This document shows positions 1 to 64,000 of a stretch of 64,000 nt of DNA, one piece after another (the stretch's first letter is position 1; every line of letters begins with the position of its first letter). A program made the position numbers and the translations under genes. The stretch spans positions 1,860,001-1,924,000 of the forward strand of contig CM102289.1 in assembly GCA_046563655.1 (NCBI GenBank). The letters run 5' to 3'. This DNA comes from Yuukianura sp. NJ FZ-2021. Its lineage: Eukaryota. The notes under the pieces were generated by a model that made no database searches, was not told where the DNA came from, and worked only from the letters and a program-made list of their open reading frames with translations.

Positions 1-2851
1 CGGAAGGTTATATATAAAAGTTTTCCTTGAAAATGTCTCGTTAGGACATGAATTAATTGAATAGTTGCGGAAGTCTTAACTTAAGTTACGGAAGAACACA
101 AAGGGAAGTTAACCCACTTTTTACTAAATTCTCATTTCAAAAATTCCTAGGAATTTCTACTCTGAAAAATTCTCTTCCGCGTTATTAGTTCTTTTTAGTC
201 ACAAAAACTTTACTCTGAAAGTTTACTTCCTCATCTTTATTTTCATCAACAAACTTCAGTTTGGCAGTCCAACTTTTTTTTCAATTTTTTTGAATTCTGC
301 CACTCACAGTTGTAATTTGTAGTTTGGAAATTTTTTGGCGGAATTTGAAATTCAATTTCTCTTTTTCTTTTTTTGAAACATTTGTGGCCAATGGGATTCG
401 GAGTTTGAACTTTGACATTTTCCAAACGGCCTGTAAAGTGTGAAGTGCTTTGGTTTGAGTGTTGTCAGAGACTGTTTGACATTTGTAACAAAGAGAGGGA
501 GATTTTGAATTGCCAAAGGGCTGCGTTTTGGGAAACAAAAGAGCTCGAAAGGCTTTGAATTGGTTGGAGGATTTAGTAGAAGCAGGAAGAAAAGAGACAG
601 AGTTGCGATGGGATTTCATTAATTTTAATATTCATTTCTTCCCGCGCTTTTCCTCCAGGAATATTATTATTATTTACATTTTACAATTCATCTTCATTAA
701 GAAGAGTGACAGTAGGATTTCTCCTGGGGAGAAACAATATACCTTTGGCAGAGCTCTAAGCCCAGCCTTTCCGCATAAAAAGAAACTTCAAAAGCCCGCT
801 CCCCTTTCGCAAGGTGAAAATGAAAGAAAATTCAGACTTCCATATCTCAAATTTTTATTTTTACCGTTTTTCAACGATTACTATCAGTATTATTCATAAC
901 TGCTTTTAAAATCTAAAGAAACTCATTAAATCTGCCAAAAATGTTCCTGAAGAAGTTTGGTGAGAAAAAACGAAGACCGACAGATATGTAGAATTTGTTG
1001 TGCGAAATGCACCTTGGATTTCTGAGACAAAACGATTAAAATCGAATAAAATCAAGTCGTGGGTTTTGTTTTCACCGGCAGCGTGCGTTTCTACGACCTG
1101 ATCTAATCACATTATCTTCATTTTTCATTTTATTATTAAAAAGGGCACCTTTTACTTATTTTTTTTAAAGCTTGGAATGAAAAGACCCAAAAAGTGTGAA
1201 CGTGCCTGTACACATAATTTTTCTTCTTTAGTTTCTCTTTTTTCTTTCTAAATTTCTAATCCCAATTGTCAATAAAAGGAAAACGGAGTGTGAACGTGAG
1301 TTAATTTTAATTCTGTTGACTTAAGCTTGTACGAAGAAGAAGAAAGGTCGATTTATTGCTTTGACTCTTCTTGCACCAAACAGAACGAAAGCGCAGAAGG
1401 CGCGACTGTTTGAAAATGGATTGGTTGAGCAAATAAAACGGGAATTAATTAGCACACTCGAATTTATCAACGTGTCACACAATGGGCTCCGAGGGATGCA
1501 ACTCTGATTCTGCACTTTCTGCATTTCCAGCACATCAAAATCAAAATCCAAAGTCGAAACACAGGGTTAGCAAGATCCACCGTTCAAAAAAAAATTTCGA
1601 GCCAAAAATATGGAAAATACTTCTGCCCGCTCTACAAACCGGGTTTGAACTCACAAAATCTGGAAAAGTGCAGAAGTTGAACGAAGCGGAGTTAATGAAA
1701 TTAGTGAAGAAAGGAAAAGAAAGTGAAGGCGACAGACGGTGCGGGAGGATGAAAAAGGATTCGTTGGATTTAAGAGAATGAAATTGTGGAAACAATAGTT
1801 TTTTTTTTTGTATCTCGCCGTTTTCTATAGCCGTTCTTTTCATTTTGATTGGAGGAAGGATTAGAAGCAGAATTATAAAAGACATTGCAAAAACACACTT
1901 TTCCTTTTATAAATTTACTTCCTTCAGTTCATTCTCCCGCCTTTTAGTTTTTAAGATTGTCACCCAAATCCATCTTCATAAAAATTTCATTCACTCCCAC
2001 TTTCTCCTTCCATCACTCAACTCTGAGTGCCAAAAGTGAACAAAATCATATATCAAAATTTCCCACTCAAGTATCGGTTACCTTCTTTTCTCACAAGAAA
2101 CGAAAACGGAAACTTACGGCGGAAATTTTCAAAAGTAAAGAAATAAAGAAAAACATTTTAGAGAGTTGCTCACGCAAAAAGGCGTGTTTCTGAAATTTCA
2201 AAATTTGTTACCCATAGCGAGCACTCCTAGCTCTTGTATTTGCTGTTACAGAAAAAGTGTATATAGCTTAAACCAGCGACTTTTGAACTCCGTTTTTTTT
2301 AGTTTTTCGAAATTTGCGCGTGCGCCATGTCCTTGTTTTAAGGGAAAAGAAATTCAGCCCAGAGGACCGAGGAAAGAAATTAATGGAGGAAATAAAAGAA
2401 GAAATGCAGTTTCCTTGAGTTTTACTCTCTCCCGTGTGAAACAAGGCTGTTTTACGCGGGAAAAGAGCGAGTTTTGTTTTGATGGCTTCAATTCCATTTC
2501 TTCCTTTTGCCCTCAAACAAATGAAATTAAACCAAAACGAGAGTTCAGAATCACCCCGTTTATTACCTGACCCAACTACCACTTTCACTGAGCACTAAAG
2601 AAATTCTCTAACCTAACACATCAATCCATCGACGCTTAAAACAAATGCGCATGCGCACCTCATTTTATTACAGCGACACTTCTCTATACCACGGCTTAAA
2701 TGCATGAAAGTAAAACTGACATTTCACAACGTAGAGTTAAAATTTTAAAACACAAACGGAAATTTTGTAAAGATATCTGTTACATTATGTCTTTGCAGCA
2801 ATGCTCCTTGTCACGCATTCTAAATGCTCCGAAGTTTTTAACGTTACGCTA

Positions 2852-3079
2852 CAAGGTTCTTTGACAACAAAAAGTTAATTTTGTTAAACAGGTTGGGTAC
2901 TACCTTGCTTGTTGAAAAATTAGTACCAATCCAAAAAATTGGCACCAATTCATATGCAAAATTTAAAAAAATTGGCTATATTGTTTGACATCGAAATAAA
3001 AAGATACGTTTTCTAGCAAAATCGAAATAACATGAGGTATTACCCAACCTGTTAAAGAAAATCAAATCAACAAACCTTG
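2852..3079. mobile_element. MITE, CAAGGTT-TIR family (diverged copy)
   Basis: Begins CAAGGTTCTTTGACAAC and ends AACCTTG. Internal inverted AACAGGTTGGGTACTACCT / AGGTATTACCCAACCTGTT. Interior resembles 16611-16897. Flanks GTTACGCTA / GTTACACTA look like a decayed target-site duplication. Confidence 0.7.
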
Positions 3080-5239
3080 GTTACACTACGTCAAATTGAG
3101 TAGTCATATGGTTATGCTATTTTAATTTTTGTAGCAATGACTTATGTGGAATGTTAGTGTATATGATCATGCTGTACAATACATATTGTTAATGTTGCAA
3201 GAGATGGCAGATGTTGTATATCCTATTTTAGTATTTTAAGTATGCTAAACTTTATGGACCCAATTTTAGAAAGGGAGCATAAATCCTTCTTAGCGGTGGT
3301 GGACAATTTTGTTATGAAAGTAGGAAAACGTATTTCAGAGACGTGGACAAGCGTATAATACGCTTCTCCTTTTCATTGTATTCTATTATGCATTTCCCAT
3401 GATAACTGAGGAAACTGCGTTATGAATAGGAAAGTATTAGGGTTTATACGGCTATCAAAGAAAGAGCGGGAAAGTTTCCTTCTGTTGCTCTTCGGAAGAG
3501 GGGAGCTTAAGGATTGGGCTCATTTCCTTTTGCTCTGTAGTTACTTCCTCCACCTTTACTTTCTCCCGCCCTTTCTCCTTTGGATGTGTTGAGTAGGTCG
3601 TAATTTTCAAATGAGGAAATAAATGCTCTAATGATCTTCCTCTTCCCGCCAACGGAAATCATATTTTCACTAACTTCACTCCAAGGTGTGCGCCACTGGC
3701 TTTTAAACCATAACATAAGTTAGTGTACTCAACTACACCAAAGTTATTCCTAAGTTTACCATTATTTTTACCAAAAACACAAAATATTTTTTAAAAAATT
3801 TGAAAAATTTGCACGTTTTAACTTATGCTTGAAAAGAAAAGTTTTACAAGTCCGAAAATAAGGGAGGGTTCAAAATTTGAAAAATTGCAAAATTGAAATT
3901 TACTTGAAAATCAGAATTCGGGAAGTTGTTAGGTTGGTTGAGAAGCCAGACGTTAGGAAATGATTTATTTGTTTTAATTGTTTACTTAATGCTTGGAATT
4001 TTTGATGAAGAGCTGTTCAAATGTCAAGGTTAAAATTGGATTTCAGTTGAACAGAAGTTTCCCCTTTCCGCTCTTTCAATTCTCCCGGGAACTGAACTAC
4101 CCTGTTTTTGTTATTTAAATCTCACTACACCTAAACCTACTTAGGATCTTTAGCAGAGTAGAGAAAAGGAGAGACACATTTAATGTAATCACATCAAGAG
4201 ATAGTTGTATACCAGCACAGGAGAAAACACTGGAAAGGAAAGAAGCTAAAAGTGAGCTTGGAAAATTTATTAAAAGAAAAGGAAGTTTAGGTTTGGCTTT
4301 TCTTTTTTGAAAAAGCCGGCGTAATCCCTTTTTCACGCTTCTTTCTCCACTGTTCTCTTTTAAAGAGAAAAGAGAAAACAGAGGATAGGAAATAAAGAGG
4401 CTTCATCTCAATATTTTATTTGTGAAAAGGAGGCCACCCGGGAATTCAACTACCCTTCAACTCCCGCTCCCGGGTAACTCCCGCCTCTTACGCAACTGAA
4501 CTAACCGTGCAATGAATTTTTAACATTTCAATTTCCCCTCTTACACACACTGACTCTCCAGTATCAGCACATGAACTGCAGCATCTTCTCCAAATTCAGC
4601 CAACCAACTCCAATTACGGAGGAAACGTATTGCAAAAATATTGGACAAGTGGAAAACGAGTGTGAGTTGAATGAGCGTCAGATAGGACGCGGTCCACTGC
4701 GCATTCTAATACAACGAATTTTAAAGCTGTTTTTGCAATATTTCAAAATATTTTGAAACATTTCGGAACATTTAAAAAAAACATGTTCAAACGATAGTAC
4801 ATCGTTGTACTTGGTATTTGGAAAGTCCGAAGTGTATTTGACAAAGTTGAGCGTTTACGGTGTAAGATCTACTTTCTTTTTTCGAAAGCTGAATCACCGG
4901 ATGAGGTCTGGTTTGCTTTCACTTTTGAATTCTGAATATTTTTTGATATTCTTATACAACTTGTAAACCAGCCGGGCGTTGGATCCCACGTTCACAAAAA
5001 AATTTTTTCCAAACTATATAGGTGTCAAAAATTTTATTTAATTATTAAAAACTTTTTTCGACTAGTTCCATAATTTATTTTGAGAAACGGTTGAAATCCT
5101 CTCCTCGTAAATGTCACAAAATGAATACTTATTTTTTGTTTAGTTTAGGGCTATTTTCTTATGTGTGTTTTACAACCAGTTTATTGTTTATTATGGAATA
5201 ATAAACTATTTCCTTACGTTACACGTCAACGTCGTTGAT

Positions 5240-5416
5240 CCGCCGTATGCCGACTTTTATGGAACTCGATGCCCTGAATCCGGGGAAACGGTGTTGCGAA
5301 AAGCTCTTCTAGACGCTGGTTTTGTTATCAACGAAATTCGAACCGAAGAACGACCACAAATAGATGATTTGGACACCTTGGCAGGTACTTGCAAGGTTGC
5401 TTAACAAACAAACAGC
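5240..5416 (+). pseudogene. Orphan duplicate of exon 3 (plus intron start) of the methyltransferase gene
   Basis: PPYADFYGTRCPESGETVLRKALLDAGFVINEIRTEERPQIDDLDTLA closely matches exon 7193-7346 (PPFADFYGTRKLESGETFLRKALLDAGFVIDEIRTEERPQIDDLDTLA). The match continues into the intron (TTGCAAGGTT...AACAAACAAACAG). No other exons of this copy were seen. Confidence 0.85.
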
Positions 5417-6466
5417 TTAAATAACCTAAACTACTCCCAAAATGTACATATTGTAAAATGTATGTATATAATGTAAAAATTAATATTCAAATATTAATGT
5501 AATTATTAATGTAAGTAATGAAGGAGGACAAGACGAGACGCTGGCGGGAATACACTTTGAAACTCATGAGATAGGGAACTTGTATATAGCTAGGGTAGTC
5601 TCAATAAAGACCTCTACCAAGCATCATCTCTCTTGCGTCAGTCTTCGATCAAGTCATTTGTTAGGCAAGAGTAAGCATCGGTCAGAGGTCATACAGGTCA
5701 GGGATCATTGTCTGCCTCAGTAAGTTAAAAATTAATGTCCATAATGTAAAAAAATTTTTTGACGACACATTTTATTGCAAAAAGAAGCGGACATTAATAA
5801 AGAAAATAGTGGTATAAGGATAGAGAGCCATATTATGTAACTGATAAATCATCAATCCGACTCAAAAAGTATGTCGCAATCAGCAGAAATCAAAGGTTAG
5901 AAGGTTACATAAGAAATTCAGTTTTCAAAATGAAAAATGATGTGCTACAAGTGGCACGAACCGTTTCCCTAAGCGTTAATAATAACAGTGACAAATATTA
6001 GGAAAGAACAAATTAGTATTGGTGCGACCTTGTCTGACTGTCTGTCTGTCCGGCCATACCAGGCAATTATCCGGCTAAACAGTTCCGGGATCTGTTTGCA
6101 CAAGCGACTAAGATGTGCTTATTATGGTACATTATCCCGGAGGATTTTTTTTCATTCAGCGCTATAGTGCATCATGATGTGCTGGTTCGAGCATACGCTC
6201 GCGAATGCAGACCATATTTTGCTACTTTTGCACACTACAGTTTCGTTTTTTAGAGAGGAAACCTACGATAACCTTATGAACCCTCAATAACTCCTACAAG
6301 TTTTATCTCTTGGTGTAAATCTGTGCCGTTCTTCATTTATATTTTTGCCACACTAACTTCTCAAATACTTTTTGCAAGTGTGACTTGAGCTGTCAAAGTG
6401 TGGTTTAATTCTTTTACATAATATTCGATTGTAAAACATTATTATAGGTTTTATTTTACTTTAAAG

Positions 6467-6615
6467 ATGCAGGATCCGGAGAAATACGAGAAGTTCAAAT
6501 CAGCCGCTGCACGGGATGCTGAGGAATTTGTACCGTACTTGGTGAAACGTATGACTTGGAAAACGAACGAAGCCATCTTGGATTTTGGTTGTGGCGCGGG
6601 ATCTACCGCGTTCAA

Positions 6616-6655
<40 letters not shown>

Positions 6656-8787
6656 AAATACATCCTTCGTTCAAATACATCCTTCCAACTGCTGAGGCAA
6701 ACTACTCAGTAGTAGAAGGAGTGGACATTTCTCAAAAAATGGTGGAGTATGCGCAGGCGAAATATGCGCATCCCCTTATGCAGTTCTGTCAAGAAGACAT
6801 TCTGGATTCACATTCGCCTTTTCTTGGAGGAAAAAAGTTTGATAAAATTTTCTCCGTTTATGTTTTCATGTGTATCGTAGACTACAGGTAAGCAATTCGT
6901 CAATGTGTATTCAAGATTCACACTTTTTAATAACGAGTTTAAAAAACGCAAACATTTTTGATACTTTTTTTTAGAAAAGTTATTAAAAAGCTGTTCGACA
7001 TTTTGAAACCTGGAGGTGAGATTGGAATCACAGTTAATACGGATTGTCGGATTGGAGATTTCATCGAAGACTTGCTCAAACATCCTAAATGGAGTTGCTA
7101 TCTTCAAGTGAAACCGATTAGAAACGTTTGAACTAATATTAAGTAAACTGGATATACTTATGTGTTTACGTAAACTTTTCTAATATTTATAGGGTGAAGG
7201 TCCGCCATTTGCCGACTTTTATGGAACTCGAAAGCTAGAATCCGGGGAAACGTTTCTGCGCAAAGCTCTTTTGGATGCTGGTTTTGTTATCGACGAAATT
7301 CGCACAGAAGAACGACCACAGATAGATGATTTGGACACTTTAGCAGGTAATTGCAAGGTTATGTAACAAACAAACAGTTTTTGTTTAACAGGTTAGACAA
7401 TACCTAGGAGTTTCAAATTTTGTGGGTAAAAACGTTAAATCCAAAACAAACCGCTTCTACAATAAACGTCACATAATGAAAATTTTATGGCTTCATCTAA
7501 TAACCAGATTGGTTCAAAATTGGTTAACAAAATTGTTTTTTAGACATTTTTTATGAATCTCAAGGTATTGCCTAACCTGTTAAAGAAAAAGTTTTCGATT
7601 GTCAATACACCGTGGGATTTGCTCCTTATTAAGTAGCTTTAGCTACTTTATAAAAGTGTTTTTGTCCGTCATCACGTTTTCCGTCATATCCCCATAAGGA
7701 AAGCCGGTCCGTCATCGCGTTTTCCGTCATGGCATAGGGAACTCCATTGGTCATCACGTTCTCTGTCATGTCCATAAGGTAGGCCGGTCCGTCATCACGT
7801 TCTCTGTCATGTCCATATGATAGGCCGGTCCGTCATCACGTTCTCTGTCATGTCCATAAGAAAGGCCTGTCCGTCATCGCGTTTTCCGTCATGACATAGG
7901 GAAAACCATTGAAAAATGTTGAAAAACATCAGCACAATTATCTCGGAAACTACCGAACCGATTTCGTCCAGGTTTTTACCAATCAACAGCTCATGACCCG
8001 GGTGAGATCAAGTTTGCAAAATCATTCCGGTCAGTGACCTCATTCCGGGTCAAAATCGATCTCAAAGTTCACGTGAATTGTTAGATGGAGGAAGTGTGGG
8101 TATAAAAAACTCTGCTTGTGGGACTGGAAAGGTAAATGGCATGGGAGTTGGTTTTCTGCTTAGCAAAAAATCAACTACGCAGCAGTTGACCAACACACTC
8201 ATGCACTGTCCACTTCCAGTCCTTCTGCTGTTGCTTCACCCGGATCCTACCTCTTCGCATCTTTGATAGACCTCACCCCTATTTCCACTGGGGGGTGAGA
8301 AATTAGGGGAAACACAGCCCCACTTCCCCCCGGGTGGCGCGGGAAAGTGGGGGCAACACACCCCCACTCCTCACGGGGGGCGGAGAGGTGGAAGAAAAAC
8401 ATCCCCTGTTTAAAAAAAACCTAAACGCTAAAGCTACTTTTTTATGTGCGGTTTACAACCGGTTTATTTCACTTTAACTTTACAACTTCCAGCGAAAAGT
8501 ATATGCCTACTTACATATTAATATCAAACGAATGTTCTGTCTAATTTGTTCGCAGCCGTATCAAATTACGTAAATTATGCAAATCTAAAAATCTTTGTTG
8601 TCATTTAGAACTTTTCGTATCCGTAACTCCATTTCTGCTAAAAATCCCAGCGGAACATAGAGCCGACCTCAAACAGGATTACCGCGCAGCATTATTGAAA
8701 CGCAGACCTTTGACCTCTGACGGCAGACCTAAGATTTATTCGACAGTAATTTGCTTGGCCAGAAAACCAGGAACAGCACCCAATTGA
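6467..8787 (+). CDS. Juvenile hormone acid O-methyltransferase-like class I SAM methyltransferase (frameshifted in exon 1 as assembled)
   Basis: Exons about 6467-6887, 6975-7107, 7193-7346, 8609-8787 with GT-AG introns. SAM motif ILDFGCGAG, then GVDISQKMVEYA, FDKIFS, LKPGGE and C-terminal ...ICLARKP. A 59-nt insertion (6619-6677) shifts the frame. Confidence 0.8.
7385..7585. mobile_element. MITE related to the CAAGGTT family, in methyltransferase intron 3
   Basis: Inverted repeats TTTAACAGGTTAGACAATACCT / AGGTATTGCCTAACCTGTTAAA, similar to the inner inverted repeats of 2852-3079 and 16611-16897. Confidence 0.6.
7629..8468 (+). mobile_element. Non-autonomous Helentron/DINE-1-like element
   Basis: 5' subTIR AAGTAGCTTTAGC with adjacent partial palindrome (7631-7648). 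GTCCGTC motif and about 40-bp tandem repeats (7664-7900). 3' subTIR GCTAAAGCTACTT (8427-8439). 3' stem-loop CGGTT-TAC-AACCG (8449-8461) and T-rich ends. Confidence 0.8.
7664..7900 (+). repeat. About 40-bp tandem repeat (about 6 units) inside the Helentron-like element
   Basis: Recurring unit GTCCGTCATC(A/G)CGTT(T/C)TC(C/T)GTCAT...CATA.G....GGCC. Confidence 0.85.
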
Positions 8788-11700
8788 CTTACATTTACTC
8801 GATTAATTTTGAGCAACGTAGCTTTATAAACTTACTGTAATACAGATGGAAAACCATAAAACATGGATTTTTTCTCTAAGAAATTGATTTTCGTATGTTT
8901 TTTTTTATAATATCAGAAAATTTTTTGCAAGATTTTTCACTTTTCAGATTTACGGTAACCGAATAGTAATGCTTAAAGTTACTCGTGTTTGGAGTTACTT
9001 TTTTTTTCAAAAGTGAAGAAAAAGTGTTTGGGTAACTAGATTTATTGGATTTTTGTTTTGAACAAATTTTCAAAAAAAATCTTTTGTTACTTTTTTTTTG
9101 CTTGTGTAGGTGTGTTTTATATTACATGTATTTACCATATTGATCTACGTGTCTAACTGAGAAAAATACTCTTTTCTTCCACTTTTTATGTGTTCGTGTT
9201 CAACTCCTCTAACATGAAATTCCAACCCATTTTGAATTGTACACACGTGAAAACCCTATGTAAAAATATGCTATTCAGATTCCAAACCAACTTTCTCCAG
9301 TGCGCCGTTGTATGTAATGCACTAGGCAGATGGAGATTTGATTTTCTTTTTTAGAACTTTTTCCCGCCTACTTTTTCCAAGCCCATTTGAAAGAAAATAT
9401 CCCTGCTCAAATCTGTGCTCTAATGTCTCTGAGACAGCAACCAAATTTACAGAAAAACCAAAAGAAGAAAAAATTTCAACTTTCTTAAGACAAACTTCTT
9501 TACGCGTTTTCTTATTCACTAGAGACTTGTTTCCATATTCTACTCAGAGACGCAAAATATGAGAAGAAAAAAACAATTTTTTGCAAAAATTTTATTTGGG
9601 TCAGAAAAATTTCTTGTGAAGTTGAAATTCCCACGGGAAGGTATAATCCACTTTACATTTCAAATTTCAAGTTAATTTTGTTTCTTTTTTTTGCGCATGT
9701 GTGAACTTCCTACTTTGATAAATTTTTAACTGAACAGCAATCAATGACAAATTTAATCAAAATGAGGGTTCAAAGGATTCATTTGCTTTGAATCTTTACA
9801 TATCCTCCAACGCAATGTTTTTTTAAAAGCGGGAAATTTGAAAAAAGGCAGGCAAAGGAATGTTATTAGAAAATGTTCGAGTGTTTCTCAAAATTCGATT
9901 TTAGAAAAAAAAAAAACTTTCAGTACCACAGTCTGCGGAGTACTCAAATTGCTCAATTCAAAATCTCCGCGCTTTTTCTTAGCTTCTCCACACAGTTTCC
10001 TTTGAAACATTTTTTCAAACAGTTTTTGCCTAAATCCGACATCCTAAAAATCCTGTAATGTTGACATTCCCTCGTCTTATTAGCATAAACCCACCACAGA
10101 GTGGGAACAAGAAAAGCAGAAAAGAAGAGCGGAAGAGCCTTGAAGCTGTTCGTATGGATCGGAGCTTTGAGCTTTACCAAAAACATGACTTTTCGAAAAG
10201 GAGCCACTAAGTAAATAAATTCTGAGCAAATATTTATGTGTGTTCAGTTCGAATTTCAGTTGAAAAACCAAATTTCCAAAGGAATCCGCAAACGGCTTGT
10301 TCAATTTTGGTCTGAACAAAGAGCTTTTTGACTGATCAAAAACTTTCTTGCAAACCCCAAAATTCAAGGCTTTACAAACCAAATTCAGCTTTTGCGTAAG
10401 CTGTAATGTAATCCTCGAGTTACCGTAGCCAAGAGCACTTCAAAAGACGTAACACACGGTGAAATAATAACAACACGTTCTGTTACCCTTGGATACGATT
10501 ACATAAACAAAAATAACATAAACAACATTTACATAAACCAGAAAAACAAAAATACTACAAACACAATGTACAACAAAAGTTCAAAGTCAAAGTTTCTTAA
10601 AAGTTGTTGGCGAACACAAGTTACATAAGCAGAAAGTTCATAAGCGATGAACGCATAAACAAAATTTTTAAATGAAAAACTTCGTATAAAGCCTCCGAGC
10701 TCGTCAAAGTTTATGTCGCACTTCAACGACATTCTTTTTCTCCAAATGCATCCTCAACTACAAAGTAAGCAGAAATTACATAAACAGGAAATACATAAAT
10801 ACGTGAAATTATACACACCGCATAAATGTTTACCCAAATTTTTAAGTTTTACGCTATGTCTATTTTAGTGGCGTTGAGTTACATAGATTTGGTTTTTATG
10901 TAAGTGTTGGTGTGTACCTATTTCCGTGTTTATATAATTTCTGTTTATTTTTTTGTGTACCTTTGGGACACCTTTGTGCAGTAATAAAGCAAACACGGGA
11001 TATAATTAAGTGAGCTTTCAGATTGTTCTTCAGAAGTCACAATTTGCTTCAATTGACTAAACAATAATTTATTTGAGCTCCTGGCATGATGAAAAGGAAA
11101 AGCTCAGAATATAGAATCTTTTTAATAAACAATTTTGAATCCCTGGGAGGTTGAAGAGAAAGCGGGAAGTTTTGAGCTGATGATGTTAGTTTCTCCGTTT
11201 TGTGCTTTATTTATGTCTTGTGTTTGTCTTATTAGTCAAAGGAAGAAAGTGCAGAGGGAATACTAGAATTGCTTTATGCAGCCTTAGAAAAGACAAAGGC
11301 AAAGGAACAACAAGGGCACCAAAGTTTTCCTTTCTCTTTGAAAATACTTTCTCCCGCCTAAATCCTCCAGGCCCTCTTTTCTCCCGGTTCGCGTCAATTC
11401 AAAAAAGAAGAAGAGCAGAGAGTGGCAGCAGGTGAAGGAAAAGACCAAATTCAGTTTTAAGCCCAAGAGCTAAATTGTAGTTTAAGGAGAGAATCCTCTG
11501 CTTTAACCTGGGGGGATACAAAGTTGAAAATGGAAAAGATCTGGAGTAATAAAAAAAAGCAAAATTTTGGAAAACAATGGCTTTGAAAATTTGACATAGG
11601 CCGTAAGGTTAGTTTATACTTCCAGGTTATGAGAAAAAGTGAAAGGTAGGAGTATTATTAAACACTGAAAATTGAGCTTTTAACATTGATTTTTCCATAA

Positions 11701-13960
11701 TCGGGATTTGAGTTACACTCGCCTAACTTTTGCTAGCTAACTTACAACTATAATCTCAGCGGAAAATTTCGTAAAAAGTTGATAAAATTTTGAGAAAAAT
11801 TGAAAACACAAATTTCAAAATTTGTCTTCACCTCATTTTGAGTTTTGATTTTTAACATGAACTTTTCTAATTCCTTTTCTTTTTTTGTGCTAACAAAGTC
11901 GACTAATTTACTAAAATTAGTAGCAAATTTCTCAAAAAAATTGATATAAAATGTGTTTCACAAAATTGTAAGGTTCGATTTTTTTTTCTGAAAAAAATTC
12001 TAAATTGTTAACCTATCCTGTTTTTCTCATTAGCGAAAGCTCGCTCTTTGTGCAAATTCTCGAGTTGCAAATGAAAGTTTAGAGTTGCAAAAACAAAGTA
12101 CTATCACTTTTTAGTCCTTTTGAAGTTCGCGCGTTTTCCTCTTTCATTAGACAGAACTTGTTATGCCCTAGCATCCTCAAAACCTAAAAAACAGTGAGTC
12201 GAATTTACGTTTTTTCTAAACAAAGAAGCCCTTTCATGTTTTCAATTTTGAGAGGAGAGCAGGGGAGAGAGGCTCATCACGCGTCCCTTTCAATTTAGAA
12301 TTTGAACTGAAAAGCGTGTAAACTAAAAAGTGAAAATTAAAAAAATTAAACAGAAACAAGGTTCCTTTTTTAAAATGATTCAAATTTTGACACAGAAAAC
12401 AGCGTCTATCCTATTTCTGGATTCAAATTGGCAATGGCAGCCCTGTTCACAATTTGTCCAAATACAAAACAGGCTTGCATGTCAAATCCATTTAATTTAG
12501 TGTCTCTTGTGTCATCGGATTTGACTATTTGTCTGAAAGATTCATCTCTGCACTGACAAAGGAGCAAAAGAGAGGGATGAATTTCCCGGGTGACATTTGA
12601 CTCTGAATTCAAAAATTGAAAAGTGTGAATAATGAATAGTAATTGAATTTTCTAATTTGATAAAACTCCCCTTACCCTTGTGTTTATATGCATAACCCAA
12701 AATGAAAAATTAAGCCCAACTGAATTCAATCTAACATTAGCCTACAGCTTTATTTTGAAAAAAAAAACAGGAGCAGTTTTGTTATCCTACTTTACAAAAC
12801 AATTCAAAAATTTTATGGACTTACGAGGTGAAAGTGAAGATTGCCTGCCGGGGTGAATTTGGTTGAAAAGAATGCTTTTCTTGCTGATAGTTTTTGTAAA
12901 AAATGTTGAAATTTTGAATTTTCAGTTCTTCTGTGAAAGTTTTGTAAGAATGTTTAGAACATTTAGACGAAGTTGGAGTTTAGAAGGTTGTAGGAAGATG
13001 TAAACCTTGCTCTGATCACTGCTACTGCGGTGAAAAGCAAGAAGCTGACTGCAAGCAGAACGCGTCGATCAGATTCTGTTCATCAGAGTCTCTTTTTAAG
13101 TTAGCACAGAGATTGTGCTTTCACTTGCATCTGATCATGCGCAAACCAAAGTTAACACCAAGCAAGAACGACGATCTCCTACGAATTTCAGGTGTAGAGT
13201 TTGAAATATTAAAAAATATCTTTGGTATAATTTTAAAATTAAAATTTAGTCAAATTTTGAATTGAAGTATTTTCAGATTACATTGTGAGTCCATGTACAT
13301 TGTACAACACTTTTACCCTGTTTAAACACACTGTTTCGCAATGTTTACTGCGATTAGGTGATAAAATCGCAGTACAGTGCATCTATTAGAAATTAGTCAC
13401 TTTTGTACTGTTGTCTGTATATGTAGAATTTAGCAGTGCAAAAGTGACAAATTTGCATTACGACACGGTATTGTATTGGATATTTGCTACTTCTTCATTG
13501 CTATACACTACGTATACTTAGGTGCAAAAGTTACGAATTTATACTAGTACAATACATGTATACGCCAAATGTACATGAATTTTGAAGTGAACGTAACGTA
13601 AGTACTAAGTAGAGTACATAACGTTAATTACCATAATATCATTGTGCCCCATTTCAATTTCTGGCGAAACAGAAAATCAGTGGAATAGTGAGCCCTGCTT
13701 CTCGTAAACTGCCGAAGTCTGCATCGGCGAAAGTTGTTCTCCCCTCTCTCTCCTTAATTTTTTCTTGCTCTGTTCATAAACAAACTTAAACAGAGTAGAG
13801 TGTACTAACTAATAAGTAGTGACTACTTACGGAATATTGACGGCAGGTTTATTAATTTTGCGAGTGTAAAAACCTACTTCTGGAAAACATAATCTTGGGA
13901 AATAAATAATACTTTCATTGGTTTTTTCCGGGTCGCTTTGTCAATACAAAAGTTGAGAAG

Positions 13961-15668
13961 ATGCAGGAATACGGAGGGAGTTCGTGTCCCGAAGAAGGCA
14001 ATACTTTTAATTTGTCAGTTGAAGATGAAGTTAGAACCCTTCGTAGCAGCCTGGAAGTTCTGCGAGCAGAGGTGGACATGAAGATGCACATAATGGAACA
14101 GATTCTCAGCACTAGAAATGGTAAAACCTTATTAAGTAAATTTACTTCAATGTAGAAATATTCTAATTGAAATAACTTTTGTTTTCAGAACAATTCTTAG
14201 TCCAAAAGAGACTGATTGAACGGGAGCATGCACTTTATGAAAATGTAATGACACACTGGAGAAGTACTGCTGAACTAGCTGCAAATGGAAAGTCCATTCG
14301 GTACTCAAAGAGCGCACAAGACTTCCATGTTGTTGAAAACCAAAGAATGGATTCCAGTACATCGATTTCTGCCAAGCGTAGTTCAACATATGCTGCTTTC
14401 GCTTCTGACACCGAAAGGACACGGCTCCGAGCAAAGAGATTTCGAGGTATGCACGCTATACTTTTTCTGATACAGTTCTTTAGTAAGGCATAACCGAAGA
14501 TTCTTCGAAGAAATCGTGGAATGTATAACATGAAACACATTACTTTATCGTATTAGCCTCCTCATATGCATCAAGTTTCGGTGGTAAAACTGAAACTGTT
14601 ATGCCAGAACAACCTTCCGTTGAAACTCATTGGCAAGTTGACGATGACACAAATGACGACACTCTGGGAAGTGCAGATGATCTCTTGGACACGGAAGTGG
14701 AAGCTAACCCAGACTCTGGCGGAGAGTCGGATGACGCTGAATACGGTAAGATGAGAAATCACTATTGCAAATCACAAACATAAAGTTGTTGTTTTTACGT
14801 TGATCTAGCAGATGCTGATGCAATTAGCAGTGGTATGGAGAAACGCGTTTTCGTTAACTTCTATTCCGCTGACCCTTCTACTAACCCGGAAGAAGGCAGT
14901 AGTGATCCAGTTTGGATTCATTTCTTACACGAAGAAAAAGGAACGACAGCGCTCTGCAAGCATTGTGACGAAAAAGGTTTCCAGAAAATCTACAAACTAC
15001 GCACCCCAAGCATGGGAGTGTTGCGAAAACATTTAAAACGAACTCATAAAATAATTATTGAAACACCTCCTCTTCCAGTGCCCGAAAAAATTGAAACACC
15101 AGGTACTAGAGACATTGGTTTTTAAAATTAAGTGAACCTGTAGGTGTGATATGCAGTTAAATGTTAAGTATTTTTGGTTTTCTCAACTCTGTAGAAGCGG
15201 AGAAGGGACGACGTCGTATAATGCCATTCCTAAGGCACAATGATCACTTGTACACACGTTACACTCATCGAAACTTCGTAGAATACTGGCGATGTCGAGA
15301 GAAGACCTGCAGTGGCAAACTAGTCAGACGAAATGGCACTATTCAGTGTACAGGGGAACATAACTGCCTCACTACTGCCCAAGAGTATGATTTTTTTAAA
15401 TTAATTGTTTCACTCTCTTTCGCTTGAATTGTAATGTGTATTACGGATTTGCAGTTGCGACGCAATAATTTTTCGTGAAAAGATTCGGGAATTGGCAGAA
15501 ACTGAACCAACTCTTCCACCAGCCGACGTCATTGCGGCTGCCAAGGTTGGAATCCCTGAAGACGTTCTGGAGCTTGTTCCGAATGACGATTCTCTACGTA
15601 GAACAATTCGCAGAATACGACAAGCTCTCGAGTCTGCTGCAGCAACTACGGGTCCAGACTGGACATAA
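13961..15668 (+). CDS. BED zinc finger + FLYWCH-like (C2HC) protein, paralog 1
   Basis: Six exons (about 13961-14120, 14189-14447, 14557-14745, ~14809-15102, 15195-15383, 15455-15668). BED motif DPVWIHF...CKHC...LRKHLKRTH. FLYWCH-like LYTRY...YWRCREKTC...EHNC. C-terminal FREKIRELAE...VPNDDSLRRTIRRIRQ. Confidence 0.85.
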
Positions 15669-16140
15669 TTCCTCTTGGAAGATATCTCCATTTTTATAGT
15701 AGTGAAAGTTCAAATGGCTACGTAGATCTTTTTTATTTCATGCAATAATGTTTTTAACCACAACTGTATTATTAGTAGATGTACATTTTATGTATCTAAT
15801 GACTCAAAATATTCCTGCAAAAGGAAGTCGGAAAGCCCTTTGTTCAGTATTTATTATCAACCACATTACAAGAGAATTTTGATTTTCATTCTGTAAGGCA
15901 TGTATTGTAATATAAGTTGTCAGATAACGTAAAACTTGTAATAAACTTAACCCGGTTTATTCAAATTCAAAGCATTTACCACCTAACTGCAGTACAGTAG
16001 TTTCAACCTTCAAGATATGTTTTTTTAAGAAACGTTGCATAATGTGCTGCTTTTTCAATCTAGAAACTAGGCTTTCATATTTGAGACTAGGAAATAGCAT
16101 TCTAAAGTTCGACTACTGATTCGAGGTTTGCGACTGCATT

Positions 16141-18127
16141 TTATCCGAGCATGAGTGTCAAGTCGATTACCTTTGCCAGGATGACGTCGCTGATTAAAAC
16201 CAGAAAAGTACAGGGGCCAACGTCGAGCCATGGACCCATCGGAATGTTCAATACTCGAATACCCCGCAGCATTTTCTTTTCGTAGAGAGTCAATTGTGTA
16301 CTCTGCAACACATGTCTTGCCTGGCGCTCCTTTGTCTCCAGACCTACAATCGTTCTGCAAATTTGGTCCAATGCCAGCACGCCAGTTAGACTAAAAGATA
16401 CTGCTGAGGCCACGTTGATAGCTCCAGCATCATGAAATCGAATAACGTTCACGGTGCTCATAATGATGAGTCCAAGGATCAGGGCTACAGCGTACGACAG
16501 GGCTAGCGAGAAATCCCTGTAAACGTTGTTCCAAATGTACAGAGCCTTGTACCAAGAGAAATTTGCGATTCTCCTACTGGTGTCAGTCCTAAAACAAAAA
16601 TGATACTAGCCAAGGTTCCTTGACAACGAAAAGTTGTTGTTTTATTTGTTTTTAGTTAACAGGTTGGGTAATACCTCGCATGTTGACCAAAAAAACGAAA
16701 AAAAAAAAATAGTACCAATCCAAAAAATTGATATCAATTCGTATTCAAAATTTAACAAAATGGCTCCATTTCGATGACTACAATGTCCTCAAATGAGCAT
16801 CGAAAATTTTTGGCAGAATCGAAAAAACATGAGGTAGTACCCAACCTGCTAACGAAAAACAAACAAAACAACAAGTTTTTGTTGTCAAGGAACCTTGATA
16901 CTAGCAAAGTGTATACATGCGTATACAGTTTCTGTAGGTACCGTATATGTTGCATGCTATCCGTATTCTTTAAACTAACATGATTGATACGTACCGTGAA
17001 TCATGTAATGCTATGTATGCATGTATTTGTGTTATTTAAGTATTTTGCACCTATATATATTATCTATGTATCTGAGTTATCTGTATCTGATATGAGTTAT
17101 GTCTAATGTATGTATTATGTCAATATATCATTTATATGTATTCAGTCATGTATATGTTTATGTTGTACATGTTGGAAAACCATTTATCGGATTAGCATAC
17201 CCATTCATTGTCTTTGCTTCCAGCTCTACTTGTTCAAGCATGCAGGCGAACAAGGTTGTGCAAATTTTGAGAGCGACGCAATTGTAGATGACGAGTGCAT
17301 CGGATACCATCACAAATGCAACAACAATCAGGAACGCCGCCAATACTCCGTAGAATAAGTAAGACTTCGTCTTGTAGGCAACGATCTTATGTAAAATTGC
17401 AAATGCATGTAGAGGGTAATATCCAGCAAATGCAAAACTGCCCACAGAAGTTACAACAACAGCTCCCATCATGAGGGCGAACATCACTACCGTAATTACT
17501 GCAGGGTCAGTTCGATTTGCCCATTTCAACTTTAAATATTTTCCTAGACGAGAGTTTACAGGGCAAGAATTAGTGTAATCTTTTTAAACTACAATAATTC
17601 CCCGTAACAAAATATACTCTGATGGTATAATTTAATAGGACAATTAACTCTATCGAGGTATGCGCCGTAAAGTAGCGTTTCAGACAATTAATTCCCTCTT
17701 ACCGTAATTTATTATTATATGCATTGTTATAATTTTGGAAAGTATTTTTACCAAGGACGTCGTTAGTTGCGAATGCGCAGTTGAAGAATGCACAGAAGAT
17801 GTTGCCGTGCACCAGGGCCAAGACATGAAAAGCAATACAAAGTGTGAATATATAAGCCATGCTCATAGCAATGATCCGTTCAAGACGGTTGAGGTCGACG
17901 GCATACAAGTAGTCATAGAACAAAAAGGTTACTATGGTCGATACATGCAGCAAAATATGGACTGCCGAAACGACGTGATTCAAAATGCGAAGTCCTTTCC
18001 AATTTTTATTGACAACTCCAAGATTTTGACGGTTTTTGGTATACTCTAACTTGAAACTTTGGAGGCCTAAATAGTACGCCCCGTTGATGAATAGAATGCA
18101 TCTCAATGTCTGACTGCACAGAAACAT
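16141..18127 (-). CDS. Divergent multi-pass membrane protein (chemoreceptor-like), 3-exon family member 1, about 388 aa
   Basis: Exons 18127-17752, 17543-17201, 16588-16141 splice in frame (phase 1 and phase 2 introns). Multiple hydrophobic segments. C-terminus IPMGPWLDVGPCTFLVLISDVILAKVIDLTLMLG. Confidence 0.7.
16611..16897. mobile_element. MITE with 8-bp TSD (hAT-like)
   Basis: TIR CAAGGTTCCTTGACAAC / GTTGTCAAGGAACCTTG and perfect flanking duplication ATACTAGC (16603-16610, 16898-16905). Lies in intron 2 of the 16141-18127 gene. Confidence 0.9.
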
Positions 18128-18809
18128 GTTTGAGGCTTTCGAACTCCCAAAATTTTGGTTTCAAAATGCCATGCATAGGAGATAGGACGTGATGCTTCCA
18201 ACACCACAGTTTACCTGGTAATATTTAAGTTTTTCCATTAGAAAAGGATGGTAATTCCATCAATTAATAGTAATGAAACAATATCGAGTCGTCTTGAAAT
18301 GGAAAGGAGGAAACGAGAAGAGAAAATGTTGTAAATTTTTTCCACGAGGCATGAGGTAACCACAGTGTTTTTAAATATTCCAATGTGAATTCTATTAGAA
18401 AATGGGCTTTTAACCATTTGGGCGTAACTACAACCTCCGGTCTAGCATATTTTTTGCCATTACAGTAAATTAATCATAAACCCTCACCGGTCGCATATCT
18501 TATTATTTACAACAAAACTGGAAGAGCCTATGGCAAAACTGGAAGAGCCAGTTTAAAAAAATAGGGTTTTGGCAGTGGTGCTGATGTGAATTGTGAATTT
18601 TATTTTTAAAAACTTGAAAAATTCCTAGGTGTTTTTTTTTGTTTGATTTTGATGAACATTAGTTTCCCGATGAAAATGCAATCGCAATTTCATGAACAAT
18701 CAAATGAAACCTCAAAATTCGCGTGTTAATTCCCATAAGGACTTTCAAAATTTTGATTTTTTTTTATTGAAATTTTTTGTTTAGAAATTTTTTAGAAAGT
18801 GGTCAGCGC

Positions 18810-19741
18810 CATACCCACTCCTCGTCCATTGGGCCTTACACAAGAAGTGTGGAGGGTCTTAGGCAAGACAGTTGCAAAACACGACAAAGTAAACACGCGT
18901 ACTATTGAAGAATTAAGTATTTGTATAACGTTTATTTGTTATTATAAATGATATAATATAAATTAATAATATAAATATGTTTTTCATATTTATTTAAAAA
19001 TTTTTGAATTTTAATATAAAAGACAAACATACACCTGCCAATAATGGCAGGTTGAGAATTTAAGAAGTTATAAGGTTTTAAAGTAAGTAGATTTCGTTCA
19101 GTTCTTTTCCGGAGGGCAGCGTGCCCTTATATAAATATAATTATTATTCAATAAAATAAATTCTAAAAACTAGAAAATATGGATTTCTTTTTTTCTGACA
19201 AATGACATTCTAGAAAATTATTTTTCGACAAAACAATGTCATTGTTTGACCCCCACTGAAGAACTGGAACGAACGAACGAAATCCAACCATATTTCCAAA
19301 ACTTCGAATTTAATAAATCACTCTTGAATTTCTAAAAAAAAAAAAACTGGAACGAAATCTTGAAAAAACTTACAAACCAGCAAAACTAACGTCCCAATAT
19401 AGGAAAAAAAACTAGAAGAGGGCCCCTTTCTTTCCAGTAGTAGAGTTTTTCTAACGTCCAAACTGGAAATAGTTTTTCTCTTCTTTTGCTTCGAGAAATA
19501 CAATGGAAAGAGTTGTTTCAAGGTTTAAATCTTAAAACAATTTTTTTTTCTTCCAAATTTACTTTTTGCTTAGGGGATGCACAAGGAATGCGCAAAATAT
19601 GAAAAAATTAACATAAATATAGCGTACCAGTTATTTAACTTCGAAATTTAAGTGTGGGTAAACTTTTAGTGTTTTGCAACTTTCTTGCCTAAGACCCTCC
19701 ACACTTCTTGTGTAAGCCCCAATGGGCGAAGAGTAGGTATG
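18810..19741. mobile_element. Non-autonomous DNA transposon, about 75-bp TIRs, 8-bp TSD (hAT- or P-like)
   Basis: TIR CATACCCACTC...CTTACACAAGAAGTGTGGAGGGTCTTAGGCAAGA...GTTGCAAAACAC is mirrored at about 19670-19741. Perfect TSD GTCAGCGC (18802-18809, 19742-19749). AT-rich interior with no ORF. Confidence 0.9.
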
Positions 19742-20155
19742 GTCAGCGCAACAAGAGAGCTTAACTGGGGTCATTTGAGGTCATTTGGAGCATACATTTT
19801 GGTTGAGTCTATGGTGCGAATGTTGCGACTCCTTGCGACCGTAGCTTGTCTCCGTAATTGTGTAGCATACTCAGAGGATTAGTGTTACCCCAAGGAGAAA
19901 AAAAACAAAACATTGATTTTATCTAAATAAATCTGCCCGTCATATTGAAACATGAACATTTATTAATGTTAGTTAAGTTAGATTGATTGTTGAACGCGAA
20001 GACCTGGTTAATGACAACCATTTTTTTTTGATTGGTAAGTATTGAATTCCGCTGGTGAAAGTTAGCTATTGCCGTCGAGCTCGACGCCCGCCAATCGTTG
20101 GGATTGGGAAGACTAACTAAAATTCATTCACCGTTCCATCGACCCTTAGCCCAAT

Positions 20156-21711
20156 ATGGATGAATCAGTTGACGATAAAGTTCGTGACCTCCAGAAGAGT
20201 CTGGACCTACTTCGGGCAGAAGTGGACATGAAGATGAGCATCATAGAGCAGATTCTCAGCACTCGGAATGGTGAGGTTTAAGCGACAACTTTTAAACTTG
20301 CACGGAACTGTTCGTCAATAATAATTAGTTAATTTTTGTAGAGCAATTCGTGGCACAGAAGAAGTGGATCGAACGAGAACATGCTCTATATGAGAATGTT
20401 TTAGGTCATTGGAAGCACGTTACCGGTCTTGCCGCAAGGGGACACTCCATTCGCTACTCCAAGCAAACGCAAGACTTCCAGGTTGTGGAAAGCCCTAGGC
20501 AACATGTACTTCCAATGCTCATGAAACGTTCTGTATCAACAGCAGGGTTGAATTCCGAAACAGATCGACGTATCGTCCGAGCAAAACGCCTCAGAAGCGC
20601 TAATACAAGTATTAAAGCAAAGAACAGTGGAAAATCAGTTTAATTTGTTAAATTTTAAACGGGTTTTTGATGTTCTTGAAGCAGGAGAAGAAGTTCAAGA
20701 CGATACAGAACCCACCTACCATGTCGAAGTTAGCCATGATGTAGATGAGTTTGACGACACACAATTAGACACGAACTCTGTTGGAGATTCAGAGCCTGAA
20801 TATGGTATTCTACGAAAACCTTCGCAATCGTTTCGAATTTAACAAATCGTTGTGCGTACAAATTATTTAGGTGATTTCGGTGATGGACTAGAAAAACGCG
20901 TATTTCTGAACTTCTACTCCGAAGAACTAACAAATCCGGACGAGGGAAGTAGTGACCCTATTTGGTTACATTTCTTACGAGAAGAGAAAGGTCAAACTGC
21001 ACTTTGTAAACACTGCGATAATCAAGGCTTCCAAAAAATTTATCAACTGAAAGTACCAGGGATGGCGGTCCTGCGAAGGCATCTGAGGAGGATTCACAAA
21101 ATTTTTATTGAAGCGCCACCGGCTCCCCCTTCTCCTGAAGTAATCGAACCTCTGGGTACGCTATTTAACAGTATCAGCTCAACGTTTTCTTTTTTTCACA
21201 ACTTTTTTCTATTGTTACTTTACAGACACGAGTCAGCCTCAGTTGCGTAGAGTCACTCTTCTAAGACACAACGATTACTTGTACAAGCGTTACAAGAAAC
21301 GTAATCAAACGGAGTACTATCGATGTCGGGACTCTGATACTTGTGGAGGCAGACTCATACGTCGAAATGGACTACTTCACAACACTTCTGAGCATTCCTG
21401 TCTTACTACCGCCGCAGAGTAAGCAGTGTATTGTGCAGAATCTCATACCTTTGCATCTGGAATCTAATCCGACCATGAATGCCTCTCGTTTATCTAGTTG
21501 CGATGCTGCGGAATTTCGCGAGAAGATACGATCAATGGCGGAAACTTCGCCTCTTCCTCCAGCAGACATTATAGCACTAGTGAAAACTGGGTACTCTCAA
21601 GATGTTCTCGCACTTGTTCCAAATGACGATTATCTACGAAGAACTATTCGTAGAATCAGACAAACCATGGAATCGGTCACCTCTGCTAACAACCTCAACG
21701 ACTGGAGTTAA
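20156..21711 (+). CDS. BED zinc finger + FLYWCH-like (C2HC) protein, paralog 2
   Basis: MDESVDDKVRDLQKSLDLLRAEVDMKMSIIEQILSTRN; BED motif DPIWLHF...CKHC...LRRHLRRIH; LYKRY...YYRCRDSDTC...EHSC; FREKIRSMAE...VPNDDYLRRTIRRIRQ. Same exon layout as paralog 1. Confidence 0.85.
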
Positions 21712-22393
21712 TTGATGATTGAGAGGAGCAAAGCAAGAGGCGTGTCTTGATTTTATTATTAGGCAGGTAGGTTCGTTTTAATTAGATAGAAACTAAAGTT
21801 GTAAATTGCATTTGGTTTTAGCAAGATTTTCACGGATGTGCACCTAGGTAATTTTTAACAGATCATCATTTTTTCTTTCCTTTTTTTAACTACTACTTTT
21901 TTTTAAATTTGATTTTGACAAAGTAGATTACTTGTAGACTTTCAACCGTTCGTTTTTACGCAAATAATGTTTTAATCACGTAAGAATAAATTACTAATTA
22001 AGATTCATCTCTCTATTAAGGTAAGGTTAGGTTGAGATGTGTAGAGATGCGTGAAGCCCAGAATGAATTGGCGCAAATCTTAACCGTTCGATTTGTTGTG
22101 GAGTTTTGACATCAGGAGAGAGAGAGAGCAGAGCAAAGTTTATAAAGTTTGTTTTGGAATTCTTCGATTGATTCGGATTGGATTGGATTAAAACCTAATT
22201 TATTTCAAATTTGTCCATCAAGCAAAAGTAAAATTACTCACTCGCATTCATCGGTTACATCAATCGACAAGGTAATCAATTGTTTCTTACCTCAATCATA
22301 ACCGAAACAATTTAAACAGCTGTGGTTCCGGAACTGACTTTTTTTTTATCCGTGAAAAGTTTATTAGGTGATTCAAATCTTAGACAAATCGCG

Positions 22394-23994
22394 ATGGACC
22401 CAGTAGAGGATAAAGTTCGTGACCTACAGAAAAGTCTAAACATCCTGCGAGCAGAAGTGGACATGAAGATGAAAATCATGGAGCAAATTCTGAATACTCG
22501 GAACGGTAAGCTTAATAATTTGCAATATACGTACTACGATTTATATCAATTTGTTGTTTTTTAGAGCAATTTGTCGTTCAAAAGAAACTGATTGAAAAAG
22601 AGCATGCACTATATGAAAACGTCCTCAATCATTGGAGAAATACTGCTGAACTGGCAGCCACCGGGCATTCCATAAGATACTCTAGCAACTTACAAGATTT
22701 CCAAGTTGTTGCATACGCAACCCCAGACTCCGAATCTCCTTCGACGTCGACAAAACGAAGCTGCTCGTCAGCGTTTGCCGATCGAGCACGACTTAGAGCC
22801 AAGCGTTTAAGAGGTTATTAGCTAAATGACACAGCGAAGATGTTGAGAAATGAGACTTTGTGTATCTTATGAGACTTTGTGTATAGGTTCACTGGCAGAA
22901 GCCCCTCCGTTACAGAAGACTGAGACGATGCCAGAAGACGAATCACTGGCAGATCCAGAAGTTCATTGGGACATTGACGAATCCACAAATGACAATGATC
23001 CTTTGGGAAACATGGAAGATCAACGGTTCAGTGAGGTTGAAGGGAACTCGGGAGGAGAATCTGACGACGGTAAACTAATCAAAAACGTTTTTTCTTCTAC
23101 ATTGTCGTCATCATCGATTGGCGGAGTAACGTTTTTGTTTTACAGACGCAGACGAGTGTACTGGTGAAAGCGGATTTCAGAAACGTGTTTTTGTCAACTT
23201 CTATTCCGCTGACCCTGCAAATCCAGAAGAAGAAAGCAACGATCCAATTTGGCTTCACTTTCTGCATGAACAAAATGGAGCGGCTGCTTTGTGCAAGCAC
23301 TGTGATAAACGTGGGGTACAAAAGATCTACAAATTGGGAAATCCATCCTTCACTGTACTTCGCAAACATCTCAAGCGGAAGCACAGAATTATCGTGGAAG
23401 CTCCACCAGCACCACCGCCAACATTTATAGCAGAACGACCAAGAACCCAAGCATGTAAGCACACGTTCAAGCAGTAATTTTTTCAGCAGCAAAACCTTAC
23501 TTGATTCAAGTATTTTTTGTATTTTAGTATACAGCATACTCGGATTCCGGAAGTTCCATATCCTGAGACACAACAACTACTTGTACCAGCGATATTTCGT
23601 TAGAAACAGCACAGAGTACTGGAGATGCCGTGAATTTGAAACGTGCAGCGGCAGACTAGTCATGCGGAACGGTGTAATCGAGGAGACTTCCGAACACTGT
23701 TGTCTTACTTCTCCAGCAGAGTAATTTTGAAAAACGTTTTGTCACAAGTGAATTACGACTTGAATTTTTCTCTTTTTCTTTTACAGTTGTGATGCTGCTG
23801 AAATTCGTCAGAAAATTAGAGACATGGCCCAAAATAATCCAGAACTTTCGTCTGCCGAGATAATTGCTGCAGCTAAACTTGGATATGACCAAGACGTTAT
23901 AAATTTATGCCCGAACGATCACTCCCTTCGAGCAACAATACGTCGAATCCGACATGCCATGGAAGCTGGACCAAGTGCTGCTGATGCGGACTAG
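22394..23994 (+). CDS. BED zinc finger + FLYWCH-like (C2HC) protein, paralog 3
   Basis: MDPVEDKVRDLQKSLNILRAEVDMKMKIMEQILNTRN; DPIWLHF...CKHC...LRKHLKRKH; LYQRY...YWRCREFETC...EHCC; IRQKIRDMAQ...CPNDHSLRATIRRIRH. Stop TAG at 23992-23994. Confidence 0.85.
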
Positions 23995-24460
23995 TTGCAT
24001 GGTTTGAAATTTTAACTTTTACTTAAAATTCAGCATTGTATTAGCCTTTTCTTGGCTTTTTAAGCACCTCTCATAAAAAGAGAAACAAATTAGCGTCTGT
24101 GACTGTGAGTCAAACTTAAGTTGATGTTTTAATTAATCACAACTGTTTGCTAGTGTACCCGTGTAGTATCTTGCGATAGAATGCTAATTGTGATCGCAAT
24201 TTCGAAGTTTTTTAATGTACTAGTTAGTTTAGTCGAGTTTTGCAATTTTTATTAGCTGTCAAAGAAAGTATGAAAACACAAGTAAACAAAACATAAACAT
24301 TTGTTACTGAATCAGAACGTAACTTGCTTAACTTTATGCTTCGTGGTTTTTGACAAGTTGTTGAGTTGAATAGGAATTGAGTAAATATTTGCGCAGTTTA
24401 ATAAAGGCTGGAATTCTGAATGTGGAAATACTGTTACGTTGTGAACTTAACTTTGCATTG

Positions 24461-25703
24461 TTAGGTGCGAACGTACTCCGCAACGTATGGCAGGCGACTG
24501 AGAGCCGGGTTCAAGAGGTCATGTGCAATCAAGTTGGCAGAAAATTCTTCAATGTCGGGTCGAATGACTTGAAATACTTGCGAAGCATAACGTTTTCCAA
24601 TGTAGTGGACCACAGAACCTAAAAAGCGTTTAATTTTTGAATTTTGGAAAAAAAAAATTTAAAACAGTAATTTTTAAAATATTTAGTTTTTGTTAACTTA
24701 CTCAGAAGAGCATTTCCTTCAAACAAGCCGCGAATAACCAAATTCATGTCGCCAATGCTCAAATTTTGATAAGTAATTTTCTCCACTTGCATAATTTCTT
24801 CGCCATCTTCGTTCCTTGCCAATTTACCTTGCATTTCTCCTTCCGCTCTCAAGTTGACTGTAGAAACCCGCCAAAATTTAATTCAATTTCATTTCATTTC
24901 GAATTTATTCCAAATTTCGAAAACTGAACTTACAAATTTCAAATCTTGCCGGTCCACTGCCAACGAGTGGAAAGAAGAATACGTTGCCGCCTAATTTGTA
25001 ATTTTCGGTTTCTACTTTAATGTGGGGCACTTCGTACAAGAATCGCATCTTCATGTTTTTAAGATCCGTGCGGAACTTGAGCATTTTGAAGTTGGTGAAT
25101 CCATGGATTTGTGTGTTCTTTGCATTTAATGTGATGTTAATTGGACCAAGTGAACGATCGTAGTTGAACTTTTCAATTAGAATTGGATCCAGAGGTTCAA
25201 CGTCAAGTGCGCTAAGTCCTGATCCAACTTGTGGCGTCAATTCTTTGACGATCTTGCGAAGGCAGTCGTCAATGACGGCGTTGTTGCCTTTCGGACATTT
25301 TCGGATCGGTCCGACCCATGTCACACCATTTTCTAAAAAGAACAATTTTTTACAATTTTTATACATTTTGGATTTGCATTTGGAATCCGGGAAACTACTA
25401 ATTCTAACCACATGAAATCCTTGAAACTGAAATTTTCTAAACTTTGAATCACAAAGCCTAAAATTATTGCAAATTCTTTAGAAAATGCAGAATTACTCGA
25501 CTTCGGCAATCCTTTTTTTTCAAACGGTCGTTTTTATTATGTAAACTAAAAATTTCTGAATAGGAAATTTTGAAAAATTAGATTTTGAAAGAGAAGAATT
25601 TATATTTACCGTCCGTGCGTTCTTGGATCTTATCTTTTTTGGGCAGCGCTTCAACCACTGCTAAAGCAGAAATCAAAACGCAAAGAAATTTAAGGCTGCG
25701 CAT
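24461..25703 (-). CDS. Takeout / juvenile hormone-binding protein (JHBP) family secreted protein
   Basis: Four exons (about 25703-25610, 25332-24934, 24858-24702, 24618-24461). Signal peptide MRSLKFLCVLISALAVVEA, N-terminal Cys pair (RKCPK...DDCL), LDVEPLDP motif and GLFEGNALL, all typical of takeout/JHBP. Confidence 0.85.
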
Positions 25704-26731
25704 TTTCAGGCCAAATTTTGTCTCAAAGTGGAATACAGCTTAATCCAGGTTGAAACTGATCACGTTGACTATGAACTAACTATACTGCTTTTATATGCTA
25801 CTTTTCATTGAAAAAATTTAAAACACGAAAATATCTTACGTCAACACGTCTGGAACAGGTTTTCGCTTAGCAACGCAATTGCAAATCTCTATACGCCCCA
25901 TTAGGCGAATTAAGTTTTGCAAATTATTCGTAATGAGCAAAAACTGGATTCGGAGATTCCCTTTCTCTGGAAATTTTTTTTTTCCAAAAAAGTGAAAACG
26001 TGAATTTTAAGTGATTTACATCCCATCCGTTTCCAGTTTTTGTTAAATCAAATGAATTTTATGATGTAATAGGATAATGTCAAGACACATTTTGTCTGGA
26101 AAATCCAAAACAACCTTGGTACATGCCATAAGTTACAAAAAATATTGTAGTTGTTTAACCATATATGGCTAACGTCGTGTCTTGGTGAATTAGTGGTTTA
26201 GGTAATAGGTTGAGTTAGGTAATGGCGCTGGATCGAATCCAACAGACGGATTTCAGAACAAAAAATTGTTAATTCCAAGATCCGTGTTGGATAATCATGT
26301 CAATGACAAAAGGTTACACTAATGTGTTCTGACGTAGTTGACAAAGTTTAACTAAATTTTTCTTGTATAGTACAAAAATATACTATAAAATACATATTTG
26401 TTGTATATAAACTATAAGAAATTTGGACAAGATCATATGCTATGCGTTTCCATTTTTTTGTAATTCTTTCCAAACATCAAAATTTTGTAACTTTATTTTG
26501 ACTTTTGTTACATTTACCTCCTAAAAGTGAATCTTTTTGAAGAACTTTGAAAACTTTCGTTCAGAAATGATACCGTTAGTTTTCAAACCATTAAATCCAT
26601 GCTCATTAAACTCACATTAGCTCAGTTGGACCTAAGTCATTTTGCTTAAATTGCTATGCAGTTAAGTCCCATTTTCAAAATTTTCAGAATTTGAAACAGT
26701 TCAAACAAATTATCCTTCAAGCGGCTTCGAA

Positions 26732-28875
26732 ATGATTGCACGTAAATTTGTTCTGAAGAAAAAAATTGAAGGGAAACCAGAAGTTGCTGATTTTGAGCTA
26801 CAAGAAGAAGAAATTCCAGAGCTGAAAGACGGCGGTAAGTTACCTATGTACATGCATGTTTCAAAATTGAAATCAACAAAATTTTGAAACGGAAACTCGT
26901 ATTTCTTGTTGTTGTTTTTGTAGAGATTTTGGTGAAGGCTGATTGGTTGAGCGCGGATCCATTCACTAGACTTGCTCTAAATGTTTTGGAAGTAGGCCAA
27001 CTAATCCCTGGAGCTCAAGTTGGACGGTAAAACACAACATCTTAATTAAATTTTAAGTTAAGAAGCAATGTAAAACCTGGCTGATTATTTTTTGTTAACG
27101 ATGCAAACGAGCCTACATGACGAAACCAAAGTTCATAAAAAAATTCAAAAAAAAAATTAGGAAACCTGTTTGCTCTTGAATTTTACATTTTGTTGTTGTG
27201 CTGTTATAATTATTGCCAAAACATTTTTTAGCGTGATTCAGAGCAAATGTGCTGAGTTTCCCGTTGGAAGCGACGTGATTGGCCGGTTCGGATGGCGGGA
27301 TTTGACATTGTACAAACCAGAGCCGAGGGGACTCAGATGCTGGGTGACAATTGAGCATCTTCAAGACTTCAAAGGACTACCATCGTCATATGCCCTTGGA
27401 GCATTGGGCATGCCAGGGTAACACATTGGTCTTTGCTAGGGGTGTAAATCCGTCACCGCTGTTTAAAAATCCGGATTTAGGGTTTTGACGGATTTTTATT
27501 CAAAAATCCGGATTCAAATCCGGATTCCAGAATACATAGAAATTTCTAAGAAAATTGTTTAGTTTTTCAAAACTATGAAACCGTAGATTTTCAACTCCCA
27601 GAACCAAAAAATAGTTGACACTTGCCCTCTGGAATGCTCTATTATGATTCAGTTCAATTAAGAACTATGTTTTATCTATACCGAATTTTTTAGTTTCCGA
27701 AATCAATGTTCCAATTGCCCATGCTCCAAAATAGAACGAAAAATCCGCAAAAATCGGATTTGAAAGAATAATCCGAATCTGCTGAAAATCCGGATTTAGA
27801 TCCGGATCAGAAATCCGGATTTACATTCCTAACCTTTACCCATGTAAATTCATTTTTTGTAATTCATTTCAAATGTATTCATTTGTCTTGTTTACAGAAA
27901 TACTGCCTACTTTGGAGTTGTTGATGTCATTGACCCACAACCCGGCAAGACTCTATTGGTATCCACTGCTGCTGGAGCAATTGGAAGTCTGGTGGGTCAA
28001 ATCGGAAAAATCAAAGGTAAAAAACTTTCAACCAAATTTGAAAACCAAAATGGCGGGAAAAACTGTTTTAAGAAAAACTTTCTTACGTGTATAGGCTGCA
28101 AGGTGATTGGCTTGACCGGAAGTGACGAAAAACTTGACTGGTTGAAGAATGAACTTGGATTTGACGAAGCCCTGAACTACAGAAAGTTCAAGTCAATCGA
28201 AGAAGGACTAAAGGCGCACGTCCCTCAAGGAATTGACTATTTCTTTGACAACGTAAGACAAAATTTCGAATTTTCATATTTCATATTTTATATTTTCATA
28301 TTTTGATAAAAATATGCCTGCATGCATTATGAATGACTGATTTAGTGAATGAAATGAATGAAATGAATTTTACTTTTGAAGGTTGGTGGAGAGTTTACGG
28401 GAGGAGTGATGCGATGCATGAATGAATTTGGACGTGTGGCTCAGTGTGGATCAATGGAATCGTGCAACAAAGAAGATGCTGCCAAACTAAAAATTAATAT
28501 TGGTAAAATTTTAAAAAACACGCGGAACACAGATTTTGGAATTCAAAATAGTATTTTTTAAGTATTTTCTTCTAACATTTTAGATCCGCTGAATATTCGT
28601 ATGAAAAACTTGAGTCTTCTGGGATTCAATACTTCTCGGTGGGCGGAGCCTACTGTATGGAACGTCGGCGTCAAGCAAATGCGGGATTGGATTCTTGAAG
28701 TACTATTTCAAAATTAGGATTTTGATTTTGGTTTTTTGACGTTTTGTTTTTGTTTTGGTTGCAGGGAAAAGTGAAAGTGCGGGAGAACATTTCCTTTGGA
28801 TTTGAAACAGCTCCACATGCTTTCATTGACATGCTCAATGGAAAGAACATTGGGAAACAAATTATCAAGGTCTAA
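26732..28875 (+). CDS. PTGR1: Prostaglandin reductase 1-like NADP-dependent oxidoreductase (MDR family)
   Basis: MIARKFVLKK...DFELQEEEIPELKDG; WLSADP; SYALGALGMPGNTAYFG; VSTAAGAIGSLVGQIGKIKG; GIDYFFDNVGG; GRVAQCG; GFETAPHAFIDMLNGKNIGKQIIKV*. Multi-exon gene. Confidence 0.9.
27437..27831. mobile_element. MITE (TAGGG termini, hAT-like) in a PTGR1 intron
   Basis: TAGGGGTGTAAATCC / GGATTTACATTCCTA termini with clustered subterminal AAATCCGGATT repeats at both ends. TSD is degenerate (GTCTTTGC / ACCTTTAC). Confidence 0.7.
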
Positions 28876-29296
28876 TCATAACTTGCATTCAAATAGCATT
28901 TGGTGGATTAAAAAAATCATTTAAAAAAACATACTAATTAGTTTTCATTTTTATAAAAAAAGTTTTGTTTAATTTGCTGTTTTAGGTGTAATATAATAAC
29001 CTACTAAACAAAACTTAGCAGACAAACATTTTGAAATTTGCATTTGAGTTGATCATGTATATTTGGGTTTAGTAGCTCTTTACATAACAATTCGATGTTT
29101 GCTTGTCTGTGCCAAGTTGTACTAAACTTTTGGCTTTCTAAGAACTTGTCGTAAAAGTTCAAAAATTCACCAAAATTCTGAAAAAGTTCAATGCATCAAC
29201 TGTGCCGTATTTTGGGAATTTCATCGTGTCAAATTTTGTTGTATTTGTATCTAAGCTCTTTTAGTTATAGTGTTTTTTTTTCTATTTGGTGGTTAA

Positions 29297-30586
29297 CTAG
29301 TTAAACGTAAGTAGTAAATTTATCAAAGTACCAATCACGAGTTCTTGAACTACAATTGGGAAACTATTTCTAGCTACCGGAATATTCCCAACTTTCCAAC
29401 CACATTTTTGTATAGCATTGGAAACTGCTTTGTCCAGGCGTGAAATGGCTTTTCTTTTCGAAAGTTTTTTAAATTTAAGTGAACTTTGAGTAACGTTTGC
29501 AAAAAAAGTAAAGTAAAGATACATCATGACAAGGGGGTTGAATGCGCACATAAAAAAGAAAAAGACGGGCGCTGTCCCCATTTGTTCCCAAAACGTAATA
29601 AGACAATATAAAGATGTTGAAATTATTAGTATGACGAGTCCAACAGTTAAACTTCCAAGCCACCCGACAAAGTGTTGCATATAAATTCCGGAAAGTCGCA
29701 AACTTTGAAACATATAAAGAAGGTCATCGGTCATAAACTTGGATAACTCCAATCTGGTCAAAAGTAAAAACACACACACACAACATTTTGCTTGTTGTAT
29801 GACCTTAGTTTGAGTTTTTTATGAGAAAAATTTATTTTTTACCTTTGATTAATGAAATTGTGCCAACGGAGAGTTACGAAGGCGGTAAAAAACACCATGT
29901 TTCCCCATAGGTTAAATGCGTGTGACAAGTCAGTAACCCATGCAGCAGCGAAAACAAAAGCAGTCAAATGTCTTCCACCGTAAACAACTCCATAAATATG
30001 TTGAACAGGTTTTAAAAAAGTATAATTTTGATTCAAAATAAAACAGAACATGTTGAATTCCACAACGAAAAAAATAAACGGAAAAATAATGCCGTAGACT
30101 GCAAACAGAAATTCAGTTATTGGGTCCCGTAAAATTCTTCCATTTGGAAATTTTGCAGCTAAAATCAAAAGAAAAGTTAGCTTAAACTCGAGGAAGTTGT
30201 TTAAACTAGAAATTTTTACCAAAGTTTTTGTCCATAATGTTCGGTAAGTTAGCAAATTTTACAAATTCACGTTGTTCAGGCATTATAAATACAAATGTAA
30301 TTAGGTACAGCAGCATTATCAAAACAGTTTGTAAAAATATGAACTTTGTAGAACGCGCTGTATTGGCATCCAAAATATTTTTCACACAAAATCCAATCAC
30401 TACAAATTTGATACCAGCGAGAACCAAAAAAGAAAATTTCCAAAGTTGAAAAGTTTTTCCAAAAATTTGGTTCTTTGCTGTAACATAGCAGTTCGTATGC
30501 CGATTCCATGAAACGGCGGACAAATTTAAAAAACTCCAAAACTGCGTAAAAATTTGGCAAACTCTTTGCGTTCTTGGAGAAATCAT
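29297..30586 (-). CDS. Divergent multi-pass membrane protein (chemoreceptor-like), 3-exon family member 2, about 379 aa
   Basis: Exons 30586-30220, 30158-29843, 29753-29297 in frame (phase 1 and phase 2 introns). Hydrophobic helices. C-terminus WKVGNIPVARNSFPIVVQELVIGTLINLLLTFN. Confidence 0.7.
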
Positions 30587-31004
30587 ATTTTAACAAAAGT
30601 TAGTGATTACGTACCGTATTCATTAGGTGCACCCGGTTTTATATTCAAACCAAACTAACTAAAAATTTCAATTCAATTGACGCAATTCTTGTAGCGGATG
30701 TCTGGATGTAATTTAAGTTTGAACAATCAAATTGTTTACTCGTGAAAATTACGTGTTAAAACTTTGGCTTGTTTAATTTGAGGATTGGATATTGAGAACT
30801 TTTGTAAAAAACTAATTGCTTTGAAACAACCCGAAATATGGGTTTGTCGTCTGTTTTTTGTTGTGTTCTCGTGTGGCGTGTTTTCGACAAAGATAAACCC
30901 AACATGTTTTTCGAACAGAGTTACATCCACGTTACCTTGTTTTTTGGCGCCTTCAAATTCGAATTCCCACCGTTGACATACAGTAAACTGCGTAAACATA
31001 CATT

Positions 31005-31103
31005 TGTTTTCTTTGACAATTCCTTTTCCAGCATTTTGTAGAAAACATAAAATTCCTCCACGATTCTTTTTGAGTTCACCAACAGCCGAATCCGATTTGA
31101 CAA
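31005..31103 (-). pseudogene. 3' relic of the WS/DGAT-like gene
   Basis: Nucleotide match to about 39301-39400 (shared GAGTTCAC.AACAGCCGAATCCGA, AAATTCCTCCA.GATT, CAGCATTTT.TAGAAA) with indels. The rest of the gene is absent. Confidence 0.7.
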
Positions 31104-32545
31104 CTTTTTACTTTTTGCGGCAACCCCAATTATATTTTCGTCGTGTCATTTTCCTTTTACCTTCAGCGGGAACAACAACACTTGTTGTGTTTTTAGTCAC
31201 AAAGTTAGAAAGTTTTTTGTGCAAACCAAACTAGTAATTTGAAAAAGCTACCAAAAGATTATTACTGTTTTGCACCTTGGAATTTGTATTTTAAACCTTG
31301 AAGTTATTGATGCACGTATGCTTATCCTCTCTCATGGGGAATCCAGTAAGCCATTTATTTCTGATCGGCGGACCATTCCCTTCGATTGGTCAGCATCGGA
31401 AACCAACACTGCAAAAAAGTACCCAAGGTAGTACAGTTTAGTGTACAAAAATAATCTTTGAAAATTCGAAACATAAGCAACTATTCTAAAAAGATATTTA
31501 AACTGCGTAGTGAACTCCGAATTCTATTGAGACATAAGATTAACCTAGTTCTGGATTGAGCAAGTTCCCTTGCAAAAGCTGGTACAGCTAATTCAGCTGA
31601 ACCATTTATAAAATGTTGCCCAAAATTGGCCGTCGAATCGGTACTAAAACAATTTTTTCTAATTTTATTAATTTAAAAAAAAGCATTTATTACAGCTTTA
31701 AGTGGAGATTAGATGTCGTTGATACCTCTGAAAATTAAAAAAATTCTTTGGTTTATTCGGCTCATAGTTTTGGTTTGTTAAAATTCACGAATATGTAAAA
31801 ACCAAACTGTTTTACAGCAACGATGGTGTCCACTATTACCATTAGACATATGTTCCTAATGGACCACCAAAATTTTACCAAAACTAGTCAGTGACTCTCA
31901 ATACAGTTGGCTAGTGACAACGAAAAGGCCAACGCTTTCATTCTAACAAAATTGATTTAAAAGTAAAATTGAAAGGTATTTGACAAAACAGAAGAAAGAA
32001 ATTTCAGTAAAAGGAAATTAGTAGAAAACGTACATAACAAAATTGAAAAGCAGAAAAAAAAGGTTTTTTTTTAAAAAAACTTTTAATTACGAACAAATGG
32101 TAAATGATGGTTGACGACGACAAACAAATGTTAACTTGTTTTTTAATTGCACCAAATTCAAACCGAATCCTAATTTGAAACGTTTTCCATTGTGTATTGA
32201 AATGTTGACTGAATGCAAGATTTGAAGCGTAGGATAACTTGTTAACGCTTTTATAAAATATAAACGTTATGGGAACTTCTCGTGGGAATGGAACCTATTA
32301 TAACCATTTTTTGGAGGTAAATTGATTCGTTTTGAAGATTAAACAAGACATAAAAAAGGTTTTGTAAAACACTTTGATACATAAGTATGCTGGCATTTCA
32401 AACTTTTTTTTTGGAAGTCATGCTGTTTGTGAGACACAATAGTTCCTTTTCAAATTGATTGACATTTAGTGGATTTTTTGAACCTGAGTATTCTGCGACT
32501 TTTTTTTTAGGTTTGCATGAAAAATCTTACTTAACTTAAAATATT

Positions 32546-32578
<33 letters not shown>

Positions 32579-32952
32579 AAAAAACATACCATGTCCAATT
32601 ACGGTTTTTGACGTGTAAAATAAAGCGTTTGAAATTTATCACGCTGCAAAATTAGCAACCGATTATAACCATTAGTGTAGCATACGAGTTATAATTAAAG
32701 GCGAGGGAACAACTTGCAACTTCAACTTTACTCCAATTTTGCCACTTCCCGGCCATAGACTTGAATGTTTAGTGTCAAAAAAGTTTCAGTCATTTAAAAA
32801 AGACTATAATTCAACTAATACTTGGAGGAACACTCGAGACTTTTTTTTAAGTTTAAATCACTAAAAGATGACTTTCGAACTTAAAATTTTCTTTGTAGTG
32901 GTATGGTAGAAAACAGATTCTTTGAAGGAAATAAATTTGGTAAATTTTTGAA

Positions 32953-35900
32953 ATGTTAGACGCAAGCATATCGGACTGTTTCGTAACGTACATGGAGTTC
33001 TGGTATCGACTTGGGATAAGTCCATGCAAACTCAAATTAAACCAGCAAACAAATGTTTGGGAAGCTACCAGTAGTCGTTTTTACAAGGTACGATTTCACT
33101 TCAACCATTATATGTGTAATAAAATTATCATCCTAATTTTTTAGATTCTCAGCTTCTGTACTGCTTTGATATTAATGCTGAGCCTTTTTGCTTGGGTTCG
33201 GAACCTGCATTCTGAAAACCCAAATAATAAGTATAGTACGCAACTAAACTATTTCGAAAAAGCAAGCATTTTTGGACTCATTTTGGAAGGGAGTTGTTTT
33301 GTGATAACATTTTGGAAAAGGGGAACTCAATTCGCAGATCTCATCAATTACAGTCAAACGTCGGCAGTAGAAGCAACGCTTGGAATAGCACCAATCAAAA
33401 ATGTGAAAAATATAAACATTCTGTTTTAAAATTTTAAATCTTTGATCGCTCTGTATTTTTAAATTGTCATTTTAGGGAAAGCGCAAAATCTTGATTTTAA
33501 TTTTTATTGTGACGGCTCTATATGAAGTCACAGAAATCTTGCGCTTTGTGGAATGGAATGCCTGGGTATTTGAGTCATACTACGATGGAATGGCATGGTG
33601 GGGTCGTACATTGATATTTCTGGAGTATGTTAACATGGGAAATATTTGGACAGAATATGGGCGTCATGTTGCATATACGTTTGGAATAGTAGCGCAATTT
33701 GTCCTGGTTTCATTCAAATCTGCTGGAGTAACGCTCTTGCTCATCATAATGCTCCAAATGCGTCAACTCATTCTGCAACTGGAGAAGAAGGCAAACAATA
33801 TGATGATGCATGATGTAAGTTCACACCTTGCTCGGGACTCGAAGGGACGAAAACGGTTTTTTCTTCGCTGTGTAGAGTCGAGTTCACACACCAACCGCCA
33901 ATTTTAATTTAAACAATCATGTAAATTTTTTTTGCGTTCGTGTGAAACTGGCTTAAGGACGGGTAAGAGGCAGCGTTTGTTTACGATTTGCTGTCAGCCA
34001 TTGCCGTTAGTAACAAAGCAAAATCAATGCTCAAACGTGCAAAAGTCGGCACTCTTTCGAATGGTTGTCGAATCAAAGTTTTTCAAAGTACAACATTTCA
34101 AGTAATCTGGGGCTCAACAATCAACGTATTCCCATGGAGACGGCTAATTTCAGTGCCGACTTTCGCTAATTTGCAAATTACTATAGAATTTCATCTACTT
34201 TGGCTAATTAGATGTTCATTATAAGACCTAGAAATGCGTTTGAGGTGTCTAAAAATCCGGAAGACCATGGCGCTTAAGTCGCCGTGACCAAATTTCTGAA
34301 TTTTTGTATCATTCCACGCTTAGAAAAAATTGAACTTTGTATTCAATTTTTAGTATTATTTCGCAACAAAAATTCAAATTCCGATCACTGCTCTGTATTT
34401 TACAGGTAATGACGAATTTTTAGAGCCCTTGTACACATTTCTACGATATACCTGTGAGTTCTAATTAGACCTTAAAGTTAGTTAATTTGAGGCGAAACGA
34501 GACACCCCGTTGCCATGTGTGATTCCTTCTTAAGCGCCATTTTTTTCCCTTGGTGACGCGATATTTTTTGTTTTCAAAACAATCAGGCTTATTTCAATTC
34601 TAGTCTGAAAAAAATCAAAATTTCTATAGCTCCGACGAAGAATGGCGTACCTCAAAACGCGATGACGACTTGCGTTGCCAAGAAAAAACGTAAACAAAAT
34701 TTAACAAGAGTCGGCAACAAAATTACCGAATTCATCTCCAAAAATTTTTTCAAAAGATTCATGTTATGATATTCGCGTGTCTGTCTGTGTGTCATTCTGT
34801 TTGGGCGAGCTGTGTTGTAATGTTCGTGGGGCTGTTAAGATTATTGTAATTGCGGCGCTGTTATTATAATATTATTCATGTCTATCTGTCTGTCCGGATT
34901 AATTATTAGAAACAGGGTGGCCTTGGTTTAGGAGAAATGATCTAAACCATGGTTTAAACCACGATTTAAACCGAGCGGTTTTTATTCACATTTATTAGGT
35001 TTAAACCAACATGAGTAAATGGGAAAAAGGGGATACTGAATTAACAGAAAAGTCTTGTTTTTGAATGAAATTCATTCGCTCCTTTGTACTAACTCGTTTA
35101 TGTTTTCCCAAATTACTGTTCTAACGTTTTTTTCACATTGTTAAGGTACTGTTGGAACTGAAATCAGTGGATGGAATTTCAACGGATTAAATAGTTCTAA
35201 AGTATAGATTCATTTTCTGAGAAATATCGAGTTTTTGATGTTGGTTTAAACTTTAAACCGAGAAAAGCCAAATAAACCATGGCTTTAACTAAAACTAGGT
35301 ATTTTTGGTTTTATTTTTAAAAACCGGTGTTGTTAAAAATCCACTTTTGCGAGATTTCGTCCACGGCTGTATATCCAGTGGAAGAAATGCACAAAATAGA
35401 TGAACCAAAAGCGGCGTAGCGTTGCCCTCAGGGTTTACATTAATTAGATACAAAGCCTAAACTATTCGAATTACCGTACGAGACGAAGGAAATAACGTTT
35501 TTGTATGATTTATAAATAAATTATTAAATTTAACGATGAAAGAAACTCTTTGGATGTTATTTTGTAATTTTAATTTTTTTTTAAATTTCGCGCTAGATTT
35601 TTGATTTCTTACCTCCACTAAAAGTTTACATTTTTGGTGTATTTCTTCCAGTGGATATGTGGCAACTAAGCCACTGGACGTTTAAGCTTACAGCAACGCT
35701 GGAAAAAACCAGCCACACTACTCAGAAACTACTGGATGATGTCGTTTCGGTTATCCAATGAACACATCATGACCAGGATTTGATCACTATTAACGCGTAA
35801 AACGGGGCTTACTCGGTTACGTTGAGTTTGTTTTAGAAAACCGCCTTAATGCTGAGCTATTATTATATTGTACGGTTAAATTCCGGTCGGTCTACGTCTC

Positions 35901-37131
35901 GCTGATCTTTTAATATCATTGAAGATACATATTCGAAAATTTTGAGAAAATTTGAAGTTATATGAGTTCGGCGCCTGTGAGAAGTGATGTGCGAAAGTTT
36001 GACCTCACAGAAAACACTTGAGTTCTCTGAATCAAGTTGACATTGACTTCTCAACTCCCTTCCCCACTTTGGCCCTTCTCTAGGTTTAGTGAGGCTGGAT
36101 GTCGGATGTGTACTTTGATTAATTGGCTTCCTTAAATAATTTTCAGTTCCTTTCGTCAATGTCAATTGAAAATTTTCAAAGCAGTTGCAACAGTTTAATG
36201 AGGGTGCGCAAACTATTTCAGTAATTTCCAAAGTTTTTGTGAATACAATGAAAAAATACTCTGCACTTTCGCTACTTTGCTAAATAGAAATACGAAGATA
36301 TTGAGGGAAAAAAGTTACTTGCACTATCGATACTTTGTTAAAGCGATTTCTAATTACATTTTTGAAATCGAAATCTGCAGACATTTTTGATTCCGAGTTT
36401 TGGCGAAATTTGTTTACTTTTTTCGTCTCCAAGGGAAAAAAAATTTCAAAATCCGAGTTACGCCCTTCTTCGTTGGGACTATTCATTTTTTGAAATTTAC
36501 CTTAGGGACTTCAAGAATTCCGAAAAATTCGAACTACGGTTGACTTGCTGAACAGAGCCACTGGAGTAGCTGTATTCGGCTGCGTATTCGGTGGGATTCC
36601 ATCTGTTATCAGGTGTATTCCTCAAGTATTCTTGCCAATTCGAGTCGTATCGTGCAATGACAGTATAACCTTTACTATGATCCCAATACTGTTCTTGGTG
36701 TGCGCGGCATGGTTCAAAGCTAAAGTAAGTACAAGCCATAAATGTTAGCTTAAATTATAAATTTAGTTAAAATATTATTAAATTTAGTCAAAATTATTCT
36801 TAATTATACACTTTATTTTCACATCTCAAACGGAATTGTGTAGGTCAAGCTGATTTTCCACAACTGGATTCTCGTTGGGAAAAACCTTGTGCTATTTGAA
36901 GAAAGTGATCTCGTGATGTTGTTGTACGAAATTTCTTCGGAGGACTTGGCAATCAAACCATTTGGGTTCATTAGACTCGACTCGTCATTCCTAGGATCAG
37001 TATGAAAAATTATTTTATTACATTTATAAAAAAAATCATAAAAGTATTCTAAATTCGTAATATTTTATTAGGTCTGTGGGTTAATCCTGACTTTCTCCAT
37101 AGTGATCGTTCAGTTTGAATCACAAAAGTAG
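32953..37131 (+). CDS. Gustatory receptor family protein, copy A (intron 3 expanded to about 2.7 kb)
   Basis: Exons about 32953-33087, 33145-33402, 33476-33814, 36506-36724, 36844-36999, 37072-37131, with phase-0 introns. C-terminus ...PFGFIRLDSSFLGS|VCGLILTFSIVIVQFESQK resembles the GR TM7 motif TYhhhhhQF. Confidence 0.85.
34622..36286. mobile_element. Composite repeat (GTCT-microsatellite-bearing outer element with nested hAT-like MITE), copy 1
   Basis: Near-identical ends shared with 54080-56096 (TTCTATAGCTCCGACGAAGAA... / ...CGCTACTTTGCTAAATA). Nested CAGGGTGGC...GCCACACTA (34913-35720) flanked by ATTAGAAA / CTCAGAAA. Confidence 0.75.
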
Positions 37132-37540
37132 TCAAATTGTCGCATTACAGGTTAATCTTTTTTGAATTTTTTAGCTTCAATTGACATTATTTTGAAAAAC
37201 TTTATCATTGCATAACCTGTTAAACTGAGATAAATTATTAACGTTACTCAGAATACTTTCTGAAAAAGTTGAAGCTATTGCATGTATATTCAGGTACTAA
37301 AGTGATGAACTCATTCTGAAAATTAGACAAGCAAACAAAAGAAAGTACACAAAACTTTACAAACTCTTTAGAAGATAAGTGTTCCGGTTTTAAAAAAATG
37401 AAAATTGGTTTTCGTAAACTCGGTCAACAAATATTTGTTTGTAATAGTAAAGAATTTGTTTGCGGTCAATAAATTAGTGGATTACTTTGGACATTGAAAA
37501 ACAGTTTCTTTGAAGCTGTTGAATTTAGTACATGTTCAAA

Positions 37541-39104
37541 ATGATAGACGCAAGCATATCAGACTGTTTCGTGACGTACATTGAATTTTGGTATCGACTT
37601 GGCATAAGTCCATGCAAACTCAAAATCAACCCACAGACAAAGGTTTGGGAAGTCACCAGCAGTCGCACTCACAAGGTACGAATTCATTTCAAAAATGTTG
37701 TTTTTTTAATGAAATTATGAACTTTTTAAAGATTCTCAGCGTCTTTGCTGCTGTGATATTAATGGTTAGCCTTTGTACGTGGGTTCGGAACCTGAATTCA
37801 GCTGAAAACCCGACTAATAAGTATAATAGGCAACTAACCTACTTTGAAAAAGCAAGCGTTTTTGGACATTTTTTTGAAGCTTGTTGCCTACTCGTAACTT
37901 TTTGCCAAAAAGGAACTCAATTTGCAGATCTCATCAACTACAGTCATACGTCGGCAGTAAAAGCAACGCTTGGAACAGCACCAATCCAAAACGTAGAAAA
38001 AATATGAACATTTTGTTTTAAAATGCTTTAAAAATTTTAAATTTGTATTTAACTGTCAAACTGCGATTTCAGGGTAAGCGCAAAGTTTTGGTTTTAATCT
38101 CTACCATGACGGCTATTTATAGCGTCGCCGAAATATTGCGGTTTGTTGAATGGAATTCGTGGAAATTTGACTCATACTATAATGCAATTTCATATTGGGG
38201 TCGCTCTTTGCTTTTTTTGGAATCTGCCGACCTTGGTACATGGATGGATTATGGGCGACATCTTGGATTTGTTTTTGGAACTTTTTCGGACTTGGTTCTA
38301 CTTTTATTCAGAGCAGCTGGAGAAACGTTCATGGTGCTTGTAATAGTCCAACTACATCGACTGGTCGTGAATTTGGAAACTACGACACAAACTATGACTG
38401 CTCATGAAGTAACTTTTAGTATGAAGCAAGTATTTAGTTAAATTAAGTATTAATTTGCCGAATTTAGGACTTCTTTAATTAATAGGGTGTGCAAGAGCTA
38501 CAAAAATTACGGACATTGGTTGATCACATCAACAATGCCACTGGAATCCTATTGTGTGGATACACATTTGGCGGCATTCCGGCAATGATGAAATGCATTC
38601 CTCAGGCCATACAGCCAGACGGAATCGTGATGTACTTTACCAGCGTCACGTTTGCGACAATCCCACTACTATTCTTGATTTGTGCGGCATGGTTCAAAGC
38701 CAAAGTAAGTCAAACTAACCTCAAGTACTGTAATTTATTAAGTCAAAAATAATCATCAGCTAACTTTGCTTTTTTTTTAAATTCTGAAACGAAACTGTTA
38801 AGGTCGAGACTATTTTGCTTAGCTGGATCAGAACACAAAACTTTGTACAATTTCACCAAAATGATCTCTTCATACTGTTGCACGACATTTCCTCTGACAA
38901 CTTGGCAATCAAACCATTCGAATTCATCCAATTTGACTCGTCGTTCCTTGGAGCTGTGAGAATATTTAATTTCGACTAATTTAAACGTAAAATTTTTAAT
39001 AAGCTCGCTAGAAAATCATACCAAAGTTTGGCTTTCTATCTAAGGTTTGTGGACTGATCCTCACTTTCTCTGTGGTAATCATTCAGTTTCAAACGCAAAA
39101 ATAG
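37541..39104 (+). CDS. Gustatory receptor family protein, copy B
   Basis: MIDASISDCFVTYIEFWYRLGISPCKLK start, six exons paralogous to copy A, ending VCGLILTFSVVIIQFQTQK*. Confidence 0.85.
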
Positions 39105-39296
39105 AAACAAGTTTCAATTTACATTTTGGATTTTAATGAACTCTGATTAAAGAATGAGCTTCTTACAAGAACTTTCAAACGGATTTTTTTAGAACATATT
39201 TAAAAAAATTCAAAAAATTCTGGAGACGGTGAAAACTCCATTTTGAAGATTCTGCATGTTAAGGCAAAAGTTCTGATAAAAGTAACGCACGCAGCA

Positions 39297-41032
39297 TTAT
39301 TTCTTTTTTTCGACAACTCTCTTTTCAGCATTTTCTAGAAACTGAAATTCCTCCATGATTTTTTCGTTGAGTTCACGAACAGCCGAATCCGACTTCAAAA
39401 TGGCAGAGTCCACGACAGTCAAAATTCGGATGAATCCTGCATAACTGAGAATTGTGAATCCAATTCCTGTTGTTCCAAGCCCCAATCCTGCACCAAACAT
39501 CATGTCCAGCGTTTTCACTCCCAGGAAATACGGTACTCGCGGCGTCCCTGGAAAGTTGGACATTAGGGTAGTAGTTAGGTAGTTTGTAGTAAATGGCTTC
39601 ATCATCCAAGGCAACAAACAACCAATCAACGGCACTTTCCAAAAAGTCATGAGCGGTACAAAATTTGATTTCAAATTTTGGAGGTTGTTTTCAACAATTT
39701 TCAGTCGCTTTACTGCATCCTCTTCTCCGGTCGGAAGACTCACAAACGTGAAAATGCTGTAACAAAAAAAAATAATAATTTTTTTTAACAATTATAATCT
39801 TTTTTTTTATAGCAGCCTAAGCTAAAGCAAAAAATGTTGCTGGAAAATGGAGCAAAAAAAAAAACACGGGGCAAAAACTACCAAAAATTACTGCAACAGT
39901 TGCTGAACTGTTTCGTGATTTTTTTTTTCAGTTTAGTTTTTTTTTAATTTCAAATTTTGAGTAAAATTTGGAATTAAAAATTCTGAAACCGTACGTACAA
40001 GTGATTGCGTGCTTTCAACGGATGGTTGGCCATGGGGACTGTGACGGTCTGATGAATCTTCTTAGGTGGTTGAACTCCACATTGAATCATCATTCTGCGC
40101 ATGCCTCCTGTCACTGCAGCCTTGATCACTGCAGTTGCACTTACATCATGCGCATCTCGAATTTCTTTTATTGAATCCAGGGAGATGCGGGGTGACAATG
40201 CAGAATTTGACCTGTGCGTCATTTGATGTTCCTCAAGGTGCCAAGGATTTTTGTCTCTTTGATGCGCCAAAATAGCAAATTTCATAAAATTGGACGGAGC
40301 TGCAAGGATTCTGCGTAGAAGTTGGTTTTCTTTTTTCCGCTTCGGTTGGGCAGCATTTTTGAGTGAAATTCCACCAATATCTTCCAAAAGCAGTTTCAAA
40401 ATGAAATATCCATCTCCAAGGACATGATGAATTCGGAAAAATAAAACGGACTTGATTTGATCTGAATTCGATTCTTTGTAGTTTGGAATCTGAATGAATT
40501 CCCACGGACTTTGGCTTGGATTCCAACCGACATGAGTCAACTCATTGATGATTTTTAGTAGAATTGATTCATCAATTGTTTCAAAATTTGAAAACTGCCC
40601 GTCGTACTTCCGTATATGCTTCTGAATGTCAAAATTATAATTCCACTTCCAGAAATAAAATCCTAAAAACTTGGTTATAGACTGTTGAAATTCGGGATAA
40701 AGTAACTGCTCTGACGAGTCCTTGGCTTCAACAAACTCTTTTTGAAAATGATTTTGAAAATAAGACAAATCCAAACCTTGTTCCATTGTAAGCCAAACTA
40801 CAAGATTCCATTTGGGTGTGGCTGGAAATCCGTCAACTCCAAGTACAATGCTTCGTGATGAAACTAAATGACTTAAATTTCTACTACAAAATTGGGCTAA
40901 AACGGAAACTAAAAATCGACAAATATAAATAGGACATAAAATGAAAACACACAAAGGCACAAGTAGTAAGTAGGCAAGGGTGAGGAATAAGTCCAAAACC
41001 AACTGGCGAATTGCTTTAATTTTCTCTTTCAT
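39297..41032 (-). CDS. Wax ester synthase / diacylglycerol acyltransferase (WS/DGAT, WSD1-like) family protein
   Basis: Two exons (about 41032-39999 and 39756-39297). Catalytic HHxxxDG motif (FRIHHVLGDG), PWEF motif, C-terminal LMSNFPG...GFTILSYAG and an N-terminal hydrophobic segment. Confidence 0.85.
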
Positions 41033-41311
41033 TTTCAACCTCAGTGTAAAACTTTTGAAATGCTAAGTTCGTTTAAGGTTTTGTCTCGTCAAATTCTTAA
41101 GTATAACTGAGAAAAATTGAAGGAAGGGAGAGTAAAAACGGCTTTTTGTGGTGGAAATAAACTGTTTTCTTTTTTTAGTTTATTCTTCACTGATTCATTT
41201 TTGGTTGCTAAGGGTGCTCTAAGTACAGAGTTGAAGAACATAACAAATTTTTTGGGTTTCATTGTTATCGAGGGTTCTTTTGTTGTACTGTCAACTAATT
41301 AAAAATTGAAG

Positions 41312-43138
41312 TTAGACTGAAAGGATAAGGGTGATGACATTTTGGAGTACAATGTTTCCATAAATTGTGAGAAGATAAGCTTTGGTGTCTAAAACAAATT
41401 GTTGTCCAACTTCGATTTGAATTGGTTTCCTTGAAATCCAAAATTTCTTGGAGAATTTCGTAGAGTTCCGCAACATAAATTTACCAGCATGACAACACTT
41501 ACTGGAATTGCCATGGCAGTGAACAGCCAAGCTGATTGATTCTGTCATGACAAAAACAATTCCTATCTTAGAAATTATAAACAAAAGTAGGATAATTATA
41601 TACCGCAGATTAAGTAAATATTTGACGAAAATATAACAAAGTAGAATGAGCGCTATAATTGAAATGTACAAAACAAATTGGAGGATGTCAGCAAACACGT
41701 AATTTTGAAACTTGTTCATGACCTGGTGCCATGCGTATATAGATTTGTGGTCCACAGGCGTTGTCTCATTTTCAATACTTTTTCTATCCAGAACAACAAT
41801 TTCGCTTGTAATTTTTTCAAAATTAAAAACTAAAAAAGAATAAATTCTTTTACCTCAATTTCTGCAGCCAAAGACGGGTTGCGTTGGCGTATAGTAGGGT
41901 AATGTATGCAAACAGGATCACAACATAAAATCCATTGATACATGCCAGAGAGAAGAGTACCGCAAAGATTGAACGTACCATGGTAACAATAAGTCTACTA
42001 GGGTCTACTCCAAAACAATACAACAAAATTGTTTGGATTATAAAATAATATATTTGACTTATTTCGTTGTCGATTATAACAAAGAATATTATATTCGCTG
42101 GAGTAAAAAATATTCGGCCATATATAAACATCACGAATGTTGATTTTAGCACCAATTCATACCCATCCTCTTCCTTCGAATTTAATGAAACCTTGCTAGA
42201 TTTGACTAAAAAAACAACAACAAAATTAACCTTGATTCTGAAAAAATTGTCATACTCATTGCAAATTTGGAAGATGAAAATGCAACGGTACGGAATCTCC
42301 TGCTTCATACCTCTTTGTGTCAATACCATGAAAAAAGCAATACATTGGTCTGAGTGGGATTCGAACCCACGTCACTGTTCCAGTCGGAGTAGTTGCTCTA
42401 TCCACTCAAGCTTCCTTGACAACCAAATCGTCTTCTCCTAAAAGGTTACGTACTACTTCCGTTGTTTTCCAAAAAAATGAAAATAACAGAAAACTCAGTA
42501 TCATTGGTATCAATTAAAAAAAAATATTTGGTACCAATTTCCTATGTCAAATGTGCAAAAATTATTTATAATGTCATGGTTACAATACCCAGAAATGCAA
42601 CTGAACTTTTTTTCAAAATTTAAAAAAACATGAGGTAGCACGTTACCTCTTATTTACAAACCTTTCTATCCACTGAATGAGCTACCATACCGTTCTGACA
42701 GTGACACATTCATTTAGCTGTGCTGTTTCTATCATGCAGGAAAGGATATCCGTCGTACTGTCCCAGTACGCTATAAAACTTACGTAGTGCAGTGTAGAAT
42801 TTTATGAATGTTGAGAAGAATGATAGCACTTGTTCACTGCATGTAAAATACCATATTTGCAGTCCACACAGTAATACGATGATAGCAATTACTCCAATTA
42901 CAAACACAAATTCCGCTCTTTCATCGCGTAGGAGTACAGCGGCAGTAATAACAAGCAGAATACCAGCAAAATTTATCCCTAGACTCACTGCCGCAACTGC
43001 CTTGAAAATAATTGTCTTGCTACTTTTAATTACAATTAACTCGTTACCTTGCTGTGAAATTTTTAAGTTGTACATTCTCCACTTGTAACCATTTTGAAGC
43101 AATTTTAGTGCATATCTCCACGTCGTTTCTGATAACAT
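41312..43138 (-). CDS. Divergent multi-pass membrane protein (chemoreceptor-like), 3-exon family member 3, about 392 aa
   Basis: Exons 43138-42784, 42205-41854, ~41783-41312 (phase 1 and phase 2 introns). C-terminus IQIEVGQQFVLDTKAYLLTIYGNIVLQNVITLILSV. Confidence 0.7.
42346..42420 (-). other. tRNA-like sequence (pseudo-tRNA or tRNA-derived SINE head)
   Basis: Minus strand reads GTCAAGGAAGCTTGAGTGGATAGAGC...GTGGGTTCGAATCCCACTCAGACCA, with A-box-like and B-box/T-arm motifs. The acceptor stem is mismatched, so it is not called a functional tRNA. Confidence 0.55.
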
Positions 43139-44011
43139 TTTGAACTGTTATTAATAAGTTACAATTGAGACACTTGAATTTATCGATACTTCTAATTCTA
43201 AGATACTTGGACGTATTTATTTAACTACAATGGAGAATGAAATGTATAACAAATAACACCGAGCTTCTAAAACGACTTTACCTCAATGACAATGTCATAA
43301 TTCAAAAGTCGAAAAAAGTCATAAAGATTAAGTGGCAACATTAAATTTTGACAAAGTATGGTTTCTACAAAATGAAAAAATTCCATCCGAGTTTGGAGCT
43401 GGAAAATTTGTGGGTTCGGTCTAACCTACACACAAAAAATTAACCCAATGATATTCGGGATATACAAAAGTAGCGTAAGATAGCTTTGGTTGTGTACCGG
43501 CACAACAGAATATTTGGGGCAATTTCACATTAGGTCATTGCGGCGGACTCCTGGACGGACAGACAGAAATGATTAATGCATAAAGTAAGTTTTAGGATCT
43601 AATAAATAAATATCTAATATGTAAAAATATTGCAGCGGTGGACCTGCCTCTAATTGAGTTTTCATTTGCACGTGGAAAGTTTGTTGGCAGTTTTGGTTTC
43701 CACGGAAGCCGATGTCCTGGGCAAACCCATTCGTTGTCAATTTAATAATTTACAGTTTTTTTTTAAATTAAACCTCTTCAATTAGTTTTTACAAAAAATA
43801 AATAAATAAAACGGAAATTAAAAAGATCGTAATTTAATTTCAATTCGTTTTGAAATTCCAGTGGCAGAATTATGGCGATTTAATAAAGCCGTAAAACCAA
43901 ATGGAAAAACTTTGCCGTTTTTGAGCACTCCGTGAGTATAATTTATGGTTAAGTCTAATTGTAAGTGGTCATTTTACAGTGAAAATATTATTAATTAGTT
44001 TGAACTTTAAT

Positions 44012-44260
44012 TAAAAGGTAGGAATAAGACTGATGACATTTCGTATTGTATACGATGTCTCCACATGTTGCGAAAATGCACGTCTTCGTGTCAAACGCAA
44101 AATGCTCTCCAACTTTCATATCGATTGTACCATTCGAAATCCAACCTTTTCTAAAGCAGGCAACACGTTTGCGCAAAATTCTTATGCCGGCATCCCAGTG
44201 CGTGACAGAATTTTCGTGACATGACATAGACCGATTAGTTCGACTATCACTATCGACTAT
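44012..44260 (-). pseudogene. 3' relic of a paralog of the 41312-43138 membrane protein gene
   Basis: MSCHENS...GWISNGTIDMKVGEHFAFDTKTCIFATCGDIV, then IRNVISLI in another frame, aligns with VHCHGNS...FWISRKPIQIEVGQQFVLDTKAYLLTIYGNIVLQNVITLI. Frameshifted, with no upstream exons seen. Confidence 0.7.
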
Positions 44261-44754
44261 ATGAATTTTTAGTTGCATCAAATCCAAATTGAATTGTTAG
44301 TTTCAAACATTTTGAATCGCGTTTGGAAATTGAATCCTAAAAACCTTGTCCACTATGCTGCGATGTTTGCTTAGTGTGAAAAAAGTGCTAAATTGTTGAC
44401 GCTTTTAAGCGTACATCATTTTCCATGAATGTCCTTTTAGAAAAGACTTTTCATATTACTGAGACAAGAAATTAAAGTAAACATTTTCTGAGAAAAAGTG
44501 ATAAATCCATTTCGCAAATTAAAAAAAGTACACAAATGGTTACGGATTACTCAAGGAAGACATTTCTTAACACTTCGCTTTCTTCGTCGCTTTTCAACTT
44601 ATTCGTCAGCCATATCTGCTAAGATTAAAAGTAGTTTACCGAATACTTGCACCGCAAACTTGGAAGTTGTTCTGGAAATAAAAAATAACCTCTAGAATTT
44701 GTAAATTTCAAAAAACAAACTTATTTAGCACTTTCGAGTTACTCATTTTTCAAA

Positions 44755-46536
44755 ATGATGGACGCAAGCATGTTAGACTGTCTTGTGACGTACTTTGAAT
44801 TTTGGTATAAACTTGGCATTTGTCCATCAAAACTCAACTTTAATTCAAACACTAAGATTTGGGAAGTTACATGTAGTCGCATACGCAAGGTAAAACGCAA
44901 ATTCATAAAAAGTTAAATGGAGCACTCGAGATTTTTTTTTGTCTTGAATACTTTATTTTAAAATATTAAATTGAATTACGTAAGTCGAACTAAACGAGCC
45001 TAACTAAAACAGTGTAAAAATTTTGTTTCTTAGGTGTTCAATGTCTATATCATTGTTATTCTATGCCTCTGTATCAGAGCTGAACTCCGACATTTGAATT
45101 CCAAACAAAATCTACAAGAAATTGGACCCCAACTGAATTATTTTCAAATAGCAGAGGTTGTCGGAGTGCTTTTTGAAGCCATTTGCGTACTAGCTTCTTA
45201 CTGGCGTAATGGAGACCATTTCGCAAATCTTGTCAATTACAGTCAATTGGCGTCAGTTAAATCAACCATGGGAACTGCACAAACCAAAAACGTAACAAAA
45301 TGCAAATAACAATACTAGCAGACTAAATTTTAGATACTGTGCAGTGCATGCAATGCACTACAAAACTGTCGATTTTGTTGTGCTTGGTTTTGGTGTACGT
45401 TGATGTTGGAGTGCTTAGATATTATGGTCTGCTTGTATCCAAAGTTAAAATTCATTTTGGTAAAAAACGTTAAAATGAATTCGGTTTCTTAGGGAAAGCG
45501 CAACGTCTTCATTTTAATTTCAACAATGATGATTTTTCGAGAAATGATAGAACCTCTGCGGTTTTTGGAACAAAATTGTTGGAAATTTGATTTATACTAC
45601 GATAGAATTTCACGTTGGGGTCGCTCGTTGCTTTTTCTGGAATCTGCCAACCTCGGTGCATGGACGGAATATGGGCGACATTTTGGATTTGCTTTTGGAA
45701 TCTCAGCGGATATGGTTCTATTTTCTTTCAAAGCAGCTGGAGAAACGTTCATGGTGCTCGTAATAGTCCAACTACATCGACTTGTCGTGCATTTGGAAAC
45801 TAAAGCACAAACTATGACTCCTCTTGAAGTAAGTTAGTATGAAGTTAGTTAGTAATTAGTTAAATTAAGTATTAAATTGTAGAATTTAAGAGTATACTTT
45901 ACTAATTAGGGAGTGGAAGAACTGCGAAAGTTTCGGACGATGGTTGGCCTCGTGAACAACGCCACTGCATTACTATTGTGCGGATACATATTCGGCGGCA
46001 TTCCGGTTCTGATGAAGTGCATTCCTCAAGCAATCCAGCCAACCGGAATTGTGTCGCACTTTGCCAGCGTCAGCTTTGTAGTGATCCCACTTCTGTTTTT
46101 GATTTGCGCGGCATGGTTCAAAGCCAAAGTAAGTCACACTCACCTCAAACGGTAAAAATCAGCTAACTTTGCGAAGTTTTTTATATTCTAAACTAAAACC
46201 GCTAAGGTCGAGACCATTTGGCGTAACTGGATCAGTGTACAAAGCTTTGTACAATTTCACCAAAACGATTTCCTACGACTGTTGCACGACATTTCCCCTA
46301 ACAACTTCGCCATCAAACCAGTCGAATTCATCTACTTCGACTCATCGTTCCTTGGAGCTGTAAGAATACTTAATTTGAACTTTTAACGTTGTTAATTTTT
46401 TATCTAAACTAGTTTAAACGGAAAGATTTAATAAGTCTGTTGAAACATCTCACCACGTTTGTCTTTCTATATTTAGGTCTGTGGATTGATCTTCACCTTT
46501 TCTGTGGTGATCATTCAGTTTCAAAAGCAAAACTAG
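44755..46536 (+). CDS. Gustatory receptor family protein, copy C (divergent 5' exons)
   Basis: MMDASMLDCLVTYFEFWYKLGICPSKL start, six exons, ending VCGLIFTFSVVIIQFQKQN*. Confidence 0.85.
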
Positions 46537-47117
46537 TCACATTGCAAGTTAATCTGCTTGCTTACAAAAATTAGCCTCATCTGAAAAGTCGTTTAAAACG
46601 TCTTTATAATTTAGTACATTATTTTTTTTCCATTTATGGTACGCTGGAGTGGGCTGAAGAAGTCACATCTAATATGAATTTAGAAACGGATTCAATTGAG
46701 ATCTATAAGTAAATTCAAGTAAAAGAACAGGTTTTATTTTAGCAAAATGGACTCAACGACAAAATTGAAATACGAAAAGCATCAAGCCGCTCATTTCTAC
46801 GTCATTTAAAAAAAGCAAAAAAAAAAACAACAACACTCCAAGATAAAATTCAAAAGCACGACAAAATATGGTTTTTGCAAAATTTAATTTGCCAAAGCAC
46901 ACAGAAAAATTTACACAAAAGGTCTGTGACAACAGTTAAGTACATAGTTACGCCGGGTTTTCAAAAACTAATTCTAAGCCGTGTTGTTTATTGGAACCTC
47001 AGGTCAACAGATACGTTCAACACTCAAAAAAGCCTTTGAAGCCAATAAATTACTTGATTACTTTCGACATTAAAAGAAACAGTGTCCCCGAAGCATAAGA
47101 GTTAGTAAATTTTTGAA

Positions 47118-48676
47118 ATGATAGACGCCAGCATATCAGACTGTTTTGTAGCATACATTGAGTTTTGGTATCGACTTGGGATAAGTCCATGTAAACTCAA
47201 ATTCAACCCAGAAATAAAGGTTTGGGAAGTCACCAGCAGTCGCCTCCACAAGGTACGAATTCACTTCAAAATTAATTTTCTTAATTGAAAATATGAACTT
47301 TTTCTAGATTCTCAATCTTTGTGCTGCTGTGCTATTAATTATGAGCAGTTATACATGGATTCGGAACATAAGTTCAACTGGAAACCCAAACAATAAATAT
47401 AACTGGCAACTAAACTATTTTGAAAAAGCTAGTATTTTCGGCATCTTTTTTAAAGCCAGTTGCTTTCTCGTAACTTTTTGGCAAAGGGGACCTCAATTTG
47501 CTGATCTCATCAACTACAGTCAAACGTCGGCGATAAAATCAACGCTCGGAACAGCACCAACCAAAAATGTGGGAAACAAAGCATGATATTCTAAATGTTT
47601 TCAAACTTGTGATGTTTCAGAGACTAACTTTCAAATTGTGATTTTAGGGAAAGCACAAAACCTTGATTTCAATTTCCACTATGACGGCTGTATATACGGT
47701 CACAGAATTCGTGCGTTTTCTGGAAATGAAGTCTTGGAATTTTGCGCGGTACTATGATGGCACTGCATGGTGGGGTCGCTCCTTGCTTTTCCTGGAATCA
47801 ACCGACCTTGGTGCATGGAAGGAGTATGGGCGACATCTCGGATTTGCTTTTGGAACCCTAGGGGATTTGGTTTTAGTTCTTTTCAAATCAGCTGGAGAAA
47901 CGTTCATGGTGCTTGTAATGGTCCAACTACATCGATTGGTCAAGCATTTGGAAACTAAAGCACAAACTATGACTGCTCATGAAGTAAGTTAGTATGTATG
48001 AAGTTAGTATTTAGTCAAACTAAGTGTTGAGTTGTACAATTTAGTGGTACTTTAATTAGGGAGTACAAGAGCTACGAAAGTTGCGGACGTTGGTTGACCT
48101 CGTCAACAGTGCCACTGGAATGCTATTGTGCGGATACACATTTGGCGGCATTCCGGCAATCATGAAATGCATTCCTCAAGCTATCCAGCCAGACGGAATC
48201 GTGTTGTACATTTCTAGTGTTACATTTGCGATAATCCCACTCCTGTTCTTGATTTGTGCGGCATGGTTCAAAGCCAAGGTAAGTCAAACTAACCTCAAGT
48301 GCTGTAATTTATCAAGTCAAAAATAATAATCAGCTAAATTTGCTAAATTGTTTATATTCTAAAACAAAACCGTTAAGGTCGAGACCATTTGGCATAACTG
48401 GATCAGAGTACAAAACTTTGTACAATTTCACCAAAATGATCTTTTGATATTATTGCACATCATTTCTTCTGACCACTTCGCAATCAAACCATTTGAATTC
48501 ATCCAATTTGACTCGTCGTTCCTTGGAGCTGTGAGAATAATTAATTTCTACTAATTTAAACGTAAAATTTTAAATCAGTTAGTTAAAAAATTATACCAAA
48601 ATTATTTTCATTTTAGGTCTGTGGATTGATCCTTACTTTCTCTGTGGTCATCATTCAGTTTCAAACGCAACAGTAG
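47118..48676 (+). CDS. Gustatory receptor family protein, copy D
   Basis: MIDASISDCFVAYIEFWYRLGISPCKLKFN start, six exons, ending TFSVVIIQFQTQQ*. Confidence 0.85.
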
Positions 48677-48850
48677 CGGCAAGTTTTATTTGCTAACTTT
48701 TGCAAATAGAAATTTGACAATTCCAATTTGAAACGTTTTTTATAGTGTATTAGAAGATTAGCTGAATGTAATATTACAGAACATGTTAATTTGTTGAATG
48801 CTTTTAAAGGAGATGAAATATGAATGTTATAAATATAAAAAATAAAATTT

Positions 48851-49010
48851 CTGTTGATGTCTTTTGTTTTGATGTCTTTCCATTGCTGATGTGTTTGTAA
48901 TGTTGATGTCTTTTGGGTTGATGTGTTTTCATTGTTGATGTGTTTGTGCTGTTGATGTCTTTCTGGTTGATGTGTTTCGTTTTGACGTCTTTTCAGTTGA
49001 TGTCTTTTTT
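48851..49010 (+). repeat. Degenerate short tandem repeat (G)TTGATGT(C/G)TTT
   Basis: About 9 recurrences of the TTGATGT core at roughly 12-20 bp spacing. Confidence 0.7.
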
Positions 49011-49842
49011 TTTATGTATTGGCATGGACCCATATTGCCGCTATTGTGAACGGCCTAACAATAATTTCAAAAATCTACACCGTTTTTGTTTCGCAATATT
49101 TACAAAAACTGCAAGCATTCAAGTTTCTGCGTGTCTTAAGAAGTTAACCTTTTGTTACACTTGGCTAGCGGAAAGGAAAGACACTTTCATTTCAGCAAAA
49201 ATTGACGCAACAAAAAAATTTTCGCTTTGAAAGTTTTTCTACCAACAAAACAAACCGACAAAAAACTAAAAACAAAAAAAAACAGTCAAAAAACCAGTTG
49301 AGAATATGCATAATTAACTTGAAAACAAAACAAAATTTCAAAGTGATTCACCAATTTTCCAATTTAGGACAGATGGCGAATAGTGGCTGACTACACCAAA
49401 TAAATTTTCAATTTTTTTTCTTTTGTTAAGTTGCACCAAATAGAGTTTTATATAACTCTAAAATTATAATAAAATTTTAATTTTAATTTTCTATTGTGTA
49501 TGCAGAGTATGCTAATTTGTTTTCACGTTTAAACTGAAATAAAATATGAATGTTGTTTGTTAATATAGAATCGTTTTCGTGAGAAGCTTATTCAGAAACT
49601 GAAATGCTGAATTCATTTTGAAAATTACACAGGGACACAAAAAGAACTTTGTAAAACACTTTAATACATAAGTGTACTGTTTATTTTTGGGAAGGCCATG
49701 TTGTTTGTTGGGAAATAGTTAATAGTGCAACAAATAATTGTAAAACTCGAATGCTGTGTCTGAAGTTAAAGAATTATTTGCTTGTTTTCGGCAATAGAAG
49801 AAATATTTTTTGAACCCGATGAATTAGTACATTTTTGAAGTG

Positions 49843-51517
49843 ATGGACGTAAGCATATCGGACTGCTTCGTGACGTACATTGAATTTTGGTATCGACTTG
49901 GGATAAGTCCATGCAAACTCAAATACAACTCAGAGACTAAGGTTTGGGAAGCAACCAGCAGTCGCATTCACAAGGTATGTACGAATTTACTTCATCAATG
50001 TTCTTCTTTAATGAAATTATGAACTTTCTTTTTAGATTCTCTGCGTCTGTGTTGGTGTGATATTAATTCTGAGCCTTTATGCATGGGTTCGAAACCTGAA
50101 TTCAACTGAAAGCACAAGTAACAGTTATAATAGGCAAATAAACTATTTCGAAAAAGCAACCGTTTTTGGACTCTTTTTTGAAGCTAGTTGCCTTGTGGTA
50201 AGTTTTTGGCAAAGAGGAAATCAATTTGCAGATCTCATCAACTACAGTCAGACGTCGGCAGCAAAAGCGACGCTCGGAACAGCACCGACCAAGAATGTAG
50301 AAAATTATTAACATTCTATTAAACAGTTTATTTTAAAATGTTTTTAAAATTTGAAAATTTGAAAATTGTGATCTTAGGGAAAACGAAAAATCGTGATTAT
50401 AATGTGCAGTATGATGGCTCTTTATATAGTCACAGAAATCGTGCGCTTTCTAGAATTGAATTCCTGGAATTTTGCATCATACTTGGACGGAATGGCATGG
50501 TGGGGTCGCAGTTTGATATTACTTGAGTATGTTAATTTTGGCACATGGACGGAGTATGTGCGTCATATTGGAATCCTGTTTGGCATAATAGCGGATTTGG
50601 TCCTGGTTTCATTTAAATCTGCCGGAGTAACGCTAATGCTCATCCTAATGCTACAGATGCATCGCCTAATTCAACATTTACAGAAGAAGGCAAACAATAT
50701 GACGTATGATGTAAGTTCACACCCTAATTTTGCTTGTAATTATAACAAGATTAATATTTAAATAGTCTTCTTCAGCATGTCGTAGACATGCGTCTCCAGA
50801 AGACTAAAATGAGTTAATATAAAAAATTATATTGTCGGGGATCACATTAAGTCGCAACGTTATACAAAAAAATAACTTAAAATTGAATAGGGAGTAAAGG
50901 AATTTCGAAAATTTGGAACCATGGTAAACATGCTGAACAAAGGCGCTGGATTAGCTGTTTGTGGTTGCGTATTTGGTAGAATTCCGGCTGTTATCAAGTG
51001 CATTCCCCAACTAATCCAGCCGAGTGGAGTCGCAGCGTACATTGACAATATCAGCTTTACTTTGATCCCAATACTGTTCTTGACTTGCGCAGCGTGGTTC
51101 AAAGCCAAAGTAAGGATAAGACACAAATGTTAGCATAAATTATATATCTAGTTCAAATATTAGTTAAATTAGGACAAATTATTCTTGATTATGCCTTATA
51201 CTTTAAAATTTTAAACAAAAATGTTTAGGCCAAGAAAATTTTCCACAACTGGATTGTTGTTCGGAAAAATTTTATGCTATTTCAAGACAGCGAGCTTGTA
51301 CTACTGATGTACGAAATATCTTCGGAGGACTTGGCAATCAAACCATTTGAGTTCGTTAGCCTCGACTCGTCGTTCCTTGGAACAGTTAAGAACAGCTATT
51401 TTATAATATTTATGAAAATGTTATAAAAAGTATGCTAAATTTATAATATTTTATTAGGTATTTGGATTAATCCTGACTTTTTCCGTAGTGATTATCCAAT
51501 TTGAATCACAAAAGTAG
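49843..51517 (+). CDS. Gustatory receptor family protein, copy E
   Basis: The codon equivalent to the paralogs' first ATG is GTG (49840), but the next codon is ATG (MDVSISDCFVTYIEFWYRLG). Six exons, ending VFGLILTFSVVIIQFESQK*. Confidence 0.82.
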
Positions 51518-52411
51518 TAGTGTCCTAACCAAGGTCTTAATTTGACACTCTTTGAGTTTTGATTGGCTTTTGTTAACAAAATTAAACTTAAACTAAACTC
51601 TACTGAAATATTTTCGACGTTTCTTTTTCTTACTTTTAAAAATACTTGTGCGTTACCACCACAGTTTACAAAAAAAAATAGCCACTGATTTTGAATACAC
51701 TTGAGTAGCGACAGGAAAAACAACACCATCAAAACTGGCATGTATTTCGCACAACAAAGGCATCAAGGGGCCCATTTCTACGTCAAATCAAAAAACAATT
51801 TTCCAAAGTGTCAATGATAAAATTAAAAAGCACAAAAAATGTTTCATTTTTTATTAGCAAATTAGGTACTTAAATTAACTAAGTTTGCTTTAAAAAAAAT
51901 TTAATTCAAATTATGTTGTAAACAGTGGTTGACTTCGGCACAAATTTTACACTTGTTTTTTGTTTTGTTAAGTTGTGTCACATCGATATCCAATTCTAAT
52001 TTGAAACACTTTCTAATGTTTATTGGAGAATTGGCGACTGTAATATTTGCAGAGCACGTTAATCTCTAATTTGTTTACGCTTTTAAACTCAAGACACAAT
52101 ACAATATGCATGTAATTGTAATAGTACAGAATAATTTTGCTCAGATGAGTAAAAGTTGTTACAAGTATGTTCGGGAACTAAAGTGATGGATACATTATAA
52201 AAATTAAACAAATATACAAACAGGATTGTTACAACACTTTGGTGGATACACTCAGTTTTTAAATAGAGAAGGCAGACCATGTTGTTTGTTAACTGTGTAA
52301 ACAAATATTTGTAACACATACGAATTTCTTTGAAGTCAATAAATTAGTCGACTACTATTACATTCAAAAAAACAGCTTCCTTGAAGCAGATAAATTTAGT
52401 ACATTTTAGAA

Positions 52412-54019
52412 ATGATAGACGCAAGCATATCGGACTGTCTCGTAACGTACATTGAATTTTGGTATCGACTTGGGATAAGTCCATGCAAACTCAAAATCAA
52501 CCCAGAGACGAAGCTTTGGGAGGTCACCGGCAGTCGAATTCACAAGGTACGAATTTAATCAACAATGTTTTTTTTTTCAAGAAATTATGAACTTTTTTTT
52601 TCAGATTCTCAGCTCCTGGGTTGCTGTGATATTAACCTTGAGCATTTATTCATGGGTGCGGCACCTTACTTCAAGTGAAAACACGAAAAATTTAACCAAG
52701 CAGCTAAACTATTTTGAAAAAGCAGGCGTTTTTGGACTCTTTTTTAATGCCTGTTGCCTTTTTGTATCTTTTTGGCAAAGAGGACCTCAATTTGCAGATC
52801 TCATCAACTACAGTCAGGCGTCGGCAGCAAAAGCAACGCTCGGACCAGCACCAATCAAAAATGTGAGAAAAAATAAAAACTACATGTTGAAATATTTTTT
52901 AATTTGTGGTGGTTCTGGGGATTTTACTTTCAAATTGTTATTTTAGGGAAAGCGCAAAACCTTGGTTTTGATTTCCACTGTGACAGCTCTTTATATTGTC
53001 ACAGAATACTTGCGCTATCTGGAATGGAATTCCTGGAATTTTGCGTCCTTCTACGATGGAATGGCATTGTGGGGCTTTGGCTTGATATTTCTCGAATCTG
53101 TTAAATTTGGTACTTGGACGCGTCCTATTGGACTTATGCTGGGCATTGTAGCGAAATTCATCTTCGCTTTGTTCAGATCTGCTGGAGTAACGTTCATGCT
53201 GCTCTTAATGCTCCAAATGTATCGGCTCATTCTACATTTAGAAAAGAAGGCAAACAATATTACGGCGCATGACGTAAGTTTACAGCTTACTTTTGTTTGG
53301 TAATTAAAGTAAGATTTATAGTTAAAAATGAATTTTATTTGAAGAATTTTGATGGTTTATTTATGAATGTTTTGAATGTTTTTACAATTTGTGATAGAGT
53401 TTACAAGAATTTCGCAAATTTCGAACCATTGTTGAGTTGCTGAACAGATCGGCTGGATTGGCAGTTTGCGGTTGCGTATTTGGTGGCATTCCGACTCTTA
53501 TCAAGTGCATTCCTCAAGTAATCCAGCCAATTGGAGTCGTAATGCTCATCAACTGTCTAAGTTTTGCTATGATCCCACTTCTGTTCTTGGTTTGCGCGGC
53601 ATGGTTCAAAGCCAAAGTAAGCATAAGCCATAAATATAAATATTTTAACTTTAGGTCGAATATAATAAATTAAGTATAATTATTATTCTTGATTATGTCT
53701 TTTATTTTTACATTTCAAACGAAAATGTTTAGGCCAAGTCAATTTTCCACAACTGGATTGTCGTTAGGAAAAACTTTGTGCTATTTCAAGACAGTGATCT
53801 CGTAATGTTGGTACACGAGATTTCATCGGAGGACTTTTCTATCAAATCATTTGAGTTTATTAGACTCGACTCGTCTTTCCTCGGAACAGTAAAAAATTGT
53901 TTTAATTATATTTATAAATTTGAAAAAAATACCATGTTCAATGTATAAAATTTTGTTAGATCTGTGGATTAATCCTGACTTTCTCCGTGGTGATCATCCA
54001 ATTTGAATCTCAAAAGTAA
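52412..54019 (+). CDS. Gustatory receptor family protein, copy F
   Basis: MIDASISDCLVTYIEFWYRLGISPCKLK start, six exons, ending ICGLILTFSVVIIQFESQK*. Confidence 0.85.
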
Positions 54020-54079
54020 ATAGGTTGTTTAAATCACCTAACGTTGCAACTGGATCTCCTTCCAAGTTCCGACCTACAA

Positions 54080-56096
54080 TTCTATAGCTCCGACGAAGAA
54101 GGACGTACCTCAAAACGCGATGACGACTTGCGTTGCCAAGAAAAAACGTAAACAAAATTTAACAAGAGTCGGCAACAAAATTACCGAATTCATCTCCGAT
54201 AAATTTTTCGAAAGATTCATGTTATGATCTTTGGGTGTCTGTCTGTGTGTCATTCTGTTTGCGCGAGCTGTGTTGTATGTGCGTTGGGCTGTTAAGAGAA
54301 TGGCGACACTATTATTATAATATTATTCATGTCTGTCTGTCTGCCTGTCTGTCCGGATTAATTATCAGAAACAGGATGGCCCTGGTTTAAGAGAAATGAT
54401 CCACACCATGGTTTAAACCACGTTTTACACGAAGCGGTTTTTATCCGCACGAATCAGGTTTAAACCAACTTGAGTAAAAGGGAACAAGGAGGTACTGAAT
54501 TATCAGAAAAGTCTTGTTTTTGATAAACCAGTGTTGGATATCCACTTTTCCGACATTTCATCCACGGCTGAATATCCAGTGGAAGGAATGGACAAAATGG
54601 ATGAACCATCGCAGTCGGGGGGTTATCTACGGCTCAAGTGTTTTTAGTAGATCTACATTGCACTCAAACTCTTACATTAACAACGTCAAAGTATGCGGCT
54701 GATTCGCGTTGCAGTTTCTTAAGTCCTCAAAATTCTTGTATTAGGTCTGCATTGTACTCAAAATATTTTTAAACAACGGAGTTTTGATCTGGTCATTTTC
54801 TGGCAGTATGTTTAATTACGTTGTTAAATTAAGGCTGATCAGAGGGTAGAAACTCCGGCTTAAATGTGTAGTATGCGAACAGTGATTAGCAGAGTTCAAA
54901 TTTGCCTTTGCAAGAAATTTTTATAATTTTGATTATAAGCAAGCAATTTTCGGTTCAATAACTTATGCGCTTAATTTCACTCACTGTGCATTTTCATGAA
55001 CCGATTTTGATTTAAAGGAAGGGATATCCGACTCATTCTCCTTCCGCGTTCAAATTTGTGCATCCTGCACAAATCTCAATTTCTATATCATTATTTTGAT
55101 GCCATTTGGTTTACGCTCTTTTCGCTAATAGTACCTTGCCATAGCAACATCGACAATACATTATGTGCATCTTGCTCAATAAATTACCAACATCAATTCG
55201 GTGCAAATATTTTGGGGGTCAAAATCTGGAACATGATTTTGGTTCAATTAAATGATAGATTTGCCAACCCAATTTTGGTGCAACTCATGCACAAAATAGG
55301 ACCTTACATCCGCACTGAAAATTTTGAGCCACATGGTGCAGCAACTACATGAAAACGGTTTCTCAATTCTTGTACAGTTTTGAGGGTGGCCGGTCGATCT
55401 AAGTCGTATCAATTGTCACCTCCCTCCAGAAGACCTATGCTCAACCCTTGAGCATTGCCCTACCTTGTTTCCATCTAGTAAAAGTTTCCATTTGTGGTGC
55501 ATTTCTGCTAGTGGATATCAAATGGGAGTGGCAATTAAGCCACTACTGGACGTTTAAGCTTACAACAATGCTGTAAAAAACCAGCTCACTACTCAGAAAC
55601 TACTGGACAGGATTTAGGGTTTAGAAAACCGCTTTATTGCTGAGCTAGATTATATTCTACGGTTAAATTACTGTCGGTCTACGTCTCACTGATATTTTAA
55701 TATCACTGAAAACATCGGAAATTTTGTGAAAATTTGAAGTTATATGAGTCCGGTGCCTGTGAAAAGTGATGTGCGTATATTCGACCTTACAGAAAACACG
55801 AGTTCTCTGAATCGAATTGACATTGACTTCTGAAATAAGGTCCCGTTCCCCACTCTTGCCCTTACCTAGGTTTCCCATTCCAGCCAGCTAGGTACACATC
55901 CAGCCAGTGAGGCTGGATGTGTACTGCGACAAATTCGCTCCCATTAAATAATCTTCAGTTCTTTTTGTCAATGTCAATTGCAAATTTTCAAAGCAGTTGC
56001 AACAGTTTAATGAGGGTGCGAAACTATTTCGGTAATTTCCAAAGTTTTCGTGAATACTGTGAAAAATACTCTGCACCTTCGCTACTTTGCTAAATA
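54080..56096. mobile_element. Composite repeat, copy 2
   Basis: Same termini and outer sequence as 34622-36286. Nested element 54372-55591 flanked by ATCAGAAA / CTCAGAAA, with a different core (about 54610-55470). Confidence 0.75.
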
Positions 56097-56671
56097 CGAA
56101 GTTTTTATGGACAATTGACGTATTGTTATTTTTATCAAAACTGCATTAAACAACAAAACTGCAAAATGGCTTAACGAATTTTCAATTTAGAGGACATAGT
56201 AAAACTTGTAGAACTACACCATATTTTTCACTGGTTCCTTTTTCATAAGTTGCACAAAATCGAAATCTAATTCATATTTTAAACGTTGTCTTTTGTGTAT
56301 TAATGGTGGCCAAAAGCAATATTCTAAGTGCAGGTTAATATGTTTACGCTTTTAAGCAGAGATGAAATAAGAACGTTGGACAAAATATTTTTTGTGAAAG
56401 TGTTACTGCAAATATTTGCGAGAATTAAAGTGAGAAATTCATTTGAAAATTAGACAAACACACCCAAAAAAAAGTTAACACAAAAGGTCTTTTATAACAA
56501 CAGATGTATTACGTTGGGTTTCAGAAAATAATTTGGAAAGTCGTTTTTTTTTTTTGGAAACACAGCCAACTCATATTGTAACAACAATTTCTCTGCAGTC
56601 AATAAATATTTCGGTTATCTTTGACATTAAACGAAAGTTTTTTTGAAGCTGATAATTAGTACATTTTTAAA

Positions 56672-58615
56672 ATGATCGACGCAAACATGCCAGAGAGTCT
56701 TGCAACGTATATTGAATTTTGGTATCGACTTGGGATAAGTCCATGCAAACTAAAAATCAACAAGGAGACAAAGGTTTGGGAAGTTACCAGCAGTCGCATT
56801 CACAAGGTACGAATTTACTTCAACAATGTTACTTTTTTCATAAAATTATGAACTTTTTTTTTAAAGATTCTCAGCTCCTTTGTTGCGGTGATATTAATCC
56901 TGACCGTTTGTTCATGGGTCCGGAACGTGGCTTCTACTGAAAGACCGCAAGAGTATAAAAAACAACTAAACTACTTTCAAAAATCAAGAATTTTTGGACT
57001 CTTTTTTGAAGCCGTTTGCTTTTTGGTAACATTTTGGCGAAGAGGCACTCAATTTGCAGATCTCATCAACTACAGTGAAACTTCGGCAGTAAAAGCAACG
57101 CTCGGAACAGCCCCAACCAAAAATGTTAAAAAAACTTGAGAACACAGTTGAACTTACGTATTTCCTGTTTTGGATACACTTGTTTACTATGCGATAAGTG
57201 AAATTAATATTCTAAATACAATTTTGAAATTGTTTTTGCAGGGAAAACGGCATATTTTTATTTTGATTTGCACCGTGACGGCACTTCATGCAGTAATGGA
57301 ATTTTTGTTCTTCCTGGAAGAGTATGGTTGGGTATTTGCGTCATACTACGATGAAATGGCATGGGGAGGTCGAAGGTTGATATTTCTGGAGTCAGTTGAA
57401 ACTGGTACATGGACGGAGTATGTGCGTCATATTGCATATTTTTTGGCAATGCTAACAGAATGGGTCATGTTTTCATTCAAATCTGCCGGGGAAACTTTCA
57501 TGCTGATTCTGATGCTCCAACTGTATCAACTCATCCAACGCATCGAAACGAAGGCTAAGAATATGACAATACATGAAGTAAGCTCACATACAATTTTTTT
57601 TAAATTGGTAAATAAATATTGAACGTTTACAAAAAAAACCTTATTCAAAGGCCGTAATAAGTTTCACTATTAAGAAATTTGTAAATTCGACGTAGGGAGT
57701 GCGAGAACTGAGAAAATTTCGAACTATGGTTGCCTTGCTGAACAGAGCGGTTGGATGGGCTGTTTGCGGTTGCGTATTTGGCAGCATTCCGATTCTTATC
57801 AAGTGCATTCCCCAAGTGATCCAGCCAATTGGAGTCATCAATTACATTGACAGTATGACCTTTGCTATGATCCCAATACTGTTCTTGACTTGTACGGCAT
57901 GGTTCAAAGCCAAAGTAAGTATAAATCATAAATATTGGCATAAATTATAAATTTAGTTTGAATCAAGGTTCGTTGACAACCGAACTGTATTTCCTAGAAC
58001 AGTTTGTCCAATAACTTTGGGTTTAAAATCTTGCATCATCTCCTCCCCCCATTTTATACCCCCGGTTTTATTTATGAAAATTTTTGCAAAAAAAAAAATG
58101 AAAAACCCGAGTTATTAGACAATCTGGTGTAGGAAATGTGTTTTCTTTGTTTACGAATCTTGCTTTAAGTATTAGTATATTAAGTCTAATTATTCTTGAT
58201 TATGTACTTTAACTTTGCACTTTAAACGAAAATATTTAGGCCAAGGCAATTTTCCACAACTGGATTGTTGTTGGGAAAAACTTTGTGCTATTTCAAGAAA
58301 GTGATCTCGTAATGTTGGTGTACGAAATTTCTTCGGAGGACTTGGCAATCAAACCATTTGAGTTCATCAGCCTCGACTCGTCATTCCTCGGAACAGTAAT
58401 AGTTATTTTATTATAGTCGGACCTTTTTCTCAATCCGAAGTTTAGTGAGGAGGATATCCGTTTCCATCATACAAAACTTCGGATAGAGACAAAGGCCCGA
58501 CTATATATTTATCAAAATTTATAAAAAGTATGTTAAACTTATAACATTTTATTAGGTATGTGGATTGATCCTGACTTTCTCCGTGGTGATCATCCAGTTT
58601 GAATCACAGAAGTAG
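56672..58615 (+). CDS. Gustatory receptor family protein, copy G
   Basis: MIDANMPESLATYIEFWYRLGISPCKLK start, six exons, ending VCGLILTFSVVIIQFESQK*. MITE insertions in introns 4 and 5. Confidence 0.85.
57964..58162. mobile_element. MITE related to the CAAGGTT family, in GR copy G intron 4
   Basis: CAAGGTTCGTTGACAAC start and ...CGAATCTTG end, with inner inverted TTGTCCAATAACT / AGTTATTAGACAA. Absent from the equivalent intron of the paralogs. Confidence 0.65.
58412..58505. mobile_element. About 90-bp hairpin MITE with TA duplication (Tc1/mariner-like signature)
   Basis: TATAGTCGGACCTTTTTCTCAATCCGAAGTTT pairs with AAACTTCGGATAGAGACAAAGGCCCGACTATA. Absent from intron 5 of the paralogs. Confidence 0.8.
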
Positions 58616-59348
58616 TCCAATGCAGGTTAATCTCTTTGGCGTCCCTGAGCTTCAACTGTCGTATTATTGTTGTTAGCAAAATTGAACCTCTTTACTTATA
58701 TAAATATTTCAAAAGCGTATCTTTAATTCCCTTCGTGTGAATACATTTGTAAATACTTCCACTTAAGTTGAATATAAGCACTGACAAGGTTTGTAAACAA
58801 AAAAAATAGTTTTTCTTCAACAGGTTAGGCAATAACTCAAGCGTTTTAAATTTTGTTCAAAAATTAGCAAAACTTGGTTCACCATGCCTTCCTATGGTAA
58901 TGATTTATATGCAATCAAATGGGATTGGGCGAAAATTGGGCGAAAAAATTGTTTGGAGCGAATTTTTTCTTAAACAGGACTTATTGCCAAACCTCTTAAA
59001 GCATTTCGTTGCTATAGTAACCTTGAGCACTGATGCGTTTTGTTGGAGTGGTGGGTCAAAAATTCATAACGACAATAATTGTCGTTACGACGTTGAATCA
59101 AAATTATTTTGATTTGCAAGCAAATTTCCTACATGTTTTTTGAAGGTTGTACCAAACCCATTTTTTTTTAAACTTTTACAAATGTTTTAATTTTTTAAAG
59201 ATTCTTAACGGTCAAGAAATCAAAGCCCTCCAGCATGACTATTGACTTTGGTTATTTCGAATTTAAGAGAATTAAAACATTCTTTTCTTAGTGTAAAAAT
59301 AATTATTGATGCCAAATTCTTAATAGTGTACAACAATTTCCAAGACGC

Positions 59349-61446
59349 TTATGTTAGGATATCCACAGTTAATGAAAATTTTTTGGGTTTCATCGTTACC
59401 GCAGGTTCCTCTGGTTCAAACGACACTTCCGGAGAAGTCACAACTTCAAAAGCAAACGAATCCAGTAGTCCAACGGTCATCATGAAAAGAGAAATCATAG
59501 CCATATCTTCTCCAGGACAAAATCTTCCTCCTGTGCATATTAAAAAACAGTATAATATTTTAGTTTGTTTTGAATTGATATACTTATTTGATAATACATT
59601 GTGTTATTTTTCATACCATTTCCAAACTGAACAATACGGTCTGTTTTGGTCGGATCAAGTTTGCCACTGGGAAGTAAAAATCTTTCCGGTCGGAACACTT
59701 CTGGATCTCCCCAAAAAATTTTGTCGTGGAAAACGGCATAGAAATTTTGAAACAGACACGTTCCTTTTGGAATTATGTATCCCTTAAATTCAAAGTCTTG
59801 AACAACAAGTCTTGGGAAAGCAATAGGAAGAAACGGCGCATGTCTCATACTTTCCATAATTATTGCGTTAACATACGGCATTCTAGAAAATACTGCCAGT
59901 TAATGAAAAAATGATATGAATTTTTTTTTTCAAGACTTGATTGCAAACCTTTTCAATTCACTTGAAGGAATTGGACCTGGATTTGACGTTTTGAAATTTT
60001 GAATCTCCGCGCGAGCTTTGTTTTGCACGTCAGGATAAACTCCCAAGTAAAAAATAATCCAACATAAAGCACCATTTGTTGTGTCAGCTCCAGCAAGGAA
60101 CAAATCCATCATTATAACTATCAACTGTTCCTCTAAAAAAAATTTCAAGAAAAAAGTAAATTCGAGAAGCTAAAAAAATCAAATTTTGAAATACCTGTCA
60201 TGATTTCATTCGTAGATGATTCGTTTTGCTTAATTTCGTCCAAATAAGCTTCGATAAAACTTTGAGGTTCGTGTAAACTTTCTCTTTTTTGTTTAGCGTC
60301 TTCAACAAGCTCCTGTTTAACAATAAAAGCATGATTACTTTTACTTTACATATTTACATATTTAATATTTATTATTCTGATGACCCCATTTTGTCAATTT
60401 AAAATTCTTACTTGAACGAAATTTTGAATTTCGATTTGTAAATCACAGATCCGTTTGTAGCCACTCATCTCTGGAAACATTTTCAAAAATGGAAATGCAC
60501 CCAACATATTTTTTGGACCACCACAATCTAATATCTCCGTTTGTAGTTTCAAAAGGTGTTTAATCCTTGACGAGTTGGCATCAAAACGGTATCCCCCAAC
60601 GGCTGCCCAAATAATGTTAATTTGACACGCAGCAATCCGACTTTCATCTACTTTCCAAATTCCGCCGTTTGACATTATTCCATTCTGTAAATCTGCCACT
60701 AACGCTTTCACTTCTGCTCGAATCGCGTCATCCATTGAATACTTTTTACCAAACCCATACTTTCTCAGAAGTTTCATCACCTTTTTTCGTACGTTTAAAG
60801 CTGTTTCACCTTGTCCCCAGATAATACCTACAGTAAATAGACGTTAATTAAATAATTAACCCAGTTTGAAGGAAACTAAAATTAACAACAATTGAAAAGT
60901 TGCCTAGGTTCTTGTAATTGTTCCGTTGTCGGAGAAAGTCGAAAACAAATTTGTCATTTGCTTCATAACGGCGCATTATTGCCTTCATTTGGTCAAAATC
61001 GGAAACCACCACTGCAAAAAAAAAGAAAGAAACCAACGTATGACAGTTGTAAGGAACTAATGTTTAAAAATTCGAAAGACAAGTTTGTAATTATTCTATT
61101 AACCTGCATAGTGGACTCCGAACCCAAATGACATAAGGCTACCATACTTTTCAGCTAATCCATTTATTTGTAAATGCGGATACTTCGGATTGATCTTCAG
61201 CATTTGTGGAATACTGCCAATGATTGGCCACCGAATCGGTCCTGAAACATTTTTTCGTAATTGTGTTAACTTGATTTTTGAAAATGATTGTTATAACGCT
61301 AGATTTTGGTGTTAAAGTTCCCTATTCCCTAAAAATGAAAAAAATTAATTGGTTTAACCTGGCGGCAGCTTTGATTTGTTGCGATTTACGAACATGTAAA
61401 AACCAAACAGTATTAAGGTAGCGATGACCAGCATCAATTCCGTCAT
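59349..61446 (-). CDS. Cytochrome P450, CYP2 clan
   Basis: N-terminal anchor MTELMLVIATLILFGFYMF followed by LPPGP...WPIIG. I-helix DLFLAGADTT, K-helix ESMR, WGDPEVFRPERF and spliced heme loop FGNGGRFCPGE. Stop at 59349-59351. Confidence 0.92.
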
Positions 61447-62517
61447 GACGAAGTTGGCACACAAGTCAGACTGACCTCCTAGACATCAATGTTGTGTACA
61501 GTATGAGTAACTCTGCTCACTACAAGTTAACATCAAGCACCTTGATTTATTGTTTCATGGAAATTTGTCTAGACGTTTTCGACCACGAGTTTAATTAATT
61601 TTAAGTATCAAGTTTACCTTGAGTTTGTTTTTCCTACACCAGTGATACAAATTCTATTTTGTTGTTTCTACGAATAAAAATTTTGAAATGCATTTTATTC
61701 CAATGTAGAAATAAAACTCAAACTGGATTTCAACCAGTATTTCTGCTTTAGCATTTGGCCATATGCTACCAATAGGCATAGGAAGTTGCAATTTCACAAT
61801 TGCAAAACAAGAAACCCCAATTTTACCAAAGTTGTAAGCGTTAAATCTTCTGTTTCAGATTATGAAAATTTGTTATTTGTTGGCGTGGCTAGAGAATAAG
61901 AAAAGAAAGAACAACGCTTGCTTTCATTTTACCAAAATTGGTAATATTTAACACAACAAAAGCATCAATGCGCTCACTTAGCGTCAAGTAGAAAAATGTC
62001 ATTGATAAAATTGAAAAAAAGTGTTTTTTCAAAGTGCTCAGCAAATTTTTCAACTTAAAGCACATGGTAAATAGTGGTTAACTACGACAAACCAATTTTA
62101 CACCTTTTGTTATTGTACCAAACGAAATCCAATTTGAACTTAACATTTTCCTTTGTGTATTGGAATGTTGGCTGAATGTAATATTTCCAGAACAGGTTAA
62201 CTTGTTTACGCTTTTAAACTGAAATAAAATTTGAATGTTCTGTTAACACAGAATACTTTTCCTGCAAATGAGCCTTTTACAAGCATTTTCAAAAACGATG
62301 ATGAATTATTGATTTTAAACATTAAGCAGCTACATAAAAAGACATTGCAAAACACTTTAATACATAAGTGTGCTGGGTGTCCAAATTTTTTTTTGAAAAG
62401 CCGTGTTGTTTGTTGAAAACTAGTTCAACAAATGCGCGTTTGAAGTTGAAGAATTGAATTACTTTCGAAATTAAAAAATCCGTTTTTTCGTAGTATACGA
62501 ATTAATACATTTTTGAA

Positions 62518-63984
62518 ATGATGGATGCAAGCATATCGGACTGTTTCGTAACTTACATTGAATTTTGGTATCGACTGGGGATAAGTCCATGCAAACTCAA
62601 AATTAACCAAGAGACAAAGGTTTGGAAAGCCACCAGCAGTCGCATTCACAAGGTACGAATTTACACTGACGATATTATATTTTAATGAAACTATGAACTT
62701 TTTCTTAGATTCTCAGTGTCTGTACTGCTGTGATATTATTTCTGAGCCTTTATGCTTTGGTCCGTGACCTATCGTCAACCGATGCCCCACAAAAGCATAC
62801 TGCACAACTAAATTATTTCGAAAAAGCAAGCTATTTTGGAGTATTCTTTGAAGCGAGTTGCTTTCTCGTAACTTTTTGGCAAAGAGGAGCTCAATTTGCA
62901 GATCTCATCAACTACAGTCAAACGTCGGCAGTAAAAGCAACGCTTGGAACAGCCCAAACCCAAAATGTTAAATTTAAAAAATTTCAACTATGCAATTCCA
63001 AATTTCAAAAACCGTAATTTTTCATACACTTGTGTTTGTAGGGAAAATGGAAAATTTTTATTTTAATTTTCATCCTGACGGCTGTTCATAATGTCATTGA
63101 ATTTTTGAACTCTCTGGAACGCAATTCCTGGGTATTTTCATCGTACTACGAAGATATGGCATGGTGGGCTCGTAGCTTCATATTTCTGGAATCAATTGAA
63201 ATTGATTCCTGGGCGGAGTATGCGCGTCATATTGCATTTTTGTTTGCAATAGTAGCGGAGTTTATCCTTGTTGCATTCAATTCCGCCGGAGAAACGTTCA
63301 TGTTGATCCTGATGCTCCAACTGTATCGGCTCATCATACATATCGAAACTAAGGCAAAGCATATGACACCGTATGAAGTAAGTTTAAACCAATTAGGAAC
63401 GATTTTGATTTTTTGATTGCTTAACTAACTTAACTAGATTTGAACTTAAGTTGAAATTTCAAATAATTCTTTAATCAGAAATAAGTTCCAACATAACAAA
63501 TTGCTTAAATCAACTATAGGGAGTGCAAGAACTGAGAAAGGTTCGAACTATGGTTGACTTGCTGAACAGAGCATTTGGATTGGCTGTTTGCGGTTGCGTA
63601 TTTGGTAGCATTCCGAATCTTATCCAGTGTATACCCAAAGTGCTCCAACCAATTGGACTCATAACATACATTGACAGTATAAGCTATTCCATTATACCAA
63701 TACTGTTCTTGATTTGTACGGCATGGTTCAAAGCCCAAGTAAGCATTGATTATAAATTTAGTTAGTATATTAATAAGTTACGCCTTCCTTATGTACATTA
63801 CTTTTACATTTAAAACAAATGTATTTAGGTTAAGTCAATTTTCCACAACTGGATTGTTGTTCGGAAGAACTTTGTGCTGTTTCAAGAAAGTGATCTCGTA
63901 ATGTTGGTGCATGAAATTTCTTCGGAGGACTTGGCAATCAAACCATTTCAGTTCATTAGCCTCGACTCATCGTTCCTTGGCACA
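62518..63984 (+). CDS. Gustatory receptor family protein, copy H (last exon beyond window)
   Basis: MMDASISDCFVTYIEFWYRLGISPCKLK start. Five exons visible up to ...PFQFISLDSSFLGT|gt at 63984. Confidence 0.85.
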
Positions 63985-64000
63985 GTAAGAAAAATTTATG

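Follow-up and report, generated by a model that had tools for sequence, protein, structure and literature searches.

Three intact, intron-containing paralogs (g1, g2, and g3) lie on the forward strand of a 64,000-nucleotide stretch of contig CM102289.1 of Yuukianura sp. NJ FZ-2021, the whole of which we call the window and to which all coordinates refer. They are probably host genes in which a family-specific front half is followed by the N-terminal, non-catalytic portion of a Mutator-like (MULE) transposase, and their sequences suggest that the products act as DNA-binding, sequence-specific regulators of transcription or chromatin.

Gene models and the shared front half

The predicted spliced models of g1 (13961-15668, 434 aa), g2 (20156-21711, 398 aa), and g3 (22394-23994, 417 aa) each comprise six exons without an internal stop, with GT-AG introns of 59 to 110 nt in identical phases (1,1,1,1,2) in 3/3, the splice sites being predicted from DNA. 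The exons of g1 lie at 13961-14120, 14189-14446, 14557-14745, 14809-15102, 15195-15384, and 15455-15668, those of g2 at 20156-20270, 20342-20608, 20682-20804, 20871-21155, 21226-21418, and 21498-21711 (the exon 2/3 boundary being the least certain), and those of g3 at 22394-22505, 22565-22813, 22887-23069, 23146-23454, 23528-23720, and 23787-23994. All three encode the same order of an N-terminal helical block, an acidic linker, a BED finger, a FLYWCH finger, and a helical tail, with pairwise identities of 55 to 60% overall, 59 to 78% in the four conserved blocks, and 24 to 48% in the linker. The preliminary description of one architecture shared by three intact paralogs is thus upheld.

The N-terminal block of about 75 aa, which in g1 spans the end of exon 1 and the start of exon 2 (14012..14322), is specific to the family, common to 15 loci in the genome, and predicted to form a coiled coil. 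Heptad periodicity across the whole block is a modest signal, reached by 86 of 5,000 shuffles, and is not significant for exon 2 alone. A homodimer prediction for the exon-1 helix scored 0.03, which speaks neither for nor against dimerisation. The block has no significant Pfam family; no BTB match was found on g1 exon 1 or on exon 2 of any of the three genes, and no BESS match on any exon tested. Searches of PDB sequences returned weak coiled-coil peptides for exon 1 (E>=0.13) and nothing for exon 2.

The fixed BED finger, which in g1 lies with the family's upstream motif at 14832..15071 in an exon whose phase-1 donor is at 15103, retains the tryptophan and all ligands (W...C-x2-C...H-x4-H) in all three window genes. 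Full-profile matches to zf-BED (PF02892) fell just below the Pfam cut-off of 20.6 bits in each of them (g1 15.3, g2 20.3, and g3 19.1 bits), and a profile of the family's finger matched the BED at the start of a hAT transposase at 97.5%. The likeness to a hAT N-terminal BED, implied by the preliminary description, is supported by sequence. No hAT catalytic core or C-terminal dimerisation domain was matched by Pfam on the exons scanned, and a PDB sequence search with the finger gave nothing significant. A word-based search with the BED exon for longer proteins found none, a weak negative, and the family's N-terminal block was absent among all 150 BED matches listed.

The FLYWCH finger and tail as a MULE transposase front end

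Behind the BED finger, each window gene carries one cassette, formed by a FLYWCH finger exon (15195..15384 in g1, ligands C-C-H-C) and a helical tail (15455..15668 in g1). Pfam FLYWCH (PF04500, cut-off 23.6 bits) is matched at or above threshold in 3/3, with 23.6 bits in g1, 30.6 in g2, and 34.0 in g3. The same genome holds two intact MULE copies, 78% alike, with long repeat-rich inverted ends; one of these, L020, encodes a 473-aa FLYWCH+MULE transposase in a single exon, flanked by inverted repeats of about 290 nt that are reported as 100% alike over 291 nt. Aligned with the N-terminus of L020, the finger and tail of g1 are colinear, with 38 of 114 positions identical and the finger-to-helix spacing preserved; the range of identity to the resident transposase is 26 to 33%. 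A profile of the tail scored 37.7 and 37.8 bits on the two MULE copies, a value equalled by 0 of 2,000 shuffles and peaking at the post-FLYWCH position, and hhalign placed the tail profile against the MULE segment at 91.9%; this homology test covers a single transposase family. As these alignments indicate, finger and tail are one colinear block homologous to the MULE transposase N-terminus, the tail corresponding to the stretch that links FLYWCH to the catalytic domain, in agreement with the likeness noted earlier. Of the profile checks proposed for the three domain types, FLYWCH and the MULE front end gave positive results and zf-BED narrowly fell short. The last zinc ligand of the family's finger is a cysteine (H-x-C) and that of the resident transposase a histidine (H-x-H), so by this alignment the resident MULE is a relative of the donor rather than the donor itself.

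An AlphaFold2 model of the g1 tail shows four helices (pLDDT 88.9), for which Foldseek returned no match at E<=0.001; the top VIA-align score was Z 5.8, inside the background of small helical bundles. TnsB, at Z 5.5, was dropped as a structural relative because its score also lies within that background, and matches to TAL repeats in a PDB sequence search were rejected because they added up many weak repeats, none of which contained a significant stretch. Modelling the MULE N-terminus from a single sequence reached only pLDDT 44, and that model was discarded. The tail has no significant Pfam family, and a word-based search with its profile for longer proteins found none, again a weak negative. 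With no clear structural match, a DNA-binding role of the tail is suggested by its position and its basic residues.

Family, selection, and transposon context

The preliminary description counted three genes, which is correct for the window and an undercount for the family: seven genes of this design lie in the genome, all on one contig, and at least 15 share the front half. In a second species, L029 shows the full design, and L027 and L032 represent the other subtypes. All eight FLYWCH-tail genes have intact models with every zinc ligand retained, and they fall on one side of a branch with 97/97 support in an unrooted tree built from the N-terminal block and BED finger only; a test of g1+g2+g3 monophyly neither supported nor rejected it (p-AU 0.12). 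Within the domains of these genes, 27 of 28 pairs are saturated at synonymous sites (pS 0.73 to 0.93 versus pN 0.19 to 0.39), and the single unsaturated pair has a dN/dS of 0.17 (46 synonymous and 30 non-synonymous changes; Fisher p about 1e-13). The FLYWCH-tail genes are under purifying selection. The remaining paralogs carry different DNA-binding cassettes at their ends, such as extra BED fingers. Of 19 family members, 15 have a phase-1 donor directly behind the fixed BED, and a scan saw none in the other four. As read from the exons, the front half of the family is constant and its transposon-type DNA-binding ends vary between copies. No synteny was detected between the flanks of L029 or L027, which lie on short contigs, and the loci tested in the present genome, and the upstream regions of the seven genes share no motif of 10 nt. 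Atlas searches for relatives yielded nothing beyond unnamed clusters or matches scoring below 0.9, and a search of mainly open-access literature, judged by titles, abstract openings, and main-text passages, listed no paper that describes such an architecture.

The absence of a DDE domain and of terminal inverted repeats around the genes, both reported previously, is borne out. Queried by tblastn at E<=1, neither the MULE core nor a hAT core (one hAT query, P0135) matched within the window, and the resident MULE core matched near none of the eight FLYWCH-tail genes, with the control L020 matched in both cases. The MULE domain (PF10551) is matched three times in the genome and not at all on the window's contig; a viral-contig scan with the resident MULE gave 0 loci. 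Among the 25 longest of 174 inverted-repeat pairs, none encloses a gene or the cluster, and no pair of terminal inverted repeats with a target duplication surrounds the genes among the inverted repeats examined. Between g1 and g2, outside the genes, lie a miniature inverted-repeat element (16611..16897; 67-nt arms) and a non-autonomous inverted-repeat element (18810..19741; 79-nt arms), each with arms 91% complementary and an 8-bp target duplication. The genes are intact and constrained by purifying selection, do not lie within a transposon, and have counterparts in a second species; they appear to have been retained by the host, as first suggested.

The genes might instead be dedicated transposon controllers, in which finger and tail still recognise the subterminal repeats at MULE ends so that the elements are blocked or silenced; the front half would contribute oligomerisation and another point of anchorage. 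Retention of the entire non-catalytic MULE N-terminus as a block is what such a role would favour, two intact elements with repeat-rich ends are present, the Muta1 transposase binds such ends (PMC5499845), and KRABINER binds the ends of its own transposon (bioRxiv 10.1101/2020.05.07.082677). We nevertheless regard this as unlikely, given that identity to the resident transposase is only 26 to 33% and a zinc ligand has changed, that genes with saturated dS and a second-species counterpart are old compared with an element that looks young by its inverted repeats, and that seven host genes stand against two intact elements. Moreover, MULE subterminal repeat words are not enriched, occurring 0 to 1 times upstream of the seven genes and 0 to 1 times in the window, and the two local elements do not resemble the resident MULE ends, so that the earlier suggestion of transposon-end binding found no backing in these sequences. 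A role as insulator or architectural chromatin proteins like BEAF-32, Ibf1/2, or Mod(mdg4), with oligomers bridging distant sites, is less likely still: the domains used by fly insulator proteins are indeed BED and FLYWCH, alongside one for multimerisation (PMC5094011), and the family layout echoes mod(mdg4) (PMC1702500), but every exon tested lacks a BTB or BESS match, and such a role would be a special case of the regulator reading from which sequence cannot separate it. That the genes are functionless cargo or remnants of a transposon (a Pack-MULE, or a BED+FLYWCH transposase minus its catalytic exon) is largely refuted, even though all recognisable domains are of transposase type, by the lack of enclosing repeats and of any catalytic remnant, the dN/dS of 0.17 in the young pair, reading frames that stay intact despite saturated dS, the conservation of introns, and the occurrence of an orthologous design in the second species.

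Origin and working of the family

Returning to the reading of the genes as host regulators, the idea that they are a chimera of two transposon superfamilies stands as far as parts of both types are present; a direct fusion of two transposons is the less apt reading, and because the family is larger and modular we favour capture of a MULE front end by a host BED gene. The capture is best read as one event, its direction being inferred and the tree unrooted. An ancestral gene with the N-terminal block and BED finger would have had a BED exon ending in a phase-1 splice donor, downstream of which a FLYWCH-MULE landed and had its first ~130 codons spliced on; the catalytic part would then have been lost, and one intron would have come between finger and tail. 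A single capture would predate the split of the two species, with expansion to seven copies on one contig following. In the working protein, the helical block may mediate oligomerisation and a basic patch may direct nuclear import. BED together with FLYWCH-plus-tail may recognise a composite DNA site, and co-regulators may be contacted through the acidic linker.

Fusion by splicing capture, with DNA-binding domains favoured, has precedent (bioRxiv 10.1101/2020.05.07.082677). In KRABINER, SETMAR, and PGBD3-CSB, splicing likewise joins a host 5' part to one derived from a transposase, with a preference for retaining DNA-binding domains, and the products are lineage-specific regulators (bioRxiv 10.1101/2020.05.07.082677); the family likewise combines in-frame GT-AG joins, in predicted models, with a dN/dS well under 1, by which host-transposase fusions are recognised. 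The host part here, in contrast, is an unnamed helical block with a hAT-type BED instead of a KRAB or SET domain, and what was captured is FLYWCH and the adjoining helices of a Mutator element, a word absent from the main text of bioRxiv 10.1101/2020.05.07.082677. The host, moreover, is an invertebrate, with the fusion predicted from gene models. Phantom and Muta FLYWCH-MULE transposases similarly follow FLYWCH directly with a helical segment (PMC5499845, PMC6446971), whereas the window genes lack DDE, terminal inverted repeats, and target duplication, and have a finger-tail intron, the changed ligand, and an added N-terminal block and BED. ZBED, BEAF-32, DREF, and Ibf1-2 also carry a hAT-type BED in a host gene lacking a catalytic core (PMC10027918, PMC5094011); the present family differs in having neither hAT dimerisation nor BESS domain and in possessing the FLYWCH+helical module and the N-terminal block.

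The mod(mdg4) and lola/fruitless-type BTB loci place exchangeable transposase-type finger ends (FLYWCH, BED) behind a constant N-terminus (PMC1702500), and similarly, at the DNA level, ~14 cassettes that each end in a stop lie downstream of a single donor in a paralog on contig C5, and ~5 are arrayed in another on contig C3. Unlike mod(mdg4) and lola, the family has no BTB/POZ and has a fixed BED before the variable end; unlike mod(mdg4), the window genes keep the MULE helical segment and have one fixed cassette, and so BED and FLYWCH stand in one chain. Since sister genes have other cassettes behind the same donor, in the form of extra BED fingers (~14 in a row in one gene), swapping of ends would offer a route to new specificity, as in mod(mdg4) and lola behind BTB. 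It is a tentative extension, which we would not call likely, that an arthropod lineage has independently evolved an equivalent of mod(mdg4) around a previously undescribed coiled-coil scaffold, the donor behind BED serving as a socket repeatedly filled from unrelated transposons with a hAT-type BED, a Mutator FLYWCH with its helices, or perhaps a Brinker/pogo-type helix-turn-helix, as a fixed end or in arrays, with hetero-oligomers formed through the shared block providing a combinatorial DNA-reading code.

Transposase capture is already known as a general process. The family described here would represent a natural regulator assembled from the DNA-binding parts of two transposon superfamilies, and because a close intact relative of the donor persists in the genome, the course of the capture can be traced at the level of single residues. 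Its members offer a series from single-ended genes to a BTB-less gene with ~14 putatively swappable ends, a mod(mdg4)-like array on a scaffold unrelated to BTB, by which the origin of such arrays becomes testable.

Architecture of the three window genes and their surroundings

The genes g1 (13961-15668, + strand, 434 aa), g2 (20156-21711, + strand, 398 aa) and g3 (22394-23994, + strand, 417 aa) were modeled from sequence with GT-AG splicing, each with six exons, identical intron phases (1,1,1,1,2) and no internal stops, and their proteins are 55-60% identical. Each carries a single copy of every module (helical N-block, acidic linker, fixed BED finger, FLYWCH finger and helical tail), with no additional cassettes found in the window; the common block architecture reported in the preliminary description for three intact, intron-bearing paralogs holds. 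FLYWCH reached or exceeded the Pfam cut-off in all three genes, and zf-BED was covered over its full profile in all three, though its scores (15.3, 20.3, and 19.1 bits) stayed below the cut-off of 20.6 bits; neither the N-block nor the tail had a significant Pfam family. Between N-block and BED sit a basic patch and the acidic linker, in which 17-28 of 51-105 residues are acidic.

Upstream of the cluster lies a SAM-dependent methyltransferase exon (6523-6888, + strand), and directly downstream a juvenile hormone binding protein (JHBP/takeout) gene (24908-25477, - strand; JHBP 96 bits), a neighbour that suggests an arthropod. Two inverted-repeat elements, each with an 8-bp target duplication, are found between g1 and g2 (16611-16897 and 18810-19741), the smaller of which interrupts hydrophobic, membrane-protein-like frames (16141-18160, - strand). 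Three such frames had no Pfam match, and they may be a divergent chemoreceptor.

FLYWCH, tail and BED finger compared with transposases

Searched with the g1 tail, the genome returned eight matches, comprising seven genes on the window contig and a 477-codon open frame on contig C1 (L020). The latter is an intronless transposase (Pfam FLYWCH 51 bits, MULE 62 bits) within an intact element (L020:3004-6081) flanked by ~290-nt inverted repeats rich in short tandem subrepeats, with no clear target duplication at the element ends inspected; a second intact copy in the genome is 78% identical over the N-terminus. In the two transposase copies, the stretch that follows FLYWCH scored 37.7 and 37.8 bits with a profile from six family tails, and the score peaked at that position only, with 0 of 2000 shuffles reaching it (maximum 9.0) and the reversed segment scoring <2; hhalign gave 91.9%. 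FLYWCH and tail of g1 co-align with the transposase N-terminus (38/114 identical) with the finger-to-first-helix spacing kept; its six counterparts in this genome share 32-38 identities over 111-120 columns, and the gene from a second species 23/90. Finger and tail were thus captured together, as a single block. The proposed resemblance of the tail to the post-FLYWCH segment of MULE transposases is thus well founded.

The last FLYWCH ligand is C in all eight FLYWCH-tail genes (seven here, one from the second species) but H in the transposase. In this genome, six of the seven FLYWCH-tail proteins have D-W-T or D-W-S as their last residues (gene ends at window 15666 and in L018, L019, and L021), a conserved terminus missing from the transposase at the corresponding position and possibly a partner-binding tag. 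The tail is predicted to fold into four helices (pLDDT 88.9), for which fold searches returned no clear structural match. With the family BED profile, the finger at the N-terminus of P0135, a protein of 653 aa with zf-BED and hAT dimerisation domains, matched at 97.5% with 38% identity; since P0135 was selected from matches of that same profile, the match marks the finger as hAT-type and names no donor.

Family extent, phylogeny and cassette arrays

The N-block occurs at no fewer than 15 loci in the genome (14 in another search) and the fixed BED exon at at least 15, the same ones, all counts being lower bounds. FLYWCH and tail are present on 7 of 15, all on the window contig: g1-g3, a further three near 2.88 Mb and a seventh near 0.13 Mb. 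The three paralogs first described are intact as claimed, but the family is larger than three, with seven genes of this design and at least 15 with N-block and BED. A metagenome scan yielded six loci, mostly with 70-80% exon identity to genes of this genome and hence from another species, including L029 (complete N-block, BED, FLYWCH and tail, introns matching), L027 (N-block and two BEDs, as in paralog L015) and L032, which groups with paralogs on contig C5. In an unrooted tree of 19 members, built on N-block and fixed BED only and omitting truncated L030 and L031, a branch supported at 97/97 separates all eight FLYWCH-tail genes from the rest, and the seven of this genome cluster together (99/96). 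A constraint grouping the second species' four genes was rejected (p-AU 1e-5). A second tree analysis agrees, and from these groupings the subfamilies are older than the species split. A single gain of the FLYWCH-tail module would be enough; the tree being unrooted, we infer gain and not loss because other members differ in their ends and the module is a piece of a transposase. All eight gene models are intact, and neutral evolution is contradicted by domain pN of 0.19-0.39 at saturated synonymous sites (27 of 28 pairs) and by dN/dS of 0.17 in one young pair.

Other members carry different DNA-binding modules downstream of the fixed BED exon: a second BED in L015 (34.6 bits) and L027, and several BEDs in L013, L014, L016, and L017. 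Immediately downstream of one family BED exon, a Brinker-type helix-turn-helix frame (L012:7093-7350, - strand; Pfam BrkDBD 42 bits) is a candidate module, its splice link putative. In 15 of 19 members a phase-1 donor follows the fixed BED exon, and g1-g3 have a phase-1 acceptor at the start of their FLYWCH exon. The C5 paralog (L013 and L042, G000:C5:6885315-6896024, - strand), which has one more BED-like exon ahead of its N-block, carries about 14 cassettes after the fixed BED. Of these, 13 are BED-like (a phase-2 intron divides six, and one is seen as first half only) and one is a weak FLYWCH; nearly all end in a stop and most have a poly(A)-like signal. The C3 paralog has five, and both array genes are tied to the window genes by their common front half. 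That the donor acts as a splice socket, set on a scaffold other than BTB, and would yield a combinatorial set of DNA readers is a tentative reading that we consider rather doubtful.

Three further observations concern these loci. A BED-like exon with a phase-1 donor but no Pfam hit (L011:7993-8226, - strand) lies upstream of an N-block, and that paralog may begin with an additional finger. L016 (G000:C1:9.995 Mb) and L017 (C6:5.646 Mb) are near-copies of the array-type paralog, with fewer, partly decayed cassettes and similar downstream sequence, and look like recent segmental duplicates. Short frames at L035 and L040 (G000:C3:1.288-1.296 Mb), close together on one strand with two FLYWCH fingers, a weak BED-like piece and a C2H2-like one, may be a further array of alternative DNA-binding exons.

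Against 1.84 billion representatives, the BED exon profile gave 400 matches, and in none of the 150 listed was the N-block, family FLYWCH or tail found; eight of these 150 were single-exon fragments with the family motif in unannotated assemblies (three being L027-L029), and the N-block profile found four such fragments. The architecture had not been recognised as a named family in the preliminary description, and among the matches listed in the representative searches there was neither a named family nor an annotated ortholog of full length. Within the part of the literature covered, we found no account of a protein that joins BED to FLYWCH-plus-MULE-helix and none of this N-block, a point for which the domain tables of PMC10027918 may be relevant; the term FLYWCH is absent from PMC12062965. 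In animals, ZBED and FLYWCH host genes have commonly undergone lineage-specific expansion (PMC10027918).

Proposed transposase capture and its alternatives

We propose that g1-g3 are probably DNA-binding regulators of the host that arose when part of a transposase was captured: a host gene with N-block and BED would have gained, by splicing, the opening ~130 codons of a FLYWCH-MULE element, the remainder of which would have been lost. The N-block shows modest heptad periodicity (best period 3.55, reached by 86/5000 shuffles) and is predicted to oligomerise, and DNA binding by g1-g3 would follow from the BED and FLYWCH folds, for which it is established in the accessible part of PMC1702500. That the genes instead control MULE ends is unlikely, though a resident FLYWCH-MULE element persists in the genome, and an insulator function, as in fly proteins with BED and FLYWCH (PMC5094011), is more improbable still. 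Transposon cargo is the least credible: no inverted repeats among those shown for the window enclose g1-g3, as the preliminary description of absent TIRs had it, and its reported lack of a DDE domain likewise stands, with no MULE catalytic core near any of the eight genes and none of the genome's three MULE-domain hits on the window contig. Without DDE and TIRs the genes are not MULE transposases, and without BTB they are not members of the BTB loci; as far as the accessible text of each source goes, they would work in the manner of host-transposase fusions (bioRxiv 10.1101/2020.05.07.082677) and, at family level, resemble mod(mdg4) in layout (PMC1702500). The host gene cluster is real and ordinary-looking, and its origin is unusual and well supported.
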